A DNA stretch of 64,000 bases from Eledone cirrhosa (Eukaryota). The stretch spans positions 46,314,001 through 46,378,000 of the forward strand of contig OZ024746.1 of NCBI GenBank assembly GCA_964016885.1, written 5' to 3'. Positions within the stretch are counted from its first letter, which is position 1; the number at the start of each line of letters is the position of its first letter. Below, in pieces: positions 1-64,000 of this stretch. The notes beneath the pieces are model-generated. The model searched no databases, was not told the DNA's origin, and saw only the letters and a list, made by a program, of their open reading frames with translations. Position numbers and translations under genes: made by a program.

Positions 1-117
1 GGCATCCAGCCGTAGAAAACCTGCCAGACAGTCCTATGTGAGCAAGACAACCACTCTTGCCTCAAGTGGGAAAACTCCCGTCCAAACCCATGCAAGCGTG
101 GAATATGGACGTTAAAC

Positions 118-152
<35 letters not shown>
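1..152 (+). mobile_element. 3' end of RTE LINE (3'UTR plus (GAT)n tail), cut by window edge
   Basis: Matches the 3' end of the RTE at 40657-40797 (ggcatccagc..gtagaaaac..ccaaacccatgcaagcgtgga..(gat)n). Confidence 0.85.
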
Positions 153-153
<1 letters not shown>

Positions 154-301
154 ATGTATATATATATATATATATATGCATATATATATACATATATATA
201 TACATGTATATATACATGCATATATATATACATATATATGTACATATATATGCATAGTAGGAGGTTTGCCAATATATACATATATATGTACATATATATA
301 C

Positions 302-2236
302 GTAGTAGGGGGTTTGCCAATGTTCTGCGACGGGAAGATCAGAGGCGTGCGGTGTTCCACATTGCAAATCAGTGTGTCAATGCAAATCAGGATGTTGTTG
401 GATAGAAATGTGTCCGTGATGATGCCGGTGTACTTAGTGTCACGAATGATCAGGAAAAGGTGGCCAGGAAATGTCATTATGTGAATGTGGAGAACGAATG
501 GGAGAGAGAGAAATTACCCTTAGTAGATCCGACAGAGAGACCAGCTATTGAGATTGATGAATATAGAGTCCAAGAGGCGATTAGGGAAATGAAAAATGAT
601 AAGGCTGCTGGACCATCAGGAATAGTTGCTGAGATGCTGAAGGCATCAGGGGATGTAGGCTCTAAACTCGTTGCACGCATCATCAATCAGGCTATATATG
701 GTGGTGTCATACCCAAGGACTGGTGCAGCAGTATTCTCATAATTTGCTACAAAGGTAAATGGGCTGCTCTGGAGAGGAGCAATTATAGGAGTATAAAACT
801 GATAGATCAGGTTATGAAAGTGGCAGAAAGGATATTAACACAACTAATTAGAGAAAGTGTCAAACTAGATGAGATGCAGTTTGGTTTTGTGCCTGGGAAG
901 AGTACAACAGATGCCCTCTTCTTGGTGAGACAATTGCAAGAGAGGTTCTTAGAGAAAAATAAGCCACTATACTTAGCCTTTGTTGACCTAGAGAAGGCCT
1001 TTGATAGGGTACCCCGATCTGTCATCTGGTGGTCCATAAGGAAGCTAGGTGTTGAGGAATGGTTTGTGAGGACAGTGCAAACTTTGTACAGAGGTACTCT
1101 CAGTAAAGTCAGGGTAGGAATGGAGTTTAGTGAGGAATTCCAGATACAAGTAGGAGTACATCAAGGTTCGGTCTTCAGCCCGCTCTTGTTCATTATAGTC
1201 CTCCAAGCCATAACAGAGGAGTTTAAGACTGGCTGTCCATGGGAACTTCTCTATGCTGACAATCTGGTTCTTATAGCAGAATCAGTAGAGGAGCTAGAGA
1301 ATAAATTCTGGCTATGGAAACAGCAGTTGGAAGCAAGAGGACTGAGAGTGAACCTAGCTAAGACAAAAGTGTTGATGAGTAGAAAAGAGGACAAAACTCT
1401 GATTCCGTCAGGGAAATGGCTATGTTCGATATGCAGAAAAGGAACTGGCATAAATTCTATAAAATGCACACAATGCAGATACTGAGAGATGTAGCGGGAT
1501 AGTAGGCAAACTAACAGGTAGGGAGAAATATGTATGCAGTAGATGTACAGGGAAATTAGACAGTAGAAATCGCATTGATAGACACATTTTTCAAATGCAG
1601 GCGGGTGTTATAGAAGTGGTGGATAGCTTCCGGTACCTAGGAGATCAGATTAGCATGGGAGGGTGGTGTTCCGAGGCCATAGTATCTAGAATAAGGACGG
1701 GTTGGAAGAAGTTTAGGGAGCTGCTTCCTCTGCTGATGAAGAAGGGTTTCTCCCTGCGTAAGAAAGGCCGGTTATATGATGCCTGTGTGAGGAGCGCGAT
1801 GTTGCATGGTAGTGAGACATGGGCAGCAACTGTTGATGATATGCGACGGCTGGTGAGAAATGAGGCAAGCATGCTCCGTTGGATATGCAGTGTCAATGTA
1901 CGTGAACGACCCAGCATGAATGGGCTGAGAGAGAAACTGTCTGAGAGGGATAGAATGTAGTGTACGGGAGAGGAGACTAAGTTGGTATGGACATGTGATG
2001 CACATGGAGGATGACCGATGGGTGAAGAAGTGCCAGGAAATGCCAGTTGAAGGAAGACGTGGTAGAGGTAGACCACGAAAAGCATGGGCAGAGGTGGTGA
2101 GAACAGACCTCAGATCATTGAAGCACACGGTGGAGATGACAAAGGACCATGACAAGTGGAGAGATGCTGTGCTGAATAAGAACCGTCCCACTCTTGCAAG
2201 CCGGGAAGAGCGGACGCAAAATGATGATGATGATGA
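302..2236 (+). mobile_element. 5'-truncated, disrupted RTE-clade LINE (RT, PHD-like finger, C-terminus, GAT tail)
   Basis: ORF pieces 460-1485, 1595-1960 and 1995-2324 carry RT motifs KAAGPSG, QFGF, AFVDLEKAFD, GVHQGS..SP, LYADN, FRYLG and HGSETW, and end GRPRKAW. Stops and frameshifts are present, and both flanks are TA repeats. Confidence 0.93.
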
Positions 2237-2339
2237 TATATATACATATATATATGCATATATATATATATATATATTCATATATACATATATATATGCA
2301 TATACATATAGGTCAAGTATGTAAACAATCATTCAAAAA

Positions 2340-2388
2340 TTGCTCCGAAGACTCCAAACCTTGGTTTGGAAGAAACAATTGTAAGCGA
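2340..2388 (+). ncRNA. Type I hammerhead ribozyme motif in a PLE end (core CCGAAGA, probably mutated)
   Basis: ttgct-CCGAAGA-ctccaaac/gtttggaa-GAAAC-aatt-GTA-agcga. Stem I is ttgct/agcga and stem III is the palindrome acaattgt. The same 3' half recurs at 52545-52570. Confidence 0.65.
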
Positions 2389-2467
2389 ATAAATGGTTTA
2401 AACAGAACTTTGATTCATGTAATTTCTATATATACATATATATACATTTATTAAAATAACAGATTAA

Positions 2468-2518
2468 AGTTTAAGCGAAGAATCGCTGCTTTCACCCTTA
2501 ACGGGATCTTCTGAAACT
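2468..2518 (-). ncRNA. Type I hammerhead-like motif, CAGAAGA core variant
   Basis: Minus strand reads agttt-CAGAAGA-t-ccc gttaa ggg-t-GAAA-gc..gCTT-aaact, with perfect stem I agttt/aaact. A second copy is at 51725-51775. Confidence 0.55.
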
Positions 2519-2903
2519 AAAAAATCAATCTGTGAACACAGAAGTAAATATTTCAGAAAACGTTGCAACCGAAGAAAGACAGGAACACGATACTTTGGTT
2601 CGTGGAGACGTTCTCTGGCAATGAACAGAAGATACGTGTGTGTGTTTGTGTTTATATATGTGTGTGTCTGTGTTTGTGTATATATATGTGTGTGTATGTG
2701 AGTGTGTGTATGTGTTTGTACGTGTGTATTATTGTCTACGCTATATGCTCTACGGTTCTTATATATTTGATATATATTTATCCTTATCGAGCCCTCTTTG
2801 GATTTTAGACTTCAAATTTATTATTATTACATATATATATATGCATTTACATATATATATATGCATATACATATATATATGCATATATATACATATATAC
2901 ATA

Positions 2904-2941
<38 letters not shown>

Positions 2942-3033
2942 TATATACATATATATATATGCATATATATATAGCGGCGATGAATTAGTTTTGCGAGGTT
3001 TTTTATATGAAATCGTGTGTCGAAACAGATATT

Positions 3034-3438
3034 GTTATATTTGGGGAGGGTCATATTTGCGTAATATTGCCAGAATTAATAACAGAACACACTCACTGTT
3101 TGGTTGGTTTTCGCTTCTCGCTGTCTTTTATATATATATATCTGCGATCTAACTTACTCGGTCCTCAATGTTGCCATTGACTGACCGGCGGTCAAAAATA
3201 ATACAGATGTAAACTGTAAATAATATTATGTAAACTATATATATATGTGTTTGTCTATATTGTATCTGTATTATTTTTGACCGCCGGTCAGTCAATGGCA
3301 GCATTGAGGACCGAGTAAGTTAGATCGCAGATATATATATATAAAAGACAGCGAGAAGCGAAAACCAACCAAACAGTGAGTGTGTTCTGTTATTAATTCT
3401 GGCAATATTACGCAAATATGACCCTCCACAAATATAAC
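3034..3438. repeat. Near-perfect inverted repeat (about 175-bp arms), probably a fold-back PLE end
   Basis: 3034-3208 is the reverse complement of 3264-3438. The terminal motif atgaccctcc..aa is shared with PLE ends at about 5870-5917 and 6490-6520. Confidence 0.85.
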
Positions 3439-3439
3439 C

Positions 3440-3472
<33 letters not shown>

Positions 3473-3582
3473 TACATATATATATGCATATATATACATA
3501 TGCATATATATTCATATATATATGCATATATATTCATATATATATACATATATATATATATATTTATATATATATACATATA

Positions 3583-3615
<33 letters not shown>

Positions 3616-4120
3616 GAACGGAAAAAATGAAACGAAATTTCATTTCCCACTCTTAGTACGGCTGTTACTTAAATATAAGTATGTATACGTACATACATAT
3701 ATGTATACAGGCGTACAGAAGTATGCATATATATATACATACATGCACACATATATATATATATGTACGTATGGATTCACCAAACATTTATTATAATGCT
3801 CGGTGTGTTTGTAAACAAACATCCCGTATAAAGCCGTACAGTGTCTAGCAACCATCGTTGCTCATTTCTTCAACACTGACAAAGGAACGCTGTACTAGTT
3901 TCAAGCTTATTAGCTATCGTCAGCAACGTATACCTTCCTGTCAGATGATTGAACGTCTGAAAGTATATACTTTCCTTATGCATATTAACGGCTGAGCAGC
4001 CTAATTTGCATATCGAGTGATTTAATCGCCCGGGATACCGAAAACGATAAATGGAAAAATTGAAACGAAATTTCATTTCTCACTCTTTGTGCGGCTGTTA
4101 CTTATATATAAGTATGTATA
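3616..4120 (-). mobile_element. Non-coding HHR retrozyme-like element, copy 1 (about 433-bp unit with terminal redundancy)
   Basis: gaaacgaaatttcattt repeats at 3629 and 4062. The element is homologous to 7081-7460 and 28938-29840, carries the HHR at 3887-3929, and has TA flanks. Confidence 0.8.
3887..3929 (-). ncRNA. Type I minimal hammerhead ribozyme
   Basis: Minus strand reads acgttg-CTGACGA-t-agct aata agct-t-GAAAC-ta-GTA-cagcgt, with a 6-bp stem I and palindromic stem III (actagt). Confidence 0.8.
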
Positions 4121-4154
4121 TATATGCCGTTAATATGCATATATATATATACAT

Positions 4155-4230
<76 letters not shown>

Positions 4231-4290
4231 GTACGTGTCTGTATGTGTGTATATATTTGTATATTTGTGTGTGTATATGTATGTATATGT

Positions 4291-4834
4291 GGATAAACCA
4301 GGCTTTTTTTTCATTCTGAAGATTGAAGGAAACTTTTTTTGCTTTTAAGAAACCTCTGTTGAATGGATTAATTGCCTTGTATGGCTTTATTACTTTACTA
4401 CTATATATACGTTTATGTAAGGTTCATTTGTCTTATCTAATACTGAGCTTTACACATACACACATGTATATGTGTGTGTGTGCATGTGTATGCATGTGTG
4501 TATGTGTGTATATATGTATATTTTTATATATATATGTGTATATATATATATATGTATATATGTATATATGTATATGTATGTGTATGTATGTATATGTGTG
4601 CGTGTGTATTTATTTATTTTTATGTATGTGTGGGTTTGTGTGTGGGTGTGTGTGTGTGTGTGTATATGTGTGTGTGTTTGTATTTGGTTGTGCGTTCTTT
4701 TGATATATACGTATTTGCATGTGTATAATTGTTTAGCTATGTATGTATATGTGTGTTTACGTATTTATATGTGTGTGTGCGTTTATATTTTTAAATTTTT
4801 TGTATGTATATATATATATATATATATATGTGTG

Positions 4835-4881
<47 letters not shown>

Positions 4882-5359
4882 ATATAATTACATATACATG
4901 CGTGTGTTTATATTGTATACGTGTACGTGTTTGTGTATGTATGTGTATGTACGTGTTTATGTATTTGTATATGTATATTTATGTGTGAGAGTGTGTGTAT
5001 GTGTTTACTATTTCGAACGTATGTATATGTGCTTATGTGTGTATTACTTACCACGCGTGTCTGTCCTGTTAGCTGGGGCATGTATCGCTGTCTTTTGTTA
5101 ATATATATTTATATATATATTTCTTATATTTATTTGCGTGTGTTAATATGTAGTGGAGTGCATTCATGTATGTGTATGTATGTACGTTGTATGTTTGTGT
5201 GAATGTATGTATATGTGTGTGTATATATATGTGTGTGTGTATGTGTATGCTTGTACACACACATGTGTGTGTGTGTGTGTGTGCATATATATGTATATTT
5301 ATATATATATATATATATATATGGATATGTACATGTGTGTATATATATGTGTGTGTGTA

Positions 5360-5400
<41 letters not shown>

Positions 5401-5850
5401 ATGTATGAATATATGTATGTGTATATGTGTGTATATATGTGTATGTGTGTGTAGGTGTACGCTCTTTATATATATATATATATGTGTATATGTATATGTG
5501 TATGCGTGCATTTATATATATGTGTATACATGTATGTGTGTGTAAGTATGCTTTTGTGTTTTTTTGTGTGTGTTTGCATGTGTAGTTTTATTTTATTTTT
5601 CCTTTCCTTCTCCCTTTTCCAGCCTCACTTTCATATAGATTGCATTTTTGTTTTTAGAATCCATATTCAATAAACAAACCAGGATTTTTCATTCTGAGGA
5701 TTGAAAGCAAAACCTTTTGCTTTTAAGAAACCACTGGTAAATGGAATAATTGCCTTATGTTGTTTATTACATAATAATAATAATTAAGCTCTGTTGCATA
5801 CATAGAGCACTCTTTTTTCCTGGACTTTTCCGATGGAATTACTTCACATA
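4291..5850 (+). mobile_element. PLE/retrozyme-like element: two direct HHR-bearing repeats about 1378 bp apart around a GT/AT microsatellite body
   Basis: aaaccagg..cattctga(a/g)gattgaa..gcttttaagaaacc..aatgga..aattgcctt occurs at about 4295-4380 and 5676-5757. Confidence 0.6.
5687..5746 (+). ncRNA. Type I hammerhead ribozyme (intact core)
   Basis: tttcatt-CTGAGGA-ttgaaagcaaa/tttgcttttaa (11-bp stem II)-GAAAC-cactg-GTA-aatggaa. A degenerate sister copy is at about 4309-4366. Confidence 0.8.
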
Positions 5851-5957
5851 TATATATATATATACATATATTGTTATACTTGGGGAGGCTCATATCTGTG
5901 TAATATTACCAGACTTAATATATATATACATATATATATACATATATATATATATAC

Positions 5958-6078
<121 letters not shown>

Positions 6079-6082
6079 TATG

Positions 6083-6126
<44 letters not shown>

Positions 6127-6132
6127 TATATG

Positions 6133-6182
<50 letters not shown>

Positions 6183-6188
6183 CACATA

Positions 6189-6412
6189 TGAAGGCGTGTG
6201 GCTGAGTGGTTAGAGAATTGGATTCACAATCTTGAGATTGTGAGTTCGATTCCTAGACCGGGCAATGCATTATGTCCTTGAGCAAGACACTTTATTTCAC
6301 GTTGCTCCTTCTACCTGGAGTTGCGACCGATAGATAGTATTAGCAACTGGAAAGACCGACGAAAACATTGTTTCCGCGGTCCGATTTGACGAAAGTCGAT
6401 CAATAAAAAAAA
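6189..6412 (+). mobile_element. tRNA-derived SINE (family 2)
   Basis: A-box tggctgagtgg, B-box gttcgattc and the central block gtccttgagcaagacactttatttcac. Related copies are at 41455-41793 and 63390-63659. Confidence 0.8.
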
Positions 6413-6445
6413 ATATATATATATACATATATATATATACACACA

Positions 6446-6479
<34 letters not shown>

Positions 6480-6489
6480 CATATATATA

Positions 6490-7080
6490 TATTGTTATGC
6501 TTTGGGAGGGTCATGTTGCCAATAAGAAACACACGCACCAGTTGTTTCACTTCAATTTATTATAAATTAAATTTATAAATTTAGGAATTTATAAATTTCC
6601 GGTTGATTGGTTGGTTCTACAACCAGACGATTGTTCATATATTGTCAAAGTTCTTTCGTCACACATTCTGTGACCTCTTCAGTAATGTTATCTAGATACA
6701 TATGGCTTTAGCAACCTGCGCCCTACAAGATCAGCAAGAGGCAGACCACCTACCATTACCTCAATGCCCAAGAAAACCCAGATAGATGGATCGGCTAGAC
6801 CAGAGCCATACGGACCCCCGAAAACCACGATGAACTAAAGAAAATGATTGCACATGCAGTGGGGGCCCATATAAAATTAACCCTTAAGGAACATATGTTC
6901 AAATTTAATGGAAAACCCCAAGAGGAAGGAGCACCCATTGGTGTTAGCATTGCAGGTGACATAGCTAACCTATTCATGGTATGGTGGGACAATAGACTTA
7001 AACTTAAACTTAAAGAACAATTAGAAGACATCAACCTCTTAACCCTGATAATGTACTCACGCTACGTTGATGATATAAAC
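6490..7080. mobile_element. Penelope-like element fragment: inverted pseudo-LTR (minus, 6490-6695) plus RT fragment (plus, about 6700-7080)
   Basis: ORF 6844 onward has PLE RT motifs F.FNG..Q..GAPIG..IA..IANLFM and YSRYVDD. The minus-strand end carries an HHR core and an AATAAA. Confidence 0.85.
6644..6686 (-). ncRNA. Hammerhead core in PLE pseudo-LTR (stems I and III weak)
   Basis: Minus strand reads CTGAAGA-g-gtcaca gaatg tgtgac-GAAA, with a perfect 6-bp stem II. Confidence 0.55.
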
Positions 7081-7460
7081 AACGTTCAACTATCTGGCAG
7101 ATGGGTAAACGGTGCTGATGATAGCTAACAAGCTTGAAACTAGTACATCGTTCCTGTGTCAGTGTTGAACAAAAAGGTTACGTGGTTGCCTTAACACCGT
7201 ATGGCATAAATTCAGGCTGTTCGATTTGTTGACAAACAAACGAAAAAAGCAGGCGTTATAATAAACGTCGGCTAAACTGATGCGTGCATATATGTATGTG
7301 TACCTGTATGCATATGTGTATATATATGTATATATATATATATATATATGCATGCTACTGTACGTCTGTATACATATATGTATGTACGTATACATACATA
7401 CTTACATTTAAGTAAGTGCCATACTAAGAGTGAGAAATGAAATTTCGTTTTCATTTTTTT
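7081..7460 (+). mobile_element. HHR retrozyme-like element, copy 2 (5'-truncated, fused to Penelope RT)
   Basis: From aacgttcaac onward it is colinear with the unit starting at 29537. Confidence 0.8.
7109..7151 (+). ncRNA. Type I minimal hammerhead ribozyme
   Basis: acggtg-CTGATGA-t-agct aaca agct-t-GAAAC-ta-GTA-catcgt. Confidence 0.82.
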
Positions 7461-7507
7461 TCAACTTACATATATATACATATACATATATAAACATATA
7501 TATATAC

Positions 7508-8812
7508 ATCTTTTGGAAGAAGGTTTCTTCTGCGTCCTCATACTTGAACAGCTCTCTATCTAAAATCTGTAATCTCTGCCTAAATGAAAAAATTACCATT
7601 TTCTCTAATCTAGATTCTATAATAAATAGACGTACAGATTTGTTTTCTATCTGCTTGCATAAATTCCATAGGACTTTTCACAAAGTATACAGCTAATATT
7701 CAATTCTTTATCAATTTAGAATCTTTTCTCAAAGGCACATATACATACACCTCTTTATAATATACCCATCTTCCTACCTTACTTCAAAGGGCATTATACG
7801 CTCTATAATACTTGTTTACTCATTACCCTCATTCTATCTTCACCTTGTAAAATCCTTCATAACATATACATTTGTTTTTTTGACGTTAGAATATTCATCC
7901 GCAATTATTATTATTTTTTCTCTCCATCATCAAACTTTTTAATCTCAATACATTAACTCCCTCTCCTTCTTTTGACGCTAGAATATTCATCCTTAATTTA
8001 TTATTTTTCTCTCCCCATCAAATAACTCATTCTTAATACATATTAACTCCTTCTTCGCACATATTATCAATTCCTTCAATATACAAACCTTAACTTCACA
8101 TTATTTTTCTCAAATCATCTAATACACAAACCTTAATAATTTTTTAATACATATTAACTCATTCTTCGCACATATTATCAATTCCTTCAATATACAAACC
8201 TTAACTTCACATTATTTTTCTCAAATCCTTCAACACACAAACCTTAATAATTTTTTTCTCTTCGTTAATTTTGAAATTGCCATAATACTTATAAACATAC
8301 ACCTTTTTGACGTTAGAATATTCATCCGCAATTATTATTTTTTCTCTCTATCTTCAAACCTTTTAATCTCAATACATATCAACTCCCTCTCTTTCCTCGT
8401 ACATATTTTTCCCTTCGTTAATTTTCAAATTCTTTTAATTTATACATTATCTTCCAACGGTTTTCAACCTCTCTATGTAAAACAATATATCTTCTCTCAG
8501 TTATAAAAACTATCTCTTTCTCTCTACCACCCATCTCTCCCTCTCCACCTTCACTCTTATCTCCTCCCCTTTTTTTCATTCTTTCCACCCCCCCCCTCTC
8601 TAAATAAAATATTTTTCCCAATATCACACATCAATCTAAAACTACTTTTCATAAGTTGATTTAAAACTGCACTTTCCACAAGTGTTTTTTAGCCTTCATA
8701 TCATGTCCTCCTGTTTTATCTGATGAAAACACGAATATTATTGCATGATGATGTTTGTTTTTGAAATGCGCATAATAAAATACATGGAACTCCTTTAACC
8801 ATCTTTTGATCT
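7508..8812 (+). mobile_element. 5'-truncated Penelope-like element (GIY-YIG C-terminus, pyrimidine-rich repetitive 3'UTR, HHR)
   Basis: Translation W..VSSASSY....KICNLCLNEK..I......NRRTD....CLH (7513-7696) fits a PLE endonuclease tail (Naiad-like, inferred). It has internal repeats ttttgacgttagaatattcatc and a duplication of about 111 bp at 8035-8250, and TA flanks. Confidence 0.75.
8714..8780 (+). ncRNA. Type I hammerhead ribozyme (intact core)
   Basis: ttttat-CTGATGA-aaaca..tgttt-t-GAAA-tgcgc-ATA-ataaaa. Stem I is ttttat/ataaaa and stem III is the palindrome atgcgcat. Confidence 0.75.
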
Positions 8813-9007
8813 CATATATTATATATATACATATATATATACATATATATACATATACATATATATACATATATATACATATACATATATAAAACATATA
8901 TATACATATATATACATATATATACATATATATACATATATACATATATATACATATATTTACATATATATATACATATATATATACATATATATACATA
9001 TATATAC

Positions 9008-9056
<49 letters not shown>

Positions 9057-9133
9057 CATATATATATACATATACATATATATATATATACATATATATA
9101 TACATATATATATACATATATATATATACATTT

Positions 9134-9871
9134 TGCATGCTCCGCTGGATGTGTAATAGTAATATACGCGAACAGCAAAGCATAAACGAACTAAGGGAAA
9201 AATTAGAAATAAGAGGGATCAGATGTTGTTTACTCGAGAGAAGGTTACGTTGGTATGGTCACGTGATGCGCATGAAAGACGACAGCTGTATAAAAAAGTG
9301 CAGGGCAATAAAGATAGACGGTAGCCACGGAGTAGGCAGACCCAGAAAAACCTGGGACGACCTGATAAATTCCGACCTCACACACTTACACCTCTCCAAG
9401 ACAATGTCACTGGACCGAGATCTTTGGCGGCACTCAGTAAAAGCTACTACAGTCAGTAGGCATCTCTAACAAAATACACCCCCGTCCCACCACCCCCACC
9501 CCATCCACACCACCCCTTTCAATGTAAAGTTATGTTGGTGCCACAACATCCAGACCGAAACAAATGAGATCGTGTAGGTGTCACGACAAAAAAAACACAC
9601 AGTCCACGCTGTAATGTGGCCGTGTAGGCAACACGGTAAAAACCTCCCAGTCCCACACTGTAAATGTGGTTGGTATGGTCACGTGATGCGCATGAAAGAC
9701 GACAGCTGTATAAAAAAGTGCAGGGCAATAAAGATAGAGGGCATCCAGCTGTAGAAAACCTGCCAGATAGTCCTATGCGAGCAAGATAATCACTCTTGCC
9801 TCAAGTGGGAAAACTCCCGTCCAAACCCATGCAAGCGTGGAACATGGACGTTAAACGATGATGATGATGAT
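9134..9871 (+). mobile_element. RTE LINE 3' fragment with internal rearrangement
   Basis: [25 protein letters not shown], near-identical to 39960-40260. About 9670-9738 re-copies 9250-9318. Ends in a GAT tail. Confidence 0.9.
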
Positions 9872-9906
9872 ATATATATACATAAATATACGTATATATA
9901 TATACA

Positions 9907-10055
9907 TAGGAAAAAGTATGACCCCAATAGCCGTTGAAACGGCTTGAGCTCTGCTGTCGGGTCATACTTTTTTCTATTTCCCAATCTAGTACCCTAAGTA
10001 TTGAGTACTCTGGTGCATTATGGTCCATCTGGTTCCTTACCACAATTCCTTTGTT
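9907..10055 (+). mobile_element. Fold-back PLE end carrying the 3' half of a hammerhead plus a conserved tail
   Basis: Short inverted arm taggaaaaagtatgaccc, then GAAAC-ggc ttgagctct gct-GTC. The tail ctaagtattga.tactctggtgc.ttatggt is shared with the copies at 35050-35325 and 41811-42010. Confidence 0.65.
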
Positions 10056-10073
10056 ATATATATATATATATAT

Positions 10074-10967
10074 ATGAAAAATGGTAAGGCTGCCGGACCA
10101 TCGGGAATAGTTGCTGAGATGCTGAAGGCATCAGGGGACGTAGGCACTAAACTGGTTGCACGCATCATCAATCAGGCGATATATGGTGGTGTCATACCCA
10201 AAGACTGGTGGAGCAGTATTCTCATAAATTGCTACAAAGGTAAAGGGGATGTTCTGGAGAGGAGCAATTATAGGGGTATAAAACTGATAGATCAGGTTAT
10301 GAAAGTGGCAGAAAGGATTTTAGCACAACTAATTAGAGAAAGGGTCAAACTAGATGAGATGCAGTTTGGCTTTGTGCCTGGGAAGAGTACAACAGATGCC
10401 CTCTTCTTGGTGAGACAATTGCAAGAGAGGTTCTTAGAGAAAAATAAGCCACTATAGTTAGCCTTTGTTGACCTAGAGAAGATGTAGTGGGATCATAGGT
10501 AAGCTAACTAAGAACATAGATTTTACATGTGGCCGGTGCTCTGGTGCAATAAGTAGCAGCAAGTGCCCAGAGAATACTAGCTCTTTAAATTGCGCAGAGG
10601 GTTCTATAGAAATAGTGGACAGCTTCCGTTACCTGGGTGACAAAATCAGCAGTGGGGGAGGGTGCTCTGAAAGTACAGTAGCTAGAGTCAGAACTGGATG
10701 GAAAAAGTTCAGAGAGCTTATACCACTATTAGCCGCTAAAGGGTTCTCCCTAAAAATGAAAGGCAGGCTGTATGATGCCTGCATATGTTGCATGGCAGTG
10801 AGACCCGGGCATTGTGTGCAGAGGATATACGCAGACTAGAGAGGAACGAAGCTTGCATGCTTCCGTTGCGTCAAGACAACCACTCTTGCCTCAAGTGAAA
10901 AAATTCCCGTCCAAACCCATGCAAGCGTGGAACATGGACGTTAAACGATGATGATGATGATGATGAT
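10074..10967 (+). mobile_element. Chimeric RTE LINE fragment
   Basis: 10074-10480 matches 589-995. 10480-10860 matches 39558-39966. The sequence then jumps to the 3' tail with (GAT)n. Confidence 0.88.
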
Positions 10968-10996
10968 ACATATATACATATATATACATATATATT

Positions 10997-11047
<51 letters not shown>

Positions 11048-11048
11048 G

Positions 11049-11088
<40 letters not shown>

Positions 11089-11115
11089 CCCATATATATA
11101 TATATATATATATAT

Positions 11116-11466
11116 ACACCCCCGTCCCACCACCCCCACCCCATCCACACTGCCCCTTTCAATGTAAAGTTATGTTGGTGCCACAACATCCAGGCTGAAA
11201 CAAATGAGATCGTGTAGGTGTCACGTCAAAAAAACACACAGTTCACGCTGTAATGTGGCCGTGTAGGCAACACGGTAAAAACCTCCCAGCCCTACACTGT
11301 AAATGTGGTTGGTGTTAGGAAGGGCATCCAGCTGTAGAAAACCTGCCAGATAGTCCTATGCGAGCAAGATAATCACTCTTGCCTCAAGTGGGAAAACCCC
11401 CGTCCAAACCCATGCAAGCGTGGAACACGGACGTTAAACGATGATGATGATGATGATGATGATGAT
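11116..11466 (+). mobile_element. RTE 3'UTR-only insertion
   Basis: Matches 40335-40797 with a single copy of the UTR repeat. GAT tail and TA flanks are present. Confidence 0.88.
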
Positions 11467-11615
11467 ATATATATATATACATATATATACATATATATGA
11501 ATATATATACATATATATACACATATATATACATATACACATATATATACATATATATATATATACATATATATATACATATATATATACACATATATAT
11601 ACAATATATATACAC

Positions 11616-11654
<39 letters not shown>

Positions 11655-11702
11655 TATATACATATATATATATACATATATATATATATGTTAATATAGA
11701 AA

Positions 11703-11753
11703 AGCTTCTACATGACTAGAACTGTTTCAATCGTGAGAAATCATCAGGAAGCT
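11703..11753 (-). ncRNA. Type I hammerhead motif in a short PLE end
   Basis: Minus strand reads agcttc-CTGATGA-tttctcacgatt-GAAAC-a..t-GTA-gaagct. Stem I is a perfect 6 bp and stem II is weak. Confidence 0.65.
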
Positions 11754-11782
11754 GTGGTTACCGCCGATTGAACATGGAATAT

Positions 11783-11824
<42 letters not shown>

Positions 11825-11840
11825 TATACATATATATATA

Positions 11841-12126
11841 CCTTTTTATCATCACAATAGACTATTGTATGAGCCTTGCGCTGGAGAAACACCAGGACTC
11901 TGGCTTTACTTTAACACCGGCTCAGAGCAGGAGAGTTAAGGCGAAAAAGATATCGGATGCTGAATTTGCTGACGACATAGTTTGGGTTACAAACACACTG
12001 AAGGAGGCAGAGGATTTGATGCAGGAGGTGGAGACTGTGTTGATGAGTGTGGAGCTGAGAATGAATGAGATTAAGACAAAATATCTGGTAGAGAACATTA
12101 AGAAGCCAGAGAAGATTACTAATGTG
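11841..12126 (+). mobile_element. Internal fragment of a second RTE-type LINE family
   Basis: ALEKHQDSGFT..DAEFADDIV..N..KTKYL, homologous to the ORF at 55930-57255. Confidence 0.85.
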
Positions 12127-12325
12127 TTTCTGTATCTCTGAGGAGATGAAATAGTTTTTATAGATTTTTGAAATACATTGGAATTACAACAGTCTACTAC
12201 TTTTAAATTCACTCAACATTGCATTTACAACAACGACCTCTTCAGAATATAAATGGCAACAATAACTATAAAATACAGGAATATATAGGATTTTACAGAT
12301 TTTAAACACTTATCATTATTATCAG

Positions 12326-12500
12326 TGGCAGTATCGGTAGAAGGTCGGACGCCATGCTTTCCAGCATAGTTACGTCCCTTTACGATCTGAGTTCAAATCC
12401 CGCCGAGGTTGACTTTGCCTTTCATCCTTACGGGGTCGATAAAATAAAGTACCAGTAATGGACTGGGTAATTTGCTGGCCTTGTGCCTAAAGTAGAAACA
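12326..12500 (+). mobile_element. SINE family 1 (tRNA-like head, Meta-like central domain)
   Basis: B-box gagttcaaatc, block gactttgcctttcatccttacggggtcgataaaataaagtacc, TSD attattatcag. Confidence 0.85.
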
Positions 12501-14751
12501 ATTATTATCAGATGCTATCAAATAGCAATGTAACTGTTTATTAACCCCAGTTTATATTTTTATATTTTTTCAGTTCTGGTATTCATCTTGTTGATCAATT
12601 TTTTCAAACGATTAAGCTGTGGCATATAAACCTACTCATTTACACACACAAACATGCACACACATAAGATGTGTTTCTGAAGTTCCTGTCCCTCAGATTT
12701 CCCTCATAAGGTATTGATCAATATAAGACGGTAATTGCTGAAGATGTTGTGTAGTGAGACTTTGTCGAAAACCATGAGGTTGCAAAGCAAACACCTCAAC
12801 CACACAACCATAAAATAAATAGAAAAAATATTCAAGAGGCTTCGACATGAAAAACATTAGTTGATTTTAACATATTTTATGTTGTGAACCTTACAAAACT
12901 AATTAGAAATAAATATTTGTTCAGCATTATTTTTTTTGAGTTAGTTTTTTATATCACCTTTAAGCCCATTTTCACCACTATAGTGGACGTTTGCTTTGAG
13001 AGTCCTAATATAGTCTTTTCTCAGGCAGTATTTTATGGTTGGATAAGTTTCCTGGTGCCATCAATTTTAGTTACCTCTTCTTTAACACAGGGATATGGTG
13101 TAGCAACTATATATCAGATACTCATGGCTATCTGTATTAAATATTTTAAATTAATTAATATATAAAATGATTTTTTGACCAACTGATTAGACTTCATATT
13201 TCACCTGCACTAACTTTTTCATTCCCTATATTCTATCTAATAGTTTCCATTTGAAATTTGCCTGATTCACTTTTTAGAGTTATATTTTTACAACTAGATG
13301 TTTGTTTAGTTACAAAAATATGACAGGTGAATGATTTGTACTATGAAAAGAATCCCAAGGTTTGAATTACAACTGCAATAGTTTAGGAAAATATCAAATT
13401 TTATAGAACTATGAAACATACACTATAAAAAGAAAAAGAGAAAAATCTCTGGTACTTTGTGTAGAACATATGGCTGATACACTGTTCCAGGAAGCATCAT
13501 TGGATTAATGTTCTAATTTAACATGGGTACATCATGCTGATGTAAATTATAGATTTCTCATTGAGAGCAAAATATACAATGAGGCTATAGTTCACAACAG
13601 TATTAATAACATAAAAGGAATATATATATAATAGATATCAAACCACTTTTTTTAGAAGTATAATTCATTTATATAAATATAATAAAGACTATCCCATTTT
13701 GAGAACATGATAATAAATCTGCTTCTTTTCTTTTAATTTCCGTTTTAGAAAGAAATTGAAATTAGTCGGATTTGGATCTGAGTTGCTATCCTAAACATTA
13801 TTTCTAAATTACATTTTTTTATTTTGTCTGTGAAGAAAGGAAATAAAATAGAGGACATTCATTTATTTATATCTTTATAGTTCTCTGTCTTATCAGGCAT
13901 AATATTGCAACTTAGATAATAAACTGAGCATTCATGCAAACAATATTACAACTGTACACAATACTCTTGTTATAGTTAAGAGAATGAAAAAAATATTCAG
14001 TGTTGAACTAAGATTCTTTAAGCCCAATAAACAGAACGCTAATGTTAATCCTTGTGATTCCAGTTGGAAATTATTTTTTTAATAAAGTATAGCTATACAC
14101 GCATATTTTCTCATCTCTAACATTTGATATATTTATAAAAAATATCAAAATAAAATCACTGGAATATTTCACAAAATCAATTAATTCTACACTATATTGT
14201 TTCTTCTTTTGTATCCTTATCATCAACTTCACATATGCTTGGTAAACACAGATCAGTGCTGAAGGCACTGCTGTATACAGTCTCCGAATGCTGGAGCGAA
14301 TGTCTCATCAAGGGGTAAAGTAACTCTGTGTGTGTTTCTGCTCTTTCAACATGACACTGGGCCCCCAACGATGTAGGTAATGAAACAACAGCACAATTAT
14401 TGGTGTGTCTGATGTGATTCTGACCACCTCAATGCCTTAGAAGAGCATGAAATTTGATGGGTCTGATGTTATGATGTTATGACTTTGATGGGCATGATAA
14501 TCTGAGAGGCTATGCCTTTGTGCTCTTGATCATGTTTCTTCATTGCAGCATGTGTTGACAGCAGCCCTTAAGCAAAATAAGCTTGTGTTTATGGCCCCAT
14601 AGTACAGTATATATGAGCTTTTCCACATTCAGTATATGGGGGTATCATAATTGTTTCATTACTTAGGGCATCTCAAGGTCTTAATACATCCCAGATTGAC
14701 AGGTGTCTATAAATCCTTGTTCAGCTCAGGATTTGGTTGCTTTTCACACTT

Positions 14752-14990
14752 ATCATCTTCATCATCTTCATCATCTTCATCATCTTCATCATCTTCATCA
14801 TCACTGTTTAACGTCCATTTTCCACACTAGCATGGGTTCGACAGGTTATCCTATTCTGAGACAAGTCAGGGCTTGGTTTCCATGGGTGGATGTTCTATCT
14901 AACACTAACCACATTTACAGTGTGAACTGGGTGCTTTTTATCATGGCCCCAAAACAACCACTTTACAGTGTAGACTATAGCACCACTCTT
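14752..14990 (-). mobile_element. Old RTE-tail element (SINE or LINE 3'UTR) with expanded (CATCTTCAT)n tail
   Basis: Reverse complement of acccatgctagtgtggaaaatggacgttaaac and gtaaatgtggttagtgttag. Confidence 0.65.
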
Positions 14991-15204
14991 CAGTTTATAA
15001 TCAAACATACACACATATCATCAACATGTAAGATAGATATTTCACATACAACCAAAGCATCCCATGTTACACATTCATTGTTTCCATGAACATAATCTTT
15101 GAAAACATCTTCGTACAAGAATGAAGCTTAGTCAACAACACCAAGACAGTCATCATGTATATGACGGTCGTTATATATATGATAATCATTATGTATATCA
15201 AGCA

Positions 15205-15331
15205 TGTCTTTTTATGATCTGAGTTCAAATCCCGCCGAGGTTAACTTTGCCTTTCATCCTTACGGGGTCGATAAAATAAAGTACCAGTAATGTACTGGGT
15301 AATTGCTGGCCTTGTGCCAAAAGTAGAAACA
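15205..15331 (+). mobile_element. SINE family 1, 5'-truncated
   Basis: Same core as 12326. 17-bp TSD attatgtatatcaagca. Confidence 0.85.
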
Positions 15332-16694
15332 ATTATGTATATCAAGCAACACATTGAGCTGCATTCCTTTCTCTATATACACAACCTAAAACTACCTACA
15401 AATGCTGGGTCTCACAATCTCTGCTGGTCTGTTATTGTTATTATATATTTGTAAGATTGTTAACACTGTGTCATGAAAGTAAGGCTTTCTCATGAGGCCC
15501 AGAAAATATTTCTTACTAATCGTAGACATTCTACAAAACACAAATATTACATTAGAGATGTGCTAACATAACTGAGAAGGAATGAAGATATTACTGTTTC
15601 CAATTTAAAAAAAAAAAAACCATTATGTGGCTGATTGGCAGACTCACTACAATACTTCAAGTGTACTTTCTTCTATAAGTCTCTTCTATCTGTATTATAA
15701 TAAATTCTATCTTTCTGAACTATTACGATGCACCTTCACTTGAGCTCATCAATACACTTGCTTCTTCTCTCCCTATTTCAAACATTTTGTTCCACTCCCA
15801 CTAATGTCTGACTAAAGGCTTTTCTATATTAGTCCTTTGCACAACTGTAGTATATGATATTTCTGATTTGTCCCCAAAGTATCAACCTAAATAAGTATTA
15901 TTTGAGCATCAACTTCATCAATGTTACCAATTTGGGAAGATCAACAGAGGCTCGGGTAATACTCCACCTTCCTATTTATTCATACTTCATAATTCTTTAA
16001 AAAATATATGGCTGATTTTACTTTTTAATTTTTTTGATCAGTCGATAACAAAACAAAAAAAATAGTGTATTGTTTATTCAATTAACTGGTAATAAAACCA
16101 CCCTTGTCTTTCGTACAAAAGTGAATTTATTGTCATAATTAGCTAGCAGATAATGGTAATTAATTTAGTGCAAAAATACCATTCTTCTTGTTCAATTTTT
16201 ATATCTTAGTTCCTATCTTTATAGTGAACCCCACCAAAGAGTGAAACTCTTTAATGTTGCTTAATATGCTAGAAATTGGAGACACAGTTCTTAAAATCCA
16301 ACCATACTATCTTAAAAAAGGTAGATAATGTGTTGAATATTACAATTGCTTGGAGCTGAGCTACAAAAATCAAAATCAATTAAATGTTAAGGAAACAGAG
16401 CAGTAACATGCATTGATCAGTACATTACATTATAGATGTTCTTTGTTGTGAAAGTTGTCTTCAGTAAAACAAACTGGGAAAGCAGTATAAAAAATCAGCC
16501 ACAGCAGAATTGATATAGGTATGGTAGTCAAGAAAATTGCTTGTGATATTTCATTGCATATTTTTACATTCTGAGTGTTGCTTTTTCCTCTCCCTAGATC
16601 AACAAAATAGGTATTAATAAAGTACAACATTAACTATTAACCAAACATGCCCTGCCCCCAAATTTCTTGTGCTTATGTTATATATTGTTATTAC

Positions 16695-16775
16695 CTTTGA
16701 AATGTGTGTTCCTTGAAAGACAGAGCAAAAATGAAGAATGGTAACTCACCTGCAAAAGAGAGAAAAAAAAAACCA
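16695..16775 (-). promoter_or_regulatory. Candidate splice acceptor immediately followed by a donor (recursive splice site) with a 55-nt cryptic exon
   Basis: Minus strand reads ttttttttttctctcttttgcAG|GTGAGT..(55 nt)..caaag|GTAATA. Confidence 0.45.
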
Positions 16776-16959
16776 TTTATCATTTGTTTTTTTTAAATTC
16801 CTGTGAAGTTAAACATTTAAAATTAAATGTTACAGTTATGTGCTTTTCAAAATATTTAGCAGTGAAATGTGAAACTGACCTAATAGCTATTAGTTCAGTC
16901 TCAAACAATAGTTGAGACTATAATTTTAACATTCTGAAGACACAAAATTCAAACATGGA

Positions 16960-17437
16960 TATATGTATATAATACAAGGACAATTTGTTAAACCTTCATT
17001 ACGTTTATTGATTGGCGATGTGCGTTTCACTTATTAATCAACTCAAGGTTCCATCTGTATCGATTTGGCCTGACTCTGGAATCAAAAGCTCATCAGACCT
17101 CTGCTGTTGTAATGACAGAATGAACATATAAGGCATATATGCCTTATATGTTCATTCTGTATTATTATATTACACTCTATCTAGCTCTACACTTCGCCAC
17201 TGACGTGAACTTAAACATCGAGTGCTCACCTGGGTAAACCTACAGTAACTTCACGTTACACTCCCTGGATATATATATATACAAGTGGAAGCTTAGTAAA
17301 ATCGAAGCTTTGGCTGTGGGCAAGCAAAGTCGACCTACAATATGAGTTAGCAAAGCACTCAATAAGGGTAGGTCCTTATAGTAATAACATACTTTTAAAT
17401 AGCTTGACAAATTGAACATTGTTGTAGGCAAAATCTG

Positions 17438-17438
<1 letters not shown>
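16960..17438 (-). mobile_element. Decayed PLE end with long-stem-II hammerhead relic (about 17012-17102)
   Basis: Minus strand CTGATGA-gctt..ccagagtcagg..aagt-GAAAC shares ccagagtcagg with the HHR at 42280. A perfect 46-bp palindrome lies at 17115-17160. Confidence 0.45.
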
Positions 17439-17513
<75 letters not shown>

Positions 17514-17518
<5 letters not shown>

Positions 17519-17591
17519 GTCCTAAAAAATGTATACACACTTCAACAGCATTTTAATAAAATTGTGTATACACTTTTTGGGGAAACCCTGT
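17514..17591. mobile_element. Tc1/mariner-like MITE remnant
   Basis: Imperfect TIRs tgtcctaaaaaatgtatacaca / tgtgtatacactttttggggaaaccctg in TA context. Confidence 0.4.
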
Positions 17592-20500
17592 TTATATATG
17601 AATTATATAATCACCTATCTAAAAATATTATTTCATCTGATGACCCTCCGTTATTTATTCCATATAATTTCACAATCATTAATATCACACCGCTTATGAT
17701 TAACATCACAACTTCCATCATTTATGCCACACCTCTCATTATTTATTTAAAGAAAAAACATGCAAAGACAATGCTTTTTTAAATACATTTTTAACATCAG
17801 CTCAGTTGTAATACATCCTTTTATTGATTCCAAAAACATATTTTATATAAACAGATTAATGTCACATATGCTTTATGATATTTAACAGTTTAATGTGAAT
17901 TATTAATATAAAGTAGGAATAACAAAGAACTGAGTATCAATCTTTGTATAACATCATAATCTATATTCATTAATAAATCAAGCTGAAAAACAATTCTTAC
18001 AGCTTTTATGATTTAAAAACTGAATCAACAAGAACATTAATTTCAGAATAGGTTGGGTGATCTATATAAAATTCAACTGGAAAGATTTCTTGGTCATTTA
18101 TTTTCCACGAAACTCTTTTCTTACCATAGAGTGGAAAATTGACATTAAATGATGATGATAATTATGATGATTTCTAATGAAAGACATCAAGAATATGGAG
18201 GGATTTAGTAATATAACTAACTTTCTCATAATTAAGCTGGTGTTTGGAATATAACTTAAAAAGTTCTGACATAAAATCATGATGGAAAATTTTTAGATAA
18301 ATATAAATACTTTGCAATAACAGCTTTGTACCATAAAACCCAGGGCAGTTTCAGGCAACTTGGTATGAACAGATTAAATACAACACTAGGCCTAACTATT
18401 GATAAATATAAGGCAATCTTTATGGAAACTAAATGAATATCTTATCTACATTAGCAGAAAGTCTAACGATGTACGTATATCCATAAAATGTTTAGTTAGT
18501 AAGATAAGCAAGAGAATATCAAATATATATTCTAAGAAAAAAAACAAAAACAATACTGAATCACACTATATACTACCACAGTAATTATCTAAAAACGAAT
18601 CAAGCATACACACACATATAAATGCAGTGTTACATGCTCCCAGAATTTGTAAGATAGTTTCTATAGAATACTTCTTATTAAGTGGTTGCAATTTAAGTGG
18701 TTCAGGGTAGGTTTATTTGGGACTAAAGAAGATTGCAGGGAAGTCGGTTTGTCAGGTAGGATAGCACTCTAGAATTGAAATAATTTTGTAAACTAATCAT
18801 GGGAATGGGTTTAGTTGGTGTATATAATTATGCAATGGGGTCGTAGTAACTGCAGATAATAATATACATTGTGATTTATAAAGTTTTCAAAACCTTTATT
18901 AACTACCGTATATATTCATATATAACCCAAGAAATATGTGACAAAAAAAAATCGATGATAAGATGGGGGTCAACTTATATTTGAGGTCAATATTTTGCTG
19001 ATTTTTGCCAACTTCAAATTCTATGTAAATAAGAGGCTAAAGTGGTTATTTGACAATGAAACACTGTTTTTCTGCATTTACTATATCATCATTGGTGTTA
19101 TTTATACATTAACTTGATCTTCTGATCTTCTTGAAAAGAATACAAGACATTGTTAAATTTCCTCCCCAGAGGTAGGCTCTGTGACATAGGTATAACAGAA
19201 AACAAATATATTATTGATTAAACTGAATTAGTTAATGATAACTAATGCCTATTATTTTCAATCTTGATGAAAAATGTCTACAGGATGTATGGACAATTGA
19301 CAATAACTCATCTGAGTTACAACACTTCTTTAAAGAAACATAGATATCCAGAAAATTGTGAGAAGAATATTCTAAGTAAAACATGTTTTTGTGATGCAGA
19401 ATATCCTTGGAACTAATTGAAATGAGAAAAGAAAATTCTGTTAAGAGAACTCTGAGCAAGAGGAAAATAGATTTCATGCTAAGAATCGATAAGGCAATAA
19501 GCTACTATATGTAGATCATAATGACTGTAACATATGCTTTTGCTCAATTTCTATAATTTTTATTGAGCAAAGAGTTCATCTATATATTCATCATCTTTAA
19601 CTTTATTAAACAATGGCTACAAATTTTAATAATTTTCTCTATATGTACGAAATGCCTCTGCAATAAGCAGGAATTTTCTCTGACATCCAGGAACCAGAGT
19701 TCTCACAAAATACAATTAATAGAATCCTAGCGTTTTCGTTTCTTAAAGGCTGAAACCTGATAATGAACAAGATAGTATGGACTGTATTTAATACATTATT
19801 GTCATTCCAACAATTTATTAAATAGTAATGTTGATGAAGTAGAATATATATTTTGAAAGGGTATTTTAAAGCTATATCACTAATATGAGCATTACTCTAG
19901 AAATTACGAAAAGATTTCTTCATTGCATATATAATACTGGATATATTGAATGCACTAACATTTTCAGTTGTTCTAGATATTTTTCCAATTATCATTTTGA
20001 TATTTTCTTCCTTTCCAAATGACTGAATGAGTTAAATATTATGTTAAAACTGAACATTAATTTTAACATTGATTAAAAAAACTACTTTTTATGAGCTATT
20101 ATATCTCCAATTAATTTCCAGCAATTTTAGCTATACTTTGGAAGGATAATCTGCAGATGAAACCTTTAAAGTAATAAATGTATAAGCTATATAAAAACGT
20201 TTACTAAGATTTTAAAAGCAAAGTATTCAAGTAAAATGTGTTCCTTTAACTATATTTTGAGATAAAGTTGTTATGGTTGGCAGATTCTACAAAACAGTTC
20301 ATATTTTTTCAAAGGTAGTTATCAGATATGTTTTCTTTAAAAGAAAATGAAAGAAGGAAATATTAGTTTTTATTTGTTAATTTCCACTTCAACTCCTGAA
20401 AGACGTAGTGATTGATCTTTTAATTTTCTAAATATTCTAGAATAATTTTCACATTCAAAATGTTCATACTTTAATATGTAATAATAATACATTTTTTGTG

Positions 20501-22323
20501 GGAAATATATTCTTCCAAACAATTCTTTACTGTGATCTTCTACAATTATATTTGCAAAGAAATGCAAAAGTCATTATAAGATGAGCAGCATTCATAATTT
20601 ACTTATTAAATTTCAGAATTCTATTTCAAATATTCACAGTAGAAAGCTTATAAACAGTTTCTCAAACAGTTTCTCTTTTAAGAGAGAGAGATATCTCAAA
20701 TAACAAGTATTAGAATGAAATATTCAATAAGATTGAGATAATTTAAAGAGGTTTAAAACTAATTATATCCATTTGTTATTCCTGACTACATCATTTAAGG
20801 CATATTACCTTTCACTTCCTGTTTTCTAATAATATCCTTTAGGGGGAACTTCTATTGCTCCAAAATCAAATATTTCTATCAAATAATGTGAGATATTATA
20901 AACTCTAATTTGAGATTTAAAAAAACGAAACCGAACAGAACAACAGGTCCAATGGTAATCATTTAAAACATATATTTATTGCTTGTCACACAGCATTCAA
21001 ATGATGGCCTTCTTAAATCGAAACTCACAATCAATTTGTCCTTGTTCTTTACTAAGTGAGCATACTAACTCCAAGAATGTATAATGGGAACATTAATGAA
21101 TGTCATTGAATATTAACCTGTAAATGCTCCAACAACACATCACAACACCAATAGGGGATTTTGTGTAATATAAATAAGAACAGATGCCAATAGTCTGACA
21201 ATATATCTCTCATTATGATGGTTCTCTATAAATATAAGTTTACAATAATTTGTTAGCCATTACATTCATGAACCTTCAAATTACACTTGATTTTCATATT
21301 TTTGTTTCAAATTAATGACTTACACAAGTGACATGCATGGTTGTGTTATCAAGATCACCTCTCAGCCATGTAGTTTGAGTTTAATTATCCTGTGTGCAGC
21401 AATTGTTTTCTACCATTGCCTTGGGTTGTCCTATACACTGAAAGTGAAATGATACATGGATGTTGGGTGACAAACTATAGGTATGTGGGCCAGTTGATGT
21501 TTTTTGGAGTTTGCTTTCTTTAGTGTTTCATATCTATAATAGTTTTCGTTTGTGCTCTTCGTGCATGCAGCTCATATGTGTTTTGTAAAGTTATCTATGA
21601 ATTCAAGATGTTCAAATCAACAGCTTGTTAGTCACTCATTTTTCTCTGTGAGTAATAAACATAATTCTAATCAAACATTTACTATCAAGATAGTCTTTAA
21701 TATGGTATAGTAGAAACTTCACATAATATATCACTTCTGAACTGATTATAGGTATATTATCTCTCTTGCAAAATGAAATAGTTTCTTTCTTTTCAAAATC
21801 AGCAAGACATCAAATGATTGCAGTATATCTAGAAACATATTAATATTACAAGAAGTTCTGTATATAAGTAACAATTGGGCTTCATGTCCTATGTTTATTG
21901 CTAGGCAATAATATTTATATCAAAAGGGTAAAATGAGAATGATATAATTAAATAAAAGAGAAACATAAAATCTTTGCTTTAAATTTTGCACTCAACCATT
22001 CTGGAATTTTTCAAACTACTTGCAACAAAATAGTCTGTAATTCCAAATGTTACTAAAGATAGAAATAAGTACAAGTGACATTTGATACTTTCAGAATAAA
22101 ATTGCTGTTTTTATCAAAATTTTATGTATTTACCATTTATAAGTTTAATCAAGATTTTATATAACATAATTTAATATTTCATTAGTGCATACAATAGTAA
22201 TCGATTAAATAAATAAATGTGGTTCTATCAAAATGTGTATAACTTTAAGAATCTCCATTTCAGTGTAATCATTGTTATGCTAAGAATGGTATGGCTGTGC
22301 GATTTTGCTCTGCAGTACCTTAA

Positions 22324-22544
22324 CCCTTTTGCATTTAAACCGGCCATATCTAGTCATAATTCTCCCACCTCTTTCTGTTCAAACTGGCTGTAACCGGCCA
22401 TTCAAACTGATGTTAAAGTATTGTTCTTGAAATAAATAATATCAAAATCTCATAGATTTGATATTATGTGAGATAGTTATATGAGGTAAAGTCTTTACCA
22501 TGAAAATATAATAGTATATATAGATTAATGTAAATGCTAAAAGG
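22324..22544 (-). mobile_element. piggyBac-type MITE
   Basis: TTAA-cccttttgcattta..taaatgctaaaagg-TTAT, the reverse-orientation copy of 24755-24975. Confidence 0.7.
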
Positions 22545-22904
22545 TTATGTAAAATTATTCTACTATATCCTGAAATTGACCAATACCTTATGAGAGTAAT
22601 TTGATAGTAACTGTGTGAATGTCCATTGGCATAAAAAAAGTGCATTTTGTTAAAAACTGCCTGTAGAGGTCGTACGTAACCCATACTAGCATGGAAAAAC
22701 AGACATAAGCCAATGATGACACAAATGATGATGATGTTGGTGTGTTTCATTGATATATATCAGGGAGGGATGTAAACATTTGCAAGAAAATCAAAATACT
22801 GGGGACAATCTCTTGTGCCCCAAAATACACTATGAAAGATGCAGTAAACTAGTAATTGGCTCTTTGGAAACCTGTAACCAATGAAACTATTGTCTACAAA
22901 TTCA

Positions 22905-23400
22905 TCATTATCATCATCGCTGTTTCATGTCTATTTTCCATGCTTGCATGGGTTAGACAACTTGCCATATTATGAGACAAGTCAGGTCAGGTGACCATGT
23001 TTTGCTCACATGAAATTTTCTGGCTTGGTTTCTATGGCTGGATGCCCTTCCTAAGACCAAAAATATTAGTGTGGACAGGGTGCCTTTTCTTTGAGGTGGT
23101 AGCATGACCATAAACAATGTTGCCAGTGCATTTTGGTCTTGTCACAAGCATGACCCTCTCACAGGCTGAATTGGATGCTTTTTGCTGGGTCACTAGCACT
23201 ACCACCATTACAGGGTGGGGTGGGTGATTTTTGTTGTCATCAGCTCAACCACTTTACAGGTTGATCTAAGTGCTTTTTGTCATGGTGACATGACTGTGTG
23301 GAGCATGTCCAGCTTTCTATGTTTGTGTGCATGTGTTGGACTGGGAATGTGGGAGGTTGGAAGAGGAGTGAAAGGAGTATGCAGGCTGGGGATGGGTTAG
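22905..23400 (-). mobile_element. Old RTE 3'UTR-like element
   Basis: Contains ccatgcttgcatgggttagac and ggctggatgcccttcctaa, the reverse complement of the RTE tail motifs. Confidence 0.6.
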
Positions 23401-24754
23401 TATTAAGATGTAGGAAGGTGTATGGGCAGTGGTGGGGATGGAAAATTAGTGTAAACTAGTATCCTCTAGATGTTTGTTTCATTCTGTTCACATGGGAAGG
23501 CAAGTTTTCTGTAGTACAACACATTGTCTGGTCTTGGTCTTGTAAATCACCTTCAGCAGATTATCACTCAAGAGCTTCGACAGTTCCTTTATATTTTAAG
23601 TCTCTATTTGTTCTTCCTTACTGTCAAAAGCATCAAGAAGATGCCTCTAAATTTGTTACCGGCTGAGGGCTCCCTGAACTTCTATATCTTTCTCCACCAG
23701 GTTGCCTTCTGTATCTGAGTTCATCTAGCCCAAACTTTAAAGTCACTAACTACTAGGTTATGTTGGGAGGTACATTTCTAACTAACAAGGGTCTTTGTAT
23801 TTACAACCATCTCTCTATATCATCTTCTAGCGAGGTAAAAAATGTATAAGTTTTTGCTAAATACAATGATAATGAATTGATTTCAAATCACAACAGCAAT
23901 TATAAAATTTCATATTTGAATAAAACATTCAAATCTATAATGTAAAATAAGTACTGATCTGATTAATTTTGATGTGACCTAACCCTAGGTCAACCAACAT
24001 TGACCAGGCCTACGATTAGAGGGGTTCAAGTAATGACTGTCCTGTCATTTTAAAACTTCCTATTCTTATATTAATTAATGTGACAATTCCATGTTTAGAT
24101 ATATTTTGATATATTTTTAGCTTGTCAAATGGCAGCAGATAGGATCTCCCTGGCTGAAGAGTTTCCCTGTTGATTCATTTTTAATCTATTTTATTTTTTT
24201 ACAGATATCATTAACTTTGAGACAAAATTGTTTTGAAAATAATCAATCATTCTATTCGTGTGTTGATGAAATACATACACAAGGGACCTAAACTCCTGGC
24301 ACTAATGAGGTTATTTGTGCTGCAAATACTTCCATGAGCTTTTTTGAATTTGTATTGACTGAGTGAGAAGCATAGTGCTTGTTTAATTGTGTTGTAGTAA
24401 AGTTTTGGCATATTGTATATGTATCTTCGTGTGAAGAATTGATTGAATATGTAGCAGCAGCAAAAGTAGTAGTAGTGGTATTAGTAGTAGTAGTTGTTGT
24501 AGGAGGAGGTGTTGTTAGGAGTGCCATTATACAGTGATGTGTGGTTGTGTTAATGTACAACCAATAATAATGCAAAGTGTGTTATTTTGTGTCTTTTGTT
24601 TTAATAACTGATCCGTATAAATATATCCTGATCAAATGCATTCCAGTTGTGACCATACCATCTTTTGTTCACCTAGAACTATATTATCTAAACATTTTAA
24701 TCATTTATTGGTCTTAGTCATTCGACTGTAGCTATGTATATGTCCTACCTTTAA

Positions 24755-24975
24755 CCCTTTAGCATTTACATTACTCTATATTTATTATTGTATTTTCACG
24801 GTAAAGACTTTATTTCACATAATTATCTCGCACAATATCGAATCTATGAGATTTTGATATGATTTATTTTGAGAACAATACCTTAACATAAGAATGAGCA
24901 GCTGGTTACAGCCGGTTTGAACATAAATAGGTGAGGGGATTCTGGCTGGATATGGGCGGTTTAAATACTAAAGGG
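24755..24975 (+). mobile_element. piggyBac-type MITE
   Basis: TTAA TSDs at 24751 and 24976, with 14-bp TIRs ccctttagcattta / taaatactaaaggg. Confidence 0.8.
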
Positions 24976-26081
24976 TTAAGGGTATAGCTTATTAAAATGT
25001 CAATCATTCCCAATGCTTCTTAAGTCAACCGCTTTATTTACTAAATGTTTTGTATGATGCTCTACTATTTATGAACCCACTCCTATGTGTGTTTTTATTT
25101 TAAATGACAGTAGTTTTTTTGTTTTTTTTTTAGAGAATTCTGACTGTTACTTGTTGGCTCATATCTTTTTAAGAATATGAAAAGTAGAGAGAATAGGAGA
25201 GATCACAGACTTTCTCTTATGCTAATCTGTTTTGGATATGCTGTATTGTTGCTGTATTTGAAGAAGTATTCTTTAAAGATATTCAGTGTTCTAGAATTAG
25301 CAATCAAATATACCTCAGGCTAATCTTTACCATGTTATAAATGGAAAAAAAAATATACATTGAAAATTCTGATTCTAAAAGCAAAGATGAAATAGTCACA
25401 CCTGGTATACTGATCAAATCAAATAAAAGAAATGATTGTTGCTGTTGCTAATGATGTTGATAATGTCAAGGATGATGATGATAAGAAGTTACAAATGTTT
25501 GATATCAATGCCAATGCTTGCTTCAGTGTATCTGAGAAGTAATTGCTGCCACTATTAATTCACACTTATTTCTTTTGTTGTATGAAAGGTATTCCGATAG
25601 AAAATAACGTGCTTTAACAAATATGAAAATGTAGGATAATCACCTCTCTTTTTGTGCTCATGGTAAATAGGGGCATAAAAAAATAAGCACAGGAAAATCT
25701 GCAAAAAATGCAACTAAAGATGTGTCAAATGTTGAAACGTAGGTGAAAATCCCCAATTCATGAACTGGGGTAAGACCACAAACCTAAACATCAATATATG
25801 TTTCAAATAATCATATAGATTTAAGCATTGCTTAACTGTGCCGCTTACACACCCTCACATAGAAAAATATAAATATAAAGTAGTTTTTAAATTAACTACA
25901 ATTGGAAGTTTATAATCCAACGTATTTGAATTAATTTTATTCTCAATTTCATCCAACAGTCTTAATAATCACTTCTTGCTATTTTTACCATAGAAATGTA
26001 TTACTTGAAGCTCTTACAAAGTTAGATGAACTTTCCTTTAATAATTGACATTCCTTTAAGCAACAACCCACTTTGAATTTA

Positions 26082-26215
26082 TAATGATGATGATGATTAT
26101 GATAATGATTATGATGATGTTTATGATGATGACGATGATGAGGATGATAATGGCAACAACGACGATGATGATAATGATGATGAATGTGATGATTATGATG
26201 GTGAGGATAATGAGC
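26082..26215. repeat. Imperfect (ATG)n microsatellite
   Basis: Read directly from the sequence. Confidence 0.9.
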
Positions 26216-26339
26216 AATAACAATTCAAATAAACACAACACTATTCAGCCCAAGGCTAATAACTGGGAAAAGCATACTTTTAATTTGATGCTATAAAAGT
26301 ACAAACAATCATGTGTGCAAAAATCTAAAACATTTGAAA

Positions 26340-27115
26340 CAAATCAACTGGTCCCCAATGAAATAATATATGCAGAGCCACAGCAGTTCTAAAGGAAAGT
26401 TGGCACTCTCAGATTTGCTAAAGAATCGACATAGATAATTAATATAAAGACAAATATAGGAAAATAAGAAAAAATAAAATACACTGTATCAACAAATTGT
26501 TGAAGCAAGACATTCTTGCTAAATCACAACAATCTCTTAGTATTAAAAGTAATTGTTTTTCAAATAAAACAAACAAACTGTTCAACTACAAACCCAAATG
26601 ATTTTATTAAGAACTTGGTAAAAATAAACTAGAAATTATTACAGCATCAACAGCAAGAAGTATTTTAAGAGGTGTGTGAAGTAGAGAAATCACCATGGTG
26701 AAGACTATTCAAAACAATGAACACAATAACTGAACAAGCATGGGAGGCTATAACTGCCCTAAAAATAACAAAGGCACTGAAACCCAAAACATAAAAACAA
26801 CTGGAAGGTAACAAGACATCAAAGGACTAAAAACATCTGGTAAAAAAATTCAACAAGAAGACATTTATTGAGTTACTACAAGTAATATAGACAGTAACTA
26901 ACTAGCTGAATGAGGGAAAAATCATCGTAATTTCCAAAACTAAAGAAACTACAGCCTTTAAAATGCTACAGTCACAATCTGCCTTCCTATAACATACAAA
27001 GATTTAAATGCAATAATTTTCCGGAGAGTAAATAAACACATGGAAAGAAAAGTGCTTCCAGAAAAGTAGAAGAGATACAGCAAAAGTTCATACTAATGAA
27101 CAATGGTGCACAAGT
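26340..27115 (+). mobile_element. Highly decayed R4/Dong-like LINE fragment
   Basis: Manual translation gives LKQDILAKSQ, NKLFNYKPK.FY.EL and G.IIVISK..ICLPITYK-like pieces with many stops. Confidence 0.4.
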
Positions 27116-27199
27116 GAACTAAGTACAAGAGGGATAAGATGTATTGTGCTAGAAAGATCTTTACATTAACATGGACATGAGAGCATATATATAGTATGC

Positions 27200-27545
27200 A
27201 CCACCCCACCCACTTCCATACATCCCCCATGAGGTCAAGCTGAAGTTACATCCAGCGAAGCCTCCAGCCCACATTGTAAAGTGGTTCTGATCGTGACACC
27301 GCCAAAAAGCACCCATCCTACACTATAAAATGGTTGAGTAGGTGTCATGACAAAAGGCACCCAGTACTCACTGGAAATAAGGTTGGCATTAGAAAGGGCA
27401 TCCAACTGTTGAGCCCAAGCCAAAATCAGTTCTGTATGAGCAAGACATGGTCACCGGACCTGTCATTGCTCACAACAGGATAACTCGTCTAACCCATGCT
27501 AGCATTGAAAAGAAGATATTAAATGGTGATGATGATGATGATGAC
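27200..27545 (+). mobile_element. Old RTE 3'UTR-like element
   Basis: gttggcattagaaagggcatccaactg..aacccatgctagc..(gat)n. A similar relic is at 27930-28190. Confidence 0.65.
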
Positions 27546-28386
27546 AGAAAGACTTTTATAAAAATAAGTTCTAAGCATTTGAACTAGATGAAATCTGTGG
27601 AAAACTGAGACCAAAGGCTATATGGCATGAAGTGGCAAATAATGACTACAATCAAGAAACTAAACTTCACAAACAAGATGACACAAGATCATGATGACTG
27701 TCGACTTGCTATGCTAGAGAAAATCTATGTAATAGTGAAAGCATTGCATCACTAAAGTAAACATGGAGAGGCCCTTTGTAGTCCACCATGGATGGAACGA
27801 CTGCTCTAGTGTTGGTAGCATGATGAAATGCACTCAGTATCTCCTGTAAAGAGCTTGGTGATCAAATAGAGACAGTATAGAGTATAAAATACTCTTCAGT
27901 CTCGTCATGTATAGGATAACCTCTCTAATGTGGGTGTAACAATAAAATGTTCCCTGTACACACTGTAGCATAGTAATATTAGTGACCTAATGATGCAGCC
28001 AGAACACGCTAAAAAATTGGTTGGTATTAGGTAGGGCATACAGCTGTTGATATCATGCCAAAATATGGAATGTATGCACAAGAAATTGTATCTGACTTAT
28101 CTTGTCTTGGACTGTAATGACCTGAACAACCCATGCCAGCATAGAAAGTAGATGTAAAATGATGATGGAGATGATGATGATGATGATGATGCCTTACAGC
28201 TTCCATCAACTAAAATCACCCTCAGAGCATTGCTCTTCTCAAGTCTATAGTAGAAGAGACTTGTCGGTAGCTCTATGTGTTGAGATAGAACAAGACACCA
28301 TATTTTCATAAAGCAAACTTTTTAACCACTAGCCATGTCTATGCCTTTGTGTTTATGAAATTTGAGCCAGTTGTAAATAATATAAT

Positions 28387-28499
28387 TGTTTCTACTTTAG
28401 GCACAAGCCCAGCAATTACCCAGTACATTACTGGTACTTTATTTTATCGACCCCGTAAGGATGAAAGGCAAAGTTAACCTCAGCGGGATTTGAACTCAA
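28387..28499 (-). mobile_element. SINE family 1, truncated
   Basis: Reverse complement of the core, with TSD agttgtaaataatataat. Confidence 0.85.
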
Positions 28500-28874
28500 A
28501 GTTGTAAATAATATAATTGTTTCTTAATAATATAATATAACCATATAATATATGTGATAAGCAAAGAAAACACTGATATCTATATTAACTGCATGTCAGC
28601 TGAAATATTCATGGAATCTCAATACCCAATGCATCTTCATTTCATTAGTTAATTCACAGTCTATTAAGTGTGACACTGCATGCAAATATGTTGTTATATC
28701 AAACAGTATTATTGTCATGATATTTATTACTTCTCATTTGTTATGATTCAGCATTTTAGATACAAACCATTATATTTCTGGATGAAAATACATTATACAC
28801 ATTATCTATTAACTATCCTTTTCATATTCTGCAATTATAACCAATGCCACACAGCTGAGATATCTTATAGTTTT

Positions 28875-28935
<61 letters not shown>

Positions 28936-28939
<4 letters not shown>

Positions 28940-29052
28940 GGAATAGAATAGAATGAAACGAAATTTCATTTCTCACTCTTAGTACGGCACTTACCTAAAT
29001 GTAAGTATGTATGTATACGTACATACATATATGTATACAAACGTACAGTAGC

Positions 29053-29089
<37 letters not shown>

Positions 29090-29267
29090 CACACATATAT
29101 ATATGTACGTATCAGTTTAGCGAACATTTATTATAATGTTCGCTTTGTTCGTTTGTAAACAAACGGACAGCCTGGTTTTTGCCGTATGGTGTTAAGGCAA
29201 CCACGTCACCTTTTTGTTCAACACTGACACTGATACGTACATATATATATGTGTGCCTGTATGTATG

Positions 29268-29326
<59 letters not shown>

Positions 29327-29840
29327 GCTACTGTACGTCTGTATACATATATGTATGTACGTATACATACATACTTACATTTAAGTAAGTGCCGTACTAA
29401 GAGTGAGAAATGAAATTTCATTTCATTCTATTCTATTCCATTTATCGTTTTCGGTGCGCCTGGCCGACTGAACTCACTCGATATGCAAATTAGGCTGCTC
29501 AGCCGTTAATTTTCATAAGGAAAGTATATACTTTCGAACGTTCAACCATCTGGCAGAAGGTTATACGGTGCTGACGATAGCTAACAAGCTTGAAACTAGT
29601 ACATCGTTCCTGTGTCAGTGTTGAACTAAAAGGTGACGTGGTTGCCTTAACACCGTACGGCATAAATCAGGCTGTCCGTTTGTTTACAAACGAACAAAGC
29701 GAACATTATAATAAATGTTCGCTAAACTGATACGTACATATATATATGTGTGCCTGTATCTATATATATATATATATATATATATACATGCTACTGTACG
29801 TCTGTATACATATATGTATGTACGTATACATACATACTTA
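28936..29840 (+). mobile_element. HHR retrozyme-like element, copy 3: inverted partial copy (28936-29230) plus about 1.2 tandem units (29231-29840)
   Basis: tgatacgtacat recurs at 29231 and 29728 (period 497 including variable TA). The left part is the reverse complement of the unit. Confidence 0.85.
29565..29607 (+). ncRNA. Type I minimal hammerhead ribozyme
   Basis: acggtg-CTGACGA-t-agct aaca agct-t-GAAAC-ta-GTA-catcgt. Confidence 0.82.
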
Positions 29841-30171
29841 TATATATATATAGAGAGAGAGAGACATGGCTACAGACAGTCATACAACCACACTCACATA
29901 CACACAGTAATATCTACATAAGCTCACCTAAAGACACAGACTCACACTCATATATAAACACACTGAGGAGAAATAACATCATGCACAGTCATGAAATACA
30001 CTCCATCTGCACATACATAACTACACTAATGATAGACCCAGATTCTCCATTTTGGGCCCCCACTCCACATGCCACATTACTTGTTTGTCTGCCTCACTCA
30101 TAAAAAAAAGCTTCTTTCTTTTTTTTTCAACCTTCCATCCTCCTCTTTCTGCAAACATAACTTGTTATTTT

Positions 30172-30220
30172 GTTCTTGATGAAGGACTTCTGTCCGATAT
30201 GTTGAAACATTTATTTATAT
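30172..30220 (+). other. Degenerate hammerhead relic in a PLE-like end
   Basis: tgttc-TTGATGA-a-ggac ttct gtcc-GATA-t-gtt-gaaaca, with both core boxes mutated. Confidence 0.35.
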
Positions 30221-32029
30221 TCATTCCTAGGTATGAAACCTATAAGACTTTGTGTTATTGCATTTCTGCGTTCATCTTTTTATACTTAAATTATATATAT
30301 ATATATATATATTTGTGTGCGTGTGTATGTGTGTGTGTAAATACGCACAAAGTAAACAGAAATAACAAAGAAAATGACCTAGAACAATGGAGAAATATAT
30401 TAGTTTAACGCTTCATCAGAGGATAGAATGAAAAATAAAAGATGAAATAGAAAGATAGAGAGTGAGAAGAGGAAAGAATGGAAAAAAAGTTTGAGAAAAG
30501 CACATACGTATTTACTCAGCCTTATATATATATGCTATCAAATTCTTGGAAGGTTCCATAGAGGCAGTTGACAGCTTCTGCTACCTGGGTAACCAAATTA
30601 GCAGTGGAGGTGGGTGTACCAAAAATGCAGTAGCCAGAGTGTTTTGACCAAATACCATAAGGGCTTGTTTTCTGACAGAGACACAAACTACATGCACTTG
30701 CTCACATACATACACGCATACATGCTTGAACCTAAAGTATAGTTGTCTATTTGTATTATGTAATCTAGAAGTAGTGTTGTAATTTGTAAAACAAGGAGGG
30801 GCTTCTTACACTTTGCACAAACTCAAATATACTTAGTTAGTTGCCTGTTATCTGGTTACATCTTCAGTTCAACCTCAGTTAATATAATATATTTCTATCT
30901 TGCCAGCAAAATATAGAGAAAGAGACAAGTATTTTTTTCTTTTTATAATTAATGACTGTACAACTTCTCTCATATTGGTAAACTCTATGCCATTGGTGAC
31001 AAGCATTTGTAGATAACTGCAATTCTGAGGAAGGAAGATTGAGTGAACTGTTTAGTGTCTAATTGCTTTTGTCATTCTTGTTTTGATGTTAGACAGGCTT
31101 AAACAATAAAAACTATGATACAAAGCATTCCAGATCTAACAATCCAGTCTTTTGGCATATCATGGACTGCATTGTCCAATATATCGTTTTTTCGATATAA
31201 AGACAATAAGATGCAATTTGGTAGCCATTTCTGTCAGGATGACAGATTGCATAATGGCACCCACATGGCTCAAGAATTTAGTGTTTGTTGTAATCAAGAG
31301 TAAAAATATATGAATGATAAGAGCAAGATAGATACTTGCATTAATGGAAAACAATTTGATTGTTTAAAGGAGTAACAGTGATACAAAAGCTATATGGTGA
31401 CCCAGCACAGAGGTGAATCAGTGTTTCAAACATAGCCACAGGATATTTGTTAATTGATAAGATAACCCTTAAATATTTGTGTTACAGAAGCTGTTATTTG
31501 TCAGGCATATAAACAGTACTTTAATGTCAAATACACAATTGCCTTGGAGCTCAGCAAGTCTATAATGATTTAATCTTTTCAGGTCCATATGAAGAAGCAT
31601 TTCCTTTATAAATTTTGTAAAACTGCCCCTCCTCTTTTCAAGTCATCCTAAACTGACTAATGCTGTTGATGTTTGACATGAACATCTGAGGGCCATATCT
31701 GAGAAACAAGGAGAGTTAATTCCAAAGAGTAACTACCTTGGGAAAGAGGATTAGCAAAATGTTTACTGTGGTGTCCAGTGGTTTGAAACAATACATGTGA
31801 TAAAGAGACGAAACATGGATGAAAACTGTAGTGTTGTGTAGCAGTGTCTATTTCAAATGAGCAAATACAATTCAATTACAGTAGTTATAAAAGTAGAAAG
31901 AAAAATCTATGCATATAGCCACCATTTTACAGCAAGTTGTAAAATATAAAAGACAATTGTTGTTATACTAGGAAGCAACAGAAGGGATCTCTCTCCCTCT
32001 CCCTCTCTTTATATATATATATTTCATCA

Positions 32030-32930
32030 TATTTATGTTTGCTTTTCCACACTTGCATGGGTTAGACGGGTACTTGTCAACACATCATGATCCTTTGTCA
32101 TCGTCTCAGTGATTTGAGATCAGCTCTCAAAACCTCTGCTCAGGTCTTTCTTGGTCTACCTCTTCTGCAACTTCCTTCCATTGGCATTTCCTGGCACCTC
32201 TTCACCAAACGATCATTGTCCATGCTTATTACATGTCCAAACCAACGCAGTCTTCTCTCTTGCACACCACCTCAATTTCTTCTTAAACCCAGCTTCTCTT
32301 CAACTCTTCCAAACTCTGCCTTTCTCTCACACTTACACTGCACATCCAATGGAGCATGGTTGCTTCATTTCTTTTCAATCTATGCACATTTTCTGCAGCC
32401 ACAGCCCATAGTTTACTTCACACACTTCACACACGAGCATCATACAATCGTCTTTTTGTACATAGGGAGAAACTTTTTGTAGTCAACAGTGGGAGTAGCT
32501 CTCTGAACTGTTTCCATCCTATCCTTTTTCTACCTATTGTGCTCTCAGAGTACTGCCCTCTATTGCTATTTAGGTCATGCAGATAGCAGATGCTATCAAC
32601 CACTTCTATGGGTCCTTTCTGTGGAATAGACTTACATCACTAGTTATTTTCCTCTTGGGTACTCCTGTGCATCCACTACAAACAAAGTCCTCCCTTCCTT
32701 TTAGCTTACTCATTATCCCACTATATCTCTTGTGTACCCAAGATTTACATTGTGTACATCATATGAAGTTTATGTCTATTCCCGTTCTACATATTAAATA
32801 GGGCCACTTCCCCAGAGGAATCAGGGTCCTATCTTCTCTACTACTCACTAACATTTTAATTTTGGCTAAGTTTACTCTTAGGCCTTTTGATTCTAAATTC
32901 TGTTTCCATAGTCAGAACTTATTTTCTTGG
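32030..32930 (-). mobile_element. Older RTE LINE 3' part
   Basis: Reverse-complement homology to 1310-2220 (IGRKRIGWKQFRELLPLLT, GRPRKT). Confidence 0.85.
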
Positions 32931-33865
32931 TGTGTGTGTGTGTATTGTGATATTGATTGAAAGTATAATGGATTATTGTTTAGTTTCAGTTCAACAGTGT
33001 AAACTGGGTGATAAGCTGGATTAAGTGTAAATATCTTATTTTGATTGGTTGGATTTTATGGAAGGTGTGACATGAATTTATCAACCTAGTTTTGATATCA
33101 AGTTTAAATCATTTCAGAGTTTGTTTCGAGTTTATTCTATTTCAAATTTTTGTTGTGCATTTTATTTTAAATTTTCTATTTGCTGTTTTTTTTCTTTTTT
33201 TATATGTATATTTGTCAGAGTGAAACTCCTATGTGGCTGAAGCTAAACTATTATGTGTACAAGTGATAATCTAGTGATAGGATGTCTGTATACATATGGA
33301 GAAACATTTCAGTAATTCTTTTTTTAGTGTGCTCTTTGTGTGTGTTGCGCTATGTTAACTAGAAAAGAATATATTTCTATCTAATTCCTGGTAGTCTACT
33401 CATGCTAACATTATTTCCTCAAGTTTTAGAGTCAGCTAGTTTACAGCCAGAAATAACATGAAACAGAACATCAAAAATAGCTACAACAAGTCTTGAACTC
33501 ATGATTTTATAGAGAAATCAGCAATGCATAAATAGTTCACTTCTAAGAAATAGCAATGAATTTACATCTGAATTTTACTACAATAACAAAAAACTCAAAT
33601 GAAATTCATATGAACAAGATGAGCAGTAAAATTCATATAAGTAATTTCATTTAAACTTAAAAATTCCTTACAGGAACATCATTATTATCATTGTATTTTG
33701 AATAAAGGCATTCATAATGTTGTTCATCTAGTAAAATCTATGCAAGATTTGCAATTGGCAAATATAAAAAAAAATTGCTGCATCCTCAAATACATATATT
33801 CAAATGCACAAACACACACACACACACACACATACACTCATACATATGCTTATATATATGTATAT

Positions 33866-34054
33866 AATAGAATTAGAATTTAGCTTTGAGCATAGCTGTA
33901 TACAGATATGTATTATAATTTTGTATTTCTAAAAAAATATGGTATGTTTATAAATAAACATTTAGAAAGCCAGAGCTATGCAAAAACTTTAGCAGCTATC
34001 ACCAATACATTCTGTATACAGCTATGCTCGAAGCTAAATCCTAATTTTATTCTA
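33866..34054. repeat. Inverted-repeat element with arms of about 40 bp (MITE-like)
   Basis: aattagaatttagctttgagcatagctgtatacaga versus tctgtatacagctatgctcgaagctaaatcctaatt. Confidence 0.6.
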
Positions 34055-34079
34055 TTATAAGTTAAGTCAATTTATACAG

Positions 34080-34250
34080 ACTTATAAAGACTTGGGTAGA
34101 TGTAGTGAAAGATGATCTCAAATCACTGAGACTCACAGAGGAGATGAGAATGCAACGCAAGGATAGGAAAGATACTGTGCTGAAAAGAACCCGTCTAACC
34201 CAAGCAAGTATGGAAAAACAGATGTAAAATCGATAATGACAATGACGACA
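34080..34250 (+). mobile_element. RTE 3' end relic
   Basis: Homologous to 2075-2230. Confidence 0.65.
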
Positions 34251-34373
34251 ATGTTGATCAATATTGTCAGCTTTTTTTTATCAAAATGTAAATAACAGGC
34301 ATGTACTGAAATTTCATGAAAGTCGCATGATTACAATTATATATTTCTTACATACATTATATTCATTATATAA

Positions 34374-34740
34374 GGGTGGTGGATTGGCAGTATCGGTAGA
34401 GGGTCGGATGCCATCCTTTGCAGCATAGTTATGTCTCTTTACGGTCTGAGTTCAAATCCCGCCGAGGTTAACTTTGCCTTTCATCCTTACGGGGTCGATA
34501 AAATAAAGTACCAGTAATGTACTGGTAATTGATGGCCTTGTGCCAAAAGTGGAAACAATTATTAAAGGGGTGGTGGATTGGCCGTATCGGTAGAGGGTCT
34601 GATGCCATGCTTTGCAGCAAAGAGTTACGGCCCTTTATGATCCGAGGTTAACTTTGCCTTTCATCTTTACGGGGGTCGATAAAATAAAGTACCAGTAATA
34701 CACTGGAATAATTGCTGGCCTTGTGCCAAATGTAGAAACA
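34374..34740 (+). mobile_element. Tandem pair of SINE family 1 copies
   Basis: Two monomers, with outer TSD attatattcatta. Confidence 0.85.
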
Positions 34741-35049
34741 ATTATATTCATTACATCGGTTTTATCAAAAACTATCAGAATCCTCTGTTCAATCAATTTC
34801 ATTAGCTAGAAGTTAATTTTATATAATAAATTGATGAAAACAGTGAAATTGAGGAGATAAGTCGTGATAAAAACTAATAAGCTAAGTTCCTTGTATATGT
34901 TTATGTAGACACAGGGAAAATATAGAGAAAAATGCACACAAAGAGTATAGCTCACATATTACAGATTATAATATTATTATCATAATATTATTTAATTATT
35001 TATCATTAATATAGTTGTATGCATGTATGCATGTATGTATGTATATGTT

Positions 35050-35325
35050 GGGTCACTCTTGAATGCTACTGGTAACATGTAACCCAGTACAACCTGTCAC
35101 CTGATCAGGTCGTCGGTGACTAAACCGGCAACCCCACCAAGTGGTAAGGAACCAGATGGACCATAACGCACCAGAGTATTCAATACTTAGTGTAGTAGAG
35201 TGGGTAATAGGAAAATGTTTGAACCCGACGGCAGAGCTCAAGCCATTTTGCCGGCTATTTCTGGACTCCAGAAATAGCCGGCGAAACGGCTTGAGCTCTG
35301 CCATCGGGGTCAAACATTTTCCTAT
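35050..35325 (-). mobile_element. Fold-back PLE end: 119-bp near-perfect hairpin (35207-35325) plus tail
   Basis: The arms contain the HHR 3' half GAAAC-ggc..gcc-(G/A)TC. The tail is shared with the copies at 9907 and 41811. Confidence 0.7.
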
Positions 35326-37000
35326 ATATATATATATATATATATATATGGGGTTTGTACAGTTTCCTTCTTTCATTTTCACCCATGATACATTAGTTAG
35401 CCCAAGGTTACAGTAGAAGAAACTTGCCCATGGTTTCATGAAGTGAAGTAGATCCCAAGACCACACAACCAGGCCTATGCTCATTTTAAATACCAATATT
35501 ACTAATGATGGATAAAAATAAAGAATAAAAGAAAAACTTTCTTCATCGATTGGGTATAACAAAAATTATATTTATGTAATTTATATATCCAATTTAACTA
35601 GCTTGAAAGTATATCAGTTGCAAATAAATGGTTTCCTCTTGGGTGTTTGGATCTAAATAAGTCTAAGACCTGATAAGATTACTTTCATTTTGGGCATCTA
35701 ATACATTGTAAAAGATACCTCGATGGGGAGTTCATAACTATTCTCTTGATACCTACATGATTAGTAATTAGCTAGCTGATCAGATAGTTAATACTATATA
35801 ACAGGTAACAACATGCAAATATAGTTTCTTTCTTTGATATGTTTAGATTAATATTATCTCCTTTAATACTTTTATACTCTTGAGTTCCAATTTCAATTCA
35901 GTTCTGTCATTTTGATTAAAAATTAAAGCAAATTACTATGTATAAACATACAAAGCAGAGAATTAAACATTTATAGTCTTCAATCCAAAATAATGGGCAA
36001 ATTTGCAACTGGGCATTAAGGAACTCTTGTGGTTATTATAACTAAAACAACAACTACTACTTCTATTGTTGCTGCTACTACTACTACAAATAATAAAAAT
36101 GATAATTGCTGATTTAGGCAATGGGGGGGGGGGTCGATTAAATCGACCCCAGTCTATTACTGATACTTTATTTTGCCAGCCCCACAAGGATGAAAGTTAA
36201 AGCAAAGTACTTATTTTCCTTACGGTCAAAATTTCATAGTTCATAAACCAGAGCAAAGAAACCGATCTAAGCAATGGTTTATTGATTACCAATGCAAGGA
36301 AAATATGTACTTCTTCCTAAATATTATATGCTTTATATATATGTCAAAATAGTATGTATTTCTCTTATGATATATGGCTCTTTCTATATTTTTTTTTTTT
36401 ACTACCACATGTAATTTCATTAATATATGTCTGTGTATGTCAACCACGTAAATATATATATTAAGCTTTTCCTTAGACTCTGTTTGATATTTGATATTAA
36501 CGTTGTTATATCATATCATTTTTATGTAATCGTATTATAGATTTTAATATATGTTATTTGAAGTACTGTTCTGTTATATTTTGTAATATTTTGTGATATT
36601 TTAGTTAAGTTTATGCCAATGTAAAATGACTTGACCTCTGTGTATTTGTTGCAATGGTATAGATATTTTTTCAACACAATTTTTTCAACACAATTTAGTT
36701 CTATATGATTTTTTTTCTTACCCTGTGTAAAACTTTATACTATTTGTTAACCTTGAATTATATATATGATGGAATTTTGTATATCTTTTGATGCCAATAT
36801 ATTATAATATTGTTATTATAATGTTATTATAATGTTTTTATATTGTTTATGCACACTGACAGGGAATTATATATTATATTTTATTTTTATTTTTATCTTT
36901 ATTCTTATTTTTATCTTTACTATATTATACTGTAAACAATATATATATATATATTTAAATACTTAATAAGTGTTAGTTTGTGTTTGTACTAATGTATATA

Positions 37001-37034
<34 letters not shown>

Positions 37035-37037
<3 letters not shown>

Positions 37038-40000
37038 ATGGATGGACTACGGAATTCTGGAGAGTTGAAGAGAGAAAAATGTGGACGCTCAGCGACAATG
37101 CCAAAGATAAAGACAAATTCACCTCGTGGACGAGAATGCAAGCACTCCGCCTTGTTTCGGCCCAGGATGGCTAACATAACCCCATCCCCCCCCCCCGTGC
37201 CCCACCGCTCCCACCTTCCAAACGCAATCCAAAACTTCAGAGTTGGTACCATGAATGTAGGCACCTTAAAGGGTCGCTCTAACGAGGTTGTAGAAATGCT
37301 TGAACGTAAGGAGGTCGATGTTTGTTGTATTCAAGAGACCACGTGGAGGGGAGGGTCGGCTAGATTCATCGTGGGTAAAGAACGATGCTATAAGCTTTTC
37401 TGGGTGGGAAATGACAATGGGTTGGGTGGGGTAGGAATCATGGTAGCAGAAAAGTGGGCAGATAAGATAATAGACGTAAATAGAGTGAACGACAGAATAA
37501 TTAAAATAAGACTTGTCCTCAATAAAACTACGGTGACAGTAATATCTGCGTACGCACCACAATCCGGACTGCCCGGTGCTATAAAAGACAGATTCTACGA
37601 GACACTGATGCTCGCTACCTCCCAAATAACCGACAGTGACTATATAATTATTGCAGGCGACCTAAATGGTCACGTTGGACAACATTGTGACGGCTATGAC
37701 GGAATCCATGGAGGCTATGGGTTCGGTACTAGAAATGAGGAAGGCTCCAGAATCCTGGAATTCTGCGATGCAAATAACTTAACTATCTGTAACACTAACT
37801 TCAAAAAACGAGACAATCACTGGATCACCTATAGATCGGGGGAACACACAAGCCAGGTAGATTATATCCTTACCAGAAGACGTGACAGAGTGTCTGTTGT
37901 TAACACTAAATCCCTCCCCCATAAAGAATTCACCTCCCAACATAGACTGATAATTAGCGACCTCATAGTCAGGACGAGACGTACTAGACAGCGGAAGACG
38001 ACTATCCTCAGGAGAAAAATATGGAAGCTAAAGGACCCCATAGCCAGAAATAAATTTCAAAGCATATTACTTGACGCTTTCGACAGTAAGGAAGAGCAAT
38101 TAGAGTCGTATAATATAGAGGAACAGTGGGAATTCCTGAGAGCAAACCTGCTGACGGCGGCAGACGAAGTCTGTGGCTGGAGCAGGCCTGTAGGTAGGAG
38201 GAGAGTAACATGGTGGTGGAACAGTAAGGTGGAGGAGTCAGTTAAGGCCAAAAAGCAGGCTTGGAAAGCATGGCGGGATGGGGGAAGTAGAGAAGACTAT
38301 CAAGTGGCCAGGGGGGAAGCTAGGAGACAAGTGTACTTCGCAAGAAGGGAAGCAGAGGAAAGAAAGTTCAAGCATGTTCTACAACGTGAGGACCAAAAAC
38401 GTGAGGTGTTCAGGATTGCCAGGCAATGTGTCAAGGAAAACCGTGATATTGTCGGGGAGAAGTGTGTACTTAACGATGATGGCATACTTGCCATCACCGA
38501 CGCTGATAAGAAGGTAGCTAGGAAGTGTCACTATGAAAGGCTTCTAAATGAGGAGAACAAATGGGAGAAAGACAGTCTCCCCCACATCGACCCAATAGAG
38601 GGACCAGCAGTGTTAGTCCAGGGTAGTACAATAAGCAAGGCAATCAAAGATATGAAGACGGGTAAGGCGGCTGGTCCTTCGGAAATAGTTGCTGAGATGC
38701 TGAAGGCATCTGGTTCGGTGGGACACACCATGGTCACCCGGATAGTTAACCAAGTCGTACAGAATGGGGTTGTTCCGAAGGACTGGCGTAGCAGCATCAT
38801 CGTTAACTGCTATAAGGGAAAAGGAGATGCCCTAGATAGGAGTAACTATAGAGGCATTAAATTAATCGACCAGGTCATGAAGGTCACGGAAAAAGTAATA
38901 GCGCAACTAATCAGAGAGAGAATTGATCTAGATGAAATGCAGTTCGGATTTGTGTCAGGCAAAAGTACCACAGACGCTCTTTTCATTGTACGACAACTAC
39001 AGGAGAAGTACCTAACTAAAAGTAAACCCCTATACTTAGCTTTCATCGACTTGGAGAAAGCCTTCGACAGAGTCTCCCGTTCCATTATCTGGTGGTCTCT
39101 TAGAAAACTAGGTGTTGACGAATGGCTTGTGAGAGCTATACAAGCCATGTATAAAGAAACAGTCAGTAAGGTTAGAATTAACAACGAATATAGTGAAGAG
39201 TTTAGCGTAAAAGTTGGTGTCCATCAGGGCTCTGTTCTTAGCCCCCTAATATTTATTATTGCCCTTCAGGCTATAACAGTGGAGTTCAAGACCGGCTGCC
39301 CATGGGAACTCCTATACGCAGATGATCTAACGCTCATAGCTGAATCAATGACCGAACTAGAGAAGAAATTCCAAACATGGAAGCACGGCCTAGAATCAAA
39401 AAGCCTTAAAATTAACCTGGCTAAGACTAAAGTTCTAGTTTGTAGGAAAGAAAATAAGGCGGCAGTCCCATCTGGGAAATGGCCATGCTCAGTGTGTAGG
39501 AAAGGCGTAGGTAGAAACTCCATTTTATGTCCCAAATGCAAAGTATGGGTGCATAAAAGATGTAGTGGGATCACAAGATGTAGTGGGATCACAGGTAAGC
39601 TAACTAAGAACATAGATTTTACATGTGGCCGGTGCTCTGGTGCAATAAGTAGCAGCAAGTGCCCACAAATACTAGCTCCTTCAACTGCGCAGAGGGTTCT
39701 ATAGAAATAGTGGACAGCTTCTGTTACCTGGGTGACAAAATCAGCAGTGGGGGAGGGTGCTCTGAAAGTACAGTAGCTAGAGTCAGAACAGGATGGAAAA
39801 AGTTCAGAGAGCTTATACCACTATTAGCCGCTAGAGGTTTCTCCCTAAAAATGAAAGGCAGGTTATACGATGCCTGCATACGAACAGCAATGCTGCATGG
39901 CAGTGAGACCTGGGCATTGTGTGCAGAGGATATACGCAGACTAGAGAAGAACGAAGCTTGCATGCTCCGCTGGATGGGCAATAGTAATATACGTGAACGG

Positions 40001-40288
40001 CAAAGCATAAACGAACTAAGGAAAAAATTAGAAATAAGAGGGATCAGATGTAGTTTACTCGAGAGAAGGCTACGTTGGTACGGTCACGTGATGCGCATGA
40101 AAGACGACAGCTGTATAACAAAGTGCAGGGCAATAAAGATAGACGGTAGCCACGGAGTAGGCAGACCCAGAAAAACATGGGACGAGCTGATAAATTCCGA
40201 CCTCACACGCTTACACCTCTCCAAGACAATGTCACTGGACCGAGACCTTTGGCGGTACTCAGTAATAGAGAAGACCCGCCTTACCTAA
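37035..40288 (+). pseudogene. RTE ORF2 polyprotein (APE endonuclease, reverse transcriptase, PHD-like finger) split by one frameshift near 39667
   Basis: EN motifs GTMNVGTL, IQET, SAYAP, AGDLN and SQVDYI. RT motifs FIDLEKAFD, GVHQGS.LSP, LYADD and FCYLG. The sister copy at 10561 (cccagagaatact) shows 1 bp missing here (cccacaaatact). In-frame 18-bp duplication RCSGIT. Confidence 0.93.
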
Positions 40289-40796
40289 ATACAAAGTAAA
40301 AACCTACTACAGTCAGTAGGCATCTCTATCAAAACACCCCCCGGTCCCACCACCTCCACCCCATCCACACCGCCCCTTTCAATGTAAAGTTATGTTGGTC
40401 CCACAACATCCAGGCCGAAACAAATGAGATCGTGTAGGTGTCACGACAAAAAAACACACAGTCCACGCTGTAAATGTGGCCGTGTAGGCAACACGGTAAA
40501 AACCTCCCAGCCCCACACTGTAAATGTGGTTGGTGTTAGGAAGGGCATCCAGCTGTAGAAAACCCGCCAGACAGTCCACGCTGTAATGTGGCCGTGTAGG
40601 CAACACGGTAAAAACCTCCCAGCCCCACACTGTAAATGTGGTTGGTGTTAGGAAGGGCATCCAACTGTAGAAAACCCGCCAGACAGTCCTATGCGAGCAA
40701 GACAACCACTCTTGCCTCAAGTGGGAAAACCCCCGTCCAAACCCATGCAAGCGTGGAACACGGACGCTAAACCTGATGATGATGATGATGATGATG

Positions 40797-40797
<1 letters not shown>
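37035..40797 (+). mobile_element. Near-full-length RTE-clade LINE
   Basis: Single long ORF2 (EN and RT), C-rich 3'UTR with a tandem duplication of about 116 bp (40456-40688), (GAT)n tail, TA repeats on both sides. Confidence 0.96.
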
Positions 40798-40829
<32 letters not shown>

Positions 40830-41126
40830 TTAAGCTTTTTATTATCACCATCTATTATATTATATTATATTCTATATCGTACTGTAATTCTCGCATTATA
40901 TTACCTTTTGTGTTTCAAGTTTTTGCATTATACAATATTTACAATGTGGGTTCAACATGTTAATCACTTCCTTGCTATTTGGTCTATATCTATGTTTGTA
41001 ACTGCTCACTCTTAATCTTAGCCAACTTTTCCTTGATATCTTTCCTAAGGTTTAATAGATGTATACTCGATATTCTTCTGAGTTTTTGGCTTGTATTGGC
41101 CGATAGTGCTTCTTGTAGCTTTACTT

Positions 41127-41164
41127 GCCCTGATGAGACCTTAATAGGATGAAACATTGTTGGC
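41127..41164 (+). ncRNA. Minimal type I hammerhead motif in a PLE end (about 40830-41320)
   Basis: gcc-CTGATGA-ga-cct taat agg-at-GAAAC-att-GTT-ggc, followed by aataaa. Confidence 0.6.
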
Positions 41165-41454
41165 TAATAAAGACTTTTGATGTATTGAAGGCTTCTTTGG
41201 TTTATTTTTTATAATTCTTCGGCTCTGTTTAATTACATTGAGCTATATCTTATACTGTCATTTCTATAATATGAAGAGGGTGTTTAACTCCAACACACTC
41301 TAGTATTTTAATTCTTATATATATATACACATATATCTTTTAAGTTGAATTATTGATGCTCTAGACAAATATCCATTGAGCTTTTCTGCTGAGAAACATA
41401 ACCATCATACATATTATATATGTTATCAAACCTGAACTAATATATATATATGTA

Positions 41455-41793
41455 TGGAGGCACATGGCTTAGTGGTTAGAGCATTGGCCTTGCAATCAAA
41501 AGGTTGTGAGTTCAATTCTCAAGTTTCCTTGAGCAAGACACTTTATTTCACATTGCTCCAGTTTACTCAGCTGTAGAAATGAGATGATAGGGACCGGGGT
41601 CCATATCACTCCACTGCAATGTGGTCGTGGAGGTGCCACGGCAAAAAAAGCACCCAGCACTCACTGTAAATGAGGTTGGTGTTAGGAAGGCCATCCAGCT
41701 GTAGAAATCAAGCCAGAATCAATTCCTCCCCCCCCCCCTTGCAAGCAGGGAAAAAGCGGACGTAAAATGAAATGATGATGAAATGATGATGAT
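41455..41793 (+). mobile_element. tRNA-derived SINE (family 2 head) with RTE-derived 3' tail
   Basis: Head tggcttagtggttagagc..gagttcaattc, block ccttgagcaagacacttt, tail ggttggtgttaggaaggccatccagctgtag..(gat)n. Confidence 0.8.
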
Positions 41794-41810
41794 ATATATA
41801 TATATACTAT

Positions 41811-42010
41811 GATAAAAGTCAGGACCCGACTGCTGAGCTCTGGCCATTTCGACAGCTAGATCCAAACACGTTTGAATCTAGCTGTCAAAACGGCTGGAGC
41901 TCAGCCGTTGGGATCCTGACTCTTATCCTATTACCCACTCTACTAGCCTAAGTATTGAATACTCTGGTGCATTATGGTTCACCTGCTATATTACCACACC
42001 CTCTTTGTTG
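41811..42010 (+). mobile_element. Fold-back PLE end (hairpin 41811-41927 plus tail)
   Basis: Same architecture and tail as the copies at 9907 and 35050. Confidence 0.65.
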
Positions 42011-42101
42011 TTATATATATATATTTGTAGTAAGGTTGCTTGCATGCATCCATAGGTGGTATGCTGGTTGAGCACTCTATGCCCCTTCAGAGCAGAGTAT
42101 G

Positions 42102-42420
42102 ATAATATGGAAAATGAAGAACCGGTGATGCATCGAAACACAATTTATTAATGTATTACAATTGTTTCTCCGGCGAACAGCTCGAGGTACGATCTATTTG
42201 TGGATCAAACCTGACTCTGAATTTGCAAGTTCCTCAGATATGTCTAGCGACTTCAAAGATTTGCTCCGAAGTTGCTAGCCGTATCTGAGGAACTTGAGAA
42301 TCCAGAGTCAGGTTCGATCCACAAATAGATCGTGCCTCGAGCTATTTACCGGAGAAACAATTGTAATATGTTAATAAATTGTGTTTCGATGCATCACTGA
42401 GTCTTCGTTTTCCATATTAT
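42102..42420. mobile_element. Inverted pair of PLE ends (arms of about 153 bp), each with a hammerhead
   Basis: 42102-42254 is the reverse complement of 42268-42420. Confidence 0.8.
42280..42370 (+). ncRNA. Type I hammerhead with extended domain II (about 60 nt)
   Basis: cgtat-CTGAGGA-..-GAAAC-aatt-GTA-atatg. The mirror copy is on the minus strand at about 42152-42243. Confidence 0.55.
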
Positions 42421-43085
42421 ATATATCCTCCTATATACATATATACAGTGAGAAAAAGATGTACAGAGAAAATACAAAAATATCTCAAATACAATCTTGA
42501 ACTTGAATATCAATTGTTTATATAATGATGTGGGAGACAAGTATTCTCCAATAGTTGATAAGCAAGTTCACTGTCAACTCTTTTTCTTTCCATCTTACTT
42601 CTTATTACTTAAGTAAATGTAATGTAGGCTTAGAGCTTTGAAACTAATAAATATGCAATATTGAAGGTTATTCAATTTATCTTGTGTGTAGGAGGTTTTC
42701 TGAAGCTGATGAATCAAGTAGATATATTCTCAGATTGTTGGATCATAAATATTAGTTCATCTGGATAGGTAATAATAATTCTGAAACTGCATATGTACAA
42801 GAGTTTATACAGATAAGGGAATTAATGACTGTTTAGAAAGCATAATGGCCATTATAATTTCAGGATATAGCTGGGATGGATGGGAAAATTATCCAGAGAA
42901 GATGTATTTCTTATCCACCTTGAAGCTGGAACTAAATATACCACGACTACTCTCCTTGCATTTTAGACATAACTGATTATGACATCACTATATGAGAGGA
43001 AATAATAATAAAGAGAATAAAGAGAAATAATGCTTGTTTTATTGTGCATATTATTCTGTTAAAAAGTGACACATGTTAAAATAAT

Positions 43086-43273
43086 TGTTTCTACTTCAGG
43101 CACAAGGCCAGCAATGACCCAGTGCATTACTGGTACTTTATTTTATCGACCCCGTAAGGATGAAAGGTAAAGTCAATTTGAAAGCGGGATTTGAACTCAG
43201 ATCGTAAAGGGATGTAACTATGCCGGAAAGCATGGCGTCCGACCCTCTACTGATACTGCCAATCCACCGCCCT
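43086..43273 (-). mobile_element. SINE family 1, full length
   Basis: Reverse complement of 45532-45716, with TSD catgttaaaataat. Confidence 0.88.
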
Positions 43274-44076
43274 CATGTTAAAATAATAGATTCTAAACAG
43301 GGAAACGTTAGTAATAACTAATTACATTATTAATTAATGTTTTGATAATTGGATGATCAGATTAGTGAGTATTAAAAATAGATAAGGAAAAATTATTTCT
43401 CTTAAAATATCAAAATTGTATAGAGAAAACAAAAGCGGGAAGTTAAAGACCCCCCCCCCCCCCCCCCACACACACACACAAAAATAGATAATTAATATTT
43501 TATAGCTTTAGAAGAAATGGTAATTTGGATTTCATTAATAATTCTTGTTAAGTATTGTAAAATATACTATATCATGACATATAAGGAGGTACATATCATC
43601 AATGCATCATGAATATAAACACACAACTGTATATTTCTTCTTCTTTGTCATGTCTTTGTCTTCTTTATCGTCTTCTTCTTCGTCTTCTTTATCATCTGCT
43701 TCTCCTCTTCCTCTTCCTAGCAGAAGCAATCATCTCCAAATGATATGGTTATATCTCCAAGTGGGAACACATGAGCTTATGGAGGTAATCCAACCGTCTT
43801 ACTTGTGTTCTACCTCTGGGACTGCCGCCCATTGGTTTTACCTATAAAATCTATCCAGTGATATTTTCTTTAAGTGTTAAAGGGGAAAATAAGAATGTGC
43901 AATAAAATGATATAACCTACAACAACTTTTATTTTTATAACTTGGTTAAATGGCACTGTACATTAGATTGTGTTTTAATCCTGTCATCTAATCTATAAGG
44001 CTGACTATTCTCATGTTAAGCCACCAAATCTTTTGTAGTCTACCGCTATATGTTTATCTTCCATTATTTTTATACG

Positions 44077-44201
44077 GTCCTTGCTATTCTGAGTTCAAAT
44101 CCCGCCGAGGTTAACTTTGCCTTTCATCCTTTCGGGGTCGATAAAATAAAGTACCAGTAATACACTGGGTAATTGCTGGCCTTGTGCCAAATGTAGAAAC
44201 A
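44077..44201 (+). mobile_element. SINE family 1, truncated
   Basis: Core match, with TSD attatttttatacg present three times. Confidence 0.85.
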
Positions 44202-45531
44202 ATTATTTTTATACGCCCCTGTCGGCCCTTGTGGCCAATAAATGAAATCATTATTTTTATACGTCCCTTATAATCCTACCATGTATATTAATTTGTATAA
44301 CATATTTGTACAGCAACATATCATTCCCCGACAGTTATTTACTAATCACTTTGCTTTCCACATATTTATCAACCAAATATGTTTTTATTAATTCTTCTAA
44401 GTTAACATTACCTGTCCAACTATACTCAATTAATTCCTATCCATTTGTTCTATACACACATATTTTCTCCCAATGATATGCCTCGCAATCTCTAATGAGT
44501 TTAACCACATGTTTTTCATATAAACAAATTTGAAATTTATTTTTTAAAATGGCTTGAACACCAATACAATCCTCTACGGACAACATGAAAACTAAATAAG
44601 AAACAGATGTTGAATTATATAAAATTCATAAAACAAAAGTGTTATTTGATATTATTGGCACACTACAGATTAATTAACATTAGCATAACACTATCAATAA
44701 TGGAATTTAAAACAAAACTAAGAATAACACAAAATAAACAATAAACAATATGAAATTTTGGCATTTGATTATCAAATATTAATGGCAGAATCAAGTAATG
44801 TTGTTTTTATACCATTTAATAATATTTATCCCATCAAATATATGATCAGATCTCTATAATTCAGAGAAAATTATTTGAAATGTCCCTATGTGTATTATTC
44901 CAACACTTCAAAAGTAGGTTTTTGAACCATCATTACATCTTTGCTTTTGATGAATTTACACTGAGTAGGAAACAAATAGAAAACTAAATTCTTTTGAAAT
45001 TTGTTCTTTAGACAGAACCCTACTTTGGATATCATTCTGTAAACAAATATAAATGTAACAATGCATTTTATGAATATAATTCAGTATCTTATTAAAAACT
45101 GTGATATCGTATATACCTTGTCTTTCACCGCTATTCTAATTAGTACTACTTACTACTCTCCCTTGAGATTGCATAAGTCTGTATAAGTTTAGATCTTTGG
45201 AGAATGTTCACTGATAAAAAAGCTATCTTGCTTAAGTGGTGGATGCTTCAATTGTATGAGTAAAATTAGGTAAACAGAAATTGTGTCGATGTCAGTTGGA
45301 GTAAACATTCTTATTTTTGTGTGATAGATATATGTGTTGCCCTGTTTAACATCACCAATTTGACAGCCTTTGGGCCAGGCTTCCAGTTTAAAATTATCTT
45401 CTATCATTCTTCCCACCCATTTCAGAAGACCTGAAATAGTCATATAAGTGGTGCTTCCTTCTCTGATTAAGCCATAAACAACTGATTAATTTCCTTTCAG
45501 TTCAACTGATCAACACCCATTATATTTAGTA

Positions 45532-45918
45532 GGGCGGTGGATTGGCAGTATCGGTAGAGGGTCGGACGCCATGCTTTCCAGCATAGTTACGTCCCTTTAC
45601 GATCTGAGTTCAAATCCCGCCGAGGTTGACTTTGCCTTTCATCCTTACGGGGTCGATAAAATAAAGTACCAATAATGCACTGGGTAATTGCTGGCCTTGT
45701 GCCTAAAGTAGAAACAATTATATTTAGTAGGGCGGTGGATTGGCAGTATCGGTAGAGGGTCGGACGCCGTGCTTTGACGCATAGAGTTACGGCCCTTGCC
45801 ATTCTGAGTTCAAATCCAATCGAGGTTATCTTTGCCTTTCATCCTAACGGGGGTCAATAAAATAAAGTACCAGTAATACACTGGGATAATTGCTGGCCTT
45901 GTGCCTATTGTAGAAACA
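45532..45918 (+). mobile_element. Two SINE family 1 copies of different subtypes in tandem
   Basis: TSD attatatttagta at 45519, 45717 and 45919. Confidence 0.9.
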
Positions 45919-47194
45919 ATTATATTTAGTATACAATCTTTAGAGAGTCTGTCAAACAGAGGTAAAAAGTTTTGTAATTTCTATGCTTTTTTTACTATAT
46001 AATCTATCTATGCTGACTGCCATGTTAACCATTTGTCTTTTCACTTCTTTAAAGTTATCCAATTAACATCAGTATTCTGAGTTCCCTTGTAATATCCACT
46101 CTGGTAACTACTTACATGCTATCAATGTAACTTATTTTCTTCTACCCCTGTTTATGTATCCATCTGATAGTGTCATCACTTGCTATGGTGATGGACACAG
46201 TGACCTGCAAGTTTCATTATCCTCTGCCATATCTTTTCCATTTCTGGTGGAAGCTTCTGATACAATTCTCTGCTGGTGGATTTCTGTTTCCATTAAACAT
46301 TAAGTGCCACACACAGCATTTCTATATTGCAGTCTTCAATTATATTTTCTAGTTGTTTGTTAAATTTCATGCTTCTGATCCATACAAGGCAACAGACTCT
46401 ACTCTTGTAATAAAAAGCCTTTCTTTAAGCTTTCTGCTCATCTGTGATATTAATATCCTTATTAACATGTAGCATGCTGGTCAAACGAGTGCTTTTTGCA
46501 CCTGAAAACCTTTTTCACTGCTTTTTTGTCCAAGCACTTAGATATTTGACATCATCAACTTCCCTAATATAATCTCCTGTCTTAGATGTTATGTTGAGAG
46601 GCCTATAGCTGTTGTAAATCTGCACTTCTTTTTTGTTGGGAGGAGGGTGCATTCCTACTTCATGTATATTTCTTCCACTAGCTGTAGTTATTGTGCTGTC
46701 ACTATTTCTATATGAGGTAGAAATATTGGAGCCCTTTTCTAATTACCCACAGGAGACTGAGACATATAGTTCCATAACTGGTTCATATGTGGAATTACAG
46801 TGAACACATTAAGTTTAATATCAGCAAGTAAAAATGACCATAAACAACATAATTGGATACCAATGAATATGTGTCTTAGTAAATAATTGATGAATAGTAA
46901 TAGTAATAGAAACCAGGGAGGGTAAGTGAGTTGTTTGTCATTGCTAATGGGCAGATAGTTAACTAAAACACAGCAAGAGTGGGCATGATAGGATAGCAAT
47001 ACATATGTGTCATGCTGAAAAAGAGTGTGAGATGAGTGAAGGCATGTGAGAGTGGCAGATGTTAACTAGGAGTCACCTGAGAGAGAAAGCGAGAATGTGA
47101 GGTAATGATAGAGGGTGGTGGTAAATATGGTCAGATCTAATGCCATGCTTAATTATACATTTGTTATGATGGAAAGGGGGATAGATTATTTCTA

Positions 47195-47430
47195 TATCAT
47201 CATCACCGTTTAATGTCTATTTTTCCATGCTTGCATGGATTAGACACGTTTTCTATGTTATGAGACAAGTCTGGCCTGTTGGCCGTGCCATATCTTGCTC
47301 AAATGGAACTGTGCTTTGGCAGGGAGTTTTACAGCTGGATGCCCTTCCTAACACCAACCACGATTATAGTGTGGAACTGTGTAGTCCCATTATAAGGGAG
47401 GTCGGGCCAGTTGGTTGTGCTTTACCTTGC
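47195..47430 (-). mobile_element. Old RTE-tail element
   Basis: Contains ccatgcttgcatgg and acagctggatgcccttcctaacaccaacc. Confidence 0.7.
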
Positions 47431-47452
47431 AAATATCATTTTTATATATATA

Positions 47453-48539
47453 CTAGCATTAAAGCCCGGCGTTGCTCAGGGTCAGTAAGTTACCAAAGTT
47501 AGGTTGCACCACCCATTTTATGGCAGCGCTTTTTTGTCTGCCAGGCACTGGGTGAATGAATTGCAGACCTGGACTGCTGAAGCAGGAGCTGCACCAGCAG
47601 TGACAAATGTAATTTCGCCTATGGATATCTCTGTGCAAAGAAGTGTTGAAATTTATTGTTTCACAGTACCTGCACAACACGCGCGTAGACGATGCCAGCC
47701 GAACAACAGAGCTGCGATGGAGTTGTTCTGCATGGTTCTCTAATGTGTGTTTTCTAAATTTAAGAAAATAGGGAGGAGTGTGATATGGGGAGAGTTAGCT
47801 GCTGTTTCTAGCAGGTTTAGTGACCTCATAGAGGATATGTTTTCTAAATTTAAGACAGTAGTGAGTGGTGTGATATGGGGTAGAGTTAGCTGCTGTTTCT
47901 AGCAATTTAGTGACCTCATATAGGATATGTTTTCTAAATTTAAGACAGTAGGGAGTGGTGTGATATGGGGGAGAGTTAGTTGCTGTTTCTAGCAGGTTTA
48001 GTGACCTCATAGAGGATATTATTGTGTATAGTAAATGAACTGATACTTCTTTCTTCCACGTTCGTTGATAGATGTTTTAAAAAAGATTTATCGGTATTTT
48101 TTTTGTTGTTGAATAAATTTATCTGTTGCTTTTGAATAATTGTTGTTTCGTATGAAATGTAATAAGTTCTCTTTGTCATTAAAGTAAATAAATGTTTGAC
48201 CATTCCACACTCAAAAACAAACGTTCCCTCTCTCTCTCTCAAAGTTTGTAAGTTTAATCGTATATAAGAGAAAGTTGCAGCATGTACGTAGTTTTATCGA
48301 ATTTTAAGGAGAGTAGATAGCGTAAATCAGATTTATTAGAGGGATAAGCGTCATGTATTTAGTTTTATCGATTATTTCCGTAAATCTTGGTGAGTTTGAA
48401 TGAAATAAATAGTCGTTGACCTAAGGTAGACCATTTACAACATTCTTACAGACTTTGAGTCGAATTGGTTTGAAATTGTGCAAATGTATAAACATGGAAC
48501 ATGCACACACACACACAACAACAATCGGCCTTTTATAGA
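47453..48539 (-). mobile_element. Non-autonomous Helitron
   Basis: Minus strand starts A|TC (48539), has (GT)n near the 5' end, ends with a subterminal GC-rich hairpin (ccctgagcaacgccggg) and CTAG|T (47453), and has no TSD. Confidence 0.8.
47745..48018. repeat. Tandem repeat of about 91 bp, about 3 copies, inside the Helitron
   Basis: gagttagctgctgtttctagca..tttagtgacctcata recurs at about 47792, 47883 and 47973. Confidence 0.9.
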
Positions 48540-48602
48540 TAATTGTTTCTACTTTTGGCACAAGGCCAGCAAATACTCAGTGTATTACTGGTACTTTATT
48601 TT
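48540..48602 (-). mobile_element. SINE family 1 3' fragment
   Basis: aattgtttctacttttggcacaaggccagc..ctggtactttatttt. Confidence 0.75.
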
Positions 48603-48783
48603 AAAAAATTTAATTTTAAAATATTTTAAAATTTATTTTAAAAAAATTGGTTGAATTTTGCTTGTTCTGCTTATCTTAATATTATAGTTCTGGTATGTCA
48701 AATTAATACCATAGAACAACCTTAAATCATAGACAACCTATATATTTCTAGGGGTACTTAGTACCCATGGGCATGTTAACTCA

Positions 48784-48786
<3 letters not shown>

Positions 48787-48814
<28 letters not shown>

Positions 48815-48839
48815 TATATATGTATATATATATATATGC

Positions 48840-48885
<46 letters not shown>

Positions 48886-48968
48886 GCATATATATATATA
48901 TGCATATATGTATATATATATGCATATATATATATGCATATATATATATATATATGCATATATATATA

Positions 48969-49006
<38 letters not shown>

Positions 49007-49148
49007 TATATATATATATATATATATATGCATATATATATGCATATATATATATATATATGCATATATATACATATATATATATATATGCATATATATA
49101 TATATATATATATGCATATATATATATATAAGCATATATATATATATA

Positions 49149-49208
<60 letters not shown>

Positions 49209-49275
49209 TATGCATATATATATATATAAATGCATATATATATATATAATTGGTATGCATATTTAACAGATTAAA

Positions 49276-49345
<70 letters not shown>
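48787..49345. repeat. (TA)n/(TATGCA) compound microsatellite (others at 5918-6185, 51792-52525, 52778-53010, 53863-54128)
   Basis: Read directly from the sequence. Confidence 0.95.
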
Positions 49346-49346
<1 letters not shown>

Positions 49347-49430
49347 AAAGTTCTATTTAAAGTTGTTGGGATACAACAAGTAAATATTTTTATAACTGAT
49401 ATAAAGCACTCGACAAATTTTTGGAGTAGA

Positions 49431-51155
49431 TATACGATATTAATAAATGGAAACTATATTTATAAAACCATATTTATTTCATTATACATATTTCAGGGAT
49501 GCCACATTAAATTATGGTATGCCTTCATCAGACAAAATACAATATATAACAGTTTTACAAATAGCTTTGACGTACCCTTTTACAATACAACCATTACTTT
49601 CGGGGGCTGTCTGGATTGTGATTTGTTTATATAATAAGTCATAGTGTTAAGCACAATTAGAAAAAGACGGAGGGAAAGAAAAAAGACGGGTTTTTTAAAT
49701 TTTTTAAATCTTTTAAATTATTTTTATTTACTTGTTTTGATTATGATAGCTTCTCATAACTTTCACAAGTCTACCCTCTCAATATCTTGATTGAGATCTA
49801 CGTAGGATAAATTTCTATACTAAATATATAAAACATATTATTTTAACTTAAGATGCTCTATAGTGTTTTAATGATATTTAATGCTTTGATATTTCTAGAT
49901 TTCTTTTGACTATATAGTTGCATTTCCAAAATATATTCCTTTGGTATTTTAAATTTATATTGTTATGGTTATATTTACAAATTATAATCCTTTGGTAATT
50001 TATTGATATTGGATTATCTCTATACAAATGCATATGTGTGTATTAACATGCATAGAAAGTGTTATAGATTGTTTGTGTTTGTATATGTGTCTGTATATAT
50101 ACATGAGTGATGCATGATGACGCACGCAAATATTTATTTATACATATGTATGTGTATATATGTATGTGTATATATCTGTGGTTGAGAGGTATGTTGCAGA
50201 TATGCATAATATTAAACACATGAATGGTAATCGTATATATGAGGACATGATTGTTAATCGTATATATTTGTATATATATACTGTGAAATTTTTATAACAC
50301 AAGGAATGTATAGCAGTGATTAAGAGAAATCATTTACGTTTTGTATGGCTATATTGTTGGCTTGAGTAAACATAATTTCTATTTTCAGGACGTGCGTATC
50401 TATATGTATGTATATATACATATATATTTGTATGTCTTTGCATAAAATACTAATCTCTATAACAAGGGTACATTTTGAACTCAGATTTTGGTATATTCAT
50501 CTCAAGTTTCTAAACTAAACATATGGTCATTATTGAACAATATTTAATTTCTCATATTATATATCTATGTCCCATTCATGAATATTGATACTTATATTTA
50601 TATTTTTATTATTCATTTCATATAAATTGTTAACTCAACTTAATATGACATGACGTAAAGTTGTCACTATCCCCCCCCCCCCTCTCTCTATATAATATTT
50701 CTCTCTCTTGAGTTTTTATTTCTGTATGATGACTTGATATCTCTCTGTTGCTTTCCTTTGTTTTTCTTATTCCTTCTTTTTCTTTCTTTTTTATTTCCTC
50801 CTATCTTTATTTATCTCTTTCTTTTCTCCATACATTTCTCTCTCCGATATTTCTCCAGGTTTCCTTTCTCTCTCTCCGTCTTTGTTCTTTTCTCTCTCTC
50901 CGTCTTTTTTCTTTCTCTCCATCTTTTTCTAGTTGTGCTTAACACTATGACTTATTATATAAACAAATCACTATCCAGACAGCCTCCAAAAGTAATGGTT
51001 GTATTGTAAAAGGGTACGTTAAAGTTATTTGTAAAACTGTTATCTTGTATTTTGTCTGATGAAGGCATACCATAATTTAATGTGGTATCCCTGAAATATG
51101 TATAATGAAATAAATATGGTTTTATAAATATAGTTTCCATTTATTAATATCGTAT
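49431..51155 (+). mobile_element. PLE-type non-coding element with inverted terminal copy (49431-49690 versus about 50870-51155)
   Basis: The arms are reverse complements and both carry an HHR. Confidence 0.78.
51050..51110 (+). ncRNA. Type I hammerhead ribozyme (mirror copy on minus strand at 49477-49537)
   Basis: ttttgt-CTGATGA-agg c ataccat..gtggtat c cct-GAAA-tatgt-ATA-atgaaa. Confidence 0.72.
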
Positions 51156-51214
51156 ATATATATATATATGCATACATATATATATATATATATGGATATA
51201 GATATAGATATATA

Positions 51215-51266
<52 letters not shown>

Positions 51267-51329
51267 TATATATATATATATGTATGCATATATATATATA
51301 TATATATATGCATATATTTCTATTATATC

Positions 51330-51891
<562 letters not shown>

Positions 51892-51910
51892 GTATATATA
51901 TATATGTATG

Positions 51911-51941
<31 letters not shown>

Positions 51942-52063
51942 GCATATATATATATATATGCATATATATGTATATATATGCATATATATATATATGCATA
52001 TATATATATATATATATGCATATATATATATATATATGCATATATATATATGCATATATATAT

Positions 52064-52103
<40 letters not shown>

Positions 52104-52119
52104 TACATATATATATATA

Positions 52120-52153
<34 letters not shown>

Positions 52154-52368
52154 TATATATATATATGTATATGTATATATATGCATATGTATATATATGC
52201 ATATATATATATGCATATATATATATATATATATATGCATATATATATATATATGCATATATATATATATATATGCATATATATATTGTGCATATATATA
52301 TATGAATACATATATATATGCATATATATATATATATATATATGAATATATATATATATATATATATA

Positions 52369-52454
<86 letters not shown>

Positions 52455-52470
52455 TATATATATATATATA

Positions 52471-52512
<42 letters not shown>

Positions 52513-52524
52513 TATATATATATA

Positions 52525-52690
52525 TAGAAATTACATGAATCAAAGTTTGGAGGAAACAATTGTAAGCAAATAAATGATTTAAACTGAACTTTGATTCATG
52601 TAATTTCTATATAACTGCTCTGTAAAACAACTGATGTTATTACATTGAGCTATTTATTTTACTGGTAATAAGATGGTAATGAATTACTGT
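52525..52690 (+). mobile_element. Fold-back PLE end with hammerhead 3' half plus tail
   Basis: 23-bp inverted arm tagaaattacatgaatcaaagtt, then tggagGAAACaattGTAagcaa. Same family as 2340-2428. Confidence 0.7.
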
Positions 52691-52773
52691 CTTTCACTAT
52701 TTAGGGTTTAAAATAAAATATATATAACTATATAAGGTTTTATTATATACATAATCATAAATAGTATCCTTAA

Positions 52774-52914
<141 letters not shown>

Positions 52915-52971
52915 TATATATATATATATATGCATACATATATATATGCATACATCTATATATTTTTATAA

Positions 52972-53015
<44 letters not shown>

Positions 53016-53546
53016 TAATATTCCATATAAACGGCTGTTATTTCTAGCACTATGTGTGGGACGTTAGAGGACTGGAATAAGCCGTGTGCAAAACCTCGTG
53101 TATTTTCGCTACGCTAACCAGACCTTAGATATTTTTCTGAGGTGGAGTTATTTAATTTTATCTGGGTACCTATTGATAAACACAGAAAAAGTTGATTAAC
53201 TCACTGCTAATTAGTTAATTATTTTACTATTATACCATCCTTTGTGAAACATGTTGAAGTTTGAAGTTCTGACCGATCTGCGGAAAAAGTTTGTATTTTG
53301 AATTTTAAACGTGTCTAGGTACCAAGGCCTTTTGACCATATGAGTCTGTGAGTATTGATTTATTATTTTTTAGATCGTACAGGCAGACTCTATGTTGTTG
53401 AATTAAGATATTTTCACTCTAGCGATTTTATTAGTCAATTGCAACTAAAACATGTAAATGTTCATCAAATATTAATTTATACTGCTCAGAAGCGATTCTT
53501 AGAGCTGAAATGATTGTAAATGACCCCATTGAGTCTACACTCTAAG

Positions 53547-53617
<71 letters not shown>

Positions 53618-53860
53618 TATATATATATAAATGAGAGGTATAGAGATTGTTTTAGCGAGAAGCTAACAACATTCTATAACATATATGCGACTATAACGTC
53701 AAGATGGAAAAAGTAGTTAACGTAAGATTTAGGAAAAATAATTCAAACTCATCTCAAAAGAGAGTCAGGATACAAATTCATCCACAGAATTTAGTGCAGT
53801 CCAGGGAAAAATCAATAGATCTTTAACTCATGATAAAATAAAGTTTAAAACACTTATCCT

Positions 53861-53993
<133 letters not shown>

Positions 53994-54128
53994 CATATAT
54001 ATATGTATATGCATATATATATATGCATATATATATATATGCATATATATATATGCATATATATATATGCATATATATATGCATATATTTATATATATGC
54101 ATATATATATATATATGCATATATATAT

Positions 54129-55918
54129 ACGATTCACCGAGCACCTCCGGGATATTCGTCTCGGGGTAGTTCCCCCATCGCCCGCCACTTTGGTGGCCCT
54201 GGACATTCCGCACGCCATCTCACAGTCTGTGGCCTACTCCAGAGCCACTGAACACCCGCCAATCGCCTTACGGTCGAACAACGAACTATCTTCATCTTAC
54301 AGACCCACACTCCCCCCGGCCTGAACTCCCCACCCTTATTCCTTTAGCCTTCGACCGTCCCCTCTCCCACACTTACACCCCACTAACACCACTAACACAC
54401 CCCTCCTTTTCACCGCCCACCCACAACTAACAATACTAACACCTCCACTCCACCCCTCATCTGACCACCCTTCCCCAACTAACATACTAACATCCCTCCC
54501 TTCTTCTCCTCCTCCCCCCTCCTTATCACACGCACACATCCACCGGCACATATATACACGCGCTCACACTAAACACACACCCTACTACCATCACTAACCC
54601 TCACCCCCACACCTCTCACCCCCACACCTCCATCCCACCACCCCGCAACTAACCTCACTAACACCCCCTAACCCCAAGCACACGAACACACGCACCCACT
54701 TACACCACCCACCCCACACGCAACTAACATCACTAACACCCCCCAACCCCACGCACACGTGCCCACACACCCTCGTACACCACCAACTCTACACACCCCA
54801 CCACCACTAAAGCCCCACTCACACCTGCATTCAACCCCTCCCCATCTCCCGTATACTAACACCCCTTCATCAAACTACACACACACCAGTACACCACACT
54901 CCCTCCATAGAACCACACACACCCTTCTCTCCCCGCTCCACCCACACCCTCGCTCCACACTCACTCATCCCACTAACACCTCTACTAATACACACACACA
55001 CACCCTCCTCACTCCAACTTTCACACCTACCCATCCTCGCCCCTTTACCATTCCACCGACTGCTGCTATGCCCTCTGCCACCTCCCAGCACAAACAGACA
55101 CAGCACTCCCACTGCTTGACCACTTCCTGTTGCGCGCGCACCCCACATCTCTCCTCTTCCGACCGTCGCTTCATGGAATACGCGCACGCAGAAATTGACC
55201 AACACAAAATCCGCTATACACCTTTGGAATTTACCTACTTTTCAACCATCCTCTTACGTAATCACCTATATAACTCACCAAACATTTTTTCTTCACACGC
55301 CACCTACACCCACAACACGCTTAAACCCCCACACACACGTGCTTTCCACCACATATTTACACCCCCAGCCTCCTGATTCCTCTCCCTCCACCCCTCTATC
55401 CACACACGCACAGACACTCCGACCCCCCCCCCACACAACCTCTTCCTGAACATGCAACCCCGTTCTTCCCCCAACCCTTACTTTCACATACACACACACA
55501 CACCACCTTCAGCCCTCCCCGCTCGGACACCCCATCTCCCTCTCCCCACTCCATCCGCCACCACCCCTACACACCCCACACCCTTCCACCACCTGTTTTA
55601 CCTCCCTTTTAATTTCAGTTTATTTTGATCATGCTTTTATATTTAAATTTATTTCATTCCTTGTAACTTGATCATGTTTTATTTTTATTTTTATCTTTAT
55701 TTTTTTATTTTTTCATTCGCACCGTTTCCTTTCGCTATATGTCTCTCCACCATTCCCCTACACACCCTTTGAACTCTGTTCCCACACACTTCTCACCTGA
55801 GGAAGGGCTTATTCCCGAAACGTCGTCCCCCACCAACACCCCACTCTCCAGAGCGTGAAATTAATAAACATTCGTTGTACTGCCTCTCTGTTTTGTCCCT
55901 GTTCAAATTTTTCCATTA
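54129..55918 (+). mobile_element. 5'-truncated Penelope-like element (Neptune-like GIY-YIG C-terminus, C/A-rich UTR, HHR core)
   Basis: [10 protein letters not shown]../PIARHF..PGHS..LTVCGL..R..EQR.IF.LQT..PPGLN across a frameshift and a stop. CTGAGGA-a-ggg cttatt ccc-GAAAC-gtc-GTC at 55797-55827, then AATAAA. Confidence 0.85.
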
Positions 55919-55929
55919 TATATATATAT

Positions 55930-57252
55930 CTAAGGCGGGTAAAATTCCCGAGATCCATGGACGAGTTCTCTCCAGCGGTCTCTGTCCCTCATTATCGCTG
56001 CCATATCCTGCATCTCCAACAGACCAGTGTCTGTCCTTAGGGCATCAACATATGTTAACCTTGGTCTTCCTCTTCTAGTGTGTCCATGTAGGGGCTCCCA
56101 AAGGAGCACTGAGTGCAATGTCAACTCTGGATGTCGGTGAGCATGTCCAGCCAATCTCAGTCTCCTCTGTGTCACTTTTGAGCTGACTTTTGGGATGCTC
56201 CCATACAGCTCCGAGTTTTTCATCCTCAGTGTATACTGATTAATGTTCAGAGCCATCCTCAGCATTCTCGTGTAGCACCCATCCACCATCTGAGTGAGTC
56301 TCTTGGTCAGTGTCCAAGTCTCAGACCCATACAGCAGCACAGACTCCACTACAGCAATGAAGAGGCGGATTTTCAGGTCTCTACGAAGGTCCGACTTCCA
56401 CACCGATCTCAAGCTGTGACACGCCGCCCAGGCCTTGCTCTTCCTCTCAACCACATCATCTTCCGTATTCCCAATCTTTGCTGCCAAATACAGGAAGTCC
56501 TCAACCAATTCCAGCGGGTTCCCGCCTACATTAGTGATCCCCTCTGGCTTCTCAACATTCTCTACCAGATATTTTGTTTTAGTCTCATTCATTCTCAGCC
56601 CTACACTCATCGACACAGTCTCAACCTCCCGCATCAAATCCTCTGCCTCCTTCAATGTATTTGTCACCAAAACTATGTCGTCGGAAAATTCAGCATCCGA
56701 TACCTTTTTCGCCCCAACTCTCCTGCTCTGAGCCAGTGCCACAGTAAAGCCAGAGTCCTGGTGTTTCTCCAGTGCAAGGCGCATACAATAGTCCACTACG
56801 ATGATAAAAAGGTAGGGAGCCAATGTATCTCCCTGGAGCACTCCAGCCAGTATCTCAAAGAACTCTGTCATCCCATCAGGTGTAATGACTTGGGCTTTGG
56901 TGTTGGTGTAGAGCAGTGATATCAGGTCCACTATCCTCTTGGGGATTCCATAAGCCTGTAAGATCTTCATCAGGCAGTAACGGTCCACAGAATCAAAGGC
57001 CTTCCTAAAGTCAATGAAAACCATGACCGCAGGAAGGCACTTTGCTCTAGCTCCCTCTAATATCCTCCTCAGCATCAGGATGTGACTGGTGGTTGATCTA
57101 CCCTCTCTGAAGCCGTTCTGGTTGTCCCTGAGCTTCTTCTCCATCTCAGGCCGGATCCTGTTAAGAATCATCCTGTTGAGGGTCTTTGCCACAAGTGACG
57201 TCAGTGAGATCCCCCGGTAGTTGTTGGTGTTAGAGAGATCTCCCTTCTTTGG

Positions 57253-57255
<3 letters not shown>
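55930..57255 (-). mobile_element. 5'-truncated RTE-type LINE (second family) with open RT frame of about 440 aa
   Basis: [44 protein letters not shown] (sister copy FADD), LYGSETW and RGRP. TA repeats on both sides. Confidence 0.93.
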
Positions 57256-57325
<70 letters not shown>

Positions 57326-57422
57326 TATATATATATATATATATGCATATATATATATATACATATATATATAGATAGTTAGATAAATGTAGACGGGTGT
57401 GTATGATTGTGTATAGAAGATT

Positions 57423-57657
57423 ATATTAATATGAGGAATTCCAACTTTGTCTGATTTACTCATTTTATTTACAATCCTTTAAAATTTATAATGGTATCAT
57501 AATGAAATAGTATGATAGAATATTAAATTATAAGTGTTAATTAACACTTAGAATTTAATATTCTATCATACTATTTCATTATAATACCATTATAAATGTT
57601 AAAGGATTGTAAATAAAACGATTAATCAGACAAAGTTGGAATTCTTCTTATTAATAT
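57423..57657. repeat. Spacerless imperfect palindrome of about 235 bp
   Basis: Centre aagtgttaa|ttaacactt at 57540/57541, with reverse-complement arms. Confidence 0.85.
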
Positions 57658-57703
57658 ATATATATATATATATGCATATATATATATATGCATATATATA
57701 TGC

Positions 57704-57737
<34 letters not shown>

Positions 57738-58399
57738 GTATATATATATATATGTATATATATAATCTATGCCAGCATGGAACATGGAAAAACAGATGGT
57801 GATGATATATATATAGACTTATGTTTGTGTGTATGTGAGGTATCCAGCAAGAGAAAAGAAAGAGGTCTTTAGTGCAAAGTTTGGGTATGATTTGTTTGAA
57901 TGGAATGCCAATCTATTATTGATTTTCTTTTCTTCAAATATTTCATAATTATAATTTTCACTTGCTTATAATAAATCTATAATGAGATATAACCTGCAGC
58001 CCTTAGGAACTAGATGTCTGGGGAAATTTATAGCTAGGTTATGGCAAAGTTCAAAAGGAAATTGAAGGTACAATCCTGGAAATGCTAGTAAATATTTGAG
58101 ATCAATTCATTACAAATATAGATAATGAAGCTGACAATAATGATGTGATGAAACATTTATTGCATAGAGTAGCTGCCATATTTGCTAATATAAGAATGCT
58201 ATCAGAGTTGGCCTTAATTGAAATGATGTATTTGGAAACAATATGGGGTAAAGGATACTCTCTAGTATAGTTAAGCATATGACAACCTGTTTAGTGCTGG
58301 AGTCACTAAACACTGAGTATATTCTGTATGGTCTGTAAGGTGGCAGTGGTGGTTTTATTTCTATTTTCTATTAGTCAGGAGATTGTGTGTTAAACTTTC

Positions 58400-59510
58400 C
58401 AACTACATGGCTTCTCCATTCATTCCTAGTCATCGCTTATTGATATATCTGATTTATATTAAGGCCACAGGAGTCTTGTATGTTTTCTACATATGTTAAG
58501 CATGGTTGACTTCTGCATTTTTCGCTTTTTGTTGTAGTGTATAGTGGTGGGTTGTTATCTTTTGTGGGCTTCTCAGCCAATGACCAAGAGTATGCATCTG
58601 ATTGCAAATGAGTATGTCTGCAAGATTTCTGCTTTTCGTGATTTCTCGGATCTGTTCATTTCTGGCTCTATCTGTTTGTTTGACACCCAATATAATATGG
58701 TAACAGCTAAGTTTAATTAAATTGTTATGGTGGAGTTGAGAGTCCATGATTCTGCCCCAGAGAGCAGTATGGAGATGATTAAAGAATCAAACAATCATAA
58801 CTTGAGTTGAAAAGAGATTCTGTTGGATCTCCAAACTGATTATAACATCCAGAAATTGTTCCAGGCAATGGCACACCTTTGATAAAAGTCTTTTAGGCAT
58901 GAGGCAATGCAGGCTACCCTGTATTTGAAATATGTTACAATTTCCTTATATTCCAGACCTAGTGGTGGGGTCTGGTATAGGTGTAATTCATACAGGTGTA
59001 GTCAAGTAAGATGATTAAAAACATTTACTAGCTTGTAAAATACTGAGGGAAGTTGACAAGCTCATCTACATCGAAACAAGGTATCGCTGAGAGCAACGTA
59101 AACACAGGCATCAGCAAAACTTGGGATACGTTGAATAAGCTGATTACAATTTGAAAATCAAAGCTTCACAAACAAATTCTTCCAAGTGACAGTGAAGTTT
59201 ATCCTGCTGTACAGGTACACTATGTGGACACTCACTAAGTAACCCTAGAAAAAACATGACAGAAGACACACGAGAATGCTCAGAGTAGCTTTAAACACAT
59301 TCTGGAAGCATCACTCTACATAAAAGCAGCTTTACAGCCATCTTCCTGCAATTTCTCATACTACCAAAGGGAGATAAACCAGATTCACAGGACACTGCTA
59401 GTGAGCAAAGAAAGAAATTGTCAATGGACACGAAAGCATGGGCATTTTAATGTGGGTATACCTCACAGAACCTGCATAAAAAACTGTGTGAGGATGCTAA
59501 AGGCAATCTT
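58400..59510. mobile_element. Very decayed RTE-like LINE relics (minus about 58400-58930, plus about 59100-59510)
   Basis: Fragments resembling FKY.G, R...AWN.F, ILGV, and WTLT..RMLRVALN..W. Confidence 0.45.
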
Positions 59511-61234
59511 GCTGAATGCAAAATACTCTCTTTTATATTTGTATTTGATAACTCAATGTTACTCACACATAAACAACTATAACTACTACTTATAACATAG
59601 AATTGTGTTTTCTGTAATTCAGTATTTTTTCTAATTAATATATGTAAATACCTTGGCAGTCACCCTACCTAATTAATGCTGCATATTACACTCTCTTGAG
59701 ATTGAATAAGTCTGTATACATTTAGATCTTGTGGTTGTCATACTAGCCTGCTTGTTCTCACTCCCTCTCTTATTCAACTTAAAACCTATCTTAAAGAATC
59801 AATAAACAAATTTATTATATAGGGGTTTATATATTTTTTCATTGCACATCTTTTGTGATCTCTACATCAGTCAATGCAAATACCAAATATTCATATATAT
59901 TCTGTTTGCAGAATATGCATGATTCAGACGGCATAGTTTAAAATGAATGCCATCTACTCTTTTGTATCTGAAAATTATTACCATAACTCTTTTTTAAAGC
60001 AAGACTAAATATATATTTTGCATCAAATTTTTATATTCCTAGTCAAAATAATGAGCTAGATTCAATCAAGATGATAAGATAACCGAATAGTCAGTAGTGT
60101 ACACGTTTTCACAAATGTAGCACTCTCAATGGTCAAATCCACTTTATTGTATTAAATCCTTTATATAATACTATAAAATAGTATAAATACACTTCTAAAA
60201 GTAATAGTGAGTTAAAGAAATGTAATTGTGTGTTCAAATCATATTTGCTAGTAAATAAGATTTGTTTTTAAAGTTCAAATATTTACAGTTTCCAGATTTG
60301 ACACATCTTAGATAAAAGTAAACTTTAAAAAGATATCAGAGCAAAGTAGTGCATCCAATATGTTATAAGTGAATAATACATGTTTCAGTTTAACTGCTAG
60401 AAATAGATACCAGATTTATCAGGATAACATTTATGTTACTTCTGCTCAGAACTAAGTGTAAGTTTTTTGAGCTCTTCAGTATTTTGAAGAAATTTCAATG
60501 ACATACATCCTGAGTTTTATAGCATGAATTTAATTAAACTATAAATATTCTGTAAATATAAACACATTTTTAGTGATAGTTTAATAATAGAGAAGAAAGA
60601 AAGCAACTATTACAACATACTTCCTTCAGAAGCAATATTCATATCTTAGAATATATCTGTTTTACAAAATCTACATGTTTATTTTATATTGTTTATTTCA
60701 TAAAGATTATAATATTGAATTTTATAGCCTAAACTTAAATTATTTTTTTTTAATAATATTTGATAAATTTACCCAATTTTAGCATTGAAATTCTTCTGAG
60801 GCAAATTAATTTGAAGTCATATTTAAATTATTCCATTTTCCTTTTATTTTTATGATATATATTTTTCATGAAAACAAACCAAAATAAAGAAAATACAGTA
60901 AAAACAGAAATTTACAAATACGATCAACATTTTTTTAATTGAGTCCACAAAAGAATGTCTGCTCATCCTGCTAGAAATAATAGCCAAGCCTTAAATAGTT
61001 TTCACCCTATCTTCTTTACAGAAGGTCATCTTGGATAATGGGATGAGAGATGCATTACATCTGTAAATTAGATAGAATTGATACAAACTGATATAACTGA
61101 AATGTGTTTGATCATGCATTTACCCTTATTAGAGATAACCTGGTGTTAAATAACAACTAAAACAACACTGTAAAAGTATTAATGTGTTTGTCTATTTTTT
61201 CTTTTCTTTTATTTAACATTATTATTTAACAGTA

Positions 61235-61421
61235 TGGCGGTGGATTGGCAGCATCGATAGAGGATCGGATGCCATGCTTTGACGCATAGAGTTAAGGCCC
61301 TTGCCATTCTGAGTTCAAATCCCGCCGAGGTTAACTTTGCCTTTCATCCTTACGGGGTTGATCAAATAAAGTACCAGTAATGCACTGGATAATTGCTGGC
61401 CTTGTGCCAAAGGTAGAAACA
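61235..61421 (+). mobile_element. SINE family 1, full length
   Basis: Core match, with TSD attattatt(t/g)aacag. Confidence 0.88.
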
Positions 61422-62159
61422 ATTATTATTGAACAGCATTACCATGTACACAGACAATTTGCAATTTTCATGGAATCAAGAATTGTTCATGAACATCTCA
61501 ACACTGTATAAAATACATCTCTATCATATTTTTCCCCTGACAGATTAATTATTCAATCGCTTCTAGTTAAGGTGGTAAGCTATAACTCTGTTCTATGTCT
61601 AATTTTAGTTATGGCAGTCAGACAGCTGTGTGTTGTAGCCATGTATTCTGTATAGTATCAGGAATAAAACATGAATGTCATATCAATTCAATTAATTATA
61701 TTTTTAAAAGATTTAACAATAATTCCAAAGTTAAAAGTTAAGAATTTTTTCTTAGCCTGTCTGTATTCAAATGTTCATATTTAGATTAAGAGCTAAAAGA
61801 AATCTCATAACATGAATCTTATCTTGAGATTTCATTTGATCAATAGTAACTTAATATACACCAATATATAAAATTACAGATGTTTTACTAAACTCCAAAG
61901 TATCTTTCTTATATTGAAATTAATTAAAACACATAGATGGTCTTCTCCTTAGAAATATAGTAACAAAGTGTTTAATATATAAAAGTCAGTGTTTAAGTAA
62001 ATAATTTGAAAGACTGAATACTAAATTTATGAAATCATATCTTGCAGAGTATCAGATACTTTGAAAACACAAATTATCCTAGCCACCCAGTCAATATACC
62101 TGAAAAATATAACCTCATTCATATTTCACAGTTGAAAGGTCAACATTAATAAGGACATC

Positions 62160-62500
62160 ATCTTCCTCATCGTAATCAAGTGCTAGGTGTGTTCTAGACA
62201 TTGGCGATCATGGCTCTCCAGTTCTTCTTCAGTGTTTCAGATGAGGTCACTGTTTCTCATCCTATCTTCGTTGGTGTATTTGCTCAGACTGTGTAAATGT
62301 TGATCTTTGCCTTCCTTGTCTCCTCTTTCCAGCGATCTTGCCACAAAAAGTCAGCTCCTCCAAACTGTCTCTTCTGTTTATGTGGCCAAAGAATTCCAAT
62401 TGCTTCTTTCTAGTAGTACGAACAAGAAATCTTTCCATGTCTATCAGACTTAGGACTTTATCATTTGTTTTCCTTTTTGTCCAAGATATTTTGAATATTC
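62160..62500 (-). mobile_element. RTE/BovB-like LINE C-terminal relic
   Basis: RIFKISWT...TND.VL..KKQLEFFGHINR..LE.L...GKIAGKRRQGRQR. Confidence 0.75.
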
Positions 62501-63389
62501 TAATAAGGACACCGAAATACAAATATTTATCAGAACAATTCCCCAAAATATCAAAGTCTGAAAATCTACCCAAACCAAATTCCCATGTAAAACAAGATGA
62601 AAAGCCATTTTGAATTGTATAATAAGAAAGTTGAAATCTTTGGGCCTACCTTCAAATCCTTAAAAAGATATTTTCAATTGTGTTGAGGATTTACATAATA
62701 AATACTACCAGTACACTCTGTAAAGTGGTTGATGATAGTAAGAGCATTCAGACATAGACACCCTGCCAAACAAAGGGTTGTGAGTAAAAGATTGCATAGA
62801 GACATGAGTAAGTGAGTTGCAGGCCACCAACCATTTATGCAGGAAAACATATAAGCAAGATGCAAGCTGCCTGCTGACCTGTGGGGTCTGTACCTGTCCT
62901 TAAGTGTCACACTGGTCAGCCTACAACCTGTCTACCTTTTGCAAGCAGGGGAAATAGTTATTAAATGATGATGAAATATCGAGTTTCGGAAGGCCTTTTC
63001 ACTTGTATTTTATTTTCATAAATCCCTTATTGCAATTTCAATAAATTTATCAATTTTCAGGATGTTAACCTTACACCTTTGTGGAAAATTAAAATAACCT
63101 TTAAAAGTTTTATAATAAACAATATTATACATAAATCATAAAAGCAATGACTAAGTGTTAAAAAGTAGAATTTGTTGTACATTTATTTGCCTTCAGCTCA
63201 GTTTTTTCAGAATTACTTTTCTACATTTTTATATGAATGCATTAAATTATATTGCAGTTCACTTTTCCTTAAACCGCTACATACAGACATAATCAGCACT
63301 CAACATGTATAACATCAATAATCAATAATCTTTGAAATATACCCTGTAAAGCACAAAATAACTTAATCTCATCATCAAGATTATGTCAT

Positions 63390-63659
63390 TACAGTCATAA
63401 AGAATATCGACAGTCGATCGACTAGATCCTAGACCACTTAACGAGTGGGGTGGAGCTTGTCAAATCGGACAAAGGAAACAATGTTTCCATTGGTCTTTTC
63501 AATTGCTAATACTATCTATTGGTCACAAATCCAGGTAGAAGGAGCAACATGAAATAAAGTGTCTTGCTCAAGGACATAATGCATCGACCAGTTCAGGAAT
63601 CAAACTTACAACCTCATGATTGCGAATCCAATTTTCTAACCACTCAGCCACATGCCTTC
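63390..63659 (-). mobile_element. tRNA-derived SINE family 2
   Basis: Reverse complement of 6189-6390 (head, ccttgagcaagacacttt, gatagtattagcaa tail). Confidence 0.8.
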
Positions 63660-64000
63660 ACTATCAAGAATATATACAGCTATAAAACTTTATCCTCCAT
63701 ACGCAGTAATAACATATAAAGGAAAAAAACATTTGCTTTGTCAAAAAATACTTGACTTTATTATTAGAGAAGATATTTCATGCAACCTGTTAACTAAATC
63801 AAAACCAAAAACTAAGTTCGCTCTAGATAATACTTTAGCTGTTTTCAGTTACTGATTGTTTCTTTAAAGCAACATTTGTTCATATATCTGGAAAGAGAAA
63901 GCTGTTTTACACACGCACACACACAAATAATATCATCCAAACTAGATTTTGTCAAATGGATATATGACTAATAGGCAAAGATTTCATTCATCAATACATC

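Follow-up and report, generated by a model that had tools for sequence, protein, structure and literature searches.

Inverted, 5′-truncated copies and a bias for (TA)n targets form the standard insertion layout of PLEs, as described in the available text of PMC8557442. In Adineta vaga, the accessible parts of PMC3846280 describe or propose both capture of sequence between pLTRs and template jumps for PLEs; the same source interprets palindromes at inverted PLE junctions as self-priming, and reports element-specific termini with no cross-mobilisation found between PLE types. In the portion available of PMC11167929, both strands at AT-rich DNA are nicked and extended by a purified PLE protein, which also uses uncleaved RNA and for which a dimer is predicted. 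PLEs have also been proposed as the mobilisers of metazoan retrozymes (PMC7229834, in the text accessible). In the available part of a Xenopus study, 24 of 57 retrozyme families match transposable elements, 21 of the 22 elements being PLEs, and the link is argued from pLTR homology (10.64898/2026.07.22.740005). To go by the accessible text of these reports, co-occurrence and pLTR homology are the grounds on which a mobiliser is assigned to animal retrozymes, and the mechanism is not demonstrated. The ribozymes have been described in two forms: PLE minimal hammerheads have a long helix II, an extra base after A9, G10.1-C11.1 and a helix I of 4-5 bp, and canonical hammerheads have a helix I of 6 bp, a helix II of 4 bp and a short palindromic helix III (available sections of PMC4209133). 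Fusion of a retrozyme to RT coding sequence is not described in the available text of PMC7229834 or of 10.64898/2026.07.22.740005, the latter containing the string "chimer" in a reference only. A literature search covering titles and the beginnings of abstracts, with most subscription papers outside its scope, returned no account of a fusion between a PLE RT and a retrozyme, nor of retrozymes in octopus.

The locus described here is a composite block of three parts between two TA tracts (Table 1). It lies in a 64-kb stretch of DNA, the window that we analysed, which is TA-rich, contains no Ns, resolves TA tracts of 270 bp and carries many RTE-type LINE fragments and SINEs. Both 3′ termini of the block face outward, each flush with TA, and no TA separates the arms: a sequence scan found no TA run of at least 3 units within 6493-7283. 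The original prediction had outlined a TA-flanked block in which an inverted PLE end with a hammerhead core is followed by PLE RT coding sequence ending in YVDDIN, then, at about 7081 and with no TA spacer, by an abrupt switch into a retrozyme, with no RT resuming downstream. This anatomy was confirmed, with the left arm refined to 6493-6683, the switch placed at 7080/7081 and both flanking tracts located. The block is a dead, non-coding composite, present as a single copy; it is a fragment-bearing variant of the known PLE insertion anatomy, with unlike arms. Its left target is the TA tail of a tRNA-like SINE, further copies of which were found by self-blast at 63459-63660 and 41440-41559.

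Table 1. Parts, junctions and target tracts of the composite block, in positions of the window
Feature	Position	Strand	Basis
Left (TA)n target tract	6411-6492		Sequence; 80% TA; tail of a tRNA-like SINE (~6190-6410)
Inverted 3′ end, PLE-type family A	6493-6683	-	Terminus abuts TA; contig loose ends at 6683; terminal motif
Minimal PLE-type hammerhead, family A	6644-6683	-	Core 6682-6654
Junction 1, ~5 nt of likely filler	6684-6688	+	Protein homology begins at 6689; filler status inferred
Decayed PLE RT fragment ending in YVDDIN	6689-7081	+	Protein homology to P0001
Junction 2, RT to family B	7080-7081	+	~1 nt overlap, without spacer
Complete hammerhead domain, family B	7084-7170	+	Fold significance; canonical type I geometry
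5′-truncated family B unit with internal TA repeats, 3′ terminus abutting TA	7081-7468	+	Copies at 28925-29846 and 3603-4222
Right (TA)n target tract	7469-7509		Sequence

The left arm belongs to a PLE-type family, family A, whose terminal motif is common to copies at 3054, 3418 and 5893. Its terminus is similar to that of the 3029 copy (p = 0.0005), and the termini of A-type subfamilies are likewise similar to one another (p of 0.005 or less). The hammerhead core, read on the minus strand from 6682 to 6654, has a helix II of 6 bp and an extra nucleotide after A9; by these sequence features the predicted ribozyme fits the PLE minimal hammerhead type of PMC4209133. The arm is 5′-truncated 1 nt above the core, and the junction cuts off the 5′ arm of helix I, which is 4 bp in other copies as inferred from the consensus of their loose ends. 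We compared the block with contigs from four of 23 public runs (X1-X4). Contigs of other copies depart from the window sequence at 6683 (144, 171, 158 and 15 contigs in runs X1, X2, X3 and X4, respectively), which fixes the position of junction 1. A palindrome centred on 6693/6694 is lengthened by the filler of about 5 nt, and no other palindrome as large occurs in the 397-bp RT piece; this palindrome is a possible trace of fold-back synthesis.

The RT piece best matched P0001 from Octopus vulgaris (63%, E = 1.9e-23; 17 of 68 candidates matched), aligning in two frames from 6689 to about 7081-7086 with residues 379 to about 507-509 of that protein; by this match the genome is octopus-like. The RT piece is a fragment, not an element. 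Its decay shows in a frameshift (near 6781-6787), a single stop, the loss of 6 nt near 6911-6916 and two gains of 6 nt each near 6993-7031. The GIY-YIG endonuclease is absent from this copy, which stops at YVDDIN. Pfam RVT_1 matched with an E value of 1.9e-4, below the curated cut-off, and searches of PDB and NCBIfam were uninformative. We found 348 relatives at E ≤ 0.001. In 10 long relatives the RT is followed by a short CxxC linker and then by C-terminal GIY-YIG-type motifs, and 12 relatives have a P.LN..EWG-type end; by eye, the short linker and this end resemble the Nematis rows in the supplement of PMC8557442. The putative PLE label of the fragment comes from the architecture of its relatives and from resemblance to those supplementary alignments rather than from a PLE-specific model. 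In the supplement as available, where some long runs are incomplete, neither short motifs of A or B nor peptides of the RT clade have a match. Two of three relatives from metagenome contigs end about 90 nt past a hammerhead-like core, in (TA)n.

Downstream of the junction no RT resumes: tblastn with 166 relatives gave 177 HSPs from 164 queries, all within 6655-7125. There were 143 HSPs that ended past 7060, comprising 104 that ended at 7080-7086, 20 that ended earlier and 19 that ran on to 7092-7125. We rejected these 19 extensions into family B as a continuation of the RT; they are gapped and of low identity, and other B copies have no significant protein match. No annotated protein of RT-plus-B length was found, the B-derived peptide occurred in none of the 166 relatives, and scans of genome-contig and viral-contig collections for the RT or the B ribozyme returned no match.

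At junction 2, the blastn alignment to the family B copy at 29537 begins at 7081. The upstream sequence proper to B appears as a loose end before 7081 in 7, 13 and 5 contigs of runs X1, X2 and X3. Family B carries a different base at 7080, and one RT-only contig aligns through 7081, its next base being unaligned; together these observations set the overlap at about 1 nt. Among relatives with N at the junction position, 57 of 82 continue with I, M, T, N or K, all of which have codons starting with A. The microhomology that the original prediction had suggested seeking at 7075-7090 amounts to about 1 nt only.

Junction 2 falls at a predicted boundary in the folded B RNA. Both full B copies contain a perfect palindrome of 16 bp, which ends 1 nt short of the position equivalent to 7081 (hairpin pair probabilities of 0.87-0.99 and 0.81-0.97), and a 4-nt single-stranded linker lies between this hairpin and the outer helix of the hammerhead domain. 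The junction is within the linker, 1 nt past the hairpin and 3 nt outside the base of the folded domain, so that the ribozyme domain (7084-7170) is complete in the chimera and all B sequence 5′ of it is lost. The whole domain (7081-7180) folds at -28.9 kcal/mol (z = -2.71; 2 of 200 shuffles were as good); shorter folds of 76-79 nt from three B copies were not significant (z of -0.9 to -1.8). By a post hoc count, 13 of 401 and 12 of 435 B positions, about 3%, are at most 3 nt from such a stem on its 3′ side. The location of junction 2 at this modelled boundary would favour a jump at the RNA level; because the hairpin alone is weak (-3.2 kcal/mol) and was noticed after the fact, its support for a stall and jump of the RT is modest. 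Junction 2 lies 65 nt upstream of the predicted cleavage site of B, and the family A arm extends 35 nt beyond its own predicted site.

Family B is a hammerhead tandem repeat of 430-500 bp with internal TA repeats and a fixed 3′ terminus. Over the non-TA part, the copy in the block is identical to the 29537 copy at 178 of 197 bases and to the 3956 copy at 148 of 185. Both of the other copies in the window are partial tandems of about 1.4 units, and in both full copies what lies upstream is a further B 3′ end instead of an ORF; no window copy of the family contains two complete ribozymes in direct tandem. The ribozyme in the block, with its core at 7115-7139 and predicted cleavage after 7145, has canonical type I geometry, with a helix I of 6 bp, a helix II of 4 bp and a short palindromic helix III. 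It is predicted to self-cleave and fits the canonical retrozyme type of PMC4209133. Since A fits the minimal PLE type and B the canonical type, the earlier labels of PLE and retrozyme stand, the downstream part being a non-coding tandem unit with a canonical type I hammerhead. On B copies none of the 166 relatives gave a significant match (best E = 0.7). U-U replaces G10.1-C11.1 in all three B ribozymes (7115-7139, 29571-29595 and 3923-3899). All three also have a self-complementary helix II, and are possibly dimeric. Against Rfam, the B hammerhead scored 18.5 bits with HH9, below the gathering score of 52, and the B copy at 29340-29740 had no hammerhead match; for the whole window, the matches listed (150 of 299) were TA-repeat look-alikes below threshold and included no hammerhead.

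The B copy at 28925-29846 is an insertion with a PLE-style inverted arm (junction at 29230/29231; arms identical at 127 of 131 bases), and to judge from this copy the retrozyme-like unit appears to integrate like a PLE. PGRLN can be read near the start of both full B units (29458-29475 and 4036-4019), with several third-position differences. The peptide may descend from the endonuclease end of a PLE; it needs two 1-nt indels to align, has no database support and shows no DNA-level match to family D, a PLE-like family described below.

Contigs bridging 7081 were absent among the pieces listed (32 of 28,979). At 6719 and 7245 no compared contig has the letter found in the window, so the locus is apparently absent from runs X1-X4. 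Among the joints listed (15 of 68), none links A, RT and B, and four are within-family inversions. One joint from 7081 to 7189, on opposite strands of one contig, was not counted as a hotspot and may be an edge effect. All three parts of the block carry private letters. Near-fixed differences from other copies amounted to 2/191 in A, 12/397 in the RT piece and 4/200 in B among the rows listed (40 of 91), figures that are of similar order and too rough for dating. Summed contig depth, which does not give copy numbers, reached plateaus of about 1e6 for A, 1e5 for RT and 1e6 for B.

We also compared 3′ termini. The B end has no similarity to the A end (p = 0.32-0.35) and was not significant at all three lengths in stricter scoring. 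Against the 3′ ends of L001 and L002, two relatives of the RT, A and the B end at 7468 both gave p values of about 0.07. A has 7 letters of a 13-letter motif common to L001 and L002 (p = 0.034; for B, p = 0.97), and the hammerhead-like core of L002 resembles that of A. Under stricter scoring, B against L002 gave p values of 0.02-0.33 and A against either relative 0.15-0.91; the signal by which the shared 3′ motif had tied A to the relatives of the RT was lost, and the terminus of this RT may be either A or B. For one of four B ends, 15 of 16 columns agree with the end of family D at 55918 (p = 0.002-0.005), the other three not being significant; comparison with the end of family C at 51152 gave p values of 0.002-0.42 depending on copy and length. 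At the level of sequence, the 3′ end of B thus seems to match these two ribozyme-bearing families of the window better than it matches A, and the usual mobiliser of B may therefore be another PLE.

Family D (54131-55918) is represented by a PLE-like copy that is 5′-truncated. This copy retains an endonuclease end in degraded form (54177-54341) and has a C/A-rich tail of 1.4 kb and, at 55797, a hammerhead-like core; its terminus resembles that of family B, for which family D is a candidate partner. Its endonuclease piece has no database relative, carries a Neptune-like label by eye only and is unlike the relatives of the RT in the block. Family C (49344-51152) has inverted 255-bp arms that are 95% identical, with hammerhead-like cores at 49531 (minus) and 51056 (plus). 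These arms, one of them with a tail of about 90 nt, enclose about 1.2 kb of unrelated DNA, a possible case of capture between pLTRs. An A-type inverted pair at 2973-3451, in the TA tract that also contains the B copy at 3603-4222, has arms identical at 186 of 195 bases, one with an extra tail of about 55 nt, the PLE tail signature. At 5864-5920, with a TA tract on either side, is a short remnant of a third A-type 3′ end. Isolated hammerhead-like cores of other families occur at 41130 and 11747, and short inverted-arm blocks without a canonical hammerhead core at 57373-57653, 42102-42420 and 35207-35325. The window further contains a 903-aa ORF of an RTE-type LINE at 36993-39701, with related fragments including 406-1957, and a 482-aa RT ORF of another LINE family on the minus strand at 55933-57378.

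How did the block form? We give an even chance to a single Penelope-type insertion during which cDNA begun on retrozyme RNA jumped to PLE RNA. An endonuclease would nick both strands of a TA tract. One nick would prime synthesis on the 3′ end of family B RNA, which would be copied through its uncleaved hammerhead domain until the hairpin adjoining that domain on the 5′ side stalled synthesis; on about 1 nt of pairing, the cDNA would then jump to PLE RNA at a point right after the YVDD codons, and synthesis would stop about 400 nt later. Family A RNA would be primed at its 3′ end by the other nick, and the head-to-head union of both cDNAs would include a short fold-back filler. A two-arm, two-RNA insertion of this kind is feasible given that purified PLE protein nicks and extends both strands. 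Speaking for one insertion, the layout of outward 3′ termini is also found, with like arms, at 2973-3439, 28925-29846 and 49344-51152. The overlap of about 1 nt is counted for a jump because PLE-inactivating deletions in Adineta are microhomology-mediated, as described in the available text of PMC3846280. Against it, an internal jump requires a broken or internally primed acceptor RNA, and at 3029-4222 elements of the A type and of family B occupy one TA tract independently, so that adjacency without co-mobilisation does occur. PMC3846280 is a further point against, its PLE types having termini of their own and no type being seen to mobilise another. A substantial, if smaller, chance goes to two events, in which a 5′-inverted PLE copy came first, B inserted later in its downstream TA tail, and the intervening DNA (about 1.5-2 kb) was lost. 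On the same footing, the loss between YVDDIN and 7081 would have taken place during the insertion of B or by later end-joining deletion. Both families target TA, as the A-type pair and B copy in the one tract at 3029-4222 illustrate; the B terminus is unrelated to that of A and resembles those of D and C; the joints listed (15 of 68) include none across parts; and the RT piece already has several indels. This history nevertheless has to accommodate a multi-kb deletion that used about 1 nt of homology and stopped exactly at an RNA structural boundary, a placement that about 3% of positions have, and the parts show no visible age gap among the rows listed (40 of 91). The single insertion with a template switch, as originally predicted, is the slightly better reading, with some help from that boundary, and the rival deletion is nearly as likely.

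We consider it unlikely that B, not A, is the terminal repeat of the RT family itself or a direct derivative, with A a foreign arm and RT plus B an internally deleted copy. Retrozymes of Xenopus match PLE pLTRs in the available text of 10.64898/2026.07.22.740005, the 3′-end test against L001 and L002 did not separate A from B, and PGRLN at the unit start of both full copies is like an endonuclease end; on the other hand, the hammerhead of A is of the minimal PLE type and that of B of the canonical retrozyme type, both full copies follow a B 3′ end instead of an ORF, B has no significant match from the 166 relatives, and it is A that has 7 letters of the 13-letter motif (p = 0.034, against 0.97 for B) and a core like that of L002. 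More improbable still is an assembly misjoin of a PLE copy and a B copy. It would agree with the lack of a bridging contig among the listed pieces and with the trouble that inverted PLE structures give assemblies (PMC8557442, available text), but misjoining calls for sequence in common, of which the junction has about 1 nt; the window is moreover without Ns and resolves TA tracts of 270 bp, and the private letters in all parts are like those of an aged genomic copy. RtcB-type ligation is associated with U6-L1 chimeras, and both families here carry hammerheads, yet we find it barely credible that RNAs were ligated at ribozyme-cut ends and then reverse transcribed. The positions of the breaks, 65 nt upstream of the B site and 35 nt past the A site, mean that both cDNAs cross uncut or resealed ribozymes, which largely refutes such a ligation.

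Even if the block formed in a single insertion, the acting RT need not be the one that it contains, as a read-through transcript of an existing inverted PLE locus could have been copied. The further claim of the original prediction, that the retrozyme is here physically linked to its autonomous partner, is not supported: the B end is unlike A, families C and D match it better, and none of the 15 joints listed (68 in all) connects the parts. One copy of a chimera does not establish which transposon habitually mobilises the repeat, and the block is not yet evidence of a PLE-retrozyme partnership. We put forward, as a tentative and somewhat doubtful proposal, that a PLE insertion complex, plausibly a dimer, carries its own RNA together with retrozyme RNA, one primed per strand, with the jump at the edge of the hammerhead domain. 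If this were true, mixed-arm insertions would be genomic fossils naming, family by family, the PLE that mobilises each retrozyme. If there was one insertion, the block marks the co-occupancy of one insertion complex; should mixed insertions recur, genome-wide counts would pair each retrozyme with an RT family and test two-strand, two-RNA integration by PLEs. A lone dead copy is a lead for such a genome-wide count, nothing more.

Set beside the described systems, the block is closest in layout to insertions of EN+ PLEs such as Neptune and Nematis (PMC8557442 and PMC3846280, in their available parts), with which it has in common head-to-head arms, outward 3′ termini and a (TA)n target. It is also like them in the minimal hammerhead within an arm, in the palindrome at the inverted junction, and in that the relatives of its RT have the CxxC linker and GIY-YIG-type motifs (10 long relatives). 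It is unlike them in that its arms come from different families, a retrozyme-like unit replacing the thumb, endonuclease and matching pLTR. Like the metazoan non-LTR retrozymes in the accessible text of PMC7229834 and 10.64898/2026.07.22.740005, family B is a non-coding tandem unit with a canonical type I hammerhead found alongside PLEs; unlike them, it has internal TA repeats, a fixed 3′ terminus, a PLE-like inverted arm and U-U at G10.1-C11.1. In the trans-capture by PLEs of Adineta vaga (PMC3846280, available text), foreign sequence is likewise joined into a PLE insertion and template jumps are invoked, but both termini there belong to one family, whereas in the block one terminus is itself foreign. 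The direct fusion that marks a template-switch chimera is present here, with little homology (about 1 nt) and no TA spacer. The LINE chimeras, as given in the available text on the tripartite elements of Magnaporthe (PMC2104539) and on R2/R1 hybrids (PMC3414825), are like the block in the direct fusion of different RNA copies; those are products of LINE machinery, whereas the block carries a PLE RT fragment and sits in (TA)n, where a target-site duplication is unreadable.

Follow-up and report, generated by a model that had tools for sequence, protein, structure and literature searches.

We regard it as probable that the hammerhead-bearing repeat at positions 28,936 to 29,840 of a 64,000-nt stretch of the Eledone cirrhosa genome (hereafter the window) is a tandem retroelement that codes for no protein, has reached a high copy number and carries a conserved type I hammerhead ribozyme (HHR), and that it is likely copied in trans by a Penelope-like element (PLE) from what is likely a circular RNA. 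An earlier note on this DNA had proposed a retrozyme copied from circular or multimeric RNA, and this prediction is supported by the non-coding tandem unit with its type I HHR. The note had counted three copies; genome-wide, at least 28,412 cores were found with a looser core pattern in which stem II is free (control: 2), and the exact 34-nt core occurs 23,085 times in the genome of 2.996 Gb (reversed control: 0). The retrozyme family is a large, young part of the genome, about 0.4% of it if each core stands for a 450-bp unit. It is dispersed over all large chromosomes, and the 40 best-scored copies of copy 3, the repeat named above, are 98-100% identical over 311 bp. A metagenome scan for the HHR core gave 0 matches; contigs of the sequencing runs X1-X3 contain the same subfamily variants and were not counted as evidence.

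Insertions were analysed at 54 loci, taken from the first 100 listed cores on C1 minus two cores already within L034; as the loci were selected for an intact core, conservation of the core cannot be tested on them. The units form three main subfamilies (A, B and C), up to 20% apart, with same-strand periods of 420-516 bp including a variable AT tract. In three monomers the GC content was 0.31-0.38 and the longest Met-to-stop frames were 51-116 aa, mostly microsatellite-derived; the unit codes for no protein, as the note had read it. LTR-like architecture was seen in none of the 59 insertions at these loci.

The features of the window are collected in Table 1. Copy 3 consists of an inverted arm and a main arm placed head to head, which accounts for the inverted partial copy noticed earlier. 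The inverted arm lacks an HHR core and ends in (TA)n with a 'long' (tailed) 3' end, and the main arm, of about 1.2 units, ends in (TA)n with a 'short' 3' end; one monomer in this copy measures 463 bp (29324-29786). Copy 1 (1.1 units) carries its HHR at 3887-3929 and a PSE-like element at 3992-4012, and copy 2 lacks the promoter part. Terminal redundancy of more than one unit, claimed for the family as a whole, was found in copy 1 and in the 1.2-unit arm of copy 3; copy 2 is shorter than one unit and has none. Because each window locus lacks two tandem HHRs, none could release a monomer alone, and the three copies, with one HHR each, would be dead-end progeny. Copy 2 meets a fragment of PLE1, a coding PLE family, at a junction with no AT tract and with microhomology at 4/5 nt. 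This fragment, the two-site insertion ends and the U6-type promoter motif described below go unmentioned in the note.

Table 1. Retrozyme copies, their neighbours and the parts of the unit in the window.
Feature	Position	Strand	Remarks
Copy 1 (subfamily B)	3617..4118	-	unit 41-404, AT tract, unit 1-109; long 3' end at 3617
PLE1 inverted 3' arm, short end	6489..6683	-	PLE1's own unrelated HHR at 6641-6682
PLE1 reverse-transcriptase fragment (YVDD)	6681..7085	+	joined straight to the 5' end of copy 2
Copy 2 (subfamily C)	7081..7468	+	unit 210-434, AT tract, unit 1-117; long 3' end; HHR 7109-7151
5'-truncated Hydra-type PLE, neighbour outside the unit	7492..8827	+	stacked in the same (TA)n tract as copy 2
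Copy 3, inverted arm (subfamily A)	28934..29230	-	unit 289-433, internal AT tract, unit 1-122
Copy 3, main arm	29230..29840	+	unit ~403-433, AT tract, full unit 29324-29756, AT tract, unit 1-54
Tail segment between two putative reverse-transcription start sites (short end at about unit 54-60, long end at about 110-122), T-rich tract included	29378..29445	+	
PSE-like element TATGCAAATTAGGCTGCTCAG	29482..29502	+	like the -77 element of the genome's U6 and RNase MRP genes; putative function
TATA box	29525..29530	+	42 bp past ATGCAAAT (46-48 in U6/MRP)
Extended stem I scaffold around the HHR (GTTCAAC/GTTGAAC, CTGGC/GTCAG)	29540..29626	+	
Canonical type I hammerhead	29565..29607	+	predicted cleavage after GUA at 29601
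Two small hairpins	29677..29723	+	29677-29692, 29698-29723

Several further elements lie in the window. Copy 1 sits in the AT tract of a two-armed non-coding element (2926-3436) with PLE1-like short and long ends, which is likely a second passenger of PLE1. RTE-like LINE copies and another LINE-type reverse transcriptase at 36993-39704, 406-2324 and 55930-57378 (-), with one open frame of 903 aa, are ordinary, and a tRNA-like match at 41458-41530, barely above the Rfam cut-off, is probably a SINE head.

Three exact HHR cores are present in the window, at 3893-3923 (-), 7115-7145 (+) and 29571-29601 (+), and none of 100 shuffles contained any; the complete type I core ascribed to each of the three loci is confirmed. 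The description of the stems and of the two additional hairpins (Table 1) held up as well: stem I changes by a G-U to U-G swap from acggtg/catcgt in copies 2 and 3 to acgttg/cagcgt in copy 1, and stem III is ACUAGU, with cleavage predicted as the note had it. The label 'minimal' had to be given up. Judged by the definition in PMC4209133 (available part), the HHR is canonical, with helix I of 6 bp, helix II of 4 bp resting on a U-U mismatch, and helix III of 2 bp with a 2-nt palindromic loop (the definition asks for 1-2 bp with a palindromic loop). The combination of an extra nucleotide between 9 and 10.1, a G10.1-C11.1 pair and an absent or minimal helix III, which marks minimal PLE-type HHRs, was not found in the unit; positions 10.1/11.1 are U-U here and A-A in the sister family described below.

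The Rfam search suggested in the note returned no hammerhead in the window at gathering score, only a tRNA, and 361 nt of the unit gave no HHR at E<=10. The sole match, to Hammerhead_HH9, aligns core to core over an 81-nt stretch (E=0.022) and reaches 17.6 bits vs a cut-off of 52. Standard Rfam annotation overlooks the retrozyme family.

The region 29425-29735 has a fold z-score of -4.2. For isolated monomers of the three window copies, the HHR fold is predicted to lie 1.4-2.8 kcal/mol above a competing fold when helix III and tertiary energy are left out; the helix of this competitor takes up core bases, and the predicted lowest-energy fold of the monomer is inactive. Activity may therefore need dimers or protein. 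Helix III is ACUAGU in the unit and ACAUGU in the sister family, and remains palindromic in both; either sequence corresponds to a dimer duplex of -6.8 to -7.0 kcal/mol. The axolotl ribozyme HHR_Amex2 shares this U-U base and cleaves better in dimeric form (available part of PMC7229834).

A sister retrozyme family was found at L048 (9010-9756; L194-L218), with at least 2,756 candidates, of which 40 were scored and 25 fetched. It is older, with copies about 90% alike, and about 60% identical to the unit; it has the same promoter motif, TATA box and ends, and its hammerhead is fully re-paired, with predicted cleavage after GUU. When 16 sequences of the first family and 19 of the second were laid on the hammerhead structure, 96% of the 840 cells paired, vs 19-37% for slid structures. 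Double-sided changes were found in 6 of 24 pairs (3/6 of stem I, 3/4 of stem II), a count not above that of shuffles (138/500), and the covariation reflects few evolutionary events as there are two families. Between 26 and 9 full-length units of the two families the identity was 0.60 overall, 0.88 in CUGANGA, 0.99 in GAAAC and 0.44 in stem II. The core is thus conserved above its surroundings, the opposite of what the note had named as grounds for abandoning its reading. Taken as a sequence comparison, this indicates that the hammerhead is under constraint, with stems I and II compensated between the families.

The unit likely carries its own U6-type promoter. Its best-conserved 21-nt stretch between the families, which starts TATGCAAAT(T/G)AG, is identical at 0.87, vs 0.40 for the spacer to the TATA box and 0.92 for the TATA box. 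Three of seven distinct U6 upstream regions (15 fetched loci) and the single RNase MRP gene have TATA at -30 and, at -76 to -78, the motif TATGC(A/T)AAT(T/G)AG; it is missing from the other four U6 regions, and a form with one mismatch precedes one of six U6atac loci. The element of the unit matches one U6 promoter at 12/12 positions, and that of the sister family matches RNase MRP at 14/14. The ATGCAAAT element was absent from the U1/U2 upstream regions seen, and a link to U1/U2 via TCAG about 26 bp before TATA was set aside as too short to weigh. None of 5000 shuffles of the unit contained the promoter motif; across 855 kb of other loci it was met twice, in each case within a retrozyme copy. 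A 21-nt pattern for the element has 22,716 copies. When whole U6 upstream regions were aligned locally to the unit, the result did not differ significantly from shuffles; the signal is the positioned motif.

The transcription start is predicted near 29555. The distance from the PSE-like element to TATA is 42 bp in subfamilies A, B and C and 43 in the sister family, and differs from the 46-48 bp of the host genes. In subfamilies B and C, runs of T6-T7 immediately precede the next promoter and would stop most Pol III transcripts; the simplest reading would be a Pol III-type unit whose cycle is fed by occasional read-through. Among the host genes themselves (L142-L193), those of Pol III type 3 carry TATGCWAATKAG near -77 and TATA at -30; in U1/U2 genes the elements are AATTA near -90, TCAGT at -56 and a box resembling TATA. 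If confirmed, these promoter elements would be useful as cephalopod guide-RNA promoters.

The ends of the insertions point to the machinery of PLEs. Sixty-three 3' ends were mapped: 28 are short (about unit 50-61), 32 are long (about unit 105-118) and 3 lie elsewhere, so that 60 of the 63 fall at two fixed sites, with a tail of 59-61 nt between them, and nearly all run into (TA)n. Twenty-eight of the 59 insertions in the 54 loci (one a segmental duplicate) are two-armed, head to head. Wherever both ends could be classified (21 insertions), one was short and the other long; the remaining seven have one unclassified end. PLEs leave inverted 5'-truncated arms, target (TA)n and carry a tail at one end (available part of PMC8557442), and the tail comes from two internal reverse-transcription start sites, described as unique to PLEs (PMC11167929). 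Two fixed 3' ends, an inverted 5'-truncated arm and (TA)n targets, the marks of a PLE-mobilised element, are all present here. Most target sites are (TA)n; outside microsatellites, target-site duplications of 14 bp (L003) and 9 bp (L091) were recognised by eye. At the latter locus (L091:3950-7000) a two-unit retrozyme lies in a Hydra-type ORF, and the composite is partly repeated in the inverted arm, apparently re-retroposed as cargo; the 9-bp duplication identifies it as an insertion into that ORF, and a retrozyme/Hydra-type chimera was discarded.

Copies run through the cleavage site, and of 87 5' junctions not one falls within 5 nt of it, which argues that the template was not a linear cleaved monomer. 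Two to nine cores are carried by 23 of the 59 insertions, both arms counted. In four of six arrays the divergence inside the array is 0-0.4%, vs 0.8-1.7% to the nearest other locus; such arrays appear born identical, as rolling-circle copying predicts. The two others do not fit a single monomer template: L094 (1792-3722) is strictly ABAB, with two units that differ at 15 sites, and therefore needs a dimeric circle or duplication at the DNA level, and the two L092 units are less close to each other than to a unit from another locus. The spacing in L065 partly alternates (484/502/484/494), possibly from dimeric circle templates as in L094. Circles are predicted to be 68-72% paired.

The same ends could be left by PLE mobilisation of a linear, uncleaved RNA read through from tandem loci, with the HHR only trimming or regulating RNA and the long arrays copied from their parents or duplicated as DNA. 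The absence of 5' ends at the cleavage site fits this account equally well, the ABAB array of L094 and the predicted inactive fold of the monomer speak for it, and HHR mutants of a PLE left insertion in vitro unchanged, cleavage being unneeded (PMC11167929). A dimeric circle, however, also yields ABAB, arrays of six to nine cores are nearly identical within single insertions that keep the fixed ends, and the HHR has been maintained by compensation between two families. We consider a linear template unlikely, though a serious contender.

Which PLE would serve the unit is suggested by the tails. PLE1, an abundant family (9,516 candidates, 150 scored), encodes a reverse transcriptase with a GIY-YIG domain, a CX4CxxC linker and a CCHH motif; by motif, not by tree, its linker resembles the Nematis rows in the supplement of PMC8557442 (available part). 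Its ends (51 short, 39 long) combine as 15 short+long, 3 short+short and 0 long+long, with a tail of about 57 nt. The tail of the Hydra-type PLE measures about 89-91 nt and those of three other end families 76-90 nt. Since the 59-61 nt of the unit come close to PLE1 and the other tails are longer, PLE1 or a sister would be the best partner. The Hydra-type PLE, which abuts copy 2, was rejected for its tail length and because its adjacencies run via AT tracts or other elements. Retrozymes, from one family or the other, lie nearby in 16 of 91 PLE1 loci. Direct AT-free junctions of the unit with PLE1 were seen at window copy 2 and in two of the 91 PLE1 loci (L029, L050), with microhomology of 3-5 nt at the two junctions checked. 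They bear on a partnership with PLE1 suggestively only, as nested insertion with deletion explains them equally well, and the L029/L130 junction insertion is long+long, contrary to the short+long rule.

The PLEs drew attention for their own sake. PLE1's own HHR (window 6641-6682 (-); L033-L052) lies about 210 nt past the stop codon and has an extra G before helix II, a G-C pair and CUA or CUU at the cleavage site. The Hydra-type PLE (window 7492-8827; L122-L129) is very abundant and young (32,814 candidates, open frames of 820-821 aa) and has a long-stem HHR; in the portions of the literature available, no mention was found of Hydra elements this abundant in a cephalopod-type genome. The neighbouring PLE protein has its closest named relative in Octopus vulgaris (67% identity). 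At least four further hammerhead-like motifs occur in repeat ends (L033, L036, L041, L042, L063 and others), one with CAGAAGA in place of CUGANGA; families there have tails near 76 and 88 nt in length.

With every PLE insertion hallmark present, the unit might itself be the pseudo-LTR or 3' end of an unsampled coding PLE family, and the copies its truncated insertions; 24 of 57 Xenopus retrozyme families matched known transposable elements, nearly all PLE termini (available part of 10.64898/2026.07.22.740005). The note had named descent from a coding Penelope element as a refutation, and neither of the two coding families compared whole (PLE1 and the Hydra-type element; others were compared as fragments) matches the unit: BLAST found no similarity to either, each carries its own, different HHR, and the unit forms the element end in 0/91 PLE1 and 0/35 Hydra-type loci. 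No weight was given to a 12-nt AT-rich word that the unit has in common with the PLE1 3' end. Among 44 full units, moreover, 37 are preceded by another unit's 3' part as judged by motif and 7 by an AT tract, an inverted arm or flank; none has a coding end or endonuclease-coding sequence at a fixed point before it. A pseudo-LTR origin thus seems improbable to us. A satellite, or a repeat spread at the DNA level with no RNA stage, whose hammerhead-like motif is decorative would explain the tandem arrays and internal microsatellites, but hardly the dispersal on all large chromosomes, the fixed 3' and random 5' ends, the short+long rule in 21/21, the 14- and 9-bp target-site duplications at two non-microsatellite sites or the compensated stems, and we give it very little credence.

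The preferred reading, copying by a PLE from a circular RNA, can be put as a cycle. From the internal U6/MRP-type promoter (PSE-like element and TATA), transcription would start about 46 nt before the cleavage site. At loci with at least two units, read-through RNA would be cut at successive hammerheads, probably as dimers via the palindromic helix III, and the 420-516-nt monomer would be ligated into a circle that now includes the promoter sequence. A PLE reverse transcriptase-endonuclease, with PLE1 or a sister family as best candidate, would nick both strands of (TA)n; of the two cDNAs, one would be primed at the short and one at the long site, each would follow the circular template through anything from part of a turn to about eight turns, and the 5' ends of the arms would be joined. 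Counting against this explanation are the competing monomer fold, the L094 and L092 arrays, the PSE-TATA spacing, the T6-T7 runs, the lack of BLAST-detectable similarity between unit and PLE1, the long+long insertion at L029/L130 and, in the available part of 10.64898/2026.07.22.740005, the cleavage of only 1/9 Xenopus dimers.

More tentatively, and with some doubt, the unit may be a self-contained circle that joins a host-type U6/MRP promoter to a hammerhead, is no derivative of a pseudo-LTR, and offers a PLE two sites that it reads on an unrelated sequence. If true, ribozyme and circular permutation would carry the upstream promoter, normally lost in retroposition, into every insertion, which would give animal retrozyme hammerheads one purpose and provide a natural two-component system for rolling-circle insertion.

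Every testable genomic feature of non-LTR retrozymes appears to be present in the unit. With the metazoan non-LTR retrozymes of coral, mussel and axolotl (PMC7229834, here and below its available part) it shares a canonical type I HHR, low-GC tandem units, dimers to multimers, the lack of an ORF, co-occurrence with PLEs and apparently, judged by eye at two sites, target-site duplications of >4 bp, and with axolotl HHR_Amex2 also the U-U at the base of helix II and the 2-bp helix III. It differs in length, at 420-516 bp including a hairpin of internal microsatellite sequence, vs 150-450 bp in PMC7229834. That article proposes mobilisation by PLEs, and the part available describes neither the two-site tail nor two-armed insertions; RNA and circles have been shown for its retrozymes and are predicted for ours. 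Li, Clavereau & Pollet 2026 (10.64898/2026.07.22.740005, available part) share the conclusion that PLEs mobilise type I HHR tandem repeats, and the unit falls within their range of 51-972 bp; they rely on co-occurrence and on similarity to pseudo-LTRs across 35 genomes, none from a mollusc, whereas we rely on the signature of the insertion ends.

The claim of a new family accordingly stands at the level of the family, but the kind is already known from these two sources as far as they are available. The main text of PMC7229834 (available part) mentions no cephalopod, with a supplement that may list more species, and no cephalopod retrozyme appeared among the literature entries listed; the family may be catalogued unnamed in Dfam, Repbase or the O. 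vulgaris library, of which the available part (PMC13282606) gives 58 unknown and 31 PLE active families. Newt satellite 2, with an snRNA-type Pol II promoter, and the Schistosoma satellite, with a Pol III promoter, are likewise HHR tandem units with an internal promoter (available part of PMC2220036); unlike in these satellites, the motif of the unit matches the Pol III type 3 genes of its genome (U6, RNase MRP and, weakly, U6atac), not U1/U2, and its TATA box lies 4-6 bp closer than in the host genes. With PLEs whose GIY-YIG endonuclease is C-terminal (Craig et al., 2021, PMC8557442, available part; Frangieh et al., 2024, PMC11167929) it shares (TA)n targets, partial tandems, an inverted 5'-truncated arm and a one-ended tail. 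In contrast to them it has neither reverse transcriptase nor endonuclease, is closed on itself and has a tail of about 60 nt vs 30-40. What appears to be new is the PLE tail rule on a retrozyme, the lack of pseudo-LTR similarity to the elements examined, and the host U6-type promoter motif. The transcription of animal retrozymes and the enzyme moving them have so far been proposed, not shown; the present family gives base-level start sites, a strict short+long rule in keeping with PLE biochemistry, a family whose RT-EN frames are long and open as candidate partner, and a promoter motif that surpasses the rest of the unit in conservation.

Follow-up and report, generated by a model that had tools for sequence, protein, structure and literature searches.

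Inverted ends of likely Penelope-like elements in Eledone cirrhosa: a probable family-specific stop zone above a hammerhead-like half motif, and no general stem II rule

When a retroelement inserts head-to-head with an inverted piece of itself, where does the strand switch fall, and does a ribozyme carried by the element place it there? The question is raised by a stretch of 64,000 nucleotides of Eledone cirrhosa (contig OZ024746.1 of assembly GCA_964016885.1, positions 46,314,001 to 46,378,000, hereafter the window), in which four fold-backs at 9907, 35207, 41811 and 52525 had been described as keeping the 3' half of a hammerhead ribozyme and lacking its CTGANGA core. The earlier note held that the inversion breakpoints of Penelope-like elements (PLEs) fall repeatedly inside hammerhead stem II, and that the ribozyme hairpin itself promotes stalling or snap-back of the reverse transcriptase (RT). 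Fold-back insertions and hammerheads in PLEs have already been described, as far as the available text of two reports goes (PMC4209133; bioRxiv 10.64898/2026.07.22.740005); the point at issue here is the position of the switch. The window has 33% G+C, is rich in (TA)n and contains RTE-like LINEs as well as numerous short repeats. Nearly complete LINEs of this type, which encode an endonuclease and an RT domain and end in (GAT)n, lie among 36993-40800, 320-2230 and 55930-57378; a 903-codon open stretch with a weak PHD-like match occupies 36993-39704, and a second RT family is found at 55930.

All four fold-backs proved to be real, and inverted arms could be aligned in each. The arms of the 9907 fold-back (9906-9924 and 9959-9977) are identical at 18 of 19 positions, those of the 35207 fold-back (35207-35265 and 35267-35325) at 55 of 59, those of the 41811 fold-back (41808-41867 and 41870-41930, each about 60 nt long) in 51 of 61 columns, and those of the 52525 fold-back (52521-52547 and 52587-52613) at 27 of 27. 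An exact-motif search inside each confirmed that CTGANGA is missing 5' of GAAAC in all four, and the single match with one mismatch among them, in the inverted arm of 41811, arose by chance. The strand switch, placed earlier at 5-20 nt above GAAAC, reads 5-19 nt above it in every case: 10 nt in 9907, where the forward arm begins, 15-18 nt in 35207, 17-19 nt in 41811 and 5-8 nt in 52525, whose junction has a 3-nt microhomology. Two families are indeed present, but the examples are not four independent cases: 9907, 35207 and 41811 are 79-87% identical, fall into two subfamilies and make up one family (family A), and the count is therefore two families, the other (family B) consisting of 52525 and a fuller copy at 2340. 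The GAAAC..GTH half is intact in 9907 and 52525 but not in 35207 and 41811, where every arm is mutated in one half of the motif; the cut triplet of the 35207 fold-back is ATC in the arm with 35283..35305 and GTC in the other arm. In 9907 and 52525 one arm only ends near GAAAC, and the partner end lies 3' of the predicted cut site. The coordinates of all the features discussed are collected in Table 1.

Table 1 Fold-backs, hammerhead-like motifs and associated features in the window
Feature	Coordinates	Strand	Remarks
Family A tail of the longer arm, one-sided	35141..35206	-	counterparts at 9978-10043 and in the 41811 tail
Tail-bearing arm of the 35207 fold-back	35207..35267	-	5' end 17-18 nt above the GAAAC position, within the probable family stop zone
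Inverted partner arm of 35207, without tail	35267..35325	+	outer end at fixed site 1 beside (TA)n
Hammerhead-like 3' half, 35207 fold-back	35283..35305	+	GAAAC, 5-bp stem III and cut triplet, by sequence
Family A copy	9906..10055	+	19-20 nt inverted arm, 78-nt tail, (TA)n on both sides
Family A subfamily copy	41808..42012	+	almost perfect fold-back whose centre is 17-19 nt above the GAAAC position
Family B fold-back	52521..52613	+	forward arm starts in the stem II 3' strand; 27-nt partner arm
Family B fuller copy	2337..2431	+	complete minimal type I hammerhead layout, core CCGAAGA (U4C-type)
Counter-example, family C	28934..29833	+	junction 29230; complete hammerhead retained at 29571-29601
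Counter-example, family C	3621..4141	-	16-nt inverted arm; retained hammerhead 3923-3893
Counter-example, family D	42102..42420	+	core and GAAAC retained on both arms, 62-nt spacer between core and GAAAC
Counter-example, family D-like	16990..17160	-	24-nt perfect palindrome; CTGATGA retained; 61-nt spacer to GAAAC
Penelope-like reverse transcriptase fragment	6689..7086	+	adjoins family C hammerhead 7115-7145

Family A was followed beyond the window by aligning the contigs of four runs to 35120-35300 at 80% likeness. Two runs from one sample gave 11,551 and 10,799 family A contigs, figures that should not be read as copy numbers; in the two runs from other organisms no contig aligned, which does not prove that the family is absent there. 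Scanning for family A by pattern returned no locus in metagenome contigs and none in viral contigs; a lone bacterial match was judged to be chance. Loose ends running into (AT)n pile up at the end of the tail (35141, and on into the family end) in 302 and 234 contigs, and at 35207 in 214 and 187. Family A has two fixed outer ends beside (TA)n, 78 nt apart as measured in the 9907 copy, and carries a one-sided tail between these two fixed start points; the two window copies of family B end at one point, and no tail was seen in them. The tail of the 35207 copy stops about 12 nt before the family end and abuts the unrelated 35040-35140, a GC-richer sequence of 100 nt that is present as a single copy in the window. 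The insertion flanks are (TA)n microsatellite, and (TA)n or AT-rich targets are indicated both by the flanks of the window copies and by the consensus of the (AT)n loose ends. An inverted 5'-truncated copy lying head-to-head with the main copy was found in the window copies and in the contig joints alike. The short arm of 9907 was considered as a natural long stem I and rejected, as it starts at the outer point common to the other inverted arms.

Upstream of the 35207 centre, family A continues as AT-rich sequence in 87 and 93 contigs, with 40 on the other arm. The consensus of this upstream sequence has an agreement of about 0.46, and its first 15 letters are identical in three rows. Because family A continues differently there, the palindrome centre of 35207, which lacks the upstream loop, is a true junction, and its reading as a natural 17-bp stem II was rejected.

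The joints of family A are not uniform on one side. The junction data come from one sample; they comprise 15 of 50 joints, those with the best support, and likewise the best 12 of 55 letter rows. One arm starts at 35267-35277 in 14 of these 15 best joints (of 50), and at 35267 itself in nine. This position is the edge of the sense arm of the reference, so the letters between the arms matter; they are readable for 6 of the 11 joints at 35267, within the best 12 of 55 letter rows. All six distinct readable joints hold at most two family letters above 35267 and end 16-19 nt above GAAAC, the zone in which the 35207 window copy also ends, and a further six joints, with 35242 and 35243 taken as one, are placed 1-15 nt above GAAAC. 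One arm end thus clusters 16-19 nt above GAAAC, but the partner ends are scattered, running from 35167 to 35243 (77 nt) with none above GAAAC in the 18 distinct joints among those listed; copies centred like 35207 align straight through and hence were not counted as joints. Rough nulls give p 0.002 for all six ends falling at 16-19 nt when 16-26 nt are visible, p 0.005 for six of twelve when 1-26 nt are visible, and p 0.002-0.005 for the clustered end in a simulation of geometric truncation; the rough nulls are post hoc and assume an unbiased display of joints, and short contigs favour ends close to the 35267 reference edge. Read by eye, the joints mostly have 0-3 nt of microhomology, and 5 nt in one row. 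The 41811 subfamily, whose sequence at the switch zone differs from the rest of family A, shows 111 and 100 loose ends at 35215 in the contigs. Taken together, the family-specific stop zone is probably real. On the partner side, the inverted arm of 9907 and one contig joint end no more than 1 nt from the predicted cut site, an excess that is not significant (p 0.15); the end of the 9906-9925 arm there is what a putative self-cleaved RNA template would be expected to leave.

Whether the zone lies inside stem II depends on the status of the hammerhead motif in each family. For 52525 the assignment to stem II stands in its geometry, the relative at 2345-2383 showing the junction where the 3' strand of stem II begins, but the core of that relative reads CCGAAGA. 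The motif of this one copy has a stem I of 6 and a stem II of 8 pairs and a palindromic loop III. A U4C core is a natural, weaker hammerhead variant (PMC3088659, available text). Rfam searches returned no hammerhead match for family B and none for family A, and a weak Hammerhead_HH9 match for family C (17.6 bits, E 0.056, far under the gathering score of 52); the whole-window Rfam search gave microsatellite-type matches only among the matches listed (150 of 299). A strict hammerhead search of the window found 5694 only and a relaxed one found five full motifs; 41130 and 42285 were read by eye.

In family A, GAAA, stem III and an NUH cut triplet are intact at 9936-9958, and stem III is retained in both subfamilies with no compensatory change. 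The strict 3' half occurs nine times in the window, against a mean of 3.5 and a maximum of 6 in 30 shuffles (about 0.06 per kb), which makes a chance origin of the family A motif unlikely but does not by itself imply a ribozyme. A family consensus without CTGANGA had been named in advance as speaking against a hammerhead, and this is partly what was found: CTGANGA is absent from the 30 upstream consensus letters of family A (contigs, one sample), which reach about 47 nt above GAAAC and are steady to about 33. Core-to-GAAAC spacers elsewhere in the window measure 14-26 nt, or 61-62 nt in family D. Family A may therefore be either a long-spacer form, a decayed form or not a hammerhead, and since neither its 5' strand nor a core was found, "inside stem II" cannot be stated for this family. 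Its upstream consensus (at 35267) shares a 10-letter word, followed by ATTCT, with 5677-5700 before the core of family E. The likeness could be chance; if it reflected homology, the family A core would have decayed at 19-25 nt above GAAAC, and the stop zone would lie at the boundary of core and stem II. The hammerhead-like motifs of family D (42285-42365 and, on the minus strand, 17096-17024) are about 70% alike and have an unusually long stem II domain. The fold-back centre of this family at 42255-42273 nearly matches the family B stem I strand and CCGAAG region at 2333-2350, and GAAAC-AATT-GTA is common to families B and D; the U4C-type core may be a lineage trait, and family D may carry a second, newer core downstream.

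A census of the whole window shows how far the pattern reaches. Outside microsatellites it counts 11 fold-back inserts with a median arm length of 125 nt, leaving out two terminal-inverted-repeat pairs set aside as MITE-like (elements of this kind lie at 22318-22547 and 24752-24981, and at 22677-22955). Four of the 11 fit the claimed rule and seven do not, four of them in the hammerhead-bearing families C and D and three without a hammerhead motif. The last three lie beside (TA)n (3029-3443, 33862-34055 and 57422-57658), and the one at 57422 is a near-perfect palindrome with no loop. In family C, the arms at the 29230 junction end about 11 nt and about 125 nt 3' of the cut site, and both arm ends of the 3977-4141 fold-back lie upstream of the retained hammerhead; in family D, the joint at 42254-42268 falls 17-30 nt upstream of CTGAGGA, and in the D-like copy the 17137 joint falls about 40 nt upstream of CTGATGA. 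Family C is also a hammerhead-bearing unit of about 500 nt, in partial tandem and inverted arrangement and retrozyme-like (28934-29833, 7081-7459 and 3621-4141). Four of the eight fold-backs in families with a motif or half-motif, namely all four of families C and D, thus switch outside stem II. As these two families switch elsewhere, the stem II pattern fits at most two of the four motif-bearing families and is not a general rule.

The elements are likely the ends of Penelope-like retroelements. Our preferred reading, which we hold tentatively and at a little under an even chance, is that the fold-backs are head-to-head shortened Penelope-like ends made by two separately primed cDNAs, and that family A arms end 16-19 nt above GAAAC through RT stalling at a hairpin. 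Both target strands would be nicked and primed at the two start points, by analogy with an anole element in vitro; both cDNAs would stop early, and 0-3 nt of microhomology would accompany the joining of their ends. One cDNA of family A would often stop 3-6 nt after entering a predicted hairpin, GGATTAAA / 7-nt loop / TTTAGTCC, where the reverse transcriptase would stall. This candidate, drawn by eye from the low-agreement (0.46) consensus, has 8 bp with one G-U pair and a 3' strand 14-21 nt above GAAAC, and on this model a long stem II domain may include it. In family B, too, the 52525 arm ends inside the 3' strand of a stem, 5-8 nt in, and RT pausing and switching at RNA hairpins are described for retroviruses (PMC3187697 and PMC5737391, available text). 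The 41811 subfamily switches at an equal distance in a different sequence, which fits a distance-defined or an end-defined stop equally well. On this reading the catalytic core is lost as a side effect of truncation.

The same two-cDNA insertion could owe its cluster to a fixed 5' end of the template RNA, at which the enzyme runs off and does not stall; such an end might come from transcription starting there, from a cut during RNA processing or from a short master copy that ends at this point. Run-off explains the sharp cluster, with one or two family letters above 35267 in six of six readable joints, almost as well as stalling. It accounts better than stalling for the 41811 subfamily, which keeps the distance despite its different sequence, and the absence of CTGANGA from the upstream consensus letters agrees with it. 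Shared upstream sequence nevertheless passes the point in part of the contigs (about 0.3 of loose ends, a crude estimate), so that some templates extend further, and we regard run-off as a minor though appreciable possibility. The snap-back of the earlier note, in which the stem II hairpin self-primes the cDNA and a one-sided deletion of the palindrome centre, at the same time or afterwards, scatters the partner ends, would suit the start of 52525 in stem II, the near-perfect palindromes of 35207 and 41811, and the contigs (three records) that cross the palindrome centre. The joint of 35243 to 35282 also reads as a fold-back, at a natural 5-bp hairpin that spans GAAA and is not stem II, and self-priming has been proposed for Penelope palindromic junctions (PMC3846280, in whose available text hammerheads are not mentioned). 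Yet four of the eight motif-family fold-backs switch outside stem II and three more have no motif, a retained loop occurs in none of the best 12 of 55 letter rows, and no partner end lies above GAAAC in the 18 distinct joints listed (35207-like centres aligning through). The upstream loop is missing from 35207, and stem II is undefined for family A. With partner arms ending anywhere along the 77 nt, snap-back at stem II is not the usual route, and as an account of these joints it is unlikely.

The cluster might also be no real hotspot and instead reflect heavy truncation, a selective choice of the four examples and an artefact of contig edges and ranking. The motif lies 40-125 nt from the start points, so that heavily truncated copies end nearby, as the 125-nt median arm length in the window would allow; only 4 of 11 fold-backs fit, three of them from one family, and the reference edge coincides with the cluster in data that hold the best 15 of 50 joints only. 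Geometric truncation, however, would end an arm 5-20 nt above GAAAC in 0.10-0.13 of inserts, which gives about 0.002 (post hoc) for three out of three, and none of the six readable joints falls at 20-26 nt, where it would have been visible; we consider an artefact improbable, on a par with snap-back. A fold-back master that was re-amplified would make the family A junctions inherited and not independent, and the great abundance of the family in the two runs and the contigs that cross the same centre are in keeping with this. At least 11 different partner ends occur among the joints with the clustered end, however, and the three family A copies in the window have three different centres, which leaves inheritance very improbable.

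The anatomy of these insertions is shared with several known systems, to the extent that the available texts describe them. Insertions of endonuclease-bearing PLEs comprise an inverted truncated copy and a one-sided tail (Craig et al. 2021, PMC8557442), and the window elements resemble them in heavy 5' truncation, in the inverted 5'-truncated copy beside the 5' end, in the tail at one end, in the bias to (TA)n targets and in the hammerheads of the end repeats. Unlike those PLEs, family A has a tail of 78 nt as against 30-40 nt, and families A and B are without a linked ORF; no preferred junction position is reported in the available text. The Poseidon element PAc of Anolis carolinensis nicks both strands in vitro and has two RT start sites (Frangieh et al. 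2024, PMC11167929). Family A resembles it in the two internal start sites bounding a tail and in its AT-rich targets, and the family A model may be compared with the nicking and extension of both strands on PAc, where uncleaved RNA is the main template. The PAc ORF begins at stem II, unlike family A, in which no such ORF was found, and the available text of that study maps where copying starts, not 5' stops or inversion junctions.

Inverted pLTRs, palindromes at the inverted junction and microhomology at the 5' junction are likewise features of Penelope in Adineta vaga, for which self-priming was proposed (Arkhipova et al. 2013, PMC3846280); here, in contrast, many partner ends lie far from the end of the other arm, and the available text makes no link to a hammerhead stem. 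Families B and C resemble the minimal type I hammerheads of metazoan PLEs in their short palindromic helix III, a helix II of 4-8 bp and one additional base following the core (Cervera and De la Pena 2014, PMC4209133). The window families depart from the hammerheads described in the available text of that work: helix III of family A is 5 bp long and no core lies inside the usual distance, family B has U4C and family D has a spacer of 61-62 nt.

At the protein level, a family C hammerhead is adjoined by a Penelope-like RT fragment at 6689-7086. This fragment is 63% identical to an Octopus vulgaris RT-domain protein and matches Pfam RVT_1 weakly, and its relatives end in a region that looks GIY-YIG-like by eye and has no Pfam match. 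No RT/GIY-YIG ORF linked to families A or B was found. The open sense frame of family A was considered as the start of a Penelope ORF and rejected: longer proteins yielded no homologue of it, which is weak evidence, Pfam gave no match, and the contig consensus places a stop codon just upstream in that frame.

A literature search that covered few subscription papers and no supplements found nothing on the position of PLE junctions relative to the ribozyme. The insertion type is known, the stem II rule is not general and the family A stop zone is a modest lead; as fold-back anatomy has already been described, the value of the result is that of a lead, not a discovery. We think it doubtful that some Penelope-like families carry, in their folded hammerhead domain, a built-in RT stop that fixes both the cDNA end and the inversion joint and so yields core-less copies. 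If this were true, the stop 16-19 nt above GAAAC in family A would record, as a fossil footprint, the effect of RNA structure on cDNA synthesis by Penelope, the genome would fill with core-less, ribozyme-dead copies, and a direct in vitro test of how inverted ends form would be at hand. Mapping could separate twin priming, self-priming and run-off at an RNA end in a family whose fossil insertions number in the thousands and whose stop site is sharp.
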